From a virus (Duplodnaviria; Caudoviricetes): a stretch of DNA of 43,353 bases. The notes beneath the pieces were generated by a model that saw only the letters and a list, made by a program, of their open reading frames with translations, was not told the DNA's origin and did not search any database. Positions 1-43,353 of this stretch are shown here, one piece after another. The first letter of the stretch is position 1; each line of letters opens with the position of its first letter. Position numbers and translations under genes: made by a program. The DNA lies in the IMG/VR virus record IMGVR_UViG_3300042109_000041, positions 1 through 43,353 of that record; one strand, given 5' to 3'.

Positions 1-638
1 GTGATCACACCGTAAGCACCGGAGGTCTCACCGTACACCACTTCACCCACGGCAAAGAAGCCGAGTTCAGCGGTTTGGAAGTTGGCGCTCAAAGTCACCA
101 CACCAGAAGTAGCCGAGACGTAGGTACCACCGTTGAGTTGGAATCGCTTGGAATCCCAATCCTTCACGCGGCCATCAGACTCAGAAGCAGCCAGCAGAGT
201 ACGAGCAAGGCGCTGATCGTAAGCACGGGCCAGAGCGCGTCCCAATTCGACAGAGTAGATGCTCCGCACGTCCCAGTGAAGTTTGGCCTCATCAAGGTCG
301 TAGATGGAAGCATCAGCAATCAGCAGATCATCGATGGTGATGATCTTTTCACCGATCATGCCTTTGTTACCTTGACCTGTGATGAAATCACCAGGACGGT
401 GGTAGCGGCTGGAGAAACGACCCGTGATCGGAAAGCTTGCGCTTTTGCCCGAAGAGATCGTGCGCTTCATGGTCAGATCTTTGAAGATCGTCTCACGATT
501 GAAGGTAGTCAGAACTTCCCCGGAAAAGATTTTCAGGAAGTTAGCGTTTTCACGCTCGTAGTTACCGGAGGCGGAACCAGCGTTATATTGAACGCCATTA
601 AGTCCACCCAACCGGCCTAGAGATGCAAAATCAGGCAT
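1..638 (-). CDS. Major capsid protein, N-terminal 212 codons (continues at 43353..42580)
   Basis: Missing from the ORF track because it runs off the window. Manual translation from ATG 638: MPDFASLGRLGG...NFLKIFSGEVLTTFNRETIF...RTISSGKSASFPITGR...ITIDDLL...DVRSIYSVELGRALARAYDQ, all T7 gp10-family motifs. Lies directly downstream of the scaffold gene. Confidence 0.95.
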   Translation of the reverse strand, partial: MPDFASLGRLGGLNGVQYNAGSASGNYERENANFLKIFSGEVLTTFNRETIFKDLTMKRTISSGKSASFPITGRFSSRYHRPGDFITGQGNKGMIGEKIITIDDLLIADASIYDLDEAKLHWDVRSIYSVELGRALARAYDQRLARTLLAASESDGRVKDWDSKRFQLNGGTYVSATSGVVTLSANFQTAELGFFAVGEVVYGETSGAYGVI

Positions 639-663
639 CGTTAGTTTGGAGGTAGGAATGTTT

Positions 664-730
664 AACTGCGCTCGCTTTCACTGTTGTTATCGCCTCAGCG
701 GCAACAATGTTTACGTTCGCTAATGAAATA
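664..730 (-). promoter_or_regulatory. Structured 5' leader of the capsid gene (stem-loop)
   Basis: Minus strand CATTGTTG-C-CGC-TGAG-GCG-ATAA-CAACAGTG forms a bulged hairpin in the scaffold-capsid gap. Confidence 0.45.
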
Positions 731-1363
731 CTAACCCCTTGGGCCTAGAACTTCGCTACGAATCAGTTTGTCTTGAACATCTTGGGTATAAGCAGGGTCC
801 TGCAAATACCGAGGATCGCTCATAGCAGCCATGACTTCTTGACTGGAACGGAACACATCACTGCTGTTACCAGACAGCTTTCCACCAATCAGATCAGGCT
901 CATAGCCATTGTTGTCCTGGTAGGCGTAGTACAACGATTGAAGAGCGTTACGAGCACGGTAGTAATCACCGCTATTAACTTCGCGGTTGTAAGCCTCAAG
1001 CTCGTCTTGGTTCAGGTTGTCCTTAGCCCAAGACTGAACAGCAGCAAAGTTTTCTTGACCACCAATGCTGTCAAGAATGACTTGCTCATCCTCTTGAGAC
1101 AGAACAGGGACTTCTTGTTCAGTAGCTTCGTCTTCTACCTCAGGTTCATCAGCAGCTTCATAGCCACGGGAACCTAGTTTCTTCTCAAGCTCTTGGTAAG
1201 CCTTAAGAAGGTCATCAGTAGAACGAAACTTACCAGCAATTAGATCTTGCTGTTCCTGAGCTTGCTCCTGTTGTTCAGCTTCATTAAGAATCTGAAGGTC
1301 TTGCTCAGAGTAAGGACCAGTTTGTTGGCCCAAGAAATTATCAGCGATAACTTCCATGATCAA
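731..1363 (-). CDS. Capsid assembly scaffolding protein (T7 gp9-like)
   Basis: Acidic; GKF..DDL.KAY.ELEKKLG; C-terminal FRSSQEVMAAMSDPRY..DPAY..DV..KL; between portal and capsid. Confidence 0.92.
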   Translation of the reverse strand: MIMEVIADNFLGQQTGPYSEQDLQILNEAEQQEQAQEQQDLIAGKFRSTDDLLKAYQELEKKLGSRGYEAADEPEVEDEATEQEVPVLSQEDEQVILDSIGGQENFAAVQSWAKDNLNQDELEAYNREVNSGDYYRARNALQSLYYAYQDNNGYEPDLIGGKLSGNSSDVFRSSQEVMAAMSDPRYLQDPAYTQDVQDKLIRSEVLGPRG

Positions 1364-1578
1364 CCAATACGAACGGTCAGATCAGGATACACCCAAGCAG
1401 GACGACGATTCTTAATCGCAGCCACATATTGTTCGTACACTTCAGGCTTTTCTTCCTTCAGTTGTTCGATCAGTAGATCCAGCTTGGACTTAGGTGCAGC
1501 TTTCTTAGGAGCTTCTTTAACCTCTTCAGAAGCCACCAGGGGCTCCGGCGACTTCTTGACTTGCCCGGATTGAGTCAT
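1360..1578 (-). CDS. Small hypothetical protein between portal and scaffold
   Basis: 72 aa ORF; its stop overlaps the scaffold start and it overlaps the portal 3' end by 53 nt. Confidence 0.65.
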   Translation of the reverse strand: MTQSGQVKKSPEPLVASEEVKEAPKKAAPKSKLDLLIEQLKEEKPEVYEQYVAAIKNRRPAWVYPDLTVRIG

Positions 1579-3118
1579 TTTCAGCTTTAACGAGTGCGGC
1601 TTGTTTAGCAGGATCGTTATTAGGATCTTGCTGAGCCATTTGTTGCTGCATCATCATAGCTGCTTGTTGTTCTTCAGCCATGAGATCCTCGTCACTCTTA
1701 ATAAGCTTGTAGGTATCAAGACCGTCAGAAGCTGCAAGGCGAGTGATCAATTCACGGCTGTTGACATACTTAGCCAAAGCATCAGGTCCGAGAGTTCCTG
1801 CGATGGTTTGGAGAAACTCAATAAGTTTGGCTTTGTCGTTACCACGTCCAAGAGCGTCCAGACCAGTTGTGATCTGAGGTTTAACAATGTTCTTAGGCAG
1901 CTTCGGTAAACGACCTTGACGTTCCATCAAAGCCATCTTGCGGTTTACCAACGGTAGCTGCAGCTCAATACTGAGGATGCTGTAGATACCACCAAGACCT
2001 GCTTCAAGCTCCTGTGCAACCATTCTGATCTCTTCCGCTGTAACGCGGTCCCGACCAGAGGTACCAGCTTGAATGGCACTGTTAAGCAGGAACGCAAAGC
2101 TCAGTCGTTGTTCGATTCGAGCGATGGTGTTCAGAGCAACCGTAAGATCAGCTTGCTTCTGCATTTGCAGAGGTGCCACATCATTAGGATTGCCAGCCAC
2201 AATTGATCCATTGGCAGCCCGAGCAAGAGCGTCAGGGCGAGTCGTACCGTTTGGATTGCAGAGGAAGATGATCTTGGCTGCTGCTGCTGAACCTTCAACG
2301 ATTGCTTTAGAGAGGTACTCAAGGCTCTTCAGGTCTCCCAGAAGCTCTTCACAATATCCACGACCGTAAGCTTCGTGAGCCACACGGAACATACGGAGAG
2401 GGATCCAAGGGCTCTTATCAATCGGCACTGAACCCTTTTTACCAATGGGTTTGCCGTAAGCCTCTTGATACCACTCACAACGATCTTTGTCGTAGTTCCA
2501 AGTGACGTGGGTGTAAAGGAACACCGTTTTGTCTACGAACTTTCCATCAGAGTTCTTTGGTGCAACCTTCTCAGGCAACACATCAGGGCTGACTTCCTCA
2601 CGCACTACAACCTCAAGGATGTTTCCCTCAGGGTCCCTGTTCAACACAAACGACTTGAGAGGGTAAACACGAGTGCCGTTGTCAGCGACATACAGCAAAG
2701 CGTTACCACCAATGATGAGGTGCTTAAGAGCTTCAAACAGTGCTGTACGGTCTCCAGACTCTTCAATGTCCCGCATGACGGAACGTTCCATCAAAGCCAG
2801 TTGTTGGTCAAACTCTGATTGGAGATCTTTGAAATTATCCAGCTCACGCTTCAGCTTCATATCGTCTACAGAGAGACGGAAGAAGCTTTGGTTAGGCGGA
2901 AGCAAAGCAATAAGAAGTTTGCTAGCCAGGTTGTTTACACCACGAGCACCTAGACCTTGGTAGGTGGTTTGGATCTTGGTGTAAAGGTTTTTACCTGTGC
3001 TCCTGTCGTTATCGGTAATAAGAGTCGGCAGAGTGTACTTACTACACTCAATAGCTCGATCCAGATAAATCGTCTTTTCCGGCTCTAGTGCCGAATAACG
3101 AGCAGACGCATTAGACAT
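1526..3118 (-). CDS. Portal / head-tail connector (T7 gp8-like)
   Basis: YQGLGARGVNNLASKL, PWIPLR...E.YGRG..EE.LGDL.SLE, RVTAEEIR, ITTGLDALGRG. Confidence 0.97.
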   Translation of the reverse strand: MSNASARYSALEPEKTIYLDRAIECSKYTLPTLITDNDRSTGKNLYTKIQTTYQGLGARGVNNLASKLLIALLPPNQSFFRLSVDDMKLKRELDNFKDLQSEFDQQLALMERSVMRDIEESGDRTALFEALKHLIIGGNALLYVADNGTRVYPLKSFVLNRDPEGNILEVVVREEVSPDVLPEKVAPKNSDGKFVDKTVFLYTHVTWNYDKDRCEWYQEAYGKPIGKKGSVPIDKSPWIPLRMFRVAHEAYGRGYCEELLGDLKSLEYLSKAIVEGSAAAAKIIFLCNPNGTTRPDALARAANGSIVAGNPNDVAPLQMQKQADLTVALNTIARIEQRLSFAFLLNSAIQAGTSGRDRVTAEEIRMVAQELEAGLGGIYSILSIELQLPLVNRKMALMERQGRLPKLPKNIVKPQITTGLDALGRGNDKAKLIEFLQTIAGTLGPDALAKYVNSRELITRLAASDGLDTYKLIKSDEDLMAEEQQAAMMMQQQMAQQDPNNDPAKQAALVKAENDSIRASQEVAGAPGGF

Positions 3119-3614
3119 TCAAACCACCAGTCGCATTAGGTGTCCCCATTCCAATTCCAACAGAAAGAGGGGATCGTATTTCCAAATTAGTACGCAACGC
3201 AGCAGGTGTGCCAACACGTTGACGTACTCGACTGCTGACAGGACCAGTTGTAGCTTGCTGTTGTTGTAATTGTGCTGCAAGGTTTTGCTGTTGCAAAGCC
3301 AAAGCAGAAGCTTGCTTTTGCTGAATTATTTGTTGTTCTGCTGCAGAACGAGATTGCTGAGCTTGAGCTGAAATGGCTGCTGTTTGCTCTCTAGTCTGTT
3401 GAAGATTTTGCTCAAACTGAAGTCTTTGAGCTGCTGCAGTATCTCGCAGGATTTGAAGCTGTTCAAGTCCTTGAGACTTAGCAGTTGAAGCTTGTTTGCT
3501 AGATGCTCTAGCTGCCTTTCTTGCAGCATCAGCCTGCTCTCGTGCAGATTTAGCTGCTTCGTAAGCAGAGTAAATGCCTATACCAGTTTGAATTAAATCA
3601 AAGACACTAGCCAT
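3111..3614 (-). CDS. Q/A-rich virion protein, gp6.7/gp7.3-like position
   Basis: Immediately upstream of portal; coiled-coil composition; ends L.I...GGLNV like T7-type pre-portal proteins. Confidence 0.6.
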   Translation of the reverse strand: MASVFDLIQTGIGIYSAYEAAKSAREQADAARKAARASSKQASTAKSQGLEQLQILRDTAAAQRLQFEQNLQQTREQTAAISAQAQQSRSAAEQQIIQQKQASALALQQQNLAAQLQQQQATTGPVSSRVRQRVGTPAALRTNLEIRSPLSVGIGMGTPNATGGLNV

Positions 3615-3780
3615 ACTTAGTTTCCTCTTGCAGGTTGTATTGGTCCTTTAAGTGCCTTACTACAGAAACTTGGCCTGCTCGGAACCAAATAAGCTTCTCA
3701 TCCATACTAAGGTCAGGAGCTTTATCTGGATACAATTCGTCCAGATAATTGATAAGTTCAACCTCAAGGATAGGTTTCAT
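3607..3780 (-). CDS. Small conserved podovirus protein (57 aa; gp6.5-like position)
   Basis: Manual: MKPILEVELINYLDELYPDKAPDLSMDEKLIWFRAGQVSVVRHLKDQYNLQEETKYG; fills the gap and overlaps both neighbours. Confidence 0.8.
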   Translation of the reverse strand: MKPILEVELINYLDELYPDKAPDLSMDEKLIWFRAGQVSVVRHLKDQYNLQEETKYG

Positions 3781-4466
3781 ATATTTAGTCCTGTGGGGTT
3801 TACTCGGCCTGGAGCTGTCCCACTGTAACCACCCATATTTAAACGACTAATGCGGGTATAAGCAGCTTTGGGGGCACCAACAGTAGAAATCTTTTGACGT
3901 TGTTTAGGTTGCTGAGTAATGGGTGCGTTAACTGCTGCTTTTTGCTGCTGTTGAATAGAAAGCTGACTTGCTTGGGCTTTTGCTTTTTGAAGTTGTGCAG
4001 TGTCTTTCTTCTTTTGAAGAGCAGCGGCTGCAGTTAGTTCATTTAAAAGCCTGGAAGATTCAGCAACAATTCCAGGTTGAGCTTCCTGTTCTTGTCTAAT
4101 AGATTCAGCAAGAGCTTGACCTTCAGTGTTAATTGCAGAAATATCAGAACCTAATTCACGAGAGGTTTGTGTTTCTGCTTCCCAAGCTGAATAAGCTTTA
4201 TTAAAAGTTGCTGAATAACCTTTTAAATAATCTTTGTAAAAATCTGTTTCTTTAAAGTTCTTTTTAAGCTCTGACTCTGCATAACGAATTGAATCTTTTT
4301 GATTCAATTTTTGCTGCCTTCTCCAAGTTTCTGCTTCTCGTTTAATAACAGAACGACCTTGACTTGTTTTCTTCCACTCTTCAAAATACTGACCAGATTT
4401 AAGCGGATTATTTTGAGGGGCCGCAGGAATATCTGGCAATTGAATTGGGTTCCAACTAAAAGTCAT
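3777..4466 (-). CDS. K/Q-rich putative virion protein ending GLNI
   Basis: 229 aa ORF; C-terminus ...PTGLNI resembles that of 3111..3614. Confidence 0.6.
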   Translation of the reverse strand: MTFSWNPIQLPDIPAAPQNNPLKSGQYFEEWKKTSQGRSVIKREAETWRRQQKLNQKDSIRYAESELKKNFKETDFYKDYLKGYSATFNKAYSAWEAETQTSRELGSDISAINTEGQALAESIRQEQEAQPGIVAESSRLLNELTAAAALQKKKDTAQLQKAKAQASQLSIQQQQKAAVNAPITQQPKQRQKISTVGAPKAAYTRISRLNMGGYSGTAPGRVNPTGLNI

Positions 4467-4486
4467 GGCCGTTCTGTTGCTTTAAC

Positions 4487-5200
4487 TCAAGCGTAACTGG
4501 GAAGATCAGAATTGCTGGTCTCGAAGAACGCAGGCATCCGACCACGTTGAGTTTCCAGCAGACCTTCTGCTTTACCTGAATACATCAGGCTGTCGCTTTG
4601 ATCCAACCAGAACTGCTTGTCCAGGTACTTGTTGCTGGACTTGGTAAGCGGCTGCATCACCCAATTAATGGTTGCCTTTCTGAGGCGATCCAAACTAGGA
4701 GAGACAGTGAGACCAAGCTCACGACATACCAAGCTATTTGTTGCAACGTGGACTTGTTCATCACGACTGATATCAGCAGAAATGGTTCTTAGTCCAGCGT
4801 CACCGTTGAAGCGGAAGAAGGGGAGGATAACAAAGAATATGCTTCTCTCAGCCACCAGTGCTTTGAGTACGGTGTGGTCTGGATGATCTTCCCAAGCTTT
4901 TCGTAGGCGAGCTGCTTCCGCTTCTGCTTGGCTATCTGTTCCGAGCGCATTTGCTGCGTATCCCAAGGCAAGGTCATGGTTCTCCTCGTCTTTGATGTTT
5001 GTAAGAAGAAGATCACGAGCTGCTTCAGGTACCTCTGATTTCAGAGCTTCGTTAATAAACTCACCGACAGGCAGCTCAAGTTGTCGAAGGGCGAGAGCCC
5101 GGAAGATAGCTTCTTCCGAACCCTCTTTCAACTTACCTCCAGTTGTTTGAACAGGAGACCAAGTACGCTTACGGTCAAGCAGTTTCTGATACGGGTTCAT
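4487..5200 (-). CDS. nrdB: Ribonucleotide reductase class I beta subunit (ferritin-like, cyanopodovirus type)
   Basis: Two DExxH motifs (DEENH, DEQVH) plus ELPV and VAERSIFF; ATG 5200 overlaps the nrdA stop (ATGA). Confidence 0.85.
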   Translation of the reverse strand: MNPYQKLLDRKRTWSPVQTTGGKLKEGSEEAIFRALALRQLELPVGEFINEALKSEVPEAARDLLLTNIKDEENHDLALGYAANALGTDSQAEAEAARLRKAWEDHPDHTVLKALVAERSIFFVILPFFRFNGDAGLRTISADISRDEQVHVATNSLVCRELGLTVSPSLDRLRKATINWVMQPLTKSSNKYLDKQFWLDQSDSLMYSGKAEGLLETQRGRMPAFFETSNSDLPSYA

Positions 5201-6600
5201 TCGGCGCAATCGCATTGAGGTTCTGAATCCCCATCAAGAATCCCGGCAAGATAAGCCTCGACATCTACATCGCTAATAGCTGCGTAGGCGTTAGTTTTAT
5301 CTTGTGTATCTGACATTACCTGAAGAGAGTAATACAAACTCTTCAGAGGGGAGTTCAACCATCGTGCCATAAATTGACGGTCCATTGTTGTCATATCGGA
5401 CCACCAATTCATAGAAATTGCGTGAGCCATTCCAGTGCTGTCCATGAGCTTTTGCCACTCACTGTTTAGCTCAAAGAACACGTCCCAACCAACCTCTTCA
5501 GCTGTCTCACATTTGGGATTGAACTTGTAGCTCTGCACCCCAAGAGTGGCACTATCACGATCTACCTCGCGGCTAATCGGAGGAGAGATCTCAGGGGTTG
5601 TAGTGAAGCCCTCACGGTCCACATAGCGGTACGCACAAGACGCTGTAGGAGCCACAGTGAACGCTCGTGACATCTTGTAGTCAGCAGCCACCTTAGAGGC
5701 CTCCATGAAGCCCACATAAAGCGCTTGAGCGATCTCACCAGCTTTGTTATCAGCGGTTCCTAGCCCAAGGTTCTTGCGGCGAAGCGCAGCAACAAACTCC
5801 TCATACTTGACGCCTTCAATGGCAAGAAGGTTTGCAAGACCAAGAACACCAAGACCAACTTGGTTATCCTTTCGACTGTAAATCCCTGATTCATCTACAC
5901 CTGTACGGGTGTAAAGATCACAAAGGAACTTCATCCCATCAACAAAAGCTTGAGGGATTTCATTGATTTTGGTAAGACCCAAGTTGATGTGACTCAACAA
6001 GCAAGTGTCACGAGACTTAAGCAGGATCTCTTGGCAAACGTTTGAGTAGATGCGATCACCGTTTGCGTCGTACTGCTTCTTAACAATCCAAACGTCACCC
6101 TTACGGGCAGCGTCCATGATTGCTTTTAGTTTGTCGGGCTGATCAATGATGTCAGGATCAACATTGACACAGCGCTTGATCCAAGGAATACGAGCTCGAT
6201 CGTAATTAACAAACTCAAGAATGTCAGGGTGATCTGCGTCGCAATGAGCAACGATTGCACCGTTCCGATATGTTCCCCCTCGACGAAGGATCTCGTTGAA
6301 CTTGGAGTAAATCTCCATGAACCCACAAGGACCTGAAGCAACCATTCCGTGGCTGTTTTCGGTACCTTTTGCACGAAGCTTAGACAGGTGGATAGCAACG
6401 CCTGCGCCGTAGCGAAGAGCTTTACTAGCGAACTGCCAAGAACCTTCGAGACCATCAGGGTGTTCATCCATTGTGTCTTCTACAACGAAGACAGTACAGG
6501 AGACCGGATACCTACGAGTCGGATTCTTGATCCAGCTCTCCACCCTCCCCGTCATTGCGATCGCTGGATTCAGAGTCGTCATCGAAAGTTCCATTGTCAA
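5197..6600 (-). CDS. nrdA: Ribonucleotide reductase alpha subunit (compact, no ATP cone)
   Basis: PVSC, SNVCQE (NxCxE), TCLL, APTASC, SLYY and C-terminal CDC. True start is probably ATG 6594 or 6582. Confidence 0.93.
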   Translation of the reverse strand: MTMELSMTTLNPAIAMTGRVESWIKNPTRRYPVSCTVFVVEDTMDEHPDGLEGSWQFASKALRYGAGVAIHLSKLRAKGTENSHGMVASGPCGFMEIYSKFNEILRRGGTYRNGAIVAHCDADHPDILEFVNYDRARIPWIKRCVNVDPDIIDQPDKLKAIMDAARKGDVWIVKKQYDANGDRIYSNVCQEILLKSRDTCLLSHINLGLTKINEIPQAFVDGMKFLCDLYTRTGVDESGIYSRKDNQVGLGVLGLANLLAIEGVKYEEFVAALRRKNLGLGTADNKAGEIAQALYVGFMEASKVAADYKMSRAFTVAPTASCAYRYVDREGFTTTPEISPPISREVDRDSATLGVQSYKFNPKCETAEEVGWDVFFELNSEWQKLMDSTGMAHAISMNWWSDMTTMDRQFMARWLNSPLKSLYYSLQVMSDTQDKTNAYAAISDVDVEAYLAGILDGDSEPQCDCAE

Positions 6601-6802
6601 TTGAGTGTTGAAGTGAGGTAATTACAAAGTCGTTCCACTGTTCATCATCAAGTTGATTCAGTGGTTCAAGTTCAGGGTGTTCATCAGGATCCCAGTAAAA
6701 CTGAATAGATCCGTTACCCTCGTCATCTTCCTCGTATTCAGCTTCGACATACTGCCAAGCTTCAGGAGGAATCTGTTGCAGCAGTTCAGTGTAATCCTTC
6801 AT
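6512..6802 (-). CDS. Acidic hypothetical protein
   Basis: 96 aa; start overlaps the upstream stop (ATGA); tail overlaps the nrdA start. Confidence 0.7.
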   Translation of the reverse strand: MKDYTELLQQIPPEAWQYVEAEYEEDDEGNGSIQFYWDPDEHPELEPLNQLDDEQWNDFVITSLQHSIDNGTFDDDSESSDRNDGEGGELDQESDS

Positions 6803-7155
6803 AAGTCTGAGAGATCGGCGGGTTTGAAGTTAGGTCCTTTTTGTACCTTTCCGTTGACTTTGGTGAAAGGAAACTTAGACCAGTTGGAAAGATAAACTCG
6901 TCCAAAAGCATCGTCAGGGTCCACACCATAAAGATGGAGAAGGCCATATGTGACCCAAATGAGGTCGCACGCTTCTTTAAGGATCTGCGGGCGCTTCTCG
7001 TTACGGAACGCGTACATGAGTTCGTAGAACTCCTCCTCGACGTAGGTGAGTTGTTGCTCAAGCGCCTCGAGGTAGCCATCAGATTCAGGACTGATTAGCT
7101 GGTCCGCTTTTTGCATCCAAGCTTGCACTAGTTCCGCATTGGAAGTCAGCATCAT
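6799..7155 (-). CDS. MazG-like / all-alpha NTP pyrophosphohydrolase
   Basis: EEEFYE...LKEACDLIWVTYG...V..SN.SK....NGKV.KGPNF..ADL. Start placed at ATG 7155 rather than 7209. Confidence 0.85.
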   Translation of the reverse strand: MMLTSNAELVQAWMQKADQLISPESDGYLEALEQQLTYVEEEFYELMYAFRNEKRPQILKEACDLIWVTYGLLHLYGVDPDDAFGRVYLSNWSKFPFTKVNGKVQKGPNFKPADLSDL

Positions 7156-7423
7156 CTGAGTCAAGGATTGAATCGTAAAGGTTTGCTTGCCGTTGAGCCC
7201 ACTTGGCATCCCACTCTTCTGATCGTTTGATCAGTCGGTCAAGATACCAGCGAGCTTTCTTAAGATCTTCAGTACCGTTCTTGTGTTGGTACCTAGTCAC
7301 ATACTTGATGATGTTGCCTTCAATGAAGTCAAAGCAGTGACTGTCGATGTAATCAATACATTCAATTACTCCTGTATCGAAGGCGTAGTGGTGGGGTCGT
7401 ATTGGATCGTTGGTGGTGTCCAT
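7085..7423 (-). CDS. DUF3310 protein (T7 gp1.7 nucleotide-kinase-like)
   Basis: P.HY...IECIDYI...F..GN.IKY..RY.HKNG.EDLKKA.WYL.RL. Confidence 0.88.
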   Translation of the reverse strand: MDTTNDPIRPHHYAFDTGVIECIDYIDSHCFDFIEGNIIKYVTRYQHKNGTEDLKKARWYLDRLIKRSEEWDAKWAQRQANLYDSILDSDDADFQCGTSASLDAKSGPANQS

Positions 7424-8145
7424 AGTTGAATCTCATTGAGGGTGTACTCAGTGTCACGAAGGATGCGAGCGAGGCGTGCTTGGTTCAAGGCGTAGTCAGC
7501 ACTCAAACCTTTCTTTGCGTACTGCTGAACTACAGTTCGCCATGCGGTGGTTTCTGAGAAGTCTTCTGCTGGGATGAGCTTCTCTGCTGTCTTCGGGCCA
7601 ACCCCAGGGCAACCAGGATAGCCGTCAACGGAATCACCGGTAAGAGTCTGACGATAGTAAAAGACATCAGCGTCAAGTTGAGAGATGGTAAAGATGTTTC
7701 CATCGTTATCTAGATGGGTACCAGGAATCTGTTTTAGATCCTTGTCCCCAGACCACATAACGACTTGATCGCTATGGCGAGTAGTGAGGATGCCTAAAAC
7801 ATCATCAGCTTCCAGCCTGGCCCAACACTCAGACGGAAACTGTTGCTCTGCCCACCGTCGAATTGCCAAGTACCCAACTGGTTTCCGACGATGGTTTCCA
7901 GCACGGTTTCCCTTGTAGGACGGTTCAATGTCTTTACGGAAGTTTTGATCAGCAGTCCAACAAAGCGTGAATCGATCTGATTGTGCTTGATTGCGCTTGA
8001 TATCCAAAAGCTCATTGAACATCAACTTGGCTTCTTTGACTGGTAGATGAGTCGTAATGATGTCAGGACACCATTCGATTTCAACTTCGCAAGCGGCCAC
8101 TGTTTGATACAGCAGCATATCTGCGTCAAGCAGTAGCCACGTCAT
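7366..8145 (-). CDS. 5'-3' exonuclease (T7 gp6-like)
   Basis: LLDAD, NFRK...SYKGNR, LEADDVLG, DKDLKQIPG, GDSVDGYPGCPGVG. Confidence 0.95.
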   Translation of the reverse strand: MTWLLLDADMLLYQTVAACEVEIEWCPDIITTHLPVKEAKLMFNELLDIKRNQAQSDRFTLCWTADQNFRKDIEPSYKGNRAGNHRRKPVGYLAIRRWAEQQFPSECWARLEADDVLGILTTRHSDQVVMWSGDKDLKQIPGTHLDNDGNIFTISQLDADVFYYRQTLTGDSVDGYPGCPGVGPKTAEKLIPAEDFSETTAWRTVVQQYAKKGLSADYALNQARLARILRDTEYTLNEIQLWTPPTIQYDPTTTPSIQE

Positions 8146-8563
8146 CAGTACCTCCTTGATGGGTCCCTAGCTTATTAACCCTGGCTAGGTAGTCCACTGC
8201 TTTTAGGACGCCTTCAAGATTGTCACCAAGCTTTCCGATGCCAGTGTTGCAGTTGTTACACAGCCAACCTCTGTGCTCATGACTGTCGTGGCAGTGATCC
8301 CAGTGCAGCTTCTGCTCGGTAAGGCCACAGCATTCGCAGGGTGTACCTAGCTCAGGAGTCTTCTGTTTACGTCGAAGCTTGTTGTAGTGGTTCATATGAC
8401 GACAGGCACAGGAGAGACATTCAGGCCGTCTCCAAGTACCGTTCCGACCGAACAGTTCTACCGGCTTGGTTTGCTTACAGATCTTGCAGGTCTTAGTGAC
8501 ACTCTGCCCAGTTAGATCCGACTTTGTACTCCGCACCGATTTCAATACGGAGTCCAAGTTCAT
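8126..8563 (-). CDS. Endonuclease VII-family (His-Me) nuclease, probable homing endonuclease
   Basis: CxxC zinc finger followed by CECC..L.WDHCH...RGWLCNNCNTGIG.LGDN. Start uncertain (ATG 8563 chosen; frame open to 8746). Confidence 0.85.
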   Translation of the reverse strand: MNLDSVLKSVRSTKSDLTGQSVTKTCKICKQTKPVELFGRNGTWRRPECLSCACRHMNHYNKLRRKQKTPELGTPCECCGLTEQKLHWDHCHDSHEHRGWLCNNCNTGIGKLGDNLEGVLKAVDYLARVNKLGTHQGGTDDVATA

Positions 8564-10331
8564 CTCCTGCCAGAGCTGCTGACCGGACTGCAATAATTCC
8601 AAGCTCTTCTGAGCGTTCAGCTGCGACTGAGAATTGGATTTCATCTTGGCAATGGACAAGAAAGGCAAAGTCTTTGTCGTAGGTAAACCCTGCTTCCACC
8701 AGTTGGTCGTAGCAGATGTTGTACCAGAGCTTGCTAATGATGGCACCAGCGCTCTGTAAAAGGAAGTTCAAAGCGCTATGAGAAGACCGGATTTGTATTT
8801 GTCTACCGTCTAAAGCCTTTATAAATCCTTCAGAATCTGCCTTCTCAACAACCCGCTTAGTCAGCTCAGCAAGCGCTGGCATATTGCGGAAATACTTTCT
8901 CTTTAGCTTTGCTCCGTCTTGCCCTGTAATGAGTCCTAGCTTCTCGGCTCCAGCGCCGTACATCAAGGCATAGAAGAACGTTTTGGCTTGGTCTCTGGTA
9001 GCCAGCCCAGCAGCCTTCTGATTGGCTGTGTGGATATCACCGTTCAATACCTCGTCGGCAAACTTACCGCCATCAAAGGGCCATAAGTAGTGGGCTAAAC
9101 ATCTTGCCTCGATACCGCTGAGGTCCACGCCAACCTGCTTGGTGCTTCTACCTTCCCCAAGGCAGCCAGGTCCAAACAGAGCTCGGCACTCCGGTCCCAG
9201 GACTGACCTGACAGCAGGAACCTGGGCCATGTTGGGGTTGACGTGGGCGCAGCGAGCGGTGGCACAACCAACAGTAATCACACTGCCGTGAATCCTGTTG
9301 TCGCTCTCCACCAGTTTCAACCAGGCGTTGTTGCCCGTGCTGAGTTGACCCAAACGTTTTTGGAGCGTGAGGTGTGAAACAAAATCCTCAGCCCCAGGGA
9401 TCTTTGCCAGAACTGTTTCATCTACTTTGGGTTTCCCCGTTTCGGTGAAGTCCTTTGGCTTCCACTCCAAAGAGTTCTGGAGCACCCAAGCAATGTGATC
9501 ACGAGAGTTCGGGTTGAGGTCTACGAGGCGGCACATCTCTGCACCGGCTACATACCCTCTGGAACTGTCGTTTCGCTTGGGAGTAAAGAGCCCTCCGTCA
9601 ACGAACGGGAACCGTTGTCTCAATCGTTCGTTGAGAGTATTCAGTTGTTGATTGATCTCAGCTTCTAGTTCCAACGCCCCTTGAACATTGAAACCAAAGC
9701 CAGACCGTTCCTGCAGGGCGATGAGACTTGCAAATCTCATCTCAAGGTCAACGGCACAAGGGATGCTGTCGGCCTTCGGTTGCAACCGAGACCAAAGCTT
9801 AACATTTAGTTCAACATCACAGACGCATCGATCAGCTAGCTCCTCTGTGAGCACACTGAAATCTGTTAGGTCTGCGTGTCGCTTGCTATGACCTAGGCGA
9901 AACCCATAAGCCTCAAGAGAATGCCGACCATAAAGCTGAATCGGCATACCTTCCCACTTCTTCTTCAGATCCGTGTCAAAGATATTGGGATACAACATCC
10001 GACACAGGATCAACGTATCAACGACCTTTCCCTTTGGTTTGAACTGTGGGTAAACCTGTTGGATGGCTGGAATGTCGTATTGAATGATGTTGTGACCAAC
10101 CAATACATCAGCATCCTCAAGGATTTGTAACCACTTCTTAGGGTTCTTATACAGCTGCGTCTGATTCCCCTTGTGGATGGCGCAGCAGTGAATCGTAGTT
10201 ACGTTCCTCGACTTCAGAGCATTCGTCTCCACGTCGAACGTTACCGTCGATAAAGACTTGGAGGTTTCGGCTGTAACAGAAGTCGAGGAAGTCTTCGAGC
10301 TTGTTGTAGGTGAGCTGGTGGTAAGAGTCAT
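8493..10331 (-). CDS. polA: Family A DNA polymerase with 3'-5' exonuclease (T7 gp5-like)
   Basis: FDVET, GHNIIQYD, motif A DLSGIE.R, motif B RDQAKTFFYALMYGAG, motif C HCQDE. Confidence 0.97.
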   Translation of the reverse strand: MTLTTSSPTTSSKTSSTSVTAETSKSLSTVTFDVETNALKSRNVTTIHCCAIHKGNQTQLYKNPKKWLQILEDADVLVGHNIIQYDIPAIQQVYPQFKPKGKVVDTLILCRMLYPNIFDTDLKKKWEGMPIQLYGRHSLEAYGFRLGHSKRHADLTDFSVLTEELADRCVCDVELNVKLWSRLQPKADSIPCAVDLEMRFASLIALQERSGFGFNVQGALELEAEINQQLNTLNERLRQRFPFVDGGLFTPKRNDSSRGYVAGAEMCRLVDLNPNSRDHIAWVLQNSLEWKPKDFTETGKPKVDETVLAKIPGAEDFVSHLTLQKRLGQLSTGNNAWLKLVESDNRIHGSVITVGCATARCAHVNPNMAQVPAVRSVLGPECRALFGPGCLGEGRSTKQVGVDLSGIEARCLAHYLWPFDGGKFADEVLNGDIHTANQKAAGLATRDQAKTFFYALMYGAGAEKLGLITGQDGAKLKRKYFRNMPALAELTKRVVEKADSEGFIKALDGRQIQIRSSHSALNFLLQSAGAIISKLWYNICYDQLVEAGFTYDKDFAFLVHCQDEIQFSVAAERSEELGIIAVRSAALAGDELGLRIEIGAEYKVGSNWAECH

Positions 10332-10479
10332 TGGACTTGAAGAAGGACTGAAGATACCTCTTCGCTTTCTCAGTAGCAGCTAGTGCTGTTACCTTCAGCG
10401 GATTCATCTCAGAGATGTGAACGTCAAAAGTCGGCTTCAAAAGAATCATCGAAACTTGCGGTTGATTTTGTTCCGCCAT
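10147..10479 (-). CDS. Hypothetical protein overlapping the helicase end and the polymerase start
   Basis: 110 aa ORF covering the helicase-pol gap; globular-looking sequence; start uncertain. Confidence 0.6.
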   Translation of the reverse strand: MAEQNQPQVSMILLKPTFDVHISEMNPLKVTALAATEKAKRYLQSFFKSNDSYHQLTYNKLEDFLDFCYSRNLQVFIDGNVRRGDECSEVEERNYDSLLRHPQGESDAAV

Positions 10480-12061
10480 TTTTAAGCTCCAACATTCTGC
10501 CTGTACTCTCGTTGTATTTCACGGAACCAGAAACGCCACACCAGCCGGTGAAACGATTCTTGAGTACGCGTACCACTGTGCCCTCGGAGTCGTTCTCTGA
10601 CTGCTGATTTCTCTCAAGACCAAGGCAGATATCACTAAGTTGCCCAATAGCAGCGCTACCGCGAAGCTGAGAGAGCGATGTTTGTGCGCCATTTTCATGG
10701 CCTTTGTCTCCAGTAGGACGGCGAAGGTGAGAAACAAGAAGCATTCCACAGCCAGTTTCTTCTACAAAACTCCGTAGTTTGGTCATCGTTTGGTCGATTG
10801 CCCGGCGCTCATCACCTTGATCAAGGCCCGAGACCAGAATCGATAAATGATCGAACACGATCCAACTACACCCGCAACCACTAACCAAATGGCGTATACG
10901 GTTAAGCAGAACGGTAGGGTCGAGAGAGCCAAAATGATCGTACAGAAATAGCCGAGACGTTCCGAGAGTCCTATTGAAGGCTCCTTCGATTTGTTCATCA
11001 GTGAAGTGACCTCGATCAATGTGGATAGGGTAATTAAGATCCATACCGACGAAACGCCGAGCAGTGCGTCGTATGTTCTCTTCCAAAGCGACATAACCAA
11101 CTGTTTCGTTCTGGCGAGTGAGAAGGTCATACGCAATTTCTGATACAAAGGTACTCTTCCCGATTCCAGATCCAGCCGTGATAGTTACTAGCTCGCCTTT
11201 TCTCAGGCCGTGCAGCTTGTCGTTAAGGAAGCTATAGGGGTACTCAGCACTCTCTGTCTTGGGGTCTTCAAGGACCATCTGAAGCAGTTTGCTGCCACTG
11301 ATGATTCCATCTGGTTCGTACTCAGCAGCTGTCCAAACCATCTGCATGATGGCTTTACTGTTACCAGCTACCAAAGCCTCGTTGGCGTCCTTATACCCCT
11401 CGATCTTGCCGATCTTACCCACGCGAGGTGGAAGTAACTGGATCGCTTTCTTGACGGCTTTCTGACCGTGATCATCCCCATCGAAACACAGGATGATCTC
11501 TTCAAACTTCAGAAGCCAATCGAGATTACTCCGAATACATTTCTCTGCGGAGTCAGCGCCATTCGGTAGCGATACACACGGCCAGCTTTTCCTGACTGTT
11601 GCGTAGCTGAGGCAATCGTATTCACCTTCAAAGATAACCAGTAGCTTGCCACCACTTCCCCATTTCTCCTGACCGAGAAACGTATTATCAGGATTGGATC
11701 CGTGTTGGACAAACTGTTTGTTTGGTTTACGAATCTTGTAACCAGTGAGACGACGTTCTTTGTCGTAGATAGGCCAGTGGTAAGCCTCACTGTCGCCGTA
11801 GGTACCCTTGAAATACCCAAAGAGTTTGCAGACTTCTTCCGGAATACCACGACTTGGGATTGCTTGGTAGCTACCAAGGATTGGTTCAATCTCTCGGCTA
11901 GATACATCATTGGAAACAAGGTTAGACATTGGAAAGGAGTTAGGTGAGACGTGGTACGAACAACCAGGGGTAAAGCAGTGCTGACCACCGTCGTCGTACA
12001 AAGCAACGTTGTCTCGTGAACCACACCTTGGGCAGTTCAACCGGCTGACAACGCGAGACAT
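10424..12061 (-). CDS. DNA primase/helicase (T7 gp4-like)
   Basis: Zinc finger CPRCGS..HCF..GC, TOPRIM EGEYD/FDGD, Walker A AGSGIGKST, DHL, LRGS..I.QLSD, KNRFTG. ATG 12061 with GGAGG upstream. Confidence 0.97.
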   Translation of the reverse strand: MSRVVSRLNCPRCGSRDNVALYDDGGQHCFTPGCSYHVSPNSFPMSNLVSNDVSSREIEPILGSYQAIPSRGIPEEVCKLFGYFKGTYGDSEAYHWPIYDKERRLTGYKIRKPNKQFVQHGSNPDNTFLGQEKWGSGGKLLVIFEGEYDCLSYATVRKSWPCVSLPNGADSAEKCIRSNLDWLLKFEEIILCFDGDDHGQKAVKKAIQLLPPRVGKIGKIEGYKDANEALVAGNSKAIMQMVWTAAEYEPDGIISGSKLLQMVLEDPKTESAEYPYSFLNDKLHGLRKGELVTITAGSGIGKSTFVSEIAYDLLTRQNETVGYVALEENIRRTARRFVGMDLNYPIHIDRGHFTDEQIEGAFNRTLGTSRLFLYDHFGSLDPTVLLNRIRHLVSGCGCSWIVFDHLSILVSGLDQGDERRAIDQTMTKLRSFVEETGCGMLLVSHLRRPTGDKGHENGAQTSLSQLRGSAAIGQLSDICLGLERNQQSENDSEGTVVRVLKNRFTGWCGVSGSVKYNESTGRMLELKNGGTKSTASFDDSFEADF

Positions 12062-12100
12062 AAAAAGAACCTCCAAAGGGTTTGATCCCCCTGGAGGTCC
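12062..12100 (-). terminator. Terminator-like hairpin that includes the primase Shine-Dalgarno
   Basis: GACCTCCAGGGG-GATCAAA-CCCTTTGGAGGTT-CTTTTT-ATG. Confidence 0.6.
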
Positions 12101-12137
12101 GGTGTCCTTTCAACCTTGTCCGACAGAACTATAGCAG

Positions 12138-12521
12138 CTAGCTAAGCCAGTCGGTAGGTACTCGGGGACCCTCACACCAGGGGACACTATACCGCTCACA
12201 CCAACCCGCATAGGTCATCTTGCCGGTTTTAGTGAGCTTCTGATGCGGCTTCTGTAGGACCATCCTCAGGTCCACATCAGGGTGCTGCTCTCGAAACAGT
12301 TTGATCAGCCTGCGATCCTCAGCATCGAAGTAGCCCTTTACCTCCAGCACAGTGCCGTTATCGAGGAAGAAGTCAGGCGTGTAGCTACGAGGGATTACAA
12401 GATTGAAGCTCTTGCTCTCATAGCTCCACCCACACTGGAGGCTTTTGGCTACTTGAGATTCAAAGCCCGAACGAAACCCATCAGCTTGGCGTTTGCCGTA
12501 CTTGTGGAATCGTCGGGCCAT
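12138..12521 (-). CDS. Holliday-junction resolvase, endonuclease I (T7 gp3-like)
   Basis: FRSGFE, YTPDF, EVKG.F...DR, QHP..D.R.V, TY..WC. Confidence 0.95.
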   Translation of the reverse strand: MARRFHKYGKRQADGFRSGFESQVAKSLQCGWSYESKSFNLVIPRSYTPDFFLDNGTVLEVKGYFDAEDRRLIKLFREQHPDVDLRMVLQKPHQKLTKTGKMTYAGWCERYSVPWCEGPRVPTDWLS

Positions 12522-12526
12522 CTGAA

Positions 12527-13117
12527 TCAGAAATCAGGATCTTCGCCAGCAACGGTAGCAGCTTTAGCCGCTTCTTTCAGATTCGGCTTGGATTGTTTGA
12601 ATCCAGATTGCTTACTGAAAGCTTTGGTGATATCGAAATCACCACGGTCAGAGCCACCACTGGTTACCGCAGTAAGGATCTGCATACCCTTCGGACAGAG
12701 CCTCAAACCACCCTTAGAGCTCTTACGAGGGATGAACATCGGCTGAACAGCTACAAGCGCTTCAGAGCCGATCCGAAGGCGAAGATCACGAGCAATAGGC
12801 TGCAGCTCAGTGTCCACCACAGGGATCGGAAACTCTTCGTAAGCCAGCTTGGCTGTCAGCTTGACGATCAAAGAGCCGTCCTGTTGGGCCTCAAACGGAG
12901 GATCGAAAAAGACCTTACGCCCCGTGGCATCTCTCCACCAGGCACAGGCCTTGTCGTATTCCTCACTCAGGACTTCAAGCAGTTCCTCAGCGGCTGGACC
13001 ATGGGAACCACCATCAGTTACCAAAACTGTTAAACGGAAGTCACAAGGCTCACCGTTGTAGAGCGGAGTCTCGTAGAAATCAGGAATCCACTTGACCAGG
13101 CTTCCTTGGATTTGCAT
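12527..13117 (-). CDS. Single-stranded DNA-binding protein (T7 gp2.5-like)
   Basis: Upstream of endo I; P.VD....I....R...GS, L.L....QI; acidic tail ending DF. Start placed at ATG 13117. Confidence 0.75.
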   Translation of the reverse strand: MQIQGSLVKWIPDFYETPLYNGEPCDFRLTVLVTDGGSHGPAAEELLEVLSEEYDKACAWWRDATGRKVFFDPPFEAQQDGSLIVKLTAKLAYEEFPIPVVDTELQPIARDLRLRIGSEALVAVQPMFIPRKSSKGGLRLCPKGMQILTAVTSGGSDRGDFDITKAFSKQSGFKQSKPNLKEAAKAATVAGEDPDF

Positions 13118-13220
13118 CTCGATGACGAGAAAGGACCCACAGAAAGTACCTGCGGTGCTTACGCCTTGGTAGACCATCTAGGACAGCTGTTGAAGTGGCC
13201 TCTTTAACTGGCCGCTGGAG

Positions 13221-13345
13221 AGAACCCTCTTTAAGTTTTAAGAGCTCTTTTAAAGAGGTCTTTTAAAGAGGTCTTCTGTTGTCTCCCTTTTAAGACCCCT
13301 TTAAGACCTCTTTTAAAGAGGTTCTTCTGCTGTTACTTAAAGGCC
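13221..13345. repeat. Array of CTCTTT(T)AA(A)GAG-type direct/inverted repeats in a divergent intergenic region
   Basis: CTTTTAAAGAGG at ~13247, 13260 and 13310; near-palindrome CCTCTTTTAAAGAGG; further TTTAAG units. Confidence 0.8.
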
Positions 13346-13352
13346 TACTCAA

Positions 13353-13487
13353 ATGACTCCCAAAACTCCAATGAGTGATAGTCAATTAGATGACTTTATC
13401 GACTCATTCTGGGATGAAGTAGATAAAGAGCTTGAAGAAGCTACTCAAGATGATCAAGAAGATCCTTCTGTGTGGGAGCAAAAGTGA
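13353..13487 (+). CDS. Small acidic protein (44 aa)
   Basis: Manual: MTPKTPMSDSQLDDFIDSFWDEVDKELEEATQDDQEDPSVWEQK; TGATG-coupled to the next gene. Confidence 0.7.
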   Translation: MTPKTPMSDSQLDDFIDSFWDEVDKELEEATQDDQEDPSVWEQK

Positions 13488-13663
13488 TGAGTAAGAAGCA
13501 CGAAAAGACAATTACTCTCGATACTGAAAAGCTTCTTGAAGAGTATGAGTTCGCTCGTAACGAGTACAAGAAATCTATTGGTGATCAACAACGTGATTAT
13601 TGGGATGGGTATCTGAGTGCTTTTGAACGGTTTCTAGATGAGGCAGATATTGATTACCTGTGA
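13487..13663 (+). CDS. Hypothetical protein
   Basis: MSKKHEK...RDYWDGYLSA; coupled to both neighbours. Confidence 0.75.
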   Translation: MSKKHEKTITLDTEKLLEEYEFARNEYKKSIGDQQRDYWDGYLSAFERFLDEADIDYL

Positions 13664-13755
13664 CTGGTAAAGAACGATTGTTCTTGGAGATCTTTTACGT
13701 CACAACAAATGTGTTCATCATTGCTGGAGTAATTCGACATTGGAATCACAACTAA
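13660..13755 (+). CDS. Small membrane peptide (31 aa)
   Basis: Manual, GTG start overlapping the previous TGA: MTGKERLFLEIFYVTTNVFIIAGVIRHWNHN. I recall the N.FI.AGVIRHW motif from cyanophage small proteins. Confidence 0.65.
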   Translation: MTGKERLFLEIFYVTTNVFIIAGVIRHWNHN

Positions 13756-13769
13756 CAACAACAACAACA

Positions 13770-13970
13770 ATGAACATCACTTTTGAACAACTGGTGGCAC
13801 TGCGTAGTGCTGTTGATCTTCTGACTGGTGCTTACACTCCTGAATACGCTGAAGAGGTTCTTGGTGCCTACAAATTTGGTGAAGCTCGTGGTGATCTAGG
13901 TCAAAGTCTCTACAAAGTTTTGGATCGTATTCAACACCAAATGTTTGAGCAAAACAATGAATCGATGTAA
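13770..13970 (+). CDS. Hypothetical protein
   Basis: MNITFEQL...; ATG follows an (AAC)n leader. Confidence 0.7.
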   Translation: MNITFEQLVALRSAVDLLTGAYTPEYAEEVLGAYKFGEARGDLGQSLYKVLDRIQHQMFEQNNESM

Positions 13971-14121
13971 GTGTTACGACGTAACAACTGACATCGCTGT
14001 TTACCGGCTCTACGCACCAAACATCGCTGAGGCAATTCAAATCACACAGGAATTACATCCTGGTTGTGGTGTAATCCTCAGCGTTACCCAAACACCTGAA
14101 TGGAGTAACAACGAACAATGA
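13957..14121 (+). CDS. Hypothetical protein (54 aa)
   Basis: Manual: MNRCKCYDVTTDIAVYRLYAPNIAEAIQITQELHPG...; ATGA-coupled to the next gene. Confidence 0.65.
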   Translation: MNRCKCYDVTTDIAVYRLYAPNIAEAIQITQELHPGCGVILSVTQTPEWSNNEQ

Positions 14122-14480
14122 CTCAAGAACACCCGATCACCCCACCGCCTGAGCTGTTCAATCAATGGGAGGACGACATCCTTAACGAACGAGACAATGT
14201 TGATCATGTGCTGGACTGCGCTTGGAGGAATGGCTTCCAAGCAGGCGCTGATCAGCAGCTTGAAAAAGATGCAAAGTGGCTAGATCACAATGCTTTGAGT
14301 GAATCGCATCTAAAGGTTATTCCTGTCGGCGACTCGCTAAAAGAAGCTATGCGCCCCAAGCCGCCGAGCCTCAAGCAGCAGGCGCTAAAGGCACTGCAAC
14401 GGGCAGAGGAAGGTTGGAGGCCGATTCCCGATGACTGCGACACCATCCGCCGCGCACTGGAATCCCTGCCCGATCAATGA
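14118..14480 (+). CDS. Hypothetical protein, cyanophage-type family
   Basis: HPITPPPEL..QW, GADQ.LE, RPKPPSLK.QAL, DTIRRALE motifs. Confidence 0.8.
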   Translation: MTQEHPITPPPELFNQWEDDILNERDNVDHVLDCAWRNGFQAGADQQLEKDAKWLDHNALSESHLKVIPVGDSLKEAMRPKPPSLKQQALKALQRAEEGWRPIPDDCDTIRRALESLPDQ

Positions 14481-14662
14481 AACCACCAATCGAACAGTGC
14501 CTCGTGGCGTATTGGGACAACGAACGCTTTGGTAATTCTCTAATCGACGCTCCAGAGCGTATGCAAGCGGTGTTTGACGTGCTGGTTGAGTGGTGTGACC
14601 AGCTGTGCTATTCAGACACCGCAGAGAGGCTTAGAGACGCCACTGCTAAGGTTGATGGTTAA
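14477..14662 (+). CDS. Hypothetical protein
   Basis: 61 aa, ATGA-coupled; stop overlaps the convergent gene's stop (TTAA). Confidence 0.7.
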   Translation: MKPPIEQCLVAYWDNERFGNSLIDAPERMQAVFDVLVEWCDQLCYSDTAERLRDATAKVDG

Positions 14663-15072
14663 CCTTCAGACCAAGGGTAGCCACTGTTTGATTCATCATC
14701 GTCGTATAACGACTCCAACTCACCTTCTTCATTCACGAACATACAGTGGCTTTCTTTGATCTTTTGGTAATCATTCTCCAACAGATCAGCAAATGCACCG
14801 ACTAACGATTGGCACAGCCCTGCTTCTACTACTGACCTATGAAGGACGGCTTGTGCCTCAGCAACAGCAACAACTTTCTCTGCATCGTCCATCCATACCA
14901 ACTCTCGCTCCTCATCCTCATCAGCTTCCAGGAACTCCAATGCCTGATTGGCTCGATTTTGTAACACCTTCATTCGTGCCATCAGAAGCGGAACATACTG
15001 AGCTGCCACTTGCTTGAGTGGACCGTAGAACTGCTCTCTGGCATTAGCGGGAACTAACATTGTCACCGGCAC
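14659..15072 (-). CDS. Helical, acidic-tailed hypothetical protein
   Basis: 137 aa ORF downstream of the LexA/Fur-like box region. Confidence 0.75.
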   Translation of the reverse strand: MPVTMLVPANAREQFYGPLKQVAAQYVPLLMARMKVLQNRANQALEFLEADEDEERELVWMDDAEKVVAVAEAQAVLHRSVVEAGLCQSLVGAFADLLENDYQKIKESHCMFVNEEGELESLYDDDESNSGYPWSEG

Positions 15073-15156
15073 GGCTTAAAAGGCTCTAAAGGCAATTTAA
15101 AACAAACTTAGCTGGCTGCCCCGTGGCCTACCCCGTGGCGTGATAGTAGTAAGACC

Positions 15157-15171
15157 CGAACATTTGTACTA
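15157..15171. promoter_or_regulatory. Candidate cyanobacterial LexA (SOS) box
   Basis: Minus strand TAGTACAAATGTTCG fits RGTAC-NNND-GTWCB exactly; intergenic. Confidence 0.55.
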
Positions 15172-15190
15172 CTTCTTCTGGTCTTACTGC

Positions 15191-15211
15191 TATTGCGACT
15201 CATTCTCAATA
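15191..15211. promoter_or_regulatory. Imperfect palindrome, Fur-family-box-like
   Basis: TATTGCGACTCATTCTCAATA is two changes from the perfect palindrome TATTGAGAATnATTCTCAATA. Confidence 0.4.
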
Positions 15212-15253
15212 AACAAGAGCAACCATATCACACTACTGTTATGTCATACCTAT

Positions 15254-15280
15254 AAAGAAAGGCCCCTAAATAGAGGCCTC
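15254..15280 (-). terminator. Rho-independent terminator after the early genes
   Basis: GAGGCCTCTA-TT-TAGGGGCCTT followed by TCTTT. Confidence 0.7.
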
Positions 15281-15378
15281 TCGATATAGCTAGTTGGCTC
15301 GCAATAGACCTAGGAACATAACGACAGGAGGCAGGAGAAAGAGTAGGCAATAGGACAGGAACTTAGGCAGTTGATACA

Positions 15379-15963
15379 TCAGTCTTCCCGATCCCGCACG
15401 ACAGAGTAAAGAAGGTTCCCGAGGTACGTCATACCAGCGTTAACAAGGGCAGTAGCAAAATCATCAGGATCTTCTATTGTTTGACCCTCCACAAGCTGCA
15501 GTCTTGAGGTATAACCGTAAGCCTCGCAAGCTTGATCACACCAGTGAAGTAAACAATCAGAGTTGTATTCATAAAAGTTAAGAAGGTCTCTTGTATAACA
15601 CATATCAACGTTCACGAAATCTGAAGTTTCGTAGTTGCAAAGGTCTTCCGGATTGTCGTTATAACGATCTATAAACCACTCGACACAAGAATCATTTACC
15701 CAGTCAAAGTAATCATCGACAATATATTTCAAGGTGTCGTACTCACACTGGACAGACTCACGATCACAAAGGTTTCTGTAAATCTCCTTTGCGTTATAGC
15801 TGAGAGAAGGCCAGCCAGTGAACAGAGCACCAGGATCAAAGCGCATCGCTGAAATCTTAGAAAGCTTTGCGTATCCTTCGCTACCCATACCTGAATGGTA
15901 CTCTGACCAGAACAAATGGTGAGCAGAGACGATATCGAAGCGGTCAAAAGTTGCAGTTGTCAT
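15379..15963 (-). CDS. Two-domain early protein; acidic C-terminal domain possibly Ocr-like
   Basis: 194 aa; N-terminal FDRFDI..AH.LF.SEYHSG; C-terminal D/E-rich with DMCYTRDLLNFY. Confidence 0.6.
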   Translation of the reverse strand: MTTATFDRFDIVSAHHLFWSEYHSGMGSEGYAKLSKISAMRFDPGALFTGWPSLSYNAKEIYRNLCDRESVQCEYDTLKYIVDDYFDWVNDSCVEWFIDRYNDNPEDLCNYETSDFVNVDMCYTRDLLNFYEYNSDCLLHWCDQACEAYGYTSRLQLVEGQTIEDPDDFATALVNAGMTYLGNLLYSVVRDRED

Positions 15964-15996
15964 TTGTTGGATTAAAGAAAGAAAGGAAAGAGTTAA

Positions 15997-16212
15997 TCAG
16001 TAGTCCATTTGAGCGTCTTTAATAGCCTCCTCCTCAGTCTCAAAGGGGCCATTTACGCAATCAGTGTCAGGCATACATCCTGGGAAGCACGGCCACCAGT
16101 AGTAACCTTCCCCAACTGATTTACCTGTCAGTGTCAAACTTTTAATGTCATAGAAAACCTCAAACGATCCGTGTTCGTTACCTTCATGATCGATAAATTG
16201 GTGGTAGCTCAT
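15997..16212 (-). CDS. Early hypothetical protein
   Basis: GSFEVF...GYYWWPCFPGCMPD....GPFETEEEAI motif. Confidence 0.8.
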   Translation of the reverse strand: MSYHQFIDHEGNEHGSFEVFYDIKSLTLTGKSVGEGYYWWPCFPGCMPDTDCVNGPFETEEEAIKDAQMDY

Positions 16213-16322
16213 TTGATGTAGGTTTGAGTGCCAGTGTGAGTGACTGTTTCTGTAGCTAGTTGATCAACTGCAAACAACGTCAGCAGCGATACAAACAAAC
16301 AAGAAGCAAGAAAAGTTTTCAT
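16209..16322 (-). CDS. Small hydrophobic peptide (37 aa)
   Basis: Manual: MKTFLASCLFVSLLTLFAVDQLATETVTHTGTQTYIK; ATGA-coupled on both sides. Confidence 0.7.
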   Translation of the reverse strand: MKTFLASCLFVSLLTLFAVDQLATETVTHTGTQTYIK

Positions 16323-16507
16323 GGTTGCTGCGAATGTAAAACTTCCTGAACAATCAAATCTTGTTCCATACGGTCAAGCTGCACCCATTGTTGCCAAGTG
16401 GTGAGATCTTCAGAAGTACAAAACTCAGCTACAGCAAAAGCACTATCGTCACAAATGTTGAACTGAGAACCTATGTAGTAAGCAAGAGCTTCAAAATCTG
16501 ATCTCAT
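16319..16507 (-). CDS. Early hypothetical protein
   Basis: 62 aa, tightly packed in the operon. Confidence 0.7.
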   Translation of the reverse strand: MRSDFEALAYYIGSQFNICDDSAFAVAEFCTSEDLTTWQQWVQLDRMEQDLIVQEVLHSQQP

Positions 16508-16509
16508 AA

Positions 16510-16707
16510 TCAGTACAGCAGCGAAGGAACAATCTCGTTACCGTCTTTATCAATACAGCGGTATCCAAGGGCTGCAAAGGTACCAAGGTCAGCAGGAAGC
16601 AACGTTTTAGCTCTGGTGAGTCTGACTAGCAGGATGGCAGTCTGATCGACTGGGTAGGCTCTCACCCTGCCGTAGCTGCTCTCAAGCTTGAAGCGTAGGT
16701 CTGTCAT
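16510..16707 (-). CDS. Early hypothetical protein (first gene of the early operon)
   Basis: MTDLRFKLESSYGRVRAYPVD..A..L..L...KTL; start placed at ATG 16707. Confidence 0.7.
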   Translation of the reverse strand: MTDLRFKLESSYGRVRAYPVDQTAILLVRLTRAKTLLPADLGTFAALGYRCIDKDGNEIVPSLLY

Positions 16708-16839
16708 TGGATGGATCTCAGAAAGGAAAGGAGCAAGCTCTCGCCTGCTGACAGGAACAATAGGGATTGGTAGGGCTAAGGCTAGGCTGCTATTGTAAAG
16801 CTTTACAGACTGTCCCACTGGTAGCTAGGCAGCTGTGAG

Positions 16840-16930
16840 AGGCCTCTCTGAGGGCCTACAAGGTGCCTCTACGCAGTCTTGAGGGTGAAGGTACCAGAGA
16901 GGTCTTAAAGGGCTCTCAGATGTGGCCTTG
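16840..16930. repeat. Phased ~11-bp degenerate repeat element, copy 1
   Basis: ggcctctctga|gggcctacaag|gtgcctctacg|cagtcttgagg followed by gtgaaggtaccagagaggtcttaaagggctctcaga; similar to 18556-18660. Confidence 0.5.
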
Positions 16931-17156
16931 AGCGCGTGTGTATATGCGTGTAGGCGCATAACCGCATAACTCTTTAAGACCTCACAAAACCACACCGTCA
17001 CACCATCTCAACACCGTTATATCGCTATGCAATGGCCTCCCGATAGCCATTCGGCGGCCTCTAAAGGCCCCACAGGGGGGTCAGGCGGCGGGGCAGAGCG
17101 TTAACTAGGGCTCGAAAATTCGAAGCAAAACCCTTTAAGACCCTTAAAAAAAAAAA

Positions 17157-17227
17157 TAAGTGGACTGGGATTTGCACCCAGACTGAGTTCCAGTTGTCCT
17201 GGCTGCCTCTACTTGGGCTACCCACTT
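17157..17227 (-). ncRNA. tRNA-like element with a non-canonical anticodon arm
   Basis: AAGTGGG TA GCCC AAGTAG AGGC A GCCAGGACAACTGGAAC TCAGT CTGGG TGCAAAT CCCAG TCCACTT A: 7-bp acceptor stem, U8A9, D arm, perfect 5-bp T stem with 7-nt loop; followed by T11. Confidence 0.65.
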
Positions 17228-17325
17228 AGGGGAAACGTTATCGGACGCTTCCTGAACCGAGCTCAAAAGAACCAAAGAAACTATACACCCCCTGAGACCC
17301 CTCTAGAAGCCTCTCTAACACCCCT

Positions 17326-17559
17326 CTACTTGTTTCTAGACCTATTGGTACTCGGATGTTGAATACGAAGGTTAGAGCGGCTGTTATTACGAGGGTTACC
17401 GTCTTTGTGATCTACGTCTTTACCTTTCAAGCTGTAACCAGCGTTAGCCAATTTACGACGAGCTTTATTACGGCTAGATCGATTAGCTCTTTGTTCTGGT
17501 TTTGAGTGGTAATTGTCGTATTCCTTACGGTAGTTTCTTTGTGCCACTGCTAGATCCAA
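17326..17559 (-). CDS. Small HNH endonuclease-like protein
   Basis: RNY.KEY...R..RNKARR...GKDVDHKDGNPRNN..SNLR......NRS. Confidence 0.85.
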   Translation of the reverse strand: MDLAVAQRNYRKEYDNYHSKPEQRANRSSRNKARRKLANAGYSLKGKDVDHKDGNPRNNSRSNLRIQHPSTNRSRNK

Positions 17560-18191
17560 TCAAGAGCTTTACCAATAGTAGGAAACTCTTTAACAAAGAT
17601 TTCTTTAGCTTGTTGGGCTATTTGTCTGTGTTCTAGTTGAGTACCAACTTCAGATCGTAAATCGATGTAGTGAATCCAGCTACGAAGAGAACCAGCCATG
17701 TAGAGACGAGTTGGAGTAGCTAGGGGTAGGACTTCTCTGGCACACTCTTTAGCTACACCAGCAGAGACCATCTCTCGGTATAGGTCTTGAGCCTCTTCAA
17801 AGTGTTGAGCTATCCGTCTGTAGAAGATCTGAGTTTTATCGGTAGTTAGATCATCAATACTGTTCTGTCTGTTAGTAAAGTCTTGTCGTCTGAGGTGAGG
17901 CAGTTGAATACTGCTTGTGAGCTCTTTGATATCTGCGTATCGCTGAGAAAACTCTTGAAACGTAAAGCTTCTATGTCGGAGTATTTGTGCTGCTATTGCT
18001 CTGGTGGTATTGATCTCCAGGACTAGATGACACATCTCAAAGGGAGACCAATGCTTGTGATTGATTAGGTATTTAATCAACCGTTCAGAAGTCTCTGTAT
18101 TGCTTTGATTATTTGGGTTACTAACCCTAGCCATATAAGCAACTAATTCTTCTGCTTTAGGAGTAACCGTTACTAATGCAACTGTACTCAT
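17550..18191 (-). CDS. thyX: FAD-dependent thymidylate synthase
   Basis: HWSPFE, RHRSFTFQEFSQRY, GVAKECAR.VLP, LRSWIHY..LR, TQ.EHR. Confidence 0.97.
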   Translation of the reverse strand: MSTVALVTVTPKAEELVAYMARVSNPNNQSNTETSERLIKYLINHKHWSPFEMCHLVLEINTTRAIAAQILRHRSFTFQEFSQRYADIKELTSSIQLPHLRRQDFTNRQNSIDDLTTDKTQIFYRRIAQHFEEAQDLYREMVSAGVAKECAREVLPLATPTRLYMAGSLRSWIHYIDLRSEVGTQLEHRQIAQQAKEIFVKEFPTIGKALDWI

Positions 18192-18194
18192 TGG

Positions 18195-18390
18195 TCTTAA
18201 GGGGTTTTAAGAGGCACCTTAAGGTAGCACTTAAAGGGTCCTTAAGGAGACAGCAGAAGAAACTTTTAATACCTGTATAAAACCCTTTAAAACCAATAAC
18301 AAAAAGTTATTACTAAAACAACAATAAAAAACCTCTTTAAAAAAGACTCTTTAAGAGCCTCTTTAAATACCTTTAAATACACTCTAAACA
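18195..18390. repeat. AT-rich region with CTCTTTAA/CTTAAG repeat units
   Basis: CTCTTTAA x3 plus CCTTTAA and ACTCTAA at 10-15 bp spacing (18331-18388); many CTTAAG/TTTTAA units. Confidence 0.7.
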
Positions 18391-18555
18391 CGGCTGTCAA
18401 GAGCGTATCTCCTTAAGGGGTCAGTTTTAGAGGTGTCCTTTAGGTGTAGGTCTTTGAGCGGTAGCGGAGCGAGGGCCATCAAGATACACAGGAGGGGCCT
18501 TAACGCTGTCAGGGCTAAGGGTTAAACGACAGGTATAAACTTTCTGTAAATCAGA

Positions 18556-18660
18556 AACCCTCTAAAAGGCTTCTAGAAGCCCCTGTAAGGCCCCTCTAGC
18601 CTGTTTTAGGTGTCAGGGTAGCCAAAGGGGTTTTAAAAGGCTTCTAGAGGCTCCTAGAGC
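18556..18660. repeat. Phased 11-bp degenerate repeat element, copy 2
   Basis: ccctctaaaag|gcttctagaag|cccctgtaagg|cccctctagcc directly downstream of terL. Confidence 0.6.
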
Positions 18661-20411
18661 TCATCTAACCAGTTAGAGCTACCTACGGTTGCTGTAAGGG
18701 CTTTTTGAAGGTCTTCAAAGCTTGAGGCGTAACCAAGAGCATCGATGTGTAAACCACCGTCACCTTGGATGAACTTTCTTTCTAGTTCCCACTGTTCAGC
18801 AGCTCTAGCGTCAATGGCTTTCTGTTCAGTGACAGCCATAGACTCCGTAAAATACTGAACGGCCATAGCTAAAGCATCTAACCTGTCGTCATGCCTAAGA
18901 CTGTTTTTCTCTTTGGTAATGCGAGTGAGCTGAAAGAAGAGTTGATATTGACTACGAGTTTCGCTTGGGTAGCTTTCCGTAGAGGCGAGGTCTTGAAGGA
19001 CTACGTTCGTGTCGACCATGAGCCGGTGTTGGTTAAGGACAGGCTCAAGGGTGTCGATGATGCGGAGTTCCTTTTGCTTTGTATGTCGGACCTCTTCAAC
19101 GCTGCAGGGGTAGATCGTGCCGAGGTAACGCTTGAGAAGTTCCGAGAACATCCCGAGGCCGAGGTTGCTTTCGACAATTATTTGCTTGACCTTGTACTCC
19201 TTAGCGATAAGAGCCAGCTTTTTAAGGTTCGGTTCGCTGTAGCCACCCCGAAGGCCACCGCTAGCGAGAAGGAACAAGTTTCCGTTCAAATACGCGACTA
19301 CCGAATAGCCAAGCTCATCACTGCCGCGTCCGGAGGGGTCAACAGCCATTACAACCCCGGTGTACTCAAGAAATTCATCCCCTATCTGGGCCGGTTTATA
19401 GAAAAGATCACCATGAAGACCGACTGAAGGCAGGTCTAGTGCTTTATCGCCGTTAGCCAGCCACACGACTTTGTTAGGACCTTGTTCGCGGTTAAGGCGG
19501 AACACACAGAGGTCTCTGAGTTTGAGAGGAAACTTCTCCTCATCACTCAGACTGATATCCAGAAGGAACTGAAGGTTGAACGTGCTACGACCGATGGAGA
19601 GCTGTCGAGCTTCTAGTTCTGCCCAATCAAAACGTTTGGGATCTACAGGGTGTCCAGCGAGGTCTTTATCGGCTTCTAGATCGGCTTTGATTTTGGGTGC
19701 TAGACGGTTGCCGTAGTAGGTCTGGAACTTCTTGTTAGTGGGGTACAGAGCAGGCCAGATCCTGACCTCGTAACCAGAGATTTCAAGCTTTGCGTAAACG
19801 CTGTCTTGGGTGTGAGGAGTTCCAAGAAACACGATCTCACCACCAGGCTTAATCACCGAGTCAAACTCTTTGATTGATTCCCGAAGCTTGTCTCGGATTA
19901 GCTGGGTTTCACAGGACTGGGGTGTCTCAACGTCGTCAGCCACAATGAGGTCAGCACGAGAGCCAGTGATTTGCCCAAAGATTCCACTGGATCGTACTGA
20001 GGGCGACTGATCAGGTTTGGCTCCGTAAACGTCAAAAGCAACCTTGGAGAACCGTTGAGTGTCGCTAGGAAAGAGGTCTTTAACCATGAACCAGTTCCTA
20101 AGGAGGTCATGGCAAAAGACGGAGAACGCATCTGCACGGTCTTGAGCTGCAGAGATCACCAACACCTTACAGTTTGGATCCCTACGCAACCTCCACAGCA
20201 CATAACCAGCCGTCAGGAACGACTTACCACAACCTCGGTAAGCCATGATGATGCGACGGTTAGGACCGTTCTGTAGGTAATCAGCAACTTGGTACTGAAC
20301 AGGAGTGGGGCTAGGAAGCCTTAGGTAGTCCCAAAGGTAAGTAGCAAAGACAGGAAAACTAGCTGCAGCTTCCTTAATAATCTGTTCAGTTTGTTTGTTG
20401 GCTCTTGGCAT
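18654..20411 (-). CDS. terL: Terminase large subunit (T7 gp19-like)
   Basis: AYRGCGKS, GQITGSRADLIVADDVE, LGTP, DPSGRGSDE, HDDRLDALA. Confidence 0.97.
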   Translation of the reverse strand: MPRANKQTEQIIKEAAASFPVFATYLWDYLRLPSPTPVQYQVADYLQNGPNRRIIMAYRGCGKSFLTAGYVLWRLRRDPNCKVLVISAAQDRADAFSVFCHDLLRNWFMVKDLFPSDTQRFSKVAFDVYGAKPDQSPSVRSSGIFGQITGSRADLIVADDVETPQSCETQLIRDKLRESIKEFDSVIKPGGEIVFLGTPHTQDSVYAKLEISGYEVRIWPALYPTNKKFQTYYGNRLAPKIKADLEADKDLAGHPVDPKRFDWAELEARQLSIGRSTFNLQFLLDISLSDEEKFPLKLRDLCVFRLNREQGPNKVVWLANGDKALDLPSVGLHGDLFYKPAQIGDEFLEYTGVVMAVDPSGRGSDELGYSVVAYLNGNLFLLASGGLRGGYSEPNLKKLALIAKEYKVKQIIVESNLGLGMFSELLKRYLGTIYPCSVEEVRHTKQKELRIIDTLEPVLNQHRLMVDTNVVLQDLASTESYPSETRSQYQLFFQLTRITKEKNSLRHDDRLDALAMAVQYFTESMAVTEQKAIDARAAEQWELERKFIQGDGGLHIDALGYASSFEDLQKALTATVGSSNWLDEL

Positions 20412-20595
20412 TACTGGCCCACTTGAACACTTGGCTCAAGTTATTCTGCAGCACTACGTTCATCTTCATGAACTCAAAGAGCATCTTTTCCAAATCGTCT
20501 CTAGAGGCGTTGGGGATGTCCCGTCTAACCCGCTCTAGGCGTAGCTGTTGCTCTATGGATAAATCGAAACTGGGCATAGGTGGTAGTTCATCCAT
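20386..20595 (-). CDS. nblA: NblA-like phycobilisome degradation adaptor
   Basis: LSIEQQLRLERVRRDIPNASRDDLEKMLFEFMKMNVVLQNNLSQVFKW aligns without gaps to the NblA pattern LSLEQQF...MS.DQ...L..L..Q.VV........K; 69 aa helix-loop-helix. Confidence 0.8.
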   Translation of the reverse strand: MDELPPMPSFDLSIEQQLRLERVRRDIPNASRDDLEKMLFEFMKMNVVLQNNLSQVFKWASNAKSQQTN

Positions 20596-20927
20596 TGATC
20601 AATAACCCGTTCACGCTCCTCACAATAGTCAGGGCGCTGTTGAAACCACATTTTCCAATGATTGCTTCCCTTTTCGTGGTTACAACGCTGACAAGCCGGG
20701 ACAATGTTGGTGGCTAAATCTTCACCACCTTTGGTTTTGGGATGAACGTGATCAAGAGTTAACTGTTCGCTTTTGACACCGCAGTAGGCACATTTACAAC
20801 CAAAAGCTTCTTTAATTGATTGTCTCCACTGTTTGACTGCTTCACGACGTTGAAGGGCCTGTAGGTTCGCCATAGCCGCCTCTGGTGTCAAATAGACAAA
20901 GCCCCCGGACGGCGATTGAATCACCAT
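20553..20927 (-). CDS. HNH endonuclease
   Basis: CAYCG...LTLDHVHPK.KGG....N.VPAC.RCN..KG; start uncertain. Confidence 0.92.
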   Translation of the reverse strand: MVIQSPSGGFVYLTPEAAMANLQALQRREAVKQWRQSIKEAFGCKCAYCGVKSEQLTLDHVHPKTKGGEDLATNIVPACQRCNHEKGSNHWKMWFQQRPDYCEERERVIDQWMNYHLCPVSIYP

Positions 20928-20967
20928 TCCAGGGGCTCTGCTTGGTACATATAGGAAGGTTTAGTTC

Positions 20968-21240
20968 CTAAGCACTAATATAAGACCTAACTTTCTTCAG
21001 ATCGACCTCTGGAAGCGATGAGATCATCTCGGAGATAGCCGAAACATCACCACCGTTAAGAGCGGTAATACCTTGGTCTTTCAGGAACTTAATAGCATTA
21101 GCAAGGTCAGATGCTTTTACATCATCACGATTCAGTTGATCAATCAGTTTGGTAGCCACCAGACGGTGAAGACTAAACAGATCGTCTTCTGAAGCAAGTC
21201 CATCAGTCTTATTTAGAGCCTTTTTTGGTGCGGCTGCCAT
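20968..21240 (-). CDS. terS: Terminase small subunit (T7 gp18-like)
   Basis: ASED....LH.LV...ASDL..AIKFLKD.GIT...LP; upstream of terL. Confidence 0.85.
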   Translation of the reverse strand: MAAAPKKALNKTDGLASEDDLFSLHRLVATKLIDQLNRDDVKASDLANAIKFLKDQGITALNGGDVSAISEMISSLPEVDLKKVRSYISA

Positions 21241-21373
21241 AAACAACTCGGAACAGTTTCAACCCCAATTGTACGAGGCTGTTTTCTCTTAGTTTAGAAA
21301 CACCAATGATTTCAGAAGCTGCAAACAACGCAAGCCAAAGAGCAGCTTGAACTTGAGGATCCGAAAGGTCCAT
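21209..21373 (-). CDS. Small membrane protein, holin candidate (54 aa)
   Basis: Manual: MDLSDPQVQAALWLALFAASEIIGVSKLRENSLVQLGLKLFRVVYGSRTKKGSK; hydrophobic with a basic tail; sits between the lysin and terS. Confidence 0.65.
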   Translation of the reverse strand: MDLSDPQVQAALWLALFAASEIIGVSKLRENSLVQLGLKLFRVVYGSRTKKGSK

Positions 21374-21381
21374 AGAAATAC

Positions 21382-22485
21382 CTAGCTAGGGTTCTTGATC
21401 AAAATAGCCCAACCGGAAGCAGGCCCTTCAACAAGCCATCTTTTGTTCCAATTCTTTTGGCTATAAGCAACTCCTTCACCTTTTGAGTGGTTTACATAAC
21501 CTCCTCGGACCATATCAGCCTCTCCGTTGGGATCGTGGTGAATCCAAGCCCCTTCGGTGTACCCAATCACCACAGAATAGTGCCCAGAGCCACTAGGAGC
21601 CCCTACAGGGCCCTTGTGAAGCCAACCGGCTACTACAGGCCTGCCAGCGTCTAACTCGCGTTGTAGAGCCTCTGGGGTGCCATTCTTGATGAATTTGGCG
21701 TCTAGTCCAAGGTATTTAAGAGTTTTAAGTTGAGCGTCTACAGAAGTTGAATCACCATACCGCTGACGAATCTTGTTGTATTCATCGTCCGTTTTAACCT
21801 TGCCGTAATAGTCAGCCACCATGGCACAACTAGAACTAAAACACTCCCGGTAACCAGTACCTGATTTGTTGTCTAATTGGTACTCGTAAGGGACTTTTAA
21901 AAGTACTCCAGCTTGTTGAAGTTGTGGTTTGTTTGTTTGACGGTTAAGAATTGAAATCAATTTATTGGCATACCTAGGATCAGTTGCATACCCTTGTGAT
22001 TGCAGGTTTTGCGCTGCTTCTGACGTTGTTTTAGCGTTATTTACTCCTTTGTATTGTTTGTAATCTTTGTACCACCGAGTAACGAGGTATTCAACGCACT
22101 CTTTAAGAGAAGAGAAATTAAGAAAGCCGTCACGAACAGAAACAGGTACCCCATTGACATACTCCGTTGTTGAAGTGGTTGTACCTTTACCTTTTAAACC
22201 AAAATAGTTATGTGTGCCCGATGTATGTTGTCCCCAGTTACTCTCCAAGGCCCACTGAGCAGCTACTAGTTCTGGATACTTTGCTCCAGCTTCACGAGCA
22301 AGCTGTTCTACACCTTCCCACGAGCCGTTACTTGGGATTGTGTTCTTTGGTCCAGATCTCCACAAATCAGAAAACTTTGCCAAGGTCCCTGGAGGAAGTT
22401 GATCCTGCAGGAAATCCAAAGCAAAGTTTTGATGTTCTTGATTGTTGTAATACTTAGCTACGTCACGAAGAGAGATGTCGGCCAT
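21382..22485 (-). CDS. Endolysin: GH73 glucosaminidase/FlgJ-like domain plus C39-like cysteine peptidase domain
   Basis: AQWALES.WG..HNYFGLKG...GYATDP.YA.KL, then VPY.YQ.DN...ECFSSSCAM...GHYSVVIGY...HDP.G. Confidence 0.9.
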   Translation of the reverse strand: MADISLRDVAKYYNNQEHQNFALDFLQDQLPPGTLAKFSDLWRSGPKNTIPSNGSWEGVEQLAREAGAKYPELVAAQWALESNWGQHTSGTHNYFGLKGKGTTTSTTEYVNGVPVSVRDGFLNFSSLKECVEYLVTRWYKDYKQYKGVNNAKTTSEAAQNLQSQGYATDPRYANKLISILNRQTNKPQLQQAGVLLKVPYEYQLDNKSGTGYRECFSSSCAMVADYYGKVKTDDEYNKIRQRYGDSTSVDAQLKTLKYLGLDAKFIKNGTPEALQRELDAGRPVVAGWLHKGPVGAPSGSGHYSVVIGYTEGAWIHHDPNGEADMVRGGYVNHSKGEGVAYSQKNWNKRWLVEGPASGWAILIKNPS

Positions 22486-22711
22486 TGAGCAAGATACGGT
22501 CGAGTTTTTCGTCGATGTGTTGGATCTGTTTATCGATCCGGTCCATCATCGGCATTAGCTCGTCCTTTCTAACAAACTCTTTGTGAATCGTCATCTCAAC
22601 AGTGTCGATGCGGCGATCAAGCTCCATCTGCCTTTTGTGAGACCAAGCAAATACACCACCACCGACACTGGCAGCGCCTAGGACAAGGGAGAGAAGGAAT
22701 GAGGGATCCAT
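22463..22711 (-). CDS. N-terminal TM plus coiled-coil protein (lysis-associated candidate)
   Basis: Hydrophobic residues ~5-23, then heptad pattern ending I..IDEKLDR; upstream of the lysin. Confidence 0.7.
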   Translation of the reverse strand: MDPSFLLSLVLGAASVGGGVFAWSHKRQMELDRRIDTVEMTIHKEFVRKDELMPMMDRIDKQIQHIDEKLDRILLNGRHLSS

Positions 22712-22932
22712 TACACACCCTTCATACGTTGTTTGTACGCTTGACCCTTTCTGCGAATTTCCATCACATTAGGTACTGTGTTTACAAACCGTTCCCAAGT
22801 ACGTTTTGCATACTCCTCATCAGCAGGACTAGCTGAAGGGTCGTGCTCAGTAGGACGGATCTCAAAGCTTGGACCACCAGCAACTTTGACGGATCCTTTC
22901 TTCTTCATCCCATAGCCGCTTTTGCTTTTCAT
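22711..22932 (-). CDS. Small basic protein
   Basis: 73 aa, K-rich; coupled to both neighbours. Confidence 0.65.
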   Translation of the reverse strand: MKSKSGYGMKKKGSVKVAGGPSFEIRPTEHDPSASPADEEYAKRTWERFVNTVPNVMEIRRKGQAYKQRMKGV

Positions 22933-23021
22933 TTCTTAGGTACACAGTTAGGAACAGTCTTGGTACCTTTCTTCTTAGTACCAACCATTTCGTAGCCTTT
23001 CCAACAGGGTCCTTTAGCCAT
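22929..23021 (-). CDS. 30-aa basic peptide with PCWKGY...VPNCVP motif
   Basis: Manual: MAKGPCWKGYEMVGTKKKGTKTVPNCVPKK; GGGGAG SD upstream; ATGA-coupled. Confidence 0.8.
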   Translation of the reverse strand: MAKGPCWKGYEMVGTKKKGTKTVPNCVPKK

Positions 23022-23023
23022 GA

Positions 23024-23515
23024 TTACTCCCCTTTCATTTTGGTGTTGTACTTACGACCTCTCCAGCTAAACGTTTCAACGCCAGCTTTACGGGCCGCTG
23101 CAAAGGCGTCATCAAACGAGCTGTTCTCACGTCCCTTGTTACCTTGACGTGCTACACGCTCTTGACGACTAAACTCACCACCTTGAGTACGTTGAGCTTC
23201 AACTCGACGGGCCTCAGAGGCTGGTAGAGCACCACCAGCAGGACGAGCCCTCATGACCTCTGCAGCGACGGCTAGAGGGATCCCTAGACGCCCTACACCA
23301 CGGCTCATGCCTTGAGCTTGCATAGCAGGTGCCCTAGAGGCTCCTGTACGGGTCACAGTGCCAGGTGCAGTGGCTTTAGGTAGCCGAGCAGTTTGCATGG
23401 GCCGCTCACGACCACTAGGGGTGCGTAGACCACGACCACGCTGTGTAGCACCCTGACCTTCAGGAGCATACTTACCAGCGTTGCTACGGGTCTGTCCGCC
23501 GCGTTTGATAGGCAT
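23024..23515 (-). CDS. R/G/A-rich basic protein with C-terminal SFD.AF.AAR.AG..TF.W.G.KY.T motif
   Basis: 163 aa ORF. Confidence 0.8.
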   Translation of the reverse strand: MPIKRGGQTRSNAGKYAPEGQGATQRGRGLRTPSGRERPMQTARLPKATAPGTVTRTGASRAPAMQAQGMSRGVGRLGIPLAVAAEVMRARPAGGALPASEARRVEAQRTQGGEFSRQERVARQGNKGRENSSFDDAFAAARKAGVETFSWRGRKYNTKMKGE

Positions 23516-23520
23516 AGCAG

Positions 23521-23667
23521 TTACTTGGTTTTATAACCTTTTTTCATCTTGCCACCCTTTTGAATTTGTGGCTTACCTGCAGCTTTAGCTTCCTTAGACC
23601 ACCGTTTAGCAATCTCAGGATGTTGAGAATACATAAACCGCATTTGCTTTTCAGAACTAAACGGCAT
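23521..23667 (-). CDS. Small basic protein (48 aa)
   Basis: MPFSSEKQMRFMYSQHPEIAKRW...; start placed at ATG 23667. Confidence 0.8.
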   Translation of the reverse strand: MPFSSEKQMRFMYSQHPEIAKRWSKEAKAAGKPQIQKGGKMKKGYKTK

Positions 23668-23701
23668 AGCTAAAACAAAACGCTTTAAAAACGTTAACAA
23701 C

Positions 23702-23731
23702 AAAAACAGCCCAGGCTACTAACCCAGGCTG
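23702..23731 (-). terminator. Rho-independent terminator
   Basis: CAGCCTGGG-TTAGTAG-CCTGGGCTG-TTTTT. Confidence 0.65.
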
Positions 23732-23763
23732 CAAATAGAATTACAACTTTTTAACGTTTTTAT

Positions 23764-24090
23764 TCAGCTACCAGCGTTAAGGCGAGCAAACACAAATTCA
23801 ACAGATGGGGTACCACCAGTAATCGTTACCAAACGACCTCTGATGGCCCTAAGCGGTACGTTTTGAATGCTAAACGCTGTAGCTCCGTTACCAGTAATAG
23901 TGGTATCACCGCCAGAATCACAGTTAAAATAGTTAGTACCATCCAGAGTGCCTTCAATACGAACGACAACACTGGTACCAATACTGGATACGTTTACCTG
24001 AACAACAAAATCCTCTGCACCAACAGAAGGCACATCAGCAGTTGCACCAGTCGCAGTTAGCGCAGTGGCTGTTGTAAAAGTAGGGACCAT
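23764..24090 (-). CDS. Small beta-rich structural protein (possible head-spike base or decoration)
   Basis: 108 aa, T/V/G-rich alternating strands, IEGTLDG.N.F motif. Confidence 0.65.
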   Translation of the reverse strand: MVPTFTTATALTATGATADVPSVGAEDFVVQVNVSSIGTSVVVRIEGTLDGTNYFNCDSGGDTTITGNGATAFSIQNVPLRAIRGRLVTITGGTPSVEFVFARLNAGS

Positions 24091-24122
24091 TTCTTTAAAA
24101 ACCGTTTGTTTTAATTGTAGAC

Positions 24123-24407
24123 CTAAGCAAACACCCGCACAGGCTGTTCAGGAGTCACAGCAAACTGCTCCCACCCGTCAGGTAGCGCACCAATGTAGTT
24201 GACGTGCCAGCCGTCGAGGATGGTAGGGGGTGTGATCACATCAGAAGTCTGAGGATCCCATTCACCACCGCGAGAAATGATGCCAATGACATCAAGGGCG
24301 TGGTTATGGGAAGCGGTGATGTACTCGCCGTCTTCAGTAAGGAGACCAGCAGCTTGTAACGCGGCAGTGCCGGTTTCAGCATCGGGGAAGCGAATGAAGT
24401 GTGTCAT
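24123..24407 (-). CDS. Fibre-associated hypothetical protein
   Basis: MTHFIRFPD...HALDVIG...GWHVN...V.P..P.RVF; ATGA-coupled to the fibre gene. Confidence 0.8.
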   Translation of the reverse strand: MTHFIRFPDAETGTAALQAAGLLTEDGEYITASHNHALDVIGIISRGGEWDPQTSDVITPPTILDGWHVNYIGALPDGWEQFAVTPEQPVRVFA

Positions 24408-27001
24408 TGGGTGATCTGCTGGAGGGTGGTGTTGGAGAGGCGGGAAGGCCAATAGGTGAGGCGGCGGATGGTGCCAAATAAAGCATTGGCTGGAGAGCCT
24501 GCACGGTCTCCTATCCGCAAACGGTCAACAGTTGGCAATGATCCTGATGTATCAGTGTTTACGCTAGTTCCATTAACAGAAACTGCAAAATCATTAGCTC
24601 GATAACAAGTCCCTAGTCTGCGCGTAAGAGTGCTTCCGGCATTCGGATAAGCTCCAACCTGACCTACCCCTCCGGTCACAACCTCAAAGCCCGCAAGCGT
24701 TGAGGTAAGAAATCCGTTTTCTATCCTGTTATTGCTAGTACCATCATTTAGAGATGCCACAAGAGGGAAAGATGTTCCTGGTACTGTGTAGTTAATAGAG
24801 CAATCAGTAAAAAGACTCCCCTCATCCTGCCGATACCAGGAGCTGAAGTTACTCCCCGTAATACTGGCCACGTCAGCACTGCGGGTGGCGGCTGCTGTGG
24901 TGGTGGGGATGTAGCTGGTGGCAAACGCGCCGGCTTCTAGTTGGGCGCCCCAGGCAAATACGCCCTTGACGCCATCACCGTTAGACCCATCGGCCATCGT
25001 GACAGTTAGACGCATCCCAGCAGAAGTGACTGCTGGATAAGTGACAGTCACAACACAGCGATACCAGCCATTGCCCACTGCAGTTGCAGATGCACTTGCC
25101 CCCGAGGCTCCATTTAACGCTTCTGCCGCTGAGGTAATTGCGCCAGTTGACGCGTTAAATGTAGCCCTTCCGTAAGGCGTGGTATTACCGGAGGACAGTA
25201 AAACAATCTGAAATCTATCTGCTCCGCTTTCTTTGACGTAGATAGATCCTGTGACGGTAGCGCCAGATGTAATTGTAACTCCCTGGTAATACTGACCATC
25301 GGCGCCGCCGTTGGCCATGATCAACTTATCGGCAGTCGTTGTTCCGGATGGAGATAAGGCGGCATTGGCAGTGACTGTGCCTCTGACTGGCCCCCAAGTG
25401 GCGTTATCAAACTGCTCCGAATACGTCAGCAGATTCGTCCGCTGCTCCTCCACCAACAACCCAAGGCTCTCGCCCGTCGTGGGGTCGTGGTTGAAGCGTG
25501 GCGTCGAGTTTGCCGTGCTGGAGCTGACATCTGCAGATCGTGTCACCTGCGAGGCAACAGTAGGGATGTAGCTGGTAGCGACGGTGCCCGTCTCAAACTG
25601 TGCACCCCACAGGTAAAGGCCCTTGGTACTGTCTCCGGTGTAAGCTTCGCTGCCATTACCAGCACCAAGTGTCGGAGTCGATGAAGTGCATAGATCAACT
25701 ACAGCAGCAAAAGTAGCGCGACTTGACTGCGTAGCCGTCATAGAAACTCGATACCAACCGTTGCCAACATTGACGATCGAGCGGGAAACAGCGGTAAAAG
25801 CAGAAGAAGAGCCAGCTGAAGTTTGAGTTACAGAACCGTTGCCCGTAAGACTGAAAACACTGGAAATCCAATCATTGGGAGCGTGATAAAACCTAAGCAA
25901 CACATTGTTTCGGCCATTTGGCTTGACATAAATAGAATGTGTTGCAGTGGTAAAGGTTTGCGGAGAAGTGGCGTAAAGGACGTGATCCAGGTGTGCAGTC
26001 GTCTCTAACAGTGAATCAGCTGTAGTCGTGCCATCAGGAGCTGTGGTTGTATTTGTAGTGACTGCTGTGCTACTTGTGGACCACGCTGCGTTACTAAAGT
26101 CTTCGCTGTACGTCAGCAAATTAGTAGCAGCAGGTTCCAACAGCAAACGACCAGCAGAACGCATGACGCCATTCTCATCAGGCAAGAACGCCCGATCCCG
26201 TGCCACGTTGACTCCAGCGGTTTCGATGATTCCACCGCTGTTGTAGAAAGTAGCGTTACTAGCGCGTGAAGTGAAGGTGGTGTTGGATGGGACGTATTCA
26301 CCCACCGTGCTTGATTGCTCTAGTTGGGCTCCAAAAAGGAGAACTCCTACTGAGGTAGCATCAAAGGTCACAGTATTTGCGCTACGCAGCGTAATGCGCA
26401 TTGCACCAGATGTCCCATCTGAAATCTGTGTAATTCCACAGCGATACCAGCCATCTCCAACTGACTGGATGAATCCACCAGTTGCAGCAGCTGTGCCTGG
26501 CGTAACACGTGTTAGCAGCGTCCCATTTGATAAGTCATAACCTTGAACGTATAAGGTGCTTCCAACCGCATGAAGAATCTCTATTCTTGAAATTTCTGAA
26601 GCTTTTGCGTACACACTAGATGTATATGAAATACCACTGGTTGCCCCAGAGACATTTTGCTGTACGTAATGTCCGTCAACTGTCGAGTTTCCAGTTAGTT
26701 TATCTGCAGCAATAAGGCCATTCGGGCCAGCAGCGGCATTGGCGGTAACTGTTGAGAGCGTTTTCGCCCAACTCGCATTATCAAACTCCTCACTCCTGAC
26801 CAGCAAATTCGTCGTCGCCATCCGCAATACACCCTGGCTATCGACGAACGTGCCGCTACTGGTGCGGGAGAAGGTGATCCGGGGGTCAAGAGTTTTAGTA
26901 CGAGCAAATTGAAGGTCAAGTGAAGAGGCATTAAAAATACTGCCATTTCTAACAGTAGGGAAAACGCTTTGCATTAAGCGCTTAGGAGAAATTACCTTCA
27001 T
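24404..27001 (-). CDS. Head-spike/fibre-like receptor-binding protein with three lectin-like modules
   Basis: Three repeats of TNLL..SE.F.NA.W...ADKL...S.YVK...VG.GWYRC...GAQ.E.....T.Y.P; resembles the RcGTA head-spike fibre family. Confidence 0.8.
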   Translation of the reverse strand: MKVISPKRLMQSVFPTVRNGSIFNASSLDLQFARTKTLDPRITFSRTSSGTFVDSQGVLRMATTNLLVRSEEFDNASWAKTLSTVTANAAAGPNGLIAADKLTGNSTVDGHYVQQNVSGATSGISYTSSVYAKASEISRIEILHAVGSTLYVQGYDLSNGTLLTRVTPGTAAATGGFIQSVGDGWYRCGITQISDGTSGAMRITLRSANTVTFDATSVGVLLFGAQLEQSSTVGEYVPSNTTFTSRASNATFYNSGGIIETAGVNVARDRAFLPDENGVMRSAGRLLLEPAATNLLTYSEDFSNAAWSTSSTAVTTNTTTAPDGTTTADSLLETTAHLDHVLYATSPQTFTTATHSIYVKPNGRNNVLLRFYHAPNDWISSVFSLTGNGSVTQTSAGSSSAFTAVSRSIVNVGNGWYRVSMTATQSSRATFAAVVDLCTSSTPTLGAGNGSEAYTGDSTKGLYLWGAQFETGTVATSYIPTVASQVTRSADVSSSTANSTPRFNHDPTTGESLGLLVEEQRTNLLTYSEQFDNATWGPVRGTVTANAALSPSGTTTADKLIMANGGADGQYYQGVTITSGATVTGSIYVKESGADRFQIVLLSSGNTTPYGRATFNASTGAITSAAEALNGASGASASATAVGNGWYRCVVTVTYPAVTSAGMRLTVTMADGSNGDGVKGVFAWGAQLEAGAFATSYIPTTTAAATRSADVASITGSNFSSWYRQDEGSLFTDCSINYTVPGTSFPLVASLNDGTSNNRIENGFLTSTLAGFEVVTGGVGQVGAYPNAGSTLTRRLGTCYRANDFAVSVNGTSVNTDTSGSLPTVDRLRIGDRAGSPANALFGTIRRLTYWPSRLSNTTLQQITQ

Positions 27002-27126
27002 TTACCTTGACCTCGATAAACCTTTTTACCCATTTTAGGTTTACTGTTTTTACTTGAGCCTTGAGTTGTTTGTTTTGGTTTAGGCGGAAGACGTACTGGT
27101 TTACCGCTAAGAGTTTTCTTAACCAT
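26998..27126 (-). CDS. 42-aa basic peptide ending YRGQGK
   Basis: Manual: MVKKTLSGKPVRLPPKPKQTTQGSSKNSKPKMGKKVYRGQGK; coupled on both sides. Confidence 0.8.
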   Translation of the reverse strand: MVKKTLSGKPVRLPPKPKQTTQGSSKNSKPKMGKKVYRGQGK

Positions 27127-27359
27127 TAAGAAAGCCCAAAGAGTTCTTTAAGTTCAGCCACGGTCAATCCAGCAGCTTCTAGCTTTTGTTCAGTGGTGAG
27201 TACTGGGGCGGGTTCAGGTTCAGGGGCAGGCTCGGGGGTGTTACCTTCGGAGAGCCACTGGAGATAGGCCGCGTAGTCAGTGTTGGCAGGATCGGGTGGG
27301 ATGTGCGCTCCGTCAGCGACGCGGAGGATGCAGTTGCCGGTGGTCAGTTGGTAAGTCAT
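27126..27359 (-). CDS. Tail-fibre-associated small protein (chaperone candidate)
   Basis: IP.DPANTDY..YL.W..EGN.PEPA; directly after the tail fibre. Confidence 0.8.
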   Translation of the reverse strand: MTYQLTTGNCILRVADGAHIPPDPANTDYAAYLQWLSEGNTPEPAPEPEPAPVLTTEQKLEAAGLTVAELKELFGLS

Positions 27360-27362
27360 GGA

Positions 27363-29123
27363 TCAAAGCTCCGCAGATGCAAGAACAACAAAACCCGAGG
27401 CACTACTGTGGTTCACGGTTTGATAACCGCCATTGACGCCAATCTGAAAAACTGCGCCTGAGCCTGTGTCGTAGGCAAAAGTACAAGTAGGTGCTGTTCG
27501 CATCTGTTGAGGTAACTTAAAGAAACCGCGCTCAGCGCTTATGTTGTTCGCTACTGGCAAGATAGATGCGTTGTCCAGAAATGCGTAATACCTCTGACAC
27601 AACGCCAACTCCTGCCCATAACTTCTCCACTCAAAAGGTGTTGCTACGGTTCCGGGCTCTAGCTGAACACCAGTGACCTGCCAAGTAGCGTTAAGGGTTC
27701 CAATAACCTTGACGGCACTGGAAGTCCTAAAGAAGCTGCCTGCCACCCAAGTATTAGGCGTTGCTGTTTCAACAGTGCTACCACTACCCATATCAAACAA
27801 AATACTGTGAGAACCAATACTGATCCCTTGATTTGGAGTAAATCCAGTAAAAGTATCACCAGGCACTGCAATAGTCTTACGCTCCCAAGTGTTCGCAGAG
27901 ACGATTGTGTACTCAAAGACATAGGATCTATAAGCTGGCGCAGCGGATTGCGAACGAACAAATCCAGCGAACGTTCCGGTTAGGGACGACTTCACCCAAA
28001 AGGAAAGTACAACTGATTTGGCAGACGTAGTATTAGCTGCTAGATCTGCTGTGTTAGAGGCTTCAACAGGCTGCCACACATAGAAATTGTCACCAGCTGC
28101 TGGAGTTTTAGCGTTAGTCGTAGTCCATTTAAGACTTCCGACAAACCCACTTGGAGCATCGGTGTTATATTGAACAGTCGCAGTACCCGTACCGACTCCG
28201 CCAACAGCATTACAATTCCACCTATCTAGCGGATATCCAGCTGAGTTATTTAACGTTACAGCTCCGCCACTTTGCCGTTGATCAATCCGCATATCGCCAT
28301 TGATAATGCGATTACGCATCCCACTAAGCGGACCACCATTTAGGCTAGGAACAATAATGTCACCAGTAAACGTACCACCGGCCTTAGGCATTGCTGCGTT
28401 AGCGGTGGTTTGTGCAGCATTAGCAGAACTCTGAGCAGCGTCTGCAGCATCCTTAGCTGTCTTAACGCTATTAGGAGTAGCAGCTGTAGTAGTGCTAGTT
28501 GAAGCAGTGCTATCGGTTAGTTGAACAACACCTGCGTTGCTAGTAGTAGCTGCTTGGATTTTAGTAGCAGTAATAGCAGCACTAGCGTTGATGTCAGCAT
28601 CAACAATTGTGCCATCAGCAATCTTGGCACTAGTTACAGCTGAATCATTGATCTTTGCAGTTGTTACAGCTGAATCAAGGATTTTAGTTGTTGTTACAGC
28701 GCCAGTATCAATACTCCAAATAGTACCGGTACCACCAACAATAATGTCCCCTTTATCACCATCAGGGACACCCCCACCAGCGTTTACAGAGTCTTGAAAC
28801 TCTTGAAGACCATAACGAATCTGATTATCAGCATTATTAAGGTCTTGAGCTGTCAGCGTAGAACCAGCTGTGTAAACAACTGTTGCGTCTGTAATGTCTG
28901 TAAGTCTTTGGATGTAAACCTTAGCGTTACTGACAGCTACGTTCAGGACAATTGCTGTTCCAGCGGTGTTAAAGGTGTAATCAGTAGTAAGGGTTTTCAG
29001 GACATCGTTGACATAGACCTTGATATCCGATTGACGAATATAAGGGATTGGATCACCGTTACTGTTGGTGAGAGCAAACGTTGTACCAGAAGCACTGGTA
29101 TAAGTTACAGATGCGTAAGCCAT
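27363..29123 (-). CDS. Tail fibre protein (T7 gp17-type N-terminal anchor)
   Basis: PY....DIKVYVN...DYT...GS.LTA.DLN N-terminus; VTTAKI.D repeats; GVVQL..ATP..VK; RNRIINGDM.IDQR...ELALCQRYY C-terminal domain. Confidence 0.92.
   Translation of the reverse strand: MAYASVTYTSASGTTFALTNSNGDPIPYIRQSDIKVYVNDVLKTLTTDYTFNTAGTAIVLNVAVSNAKVYIQRLTDITDATVVYTAGSTLTAQDLNNADNQIRYGLQEFQDSVNAGGGVPDGDKGDIIVGGTGTIWSIDTGAVTTTKILDSAVTTAKINDSAVTSAKIADGTIVDADINASAAITATKIQAATTSNAGVVQLTDSTASTSTTTAATPNSVKTAKDAADAAQSSANAAQTTANAAMPKAGGTFTGDIIVPSLNGGPLSGMRNRIINGDMRIDQRQSGGAVTLNNSAGYPLDRWNCNAVGGVGTGTATVQYNTDAPSGFVGSLKWTTTNAKTPAAGDNFYVWQPVEASNTADLAANTTSAKSVVLSFWVKSSLTGTFAGFVRSQSAAPAYRSYVFEYTIVSANTWERKTIAVPGDTFTGFTPNQGISIGSHSILFDMGSGSTVETATPNTWVAGSFFRTSSAVKVIGTLNATWQVTGVQLEPGTVATPFEWRSYGQELALCQRYYAFLDNASILPVANNISAERGFFKLPQQMRTAPTCTFAYDTGSGAVFQIGVNGGYQTVNHSSASGFVVLASAEL
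28621..28710 (-). repeat. Three tandem 30-bp coding repeats (D.AVT..KI) in the tail fibre
   Basis: GTTACAGC recurs at 30-bp spacing three times. Confidence 0.8.
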
Positions 29124-32100
29124 TACTTAGTACCTCCGGTCACTCGTTGTTGCAGAATAAACTGTTTCATTTCTTCAGGCATTTTGTAACGTTGACCAGG
29201 ATTAGTGCCCATTAAGAATTTTTCTTTGGCATCACTAATCAGTGTACGAACATAATCACTCAAAATAGATCTCCGCATATTGTTATCTCGATCCCAATCA
29301 GCTTGAGCGATTGGAATACCCATAGGGCCTACGGTCATCTTAAATGGGCTATCTATAGAAGGATGTTGAGTGTAAATAGGATCGCTAATTAGCTCTTTAA
29401 TAGCGCTATAAATCCCTTTGTGTTCTTTACCTGTAGTTGGGTTTCTGTACTCAAATTCAGAGTTCAAGAAGTGGTTGAAATCATTGAGAATGGTTTCGTT
29501 GATACCAACTCCATCGCTGTTGTAAAGAGAGGTCCTAGGAGGGGCGATGAGGTTATACACCATCTCTTTGGCTACAGGATCACCTTCAAGCTTGTCTGGG
29601 AACGCCCAGTAGCGGCCTAGGACAGCCTGAAGTGGATACCACTTACCAGCGTGGTTAGCGTTGATCGTGGTGCCTGGCTTGCCGTACCAGAGGGCTTTAC
29701 GGGACCTAGTTTCAGGTTCGTTCTTGAGGACGCTTACAGCGGTGTCTACGAGGAAACCAAGAGGGTTGTACTCAGCAGCGATACCAAAGGTACCAAAAGC
29801 TGTATCAAGAAGACTATTACCAACGTCTTGAACAGTAATACCTTTCTCACTCATAGAGCCTCGTTCATACCAACCCTTCTGAGCAAATCGAGTAACAGGA
29901 CTTGCAGGCTTACGAGGATCAAAACCTTCACTAATTACTTTGCGAAGATTGAGGTAAGGGTCACCAGCTTTAGCTACGCTGTCAGCCAAGATCTTTTGAA
30001 GACGGCTGATATCACCCTGACCTGCTGAGGTAAGAGCTTTAATTAGTCGGTCCATACCCGCAATGGCAGGGGTCTCCAAAATGTAATTAGCCAAAGAAGC
30101 AGCAGCAAGAGCAAACAGACCGCCCGTATCTCGTCCCGGAGCAAACTCATAAAGGTCTCTAAGAGTCGCTTGGAACGCCAGAGTGTTTCCATACAAAGGT
30201 AGGTAACGATAAGGAACACGGACATTACCAATCTTCATGGTGTAAGCATCTACAGCTCCACCAGCTTCTCGGTAGGTGTTTTCAAGACCACCAGTAATGT
30301 CTTGGTTACCGTCCCTGACGTGGAAGAACGCCATAGTTTGAAGACCGATGGCAAGAGCCAAAGCACCTTGAGCCTTAGTTCTTACAGCAATGTCGTCACT
30401 AAAATACTTACTTTCAAAGTTAGTAATACCTTCTTTCCAGTTAGCAGGAAGCAGTTCTACAACTTTGTCAGGAAGAGCTTTTGCACCAAGGCGTCCCAGG
30501 TCTGCACCAAATTGAGCGATCTCTCCACCAGAAGAAATCATCACAGCTCGTTTAACGCCGTTAATAGGCGACACAAGGAACGGGAACAGGTCTCGCCCAA
30601 AAGCAGCCATTACAGGATTGCTTGATTGACGAAGTTTGTTGACAGCTCCTTCAATGTCTTGAAGAGGTCCAGTCAGCTCTTCAGTAAGGTTTACAGCTCT
30701 GGTGAGTCCAAGGATTTGGTTATCAAGAACTGAGTAACCAATTGTGGTCTGATCAAAACCAACTTTGACTGGCTTATAAAGAGCATTAAATTCTTTATTT
30801 AAATACTTTGCAATTTCATCTGCACGATCTGCAGCATTCAACGTACCTGCAGCTATCTTTTCATCTACTTCTTTAATTGCCAAAGCACGAACACGAGCAT
30901 TAGCAAACAAAGAAGTTGTCAGTTCATCAGCGGTTGCTGAGAGTTGTCCAAAGATGCTGAGGTTTACATCCTCACCACCAGGGTAGTAGCTGGTTTTACC
31001 AAGACCCATACCACGCAAACCGGTGGTAGTCATTCCGATGGTTTTACCAAACAGACTTCGCTTATTCCACGCTTCACCAGGCATGAAGTAATCGTGGAAC
31101 ACTTTCATCAACACTCGGCTCTTGTTAAGAGTGTCGAAGATTTCTGCGTTCTCTTCACCACGTTCAATGACGTAGTTAAAGAACGGAGTCTTAATTTTGG
31201 TAGCAGCAAGATCTTGAGCAATAGCTTCCTCACGACGCAAGCCAGCAGACTTTTGAAGCTCGTAAGCAGCCTCTGAAGCTTGGATTGGATCAGTAATAGA
31301 CCTACCAAACACAAAGCGGTTATAGGTGGCTTCCAGAGCGTCTCCAATAGCGTGACGAAGCATCAGAAGCGTATCCATTTCAAGCTTGGCTTGTTGGAAA
31401 CTTTCAGTAGCCAGTTGAGTCTGTCCAAGGAATTTAGCTGCTGTACCGGTCAAGGTATTACCAACTGCTTGTCCAGTGATTTGAGCAGCAGATTCAGGGA
31501 TACCTTGAATAGGAATCGAGAACACCGTTGCAGGGTTAGACAGCGGCGAACCAATTTGAAGACGAGCAAGAACTGCGTCACCAGTAATTTCAAGTTGTTT
31601 GATCTTGGTTAGATCACCTTGGGTTTCATAGAGCTTTTCTACAAGACGCTCCATGCCTTCCATTTCTTCATCAGTCAGGTCTTCACCAGACTCAACCTTT
31701 TTGAAGAAGTTACCAATGGTGCCATCGAGTTCTACTTGAGCTTCACGAGCAGCAGCACTCATACCTTCAGCAAAATCTTCAGATTCACCAAAACTGGCTA
31801 GCTGACGATTAGCTTCACTGAAAAGTTCTTTAGGATCAGTTGTTCTAAATCCAAGCCGATTACGACGATCAAACAGTCGAAGGGCGTTACCAAAACCTTC
31901 AAACTGAGCGTTAATAGCTTTGACGTTGCCAATCAAAACTTTGTAGTTATCAGTAAATCGAACAAGAGCAGAAACACGATCAAGGTCTTGTACTTCACCA
32001 CCTTTGAGAATGGTTCTCAAATCTCTTGCAGATTTAAGAGCGTTAATTGCGCTGTCATCCAAAAGACTGGTGACAACCATAATCTTGTTGAGGTTTTTAG

Positions 32101-34756
32101 AAACGTCTTTACCAAGCTTTTCACCTTCAGCAAACAAAGCAAGTTTTGTAAGTGTTGGGTTACTTCCACCAAGAGTAGAGGCCAGCTTACGGATGGCAAT
32201 ACCGTATTGAGCAGGGAGAATCTTTTGACGGTTATCAAGAAGATCTACCGTTGCTTTAACAGCAGCAGCGTTCTCAAGATTAGAGGTGTATTTAACTGCA
32301 TTGGTGTTGTAAATAGCAGTAGCGTCTTCAGCTAGATCAGTACCGTTTTCAAGATCAGATTTAATCAGCTCTTGTTGTTTCTTAATCGTGTCGTCAACAC
32401 CACGAAGGAAATCATCAAGCGCTTCTTTAGTTTCTGTAGGATCTTGGAACTGATTGAGATCTTTATTAACTGCTTTAACAGTTTCACGAACAGAAGTAGC
32501 TGGTTCATCACCAGGGGTTTCGTTAGCAACTCGACGAGCAGCTAGTTCATCAGTATCGATCTTGATCTCACCAGCCTCATCGACCGTTACAGGCACCTGA
32601 TTCTGCACAGGAGCTTCCTGGCGAGGAATACCAAATACCTCGTCTACAGGCTCTGCAGGAGGCATCTGGAGGCCCTCAGGCATTTCAGGGACAGTAGGAG
32701 CCAGACCGCCGTTATCAATGACTTTGTTCTGAATCTCTTCAACACGCTGAACAAAAGTCCGCATGAAGTCAGGGTTGAGGTTCTCAGAAGCAACAGCAGC
32801 TTCAGCAGCGTTGAGGATATCTTTGAGCTCACCGTAAGCCTCACCAAACGCATCGTTTAGAGCGTAGTCACGGCTAATTTCATCGAGACGGTTTTCAGCA
32901 AACAGTTGAGCGTTACGGGCTTCCAGCAGTGCAATACGTTCTGTATCAAGCTCATCTAGAGCATCGACAAGGATACGAGCATCACTGAGAGCGTTTTTGA
33001 AACCAATAGAAGCATCAAAAGAGCTTTCAGTAATACGACCAAGCTCAGCCAGATCAGCAACTTGCTCCAGCTGGTTAAGACCGATATCACGACGCTGAGT
33101 AGTCAGAGCATCAAGCTCATCAAGCTTTTGAAGAGCTGCAGTTACGGTACGAACTTTGGTTGCGTTCTTACTAGCTTTCTTACCAGCACCAGTGCTTTTA
33201 CGGATCCATTCAGGATCTTCAGCCATGATCCGTTCATACTCAGCAAGACGAGCTTGAAGATTGGCTCGTTTACCTTGAGCTTGTTCTGGTGTTTTAACAG
33301 CTAGTTCACCTTGCAGCTTGGAGATTGCAGCGTCAACCTCAGTGGTATCTGTAGGCAGATCTGCGTTCTGATCAAGACGCTGGAAGATTGTGTCCATCTC
33401 AGCGCCTGCTTCCTGCTGTTTAGTCAGGAACGATTCAGCACCACCACGAGCAGCTTGAGAGATCTTTCCAACGTTCTCATCGATCTTGCGGTACAGATCA
33501 GCCGTAACAGTACCTAGACGGTCTTCACGTTGCTCATACGCCTTAGCAAAACCATCAGCTTCCAGTTCTTGTTTAGCCAGAGGGGTAGCCTCTTCAACAG
33601 CCTCTTGCATGGCTTGTTGAGCAGGGACACCACTAGTCGCTTTACTCATGAAGCGATTAGCAGCGTAAAACGCTCCACGAAGGCCAGTAAGAGCTACAGC
33701 ACCACCAGCAGCGTTCTTGAACTGTTCAAAGGCGTAGTTAAACTCTTCCTTTGAAGTAGCCCGAACAACACGAGCAGCAGCGATACGCTCTTCAGGAGTC
33801 TGCAGTTGCTGAGCACGATCCAACCCTTTCTGCAAAGCTGCAGGAGGTTGAGGCATAAAGAACATTGCATCCTGAACAGCGTTAGGCAGGATGTCGTTGA
33901 CCAGGAATCGTACACCGGTTTCAAGACCAGCTTTGATGTCTTTAGTTTTCCAAATCTCTCCAAGTGCTTTACCGGTCTTAGACACCATCGTGGGGCCTTT
34001 AACCAGAGTGCTAACGCCTTTATCAAACAGCATTGCAGCACCAATCGAGCTAGCAAGCTGACCGATCGCTGTATCTGGTTTGACGTTACGTTTTACATAC
34101 TCACTGTCTTCACTGAACAGAGGACCCAAAAGGGGTGTAGAAGGTTTAATACCGTAGCTGAAAGCTTCAGGAGTCCTACCAGTCTTTTGAAGGGCCTCAA
34201 TAGCTGCTGTAGCGTTCCTTTGGCGTTGCTCTTCAACTTCAGGAAGATTGTATTCAGCTGGAGAAACACCAGCCATCTCAGCAGCTGGGTTACGGAATCC
34301 ACCACCAACCGCACCTAGTTGTTCAATAGCAGCGATAGGAGCGTTAACAGCTTGACGGGCTACATCCTGAACAATCTTGCCTGCTTCTTTACCAACAGTC
34401 GTTTTAGTACCAGGAATCGGTACGTTACCAATCTTTTGTGCTTGACGACCGAGGTTTACAAAAGGAGCAGCAGGACCAGCAAGGAAGTTAATAGCACCAC
34501 TCTTTAGTGCCTCTTTAACGTTTCCAGCTACTGCTCCACCAGCTTGTTGAATGAAACGGCCAAGATCAAAGCCTCGTTGCTGCTTAGGTTTTGCAGCAGG
34601 TTTTGCTTGCGCTTTAGGTTTTGCTTGAGGTTTGGGGGCAGCAGCTACTTGTTGTTGTTGAGTACCACCACCCCATTCTTGTTGATACCTTTGTTGTGCC
34701 TCGTTAGGGTCTTGAATAAATACGCTTTGACCGGACTTTAGAGGGATGTAAGGCAT
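29123..34756 (-). CDS. Large internal virion/ejection protein (gp16 position)
   Basis: 1877 aa, helical composition; lies between the gp15-like gene and the tail fibre. Call is by synteny. Confidence 0.8.
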   Translation of the reverse strand: MPYIPLKSGQSVFIQDPNEAQQRYQQEWGGGTQQQQVAAAPKPQAKPKAQAKPAAKPKQQRGFDLGRFIQQAGGAVAGNVKEALKSGAINFLAGPAAPFVNLGRQAQKIGNVPIPGTKTTVGKEAGKIVQDVARQAVNAPIAAIEQLGAVGGGFRNPAAEMAGVSPAEYNLPEVEEQRQRNATAAIEALQKTGRTPEAFSYGIKPSTPLLGPLFSEDSEYVKRNVKPDTAIGQLASSIGAAMLFDKGVSTLVKGPTMVSKTGKALGEIWKTKDIKAGLETGVRFLVNDILPNAVQDAMFFMPQPPAALQKGLDRAQQLQTPEERIAAARVVRATSKEEFNYAFEQFKNAAGGAVALTGLRGAFYAANRFMSKATSGVPAQQAMQEAVEEATPLAKQELEADGFAKAYEQREDRLGTVTADLYRKIDENVGKISQAARGGAESFLTKQQEAGAEMDTIFQRLDQNADLPTDTTEVDAAISKLQGELAVKTPEQAQGKRANLQARLAEYERIMAEDPEWIRKSTGAGKKASKNATKVRTVTAALQKLDELDALTTQRRDIGLNQLEQVADLAELGRITESSFDASIGFKNALSDARILVDALDELDTERIALLEARNAQLFAENRLDEISRDYALNDAFGEAYGELKDILNAAEAAVASENLNPDFMRTFVQRVEEIQNKVIDNGGLAPTVPEMPEGLQMPPAEPVDEVFGIPRQEAPVQNQVPVTVDEAGEIKIDTDELAARRVANETPGDEPATSVRETVKAVNKDLNQFQDPTETKEALDDFLRGVDDTIKKQQELIKSDLENGTDLAEDATAIYNTNAVKYTSNLENAAAVKATVDLLDNRQKILPAQYGIAIRKLASTLGGSNPTLTKLALFAEGEKLGKDVSKNLNKIMVVTSLLDDSAINALKSARDLRTILKGGEVQDLDRVSALVRFTDNYKVLIGNVKAINAQFEGFGNALRLFDRRNRLGFRTTDPKELFSEANRQLASFGESEDFAEGMSAAAREAQVELDGTIGNFFKKVESGEDLTDEEMEGMERLVEKLYETQGDLTKIKQLEITGDAVLARLQIGSPLSNPATVFSIPIQGIPESAAQITGQAVGNTLTGTAAKFLGQTQLATESFQQAKLEMDTLLMLRHAIGDALEATYNRFVFGRSITDPIQASEAAYELQKSAGLRREEAIAQDLAATKIKTPFFNYVIERGEENAEIFDTLNKSRVLMKVFHDYFMPGEAWNKRSLFGKTIGMTTTGLRGMGLGKTSYYPGGEDVNLSIFGQLSATADELTTSLFANARVRALAIKEVDEKIAAGTLNAADRADEIAKYLNKEFNALYKPVKVGFDQTTIGYSVLDNQILGLTRAVNLTEELTGPLQDIEGAVNKLRQSSNPVMAAFGRDLFPFLVSPINGVKRAVMISSGGEIAQFGADLGRLGAKALPDKVVELLPANWKEGITNFESKYFSDDIAVRTKAQGALALAIGLQTMAFFHVRDGNQDITGGLENTYREAGGAVDAYTMKIGNVRVPYRYLPLYGNTLAFQATLRDLYEFAPGRDTGGLFALAAASLANYILETPAIAGMDRLIKALTSAGQGDISRLQKILADSVAKAGDPYLNLRKVISEGFDPRKPASPVTRFAQKGWYERGSMSEKGITVQDVGNSLLDTAFGTFGIAAEYNPLGFLVDTAVSVLKNEPETRSRKALWYGKPGTTINANHAGKWYPLQAVLGRYWAFPDKLEGDPVAKEMVYNLIAPPRTSLYNSDGVGINETILNDFNHFLNSEFEYRNPTTGKEHKGIYSAIKELISDPIYTQHPSIDSPFKMTVGPMGIPIAQADWDRDNNMRRSILSDYVRTLISDAKEKFLMGTNPGQRYKMPEEMKQFILQQRVTGGTK

Positions 34757-34757
34757 T

Positions 34758-34814
34758 TAGCAGTGCTTTCTAGTTCGCTTCCTCCAAACTAATGGATATA
34801 ACTAGAAATTGCTA
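34758..34814 (-). promoter_or_regulatory. Intergenic hairpin with a 24-nt loop
   Basis: TAGCA.TTTCTAGTT-[ATATCCATTAGTTTGGAGGAAGCG]-AACTAGAAA....TGCTA fills the whole gap from stop to start. Confidence 0.75.
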
Positions 34815-34815
34815 T

Positions 34816-37563
34816 TTAGCGTCTAAACAGTGGGACAAGGTTTTGCTTCACAAAGTTAGCTTGACGATCTTGGCTGTACTGGAACGATTGATTAGGAATA
34901 CCTGATCCAGGCTTGTAGATCTGGATGTGAACGTGTCCAGGATCTCCTGCACCAGTACCAGAACGTCCTGGAACGCTGTCGTGAGGGCTATCGTCACCAC
35001 TCTTACCAACAGGACGACCACGAGTGATTTGATCACCAGTACGCCAGTAAAGCTGAGCTAGGTGAGCAATGCGGATCCGATCACCTTTGTTGTAACCAGG
35101 ACCAGCACTAGCAGCTTCAATAATGATGCTATTACCAAAGCCACCATCCCTACCTGCGTAGATCACACGACCACTAATAGGTGCAGGAACATTGTTTGCA
35201 ACCTGACCGGTCTGACGGACAAGAGTGAAATCAATAGCTCTGTTTTGGCTATGACCGTGGTGGTAGTTAGTAATGCGAATACCTACATCACTAGGAGCAG
35301 AACCAGTAGCAGCGTTTACAGGACGAACAGAAGCTTCAATCTGTTTTGCTCGCTGAGACAGGTTAGGAGGCAAGAACTCGTTACCGTAATAGGTCTTGAG
35401 TTGCCGTTCAATAATCTCAGACACAGGGATCTTGCCTTGGAACGCAGTACCACTCAGATTGCTAAGAGATTGCCTAAGAGCCTGACTAATAGCACCTGTA
35501 TTACCAGTAAGAACTGCTTTGTTCAGTTCTCCAATTTCAACATCGTTAAACAGCATTTGACTGTTCAAAGCTGTACGAGCAAGGTTTGGATTACGCCCAT
35601 AAGTACTAGAAGCAGCAGCAGACCACGCAGCACGGTTATCGGTATCTTTGATATCAATAACCCAACGACCACTAGAGTCTTTCCGAGAGCTCCCAAGAGC
35701 CGGTGCAGCAGCTTTAGCGCCTAGTTTGCCGTAGTTAGTGATGTTGTAATAACGATCAACGTCGTTGTACTCAGGACGGCTGTAGAAATCAGTTTGAGCC
35801 TTTTTAAGGATCTCAAGCTGCACAGCAGGATCGTTCACATCTTTACCAGCTTGACGAGCACGATTGATCTCACGAGTCAGGTATTGAGATCCTTCTGCGT
35901 TAAGACGTTGTTTGGCTTCAATAATGGCTTGGTTAAGGTAAGCACGTTTCTGTTTAGGAATCTCACCTTTCTCTATGTCCATTGCTTTGATCTGAGGATC
36001 CTGCATGAAAGACCCTTTAAGACCATCTAGCAGGCCTTTAAGTAACGTCTTCTGCACAGTATTAGTAACAGCTCGATCAGCAGCGTTATCAGACCTACGA
36101 GCGTTACCAAACAGTTTCAAAGCATCTACATAAAGATTGGTGCCTTGAAGTTGAGAACGAAGATCAGCAGGCATTTCCGTCACACCTGCATCGATCAAAT
36201 CTTTAGCTTGCTCCAACAGTGCTGCACCTTGCTCAGGCGTCAGAAGGCGGTTAGAGAACTTGTATTGATCACGAATAAGATCTACAGCGCCTTGGTACGA
36301 CATACCTTGAGGCAAGTAACCACGTCGAGATTGTTCTAGTGCAAAAGCCTCTTCTTGTTGGATACGCTGAATGATCTGAGCATCAGTAGCGTTGGGGTTT
36401 TCAGTCCACCAAAGTGTTGAACGGTCTTTAATAGTCCGTTGAAACTCCCGCTGTTGACGTTGAATACCACGCTCAATAGAACCTTCACGCAGCTCTTCAC
36501 GTTTGGTAGCTCGGTCTACAGCCCCTTCAATAACGTTTCTAAGGTTGCGGCCTTTACTATCACGCAAATCTGTCAGCTTAATACCGTCAACATCAATTTC
36601 TCCAAGAGTTCTCAGAATGTTGTAGGCGCTGTACGTCTGGCCGATATCGTTTAGTTGATCGCCGTTAGCGTCAAGGAAAACAGCATCTTTATCAAACAAA
36701 TCAAACAAAGCATCAGTAGCTTCTTGCTTTGAATAACCGTTCTTATTGATCAGCCAATCACGTTGTTCATTAACACCAGCTTTTAGTAGATCAGTACCAA
36801 ACTGAGTTTCACCTGTAGCACGGTTGAACTGAGCACCAAGTTTCCACTTACCAAGCAGGATTTGTGAACCTGTTTGTTTGATGGTTCGATCCTTAAGCTC
36901 AAAAGCTTTGTTGTTTACATCAGCTTTGAGATCAGCAATCGTTGCACCAATAAGCGGGTCAATCTTTGCAGCTCTAAAAGCTTCTGGAACGTCTGCATAA
37001 GGCGTTAGAAGCTCTTGGGCTTTAGCAGCAATAGCAGCAGCACGTTCAGCAGGAGAACTAATCTCAGCCAAACGAGAGGCTTGCTGCTTACCCCAAGCGG
37101 CTAGTTCAACAGCTGCAGTTTGACCAGCGTTAGTAGCTTTGGTGTCGTAGAAGAAGAAGTTTACCCAAGGGTTACTTAGTCGAGTCTGGTTAGCAAGAGC
37201 AATCTCACCTTGCTTTTGAAGCCTCTTAGTTTCATCAGCAATAGCTTGAGTGTCTTCAAGAGCTTTTGCTTCTTGTTGTAGAAGAGTTTCTGCTTGGCGT
37301 TTCTTATCCTCTTTGTACTTTTCAAAGATTAAATTCTGGGTAGCTTGAAACATTCCGTTCTCACCCAGGAATGATTCAATACTTTGAAGCGTCTGACGGG
37401 TCTTGGTATCCTCCTGGAACCGACGACCATACATCAACTGCCCACCAACCTGTTCAGGCGTAGCAGCAGGACGAGCAGGTTCTGGAAGCCGTTCAGGAGC
37501 TGCAGGAGCCTGTGTCAGATCACGGACCTGACGCTGAGGGTTAATACCAAAACTACTTGTCAT
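34816..37563 (-). CDS. Internal virion protein (gp15 position) with a C-terminal M23-like peptidase domain
   Basis: 915 aa; C-terminus RAIDF...V.AP.SGRV..AG..GFGN.I.I...AHL....GD....G..VG.SG....GHVH. Confidence 0.82.
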   Translation of the reverse strand: MTSSFGINPQRQVRDLTQAPAAPERLPEPARPAATPEQVGGQLMYGRRFQEDTKTRQTLQSIESFLGENGMFQATQNLIFEKYKEDKKRQAETLLQQEAKALEDTQAIADETKRLQKQGEIALANQTRLSNPWVNFFFYDTKATNAGQTAAVELAAWGKQQASRLAEISSPAERAAAIAAKAQELLTPYADVPEAFRAAKIDPLIGATIADLKADVNNKAFELKDRTIKQTGSQILLGKWKLGAQFNRATGETQFGTDLLKAGVNEQRDWLINKNGYSKQEATDALFDLFDKDAVFLDANGDQLNDIGQTYSAYNILRTLGEIDVDGIKLTDLRDSKGRNLRNVIEGAVDRATKREELREGSIERGIQRQQREFQRTIKDRSTLWWTENPNATDAQIIQRIQQEEAFALEQSRRGYLPQGMSYQGAVDLIRDQYKFSNRLLTPEQGAALLEQAKDLIDAGVTEMPADLRSQLQGTNLYVDALKLFGNARRSDNAADRAVTNTVQKTLLKGLLDGLKGSFMQDPQIKAMDIEKGEIPKQKRAYLNQAIIEAKQRLNAEGSQYLTREINRARQAGKDVNDPAVQLEILKKAQTDFYSRPEYNDVDRYYNITNYGKLGAKAAAPALGSSRKDSSGRWVIDIKDTDNRAAWSAAASSTYGRNPNLARTALNSQMLFNDVEIGELNKAVLTGNTGAISQALRQSLSNLSGTAFQGKIPVSEIIERQLKTYYGNEFLPPNLSQRAKQIEASVRPVNAATGSAPSDVGIRITNYHHGHSQNRAIDFTLVRQTGQVANNVPAPISGRVIYAGRDGGFGNSIIIEAASAGPGYNKGDRIRIAHLAQLYWRTGDQITRGRPVGKSGDDSPHDSVPGRSGTGAGDPGHVHIQIYKPGSGIPNQSFQYSQDRQANFVKQNLVPLFRR

Positions 37564-38438
37564 TGTGGTGCTTCGTTAGGAACAACAGTGGGTGCAGGTG
37601 CAGGAACAGTTGGGATCTTACCTTTTACTTTCTCAGGATCAGGCGGAAGCATATCCCTGTAACTATTCAAAGCGTTAAAGGCTGCACCAGTTATCTGCAT
37701 CGTAAGAGCAGAACGTGACGGACCACTAACTCGTGAAGGCTGAACAGCTTTAATAGGTAACGGAGCTAGTGGTTTAACTGGATCAGCAAATGGTTGAGGG
37801 TTGTAATACTGAACTTGATTGGTTGTGTTCTCACGAGCAATGTTTGCAGCTTCAGCAGCCCTGATCTTGTCGTTGAGACGGAAGTTACGGGTGATCTGAC
37901 GGTTGCTGACGTTAGCCAGGTACTGTTGGTTGTACTGCTGTTGGAGGCTCTCTACAGTTCTACCAGCCTGTCCAGAAGATGCCGCCTTTGCTTTAGAGGC
38001 AATAGCTTGAGCTCTGATGCTTTCCAGCTCAATGGTGTCTTTAGCCTCTTCCTCATAGAACCTACCTTCAAGGTCCGCTAGCTGCCGTTCAAAGTTCTTG
38101 GTAGCAGCAGTAGCTACTTGACCCTTATACACAGCTTGTTGTTCAGCCAGCATCTGTTCATACTGACGACGCCTTTCAACGTAATCAGATTCCCGATACC
38201 AAGCGTCTAGTTGAAGTTCGTAATTTCTGTAATTTTGTTGATTTTGATCTGCATATTGCGTCCAGAACTGTCTACGAGCTTCTGCTGTTGCACGTTTTGC
38301 TTCAGCTTCTTGAAAGTCGTAAGCACCCTTAGCTGCAATAGCGTTTACTGAAAACTCAGCAAGCGACAGGATGGAAGGAAGACTGAAAATAGTGTCCTTA
38401 AGTTTGTTTAGATCAGAAGGCTGCTTAGGTTCTGCCAT
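37560..38438 (-). CDS. Internal virion protein (gp14 position)
   Basis: A/Q-rich coiled coil with A.ASSG.AGRTV; follows tail tube B. Confidence 0.75.
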   Translation of the reverse strand: MAEPKQPSDLNKLKDTIFSLPSILSLAEFSVNAIAAKGAYDFQEAEAKRATAEARRQFWTQYADQNQQNYRNYELQLDAWYRESDYVERRRQYEQMLAEQQAVYKGQVATAATKNFERQLADLEGRFYEEEAKDTIELESIRAQAIASKAKAASSGQAGRTVESLQQQYNQQYLANVSNRQITRNFRLNDKIRAAEAANIARENTTNQVQYYNPQPFADPVKPLAPLPIKAVQPSRVSGPSRSALTMQITGAAFNALNSYRDMLPPDPEKVKGKIPTVPAPAPTVVPNEAPQ

Positions 38439-41400
38439 TAAAACTTCCTACCAGCAATGTTGAAGTACAGACCAGTCCACTCAAGAGCTACAAACTTAGC
38501 CTGATCAATACTGCTATTAACTAGTTCCACTGTAACTTGATCGTTCTTACTCAGGATATGCGCTCTGAATTTAGATTGCTCAAACGGCTCCTCTTCACTC
38601 AAAACAATGTTTGCGTTGAGAGGGTCCCTGCGATCAAACTCATACGTTGAGGTATCCCTGAACTTAGGAGTCACTTGAACTTGGAAGTACCGACTGTCGT
38701 TGTAGTAGAAGTCGATGTACTTCAGTTGCAGACGACCAGAACGAGAACCAACAAAGGTGTTCTCAGTAGCAGCCCGATCAAACGGCATGATTGTCGGAGG
38801 TTGATACTTAAACGTAAACAGCTCTCCAAACGTCCAGGAGCTAGATGAGAAGTCACCAATGCTGTCGCACACAAAGCTAGTAACACCAGCAGGGACGTTA
38901 GCTGCCACAATCCAACGCTTCTTAGCTTCGTTAGCGTCTGTAGCGTCTTGCTTGATTACAACAAACTGACTGGTGTTAACAGTGCGGTAAGGCAACGTAA
39001 CAGTTGTTTTGTTCGTACCAGCGTCGTAGCTAAAACTAGCTGTACCAATGTCAGTACTGATGGAGCTAGAGATCCGACGATCAAGCAGAAACACCTCATC
39101 ACTACTTTGAGGCGGTCTTGAGACGTTAATAGCTTCAAGATAATACTCAGTGCTAGCTCCGTTCACATAGCTTGTAGTGGTGAACAGAGTGCCCTCAATA
39201 AAGTCACACCAATGGATGCTCTTGTTCGGGAAGGTCCATTTATGCCAAGCGTTCTGACGGTTAGTTAGAGAGCCACCAGAAGCCTCCCAGAAGAACTGGT
39301 AAATATACAGAGTGTCAGGATCGTCAGCACTGAGAGCTACCAAGAAGTTATCAGTTTTACTGACAGCCAAAGAAGCGATGTTCTTAGGAATGTACTTTGG
39401 AATCGTTTCAGTAATAACAGCGGTTTGACCGAGGTTAATACCAACTGTTCTGTCAGTCGTAATAAACGTATGGAACCCAGTGAAGTCTCCCTCTTTAACA
39501 GGGAACAACACCTGAGGTCCAATCTGTTCAGGCTTTACCTTGTCCTCCATACTGATCGAACTGATTCGACCCACAGCAGCTGTTTGAGGACTGAACGTAA
39601 CGTTGTCACCAGAGTACAGACGGAACTGGTTTTCGCTTGAGAACAGCACAAGTTCATCCTGTTGCTGCAACGCAAAGTTCAACACAGCAACATCGTTACT
39701 GATCGCAGTCAGGTCAATAGGATCATCATCTACAACTTGTACTGCAGACTGCTGCCAAAAGTTGAAGTAATCAGCAGCTTGGCTAAGGATGACGTTCTCA
39801 CCACTGATGAACCCAAGACGGTTCTTAAAGAACACCACATCGTTAATGGTGTTGTTTACGAACGAAGGTCCAGGGTTCAAAGTCTCATCACCAGACAGCC
39901 TGGAGGTCCAACCAGGAAGATCTACGGTGACTGTTCCATCGGTGTAGTTACTGTCGTTAAACGGTTGTAGTGTAAACCGAACAAGCCCGTCAGCGTTCTT
40001 GTAATAGACAAACGCATGAGGCATTGTTGCAGCACTCAATACCCCTCGGCTACCAGGAGCACCTTCTTCAACCCAAGTACCTTTACCGAACACACCGTTA
40101 GTCGTGGTGTTTTGAGCGTCAAAGGTTAGGTAGTACGAGCTTTGGTCTGCAGAACCATCAGGAGCAACCTTAACGGTATAGCCCTCCCAGTCAAACGGAG
40201 GCAGCTCTGTAATAGCACCCACACGGTCTGTAAAGCCAGACATAAGGCTGTTACCACGAGCATCGGTAGCAGTCAGACTTTTGATGTACCTAGAGGAACT
40301 GACAAGGCCAATAAGGATCTGAGAACCACGAACCTCAAAAGTCAGTTTGTTGTTGATATCAGTGTTATCAAGACCATCCCCGAGGGTTATGGTTGTTGTG
40401 CCGTTAGCCGTTGCGTTAACTGCAACTCCAGCCTCAGTAACCAACGTAAAACTATTAGCACCAGAAACCCTAGTTACTGCTCCTACAAAGGAGTTAGCAG
40501 GAATACCAGTGCCACTTACGAGTTCTCCTGGGTAAACCTTTTCAATATCAGCGTCAGAAACAGTATCGATGATGTTGCTGCCAATCGTTGTTTTACCACT
40601 AATGGTTTCAGTCCAATTAACAAGACGAGCAGCAATATCCTCAGAGCTAACAACGTTGGTGTTACCACCACTGTCAGTAAGAGAGGGGGTTAAGTAATGA
40701 CCAACAATAACGTCACCATCGTCTAGCTCAACACGAACCTCATACATCGTGTCGTAGTCAACCAGCTTGACCCATACCTGACCTTTGATGGGTTGATACG
40801 CTGAACCAATAAGACCGACGTTGAACCTTGTAAGAGTTTCAGTGCTGTCGTAAAGAGCTACCTTCTGAGTGTTTGTAATAAACACATAATCTTGGAACGA
40901 GGTAGCTCTAAAGCGATCACGAGCCATCCCAGAACCACGAAGGTATCCAAGGTTTGTCGTTGTGATGTTGGCAAAGATTTGTTCTACAGGAACAACGTTT
41001 AGCTCAGTACCAGACAGCTCTTCTAAGTTTGCAATACCTGCAACAAATGTGTTGCTAGAAGCAATCGTCAGCGTTACACTAGTAGCTGTAGTTGTAGCGT
41101 TCTTACTCAGCGTAAGCTTTGCTCCAGCAATATCAATGGCAGTAATAACAGTACCAGTAGGAATACCAGAACCACTGACAGAAGCCCCCACATAAAGGTC
41201 TGTAGTCATTGAACCGCTAACACTGCTAACAACGGAAGACCCGCTAGTAGTGTTAGCTGTACGAGTAATGGTACGACTGTCGTCAGCAGCAATCAAAACA
41301 AAGCGTTCAGTGCTACTACGGTTGTAGATAAAGTACCAAGCCTCGTTCCATTTAATAGGGTTTACAAGACTGGCTCCACCAGCGTTCTTGGTAAGCGTAT

Positions 41401-41569
41401 CAATACGCTTTACAGGTACAGAACCAAGACGCTTCTTAAGACCCTCTACAAGGTCACACACGCCGTTCTCAAGAACCTTTGCAAAGCCAGGCAGTACAAG
41501 ACTGTCAGCCTGTTGGTTAACACCTTTATTAAGTGGTGTAATAACTTGGCTAAGAAGTTCTTTAGACAT
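38438..41569 (-). CDS. Tail tubular protein B / nozzle (T7 gp12-like), enlarged
   Basis: GVNQQ.D, GL.KR.G, MPH, W..R..GD...NP.PSF, FFKNRLGF, DDPID, QNAWHKW, GRLQL. Confidence 0.95.
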   Translation of the reverse strand: MSKELLSQVITPLNKGVNQQADSLVLPGFAKVLENGVCDLVEGLKKRLGSVPVKRIDTLTKNAGGASLVNPIKWNEAWYFIYNRSSTERFVLIAADDSRTITRTANTTSGSSVVSSVSGSMTTDLYVGASVSGSGIPTGTVITAIDIAGAKLTLSKNATTTATSVTLTIASSNTFVAGIANLEELSGTELNVVPVEQIFANITTTNLGYLRGSGMARDRFRATSFQDYVFITNTQKVALYDSTETLTRFNVGLIGSAYQPIKGQVWVKLVDYDTMYEVRVELDDGDVIVGHYLTPSLTDSGGNTNVVSSEDIAARLVNWTETISGKTTIGSNIIDTVSDADIEKVYPGELVSGTGIPANSFVGAVTRVSGANSFTLVTEAGVAVNATANGTTTITLGDGLDNTDINNKLTFEVRGSQILIGLVSSSRYIKSLTATDARGNSLMSGFTDRVGAITELPPFDWEGYTVKVAPDGSADQSSYYLTFDAQNTTTNGVFGKGTWVEEGAPGSRGVLSAATMPHAFVYYKNADGLVRFTLQPFNDSNYTDGTVTVDLPGWTSRLSGDETLNPGPSFVNNTINDVVFFKNRLGFISGENVILSQAADYFNFWQQSAVQVVDDDPIDLTAISNDVAVLNFALQQQDELVLFSSENQFRLYSGDNVTFSPQTAAVGRISSISMEDKVKPEQIGPQVLFPVKEGDFTGFHTFITTDRTVGINLGQTAVITETIPKYIPKNIASLAVSKTDNFLVALSADDPDTLYIYQFFWEASGGSLTNRQNAWHKWTFPNKSIHWCDFIEGTLFTTTSYVNGASTEYYLEAINVSRPPQSSDEVFLLDRRISSSISTDIGTASFSYDAGTNKTTVTLPYRTVNTSQFVVIKQDATDANEAKKRWIVAANVPAGVTSFVCDSIGDFSSSSWTFGELFTFKYQPPTIMPFDRAATENTFVGSRSGRLQLKYIDFYYNDSRYFQVQVTPKFRDTSTYEFDRRDPLNANIVLSEEEPFEQSKFRAHILSKNDQVTVELVNSSIDQAKFVALEWTGLYFNIAGRKF

Positions 41570-42207
41570 CAGCGATCAAGAATGTCAGGACCAAACACAG
41601 TCATCACACGGCCACCGTACATATCATCAGGACCACTGATGTAGTTGTAGTTCTGAGCCATGTCCTCAGTACGCTTCAATGTTTGAAGAGCGTTCTTCTC
41701 GTCCTCCGCTGTATAAGCCTCAATACTGGAGGAAGTCATTGCACGGTTAGAAAACATCCGTGCTGCTCGGATCATGATGTAACGACGACCCGTTTCAGGA
41801 ATACTGTCCCAATCCAGTTCTTCAATAATCTCAGCAACAAGATCACTGGTATTACCAGTCACAGCTACACCAAGGCTACCCCTCAGATCGTATGTATTCT
41901 TAACGCGATCAAAAAGCCGCAGACCGCGAAGAACAAACCTTTGAGACGGGTACGATAACGGATTGAATCGTACAGCCAAGGTGTTGCTAGGAAGCTGGGA
42001 CTGGCCTGTAGAAGCGTCCAGAGGAATGGAGTCATACAGCATCGTGTTCCAGGACCAACCAGCACCTTGAACCTCTCGGCTCACTTCATCCAAGGTACGC
42101 TCTGCAAGACTAGCGTCGCCAGTTAGAGGGGGGTTAAGGGAGTTAACAGGAGCTTCACCAATAATGGCGAGAAGCGTATTAACTGCACTGAGCTTTGTAG
42201 TCGCCAA
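41569..42207 (-). CDS. Tail tubular protein A / adaptor (T7 gp11-like)
   Basis: T.L.AVN.LL..IGEAPV.SL, VSREVQ..GW.WN, IPE..RRYI..RAAR. TTG start with GGAGGAG SD. Confidence 0.95.
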   Translation of the reverse strand: MATTKLSAVNTLLAIIGEAPVNSLNPPLTGDASLAERTLDEVSREVQGAGWSWNTMLYDSIPLDASTGQSQLPSNTLAVRFNPLSYPSQRFVLRGLRLFDRVKNTYDLRGSLGVAVTGNTSDLVAEIIEELDWDSIPETGRRYIMIRAARMFSNRAMTSSSIEAYTAEDEKNALQTLKRTEDMAQNYNYISGPDDMYGGRVMTVFGPDILDR

Positions 42208-42526
42208 GGAACTCCTCCATTTTTGAGCGGCGACGCTCGCCCATGAATGGCAAGAGAGCGTCTACAATTTCCTTCACTTTAGCTTGACGACTTACTTGAG
42301 CTACATAAAGGTCTTTCCACTTTGGATTCTTGTGTGAACGAGGTTTAAAAAGAACCTTTAAATCAAAGATATTTGCAAAGCGCTCAACCACATCTTTATC
42401 TGTCATTTCAATTCCAATGCGCCAACCATTTGCTACGCGCCCATCTTTTCCACTTGGACAGGCAATACAAATATAACCTTCACCTTCAAACAAACCAGCT
42501 GCCCAGGTAAGTTCGCAATAAGACAT
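42179..42526 (-). CDS. Free-standing LAGLIDADG homing endonuclease-like protein
   Basis: WAAGLFEGEG motif, I.MTD.DV...F, LLPFM..RR; ATG 42526 directly after the terminator U-tract. Confidence 0.85.
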   Translation of the reverse strand: MSYCELTWAAGLFEGEGYICIACPSGKDGRVANGWRIGIEMTDKDVVERFANIFDLKVLFKPRSHKNPKWKDLYVAQVSRQAKVKEIVDALLPFMGERRRSKMEEFLGDYKAQCS

Positions 42527-42527
42527 T

Positions 42528-42550
42528 AAAAAGGGGCCCGAAGACCCCTT
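42528..42550 (-). terminator. Rho-independent terminator after the major capsid gene (T-phi position)
   Basis: AAGGGGTC-TTCG-GGCCCCTT-TTT with a UUCG tetraloop. Confidence 0.9.
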
Positions 42551-42579
42551 AACTATAACCCAATTAATAAGTATATGAC

Positions 42580-43353
42580 TTAGTAAGGGTTTCCGTCGGA
42601 GAGGAGACTTACGCAGCACTCAGGGCGAAGAACGCCGTGACCAACTGCATAAGAAGCAACCATCATGGTGCTTTGAGTCATGGCCTTGTATTCAGCACCG
42701 GTCATCTGCATCGACACATCTTTCAGTGCCACAGTACCCACAGCTTCCTTGGTGAAGCACAGGCCGAAGCAGTTAGCGATGGAGGAGGTGTTACCCTGCT
42801 CATCCTGGTAGTAATCGTAGGTACCAGCAGCAGCCTGACCATCAGAGCCGTCACGGCCATTGATGTAGTTAGGACGCTCACCACGGGTCACAGCGGCTTG
42901 GTTGTTCAGACCAACATAGGTCTGGCCGTTGGTGTAGCCGTTAATGCCCAGGTGGTTGGAGGTCAGAAGACGGAAACCAGCCACAGAAGCAACACGGTTA
43001 CCACCGAAGGTACCGTTAGAACCGTTACCACCGTTGAAGTCAGTGTTGATAGCACGATCGCTATTCAGCACGTCGTAGTAGGCACCGGGGGTCAGAACAA
43101 CCACACGGCCTTCCTTAGGAGCATCCTTTTCGTCCAGGGCTTGGCAAGCCTTGAACAGGTTCTCAACGATCAGATCGCCACGAGCGTTACGGTCAGCAGC
43201 ACCGTTCAGATCAATACCGGTGATGGAGGTACCACCAGGCATCGAGTTCAGAACGAACAGACGCTCACCCACAGTGAACTGAGCATTGGTGCCGGTACCG
43301 ATAGCACCCAGAGGGTTGATACCGAAAGTAGCTGCACCGTTGGTAGGAGCAGT
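42580..43353 (-). CDS. Major capsid protein, C-terminal 257 aa
   Basis: Frame is open to the window end; LDEKDAP..GR...L.P..YY, VAGF.L..SNHL, EAVGTV, YAVGHG.LRPEC. Confidence 0.95.
   Translation of the reverse strand, partial: TAPTNGAATFGINPLGAIGTGTNAQFTVGERLFVLNSMPGGTSITGIDLNGAADRNARGDLIVENLFKACQALDEKDAPKEGRVVVLTPGAYYDVLNSDRAINTDFNGGNGSNGTFGGNRVASVAGFRLLTSNHLGINGYTNGQTYVGLNNQAAVTRGERPNYINGRDGSDGQAAAGTYDYYQDEQGNTSSIANCFGLCFTKEAVGTVALKDVSMQMTGAEYKAMTQSTMMVASYAVGHGVLRPECCVSLLSDGNPY

Follow-up and report, generated by a model that had tools for sequence, protein, structure and literature searches.

The question raised by this locus is whether a tRNA-shaped sequence with a replaced anticodon arm is a tRNA gene in decay or an RNA kept for some other purpose, and what that purpose might be. 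The original prediction for the window (the whole 43,353-nt stretch of phage DNA analysed) described a minus-strand cloverleaf of 71 nt with a 7-bp acceptor stem, a T stem, the T loop UGCAAAU and no encoded CCA, flanked by an 8-bp hairpin and a U11 tract. Sequence and predicted fold agree with that description in every one of these parts (Table 1), and the element is real, conserved and tRNA-shaped, and cannot decode.

Structure of the element

The fold predicted by ViennaRNA is exactly the described cloverleaf, with a D stem of GCC paired to GGC, a G-U pair at the end of the acceptor stem, a D-to-T spacing of 23 nt and a single nucleotide between the element and the hairpin module upstream (module A). 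The 7-bp acceptor, the D stem, the 5-bp T stem and the 7-nt loop are those of tRNAs in general (RF00005). The anticodon arm departs from them: CAA falls at positions 34–36 by count in the window copy, but position 33 is A rather than U, and an arm of 5 bp with a loop of 7 nt is absent. The elbow, predicted to be intact, is so in part. With no G18 in the D loop and a G at position 55, the window copy has no G18-U55 pair, whereas the G19-C56, U54-A58, U8-A14 and A15-U48 positions are all kept. Because G55 is also present in 7 of 34 ordinary phage tRNA-Leu, it is better regarded as a lineage trait than as damage.

Table 1. Features on the minus strand around the element (positions in the window)
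Feature	Position	Strand	Description
Mimic, likely tRNA-Leu-derived, 71 nt	17157..17227	-	Acceptor, D, rebuilt arm, variable loop, T arm
Acceptor stem	17227-17221/17164-17158	-	7 bp, the last a G-U
T stem	17181-17177/17169-17165	-	T loop UGCAAAU
A73	17157	-	No encoded CCA
Rebuilt anticodon arm	17187..17203	-	G27-C43 pair, 2-nt bulge, 4-bp stem, pentaloop
CCAG-GACAA-CUGG	17202-17190	-	GACAA pentaloop at 17198-17194
Module A	17229..17259	-	8-bp hairpin 17252-17231 (one G-U) and 2-3 bp beyond a 4-nt bulge
Leader hairpin, 5 bp	17260..17273	-	At putative transcript start; predicted in the window and L392
Likely -10 element TATAGT	17280..17285	-	6 nt before GG start; putative cassette promoter
HNH-like gene, 77 aa	17326..17559	-	PHROG HNH matches (E 4e-07); last gene before the cassette
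U11 tract	17146..17156	-	Ancestral to the locus; likely transcription end

The folding energy is modest for 72 nt (z -1.43, with 18 of 200 shuffles equally stable) and lower for the 110 nt that include the upstream hairpin (z -2.68, 2 of 200). Energy alone says little here, and it is because of the conservation described below that a chance origin of the fold is disfavoured. ARAGORN at its default threshold reported no tRNA in the whole window, and Rfam gave no tRNA match for the element, with only chance matches at E values up to 10. The Rfam cut-off was reached by none of the related elements in 20 loci, and the score of the window copy for RF01684 (mascRNA/menRNA) was 13.2 bits against a cut-off of 42.5. 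Relaxed ARAGORN was rejected as a detector, its 70% threshold giving 213 calls in the window that amounted to noise only. A model built for the family scores the window copy at 86 bits, which follows by construction as the copy is one of its training sequences.

A family with a fixed five-base loop

Pattern scans of viral and metagenome contigs recovered 63 distinct members of the family in 140 fetched loci, many of which were repeat fetches of one contig. The members fall into 27 clusters at 90% identity and are a median 67% identical to the window copy; being related, they give counts that overstate independence, and a nominal P value is not meaningful. The metagenome pattern made no demand for pairing and so provides a control, in which 58 of 60 loci nevertheless close GACAA with at least 3 pairs and carry a T stem; the D-arm motif lies within the counted spacing in 51 of 60.

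Covariation was assessed in 22 distinct members of the 4-bp type. Ten members with 3-bp or shifted stems, whose arm is misaligned by MAFFT, were left out of this count; with these ten included, 91% of cells are paired. Across the 22, pairing in the four helices together reaches 98.4% of cells. Double changes occur at 13 of 20 pairs, among them all 7 of the acceptor, and the 12-bp acceptor/T helix is intact across the alignment. Every cell of the rebuilt arm is paired (100%), 3 of its 5 pairs having double changes, whereas the canonical 5-bp anticodon register is paired in only 22.7%, which bears out the proposal that the normal arm cannot form and that CCAG-GACAA-CUGG takes its place. Acceptor, T and rebuilt stems covary, and sliding the partners out of register abolishes the signal. 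Such covariation, in a family of 63 distinct members, argues for selection rather than decay, as originally proposed. A sequencing error is excluded because an independent contig (L072/L288) has the element with a compensatory change from C-G to U-A in the rebuilt stem relative to the window.

Among the 63 members, 15 different stem pairings surround the loop and 25 distinct acceptor sequences can be counted; this pattern of selection points to something that recognises the loop and the shape as a whole, whatever the sequence of the acceptor. When the arm was left unconstrained, a scan gave 81 matches, of which 80 were fetched, 78 parsed and 50 distinct. These 50 comprised 10 canonical and 2 near-canonical tRNA-Leu, 5 sequences that are not cloverleaves and 33 non-canonical cloverleaves. 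Loops of the 33 were GACAA in 26, GATAA in 2 and longer related sequences in 5, with no plain GNRA or UUCG tetraloop among them. The loop is expected to fold in a GNRA-like manner, which would leave no anticodon loop to cut. For the family, the idea that GACAA holds an anticodon for Val (GAC) or Cys (ACA) was discarded, as covariation closes the loop at five bases.

Several further tRNA-like sequences were seen during these scans. L116:1497-1592 and L162:1497-1592 have Leu-type bodies with a GACAA or GATAA hairpin and a long variable arm. Leu-type 5' halves occur in nine loci of large phages (L111, L114, L141, L142, L150, L152, L154, L166 and L167), where a shared long insertion stands instead of the anticodon loop; we take this insertion to be possibly an intron or a GOLLD-like element. 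The cultured Arthrobacter phage Boersma (MT310874, genes 61 and 60; L372:1154-1315) has two odd tRNA-like genes, the first with a Leu-type body and a poorly pairing anticodon arm, annotated variously as Gly, Leu or OTHER, and the second with a long-arm body and a 7-nt loop ending in GACAA, annotated as Val.

Likely descent from tRNA-Leu and loss of identity

ARAGORN called 402 distinct tRNAs in the examined loci, 69 of them with a D arm of the mimic type. In this census, the loci of which were fetched by a D-arm pattern with the anticodon left free, 57 of the 60 non-mimic tRNAs with such a D arm were tRNA-Leu with a short variable loop. Nine family members were called under wrong names, seven of them as tRNA-Cys(ACA). 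The mimic is likely to descend from the short-variable-loop (type I) tRNA-Leu of phages, an ancestry that, like the likely promoter and the modular arrays described below, had no place in the original prediction. With the type I tRNA-Leu of phages and Streptomyces (PMC6614811) it shares the D arm, a 5-nt variable loop, the 23-nt spacing and the U8-A14 and A15-U48 positions; it differs from them in lacking the 5-bp/7-nt arm, U33 and an encoded CCA, and in having mostly lost A73 and G18.

Parsed members (62) were compared with 34 canonical type I tRNA-Leu. A73 is present in 9 of 62 members, which belong to only 6 of the 27 clusters and include the window copy, versus 33 of 34 canonical tRNA-Leu. 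CCA is encoded in register in none of the 62 and in 18 of the 34; member L318 has ACCA after an 8-bp stem. The D-loop GG is found in 19 of 62 members, and the core positions A58 (62 of 62) and U48 (59 of 62) are retained. For the Aquifex LeuRS, A73 and G18-U55 are reported to be critical and the anticodon arm dispensable for leucylation (PMC2377443), and a Streptomyces LeuRS is reported to ignore A73 (PMC6614811). Because A73 is mostly lost and an in-register CCA is absent, most members are probably uncharged, although the window copy could be an exception.

The cassette and its phage setting

The window is a 43-kb T7-like phage. Its terminase shares 84.5% identity with the terminase of Prochlorococcus phage P-RSP2 and only near 50% with the next records, and this likeness suggests a cyanobacterial host. 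On the minus strand the terminase, a thymidylate synthase and the HNH-like gene are followed by the cassette, the U11 tract and a conserved motif. In a survey of 81 loci (the best 80 of 214 terminase relatives together with P-RSP2), the HNH-like gene was present in 58, nearly all without the mimic, and is context rather than a partner. Fifty-one relatives reach the downstream motif: mimic and hairpin occur together in one (L072), the hairpin occurs alone in two (L079 and L080), and the other 48 lack both. A plain hairpin followed by U6 or more stands at the same place in 29 of these 48. The cassette is an optional insertion in this T7-like phage group, carried with the mimic by 1 of 51 relatives.

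Both alleles can be seen in contigs from public sequencing runs. One low-depth contig, from a run that is probably DNA, covers 17175-17517, and two others diverge from the window at 17287 into the hairpin allele. Each of the four runs contained under a fifth of the words, and contigs give neither ends nor strand; the single run recorded as RNA had no contig over the element, which is evidence neither way, as contigs cannot show absence.

The geometry of the -10 element is repeated in L072 and L079, where the leader hairpin has a different sequence with its pairing retained. Scans for consensus promoters and for terminators returned 0 sites each. The cassette transcript, if it starts at 17273 and runs to the U tract, would be 128 nt long. 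Neither the window nor L072 has a terminator hairpin, the acceptor stem abutting the U tract directly, and it is likely from this arrangement that acceptor stem and U11 also end the transcript here. The suggestion of a tRNA-derived terminator fits this locus, but only this one, as most members have no U tract.

The upstream hairpin is no part of the mimic but a separate conserved small-RNA module, because it also occurs without the mimic. Module A was found with a relaxed pattern at 31 viral loci, usually without a mimic, and is present in the cultured Synechococcus phage S-CBS2 between terL and a sigma-factor gene; it has no Rfam family. L072 has a compensatory change in this hairpin relative to the window. 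Covariation of module A is thin, with one compensatory change at each of 2 pairs in 17 distinct rows of an alignment in which the search pattern had itself fixed most columns.

Downstream of the U tract, motifs at 17090-17135 and 16930-16950 (minus strand) are kept in nearly all relatives amid short purine/pyrimidine repeats; they would fit a genome terminus or packaging site of T7-like phages.

Carriers of the family comprise P-RSP2-like and S-CBP2-like podoviruses, integrase-bearing phages and phages without cyanophage likeness, and L230 and L231 have a T7-type primase-helicase with no close cyanophage match. The mimic thus moves among phage lineages and also among positions, lying at the genome end of a P-RSP2-like phage and between scaffold and capsid genes in an S-CBP2-like phage. 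Some members stand alone between two genes (L344, L348) and others lie within ordinary tRNA arrays (L230, L318, L336). No protein neighbour is common to the family, the largest cluster touching 18 of 64 members within flanks of 2.5-3 kb, and the representative of the most frequent neighbour cluster belongs to a PHROG of unknown function. BLAST searches with four members found none in cultured phages. The family model found none in L094, S-CREM1 or P-RSP2, its best S-CREM1 match being an ordinary tRNA-Leu. In 185,579 bacterial and archaeal genomes, a pattern that covers only members with a G-C closing pair gave 4 chance matches, all without a cloverleaf, and no host-encoded counterpart next to a toxin.

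Arrays of small elements

Besides module A and the mimic, seven further recurrent elements were delimited by eye. All of these are found in changing orders (e.g. B-A-abiF-mimic or mimic-H-A-E) with spacers that are often 1-7 nt, and with 1-6 nt between the mimic and the module upstream. Where module B opens an array, it is preceded at 6 nt by a TAnnnT box in 18 of 25 distinct starts. The sequences immediately preceding the 63 members were abiF-like elements (13), B (7), D (6), A (3, one with abiF), a -10-like TAnnnT box alone (9) or other sequence (26).

The abiF element scores 52.8 bits with Rfam in L188 and 33.9 bits, just below the cut-off, in L228. The search of the window found none, but its control also matched nowhere. 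The abiF-motif RNA is reported to neutralise its HEPN toxin AbiF in trans (10.1101/2025.04.15.648962); the Abi_2 family was absent among 79 of 126 flanking ORFs, within 2.5-3 kb in 18 of 20 chosen loci. The cultured cyanomyovirus S-CREM1 is reported to carry abiF in its tRNA region (PMC9964418); there abiF stands 4 nt before a real tRNA-Gly (L226:3006-3118), and in S-SZBM1, also a cultured cyanomyovirus, abiF stands over an ordinary tRNA-Ala. The placement of abiF directly before a tRNA suggests that RNase P cleavage could form the 3' end of abiF.

Other arrangements were noted. In the interval between scaffold and major capsid genes of L228, L248 and L266, an abiF-like element and a mimic are followed by a further small hairpin with GACAA or GATAA in its loop. 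Module E (L083, L084, L096, L107 and L358), about 3-6 nt after A or the mimic, is a second tRNA-like element without an Rfam match. Its acceptor and T arm are intact, but a long branched region replaces the anticodon arm. Module F (L103, L104 and L106), 17-19 nt after A, is tRNA-like with a 6-bp stem and 5-nt loop at the anticodon position. Modules B, C, D, G and H (L188, L195, L222, L257, L330, L183 and others) match nothing in Rfam at cut-off, and B usually opens an array 6 nt behind a -10-like box.

Relation to known tRNA-like RNAs

Non-decoding tRNA-like RNAs are already known, among them the C4/CI antisense RNAs of P1, P7 and P4, YrlA and the species 1 and 2 RNAs of T4; this family is new. 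C4 RNAs have target sites in the same locus, whereas no complementary targets of the mimic were found in its phage loci. YrlA is permuted and neighbours Ro60, whereas the mimic has an ordinary topology and no Rfam match, and no Ro60/TROVE family was present among 79 flanking proteins. In length the mimic is half the T4 species 1 and 2 RNAs. The t-elements of plant mitochondria (PMC1920247) and mascRNA/menRNA (RF01684; see also PMC11693755) are likewise reported as tRNA shapes without a usable anticodon that abut other RNAs; the mimic differs in its fixed GACAA arm, its stand-alone copies and its phage origin. The abiF RNA antitoxin (RF03085) is an array neighbour and, like the mimic, an orphan next to tRNA genes, but is unrelated in sequence and fold. 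The P22 boxB, as reported (PMC12550061), has the identical GACAA pentaloop, which the mimic mounts on a tRNA body. Inactive allo-tRNAs reported near toxin-antitoxin genes (PMC5389517) resemble it in forming irregular tRNA-like arrays with a suggested toxin-antitoxin link; their branches are described as 8/4 or 9/3, against 7/5 with a pentaloop in the mimic.

The nearest description found is DNAVirus_215, a candidate RNA from freshwater phage (87 nt, 15 sequences) that overlaps ARAGORN tRNA-Cys calls (PMC10690425); the accessible text gives Delftia as predicted host and no function or family description, and the comparison with the mimic is by description only. The mimic family may be among the unnamed candidates of that report, with DNAVirus_215 a possible match. 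Rfam 15 lacks the family, the accessible text of a review of tRNA-like RNAs (PMC7609411) makes no mention of phage, and the literature searched, in a comparison outside which the PMC10690425 alignments lay, held no description of the family, nor did the phrase 'tRNA mimic' appear in the anti-defence papers listed.

Possible roles

Of the roles first suggested, a decoy fits best and is put forward tentatively: the mimic may act in trans as an uncharged decoy against a host defence directed at tRNA, role and target both being guesses. The optional cassette would be transcribed from the -10 box, and transcription would end at U11 with the acceptor stem replacing the lost hairpin. Host RNase P and 3' trimming would then cut the mimic free, the RNase P cut also releasing module A, and the free mimic would bind the defence protein; we infer the promoter, the transcript, the maturation by RNase P and the lack of charging. 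A decoy is favoured because shape is kept while identity is lost, the loop is fixed and occurrence is optional and modular. Accessory counter-defence genes tend to be optional and mobile. That the RNA is a product rather than only a spacer is argued by the 9 of 63 members that start behind TAnnnT and by others that stand alone or in tRNA arrays. Known phage counter-measures of this kind supply working tRNAs in place of those that were cut and do not act as decoys. Against a decoy also count the A73 kept by the window copy, the absence of an abiF match in the window and the fact that, of about nine modules, abiF is the only one whose role is known; in its favour are the company of orphan abiF and the precedent of phage tRNAs reported to counter tRNA-cutting defences (PMC13096335). 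Two specific versions have been weakened, an anticodon-nuclease target by the GNRA-like cap, which is not an anticodon loop, and a LeuRS target by the loss of A73 in most members.

Somewhat more doubtful is a processing module of the t-element or mascRNA kind, in which RNase P and RNase Z would free the RNAs of the array (A, abiF, B and C) and the mimic would be non-decoding so as to leave translation undisturbed. The 1-6 nt spacers and the intact 12-bp acceptor/T helix agree with this, and a real tRNA fills the same slot behind abiF in S-CREM1 (tRNA-Gly) and S-SZBM1 (tRNA-Ala). However, GACAA is conserved although RNase P and Z need no fixed anticodon-arm loop, stand-alone and tRNA-array members have nothing to release, and modules A and B often lack a tRNA-like neighbour, so that a processing signal, as first suggested, explains the spacing but neither these members nor the loop. 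A t-element precedent for processing has been reported (PMC1920247), and processing and decoy are not mutually exclusive. Another reading is a docking scaffold, on which an arginine-rich phage peptide would bind GACAA in the manner of boxB, for antitermination or packaging, with the tRNA body lending stability. The P22 boxB pentaloop is reported to be GNRA-like with its C flipped out to the N peptide (PMC12550061), and the loop is conserved over 15 stem variants; docking is nonetheless unlikely, as the 2.5-3 kb flanks share no neighbour protein and the element is optional among near-identical phages.

The Leu-type D arm, the A73 of the window copy, the dispensable anticodon arm (PMC2377443) and the LeuRS indifferent to A73 (PMC6614811) would together suit a leucylated non-ribosomal RNA, whether aminoacyl donor or LeuRS sponge. 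This is more improbable still, because a synthetase substrate would keep A73, and A73 and G18-U55, critical for the Aquifex enzyme as reported, are mostly gone (9 of the 62 members have A73, and 19 have the D-loop GG). There is very little likelihood of a C4-like antisense regulator whose loop or variable region, both conserved, pairs with phage mRNA. RNase P-processed antisense RNAs of tRNA shape do exist in phages P1 and P4. The complement of the loop, however, shows no excess within 600 nt of the 64 members examined: 48 copies were counted where 59 would be expected (rank 665 of 1024). The coding strand of the window contains the 7-mer complement a single time, the best complementary match elsewhere covers 11 nt without including the loop, and there is no match to an Rfam C4 family. 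Least probable is a decayed tRNA that acts only as a terminator. In 29 of 48 relatives its place before the U tract is taken by a terminator hairpin, but as a sole role this is largely refuted by the family-wide covariation, the lack of a U tract in most members and the empty terminator scan.

Implications

The usual explanation of phage tRNAs is that they serve as spare decoders. The tRNA gene described here exists in many phage lineages in a remodelled form that cannot decode and probably cannot be charged, yet selection maintains its shape and five-base loop. It accounts for some of the 'tRNA-Cys(ACA)' calls in phage genomes. It also belongs to a group of about nine small conserved elements that cyanophage arrays carry unannotated, of which only abiF is in Rfam. 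It is conceivable, if doubtful, that cyanophages carry mix-and-match arrays of counter-defence RNAs in which abiF and modules A-H each neutralise a different RNA-regulated toxin and the mimic serves as a tRNA decoy that cannot be cut. If so, such arrays would be the RNA equivalent of anti-defence islands, a form of counter-defence not met in the literature searched. The Boersma genes offer a relative of this theme that is tractable in the laboratory. By setting apart a function of phage tRNA-like RNAs that lies outside translation, the mimic provides a clean test of the decoy idea.
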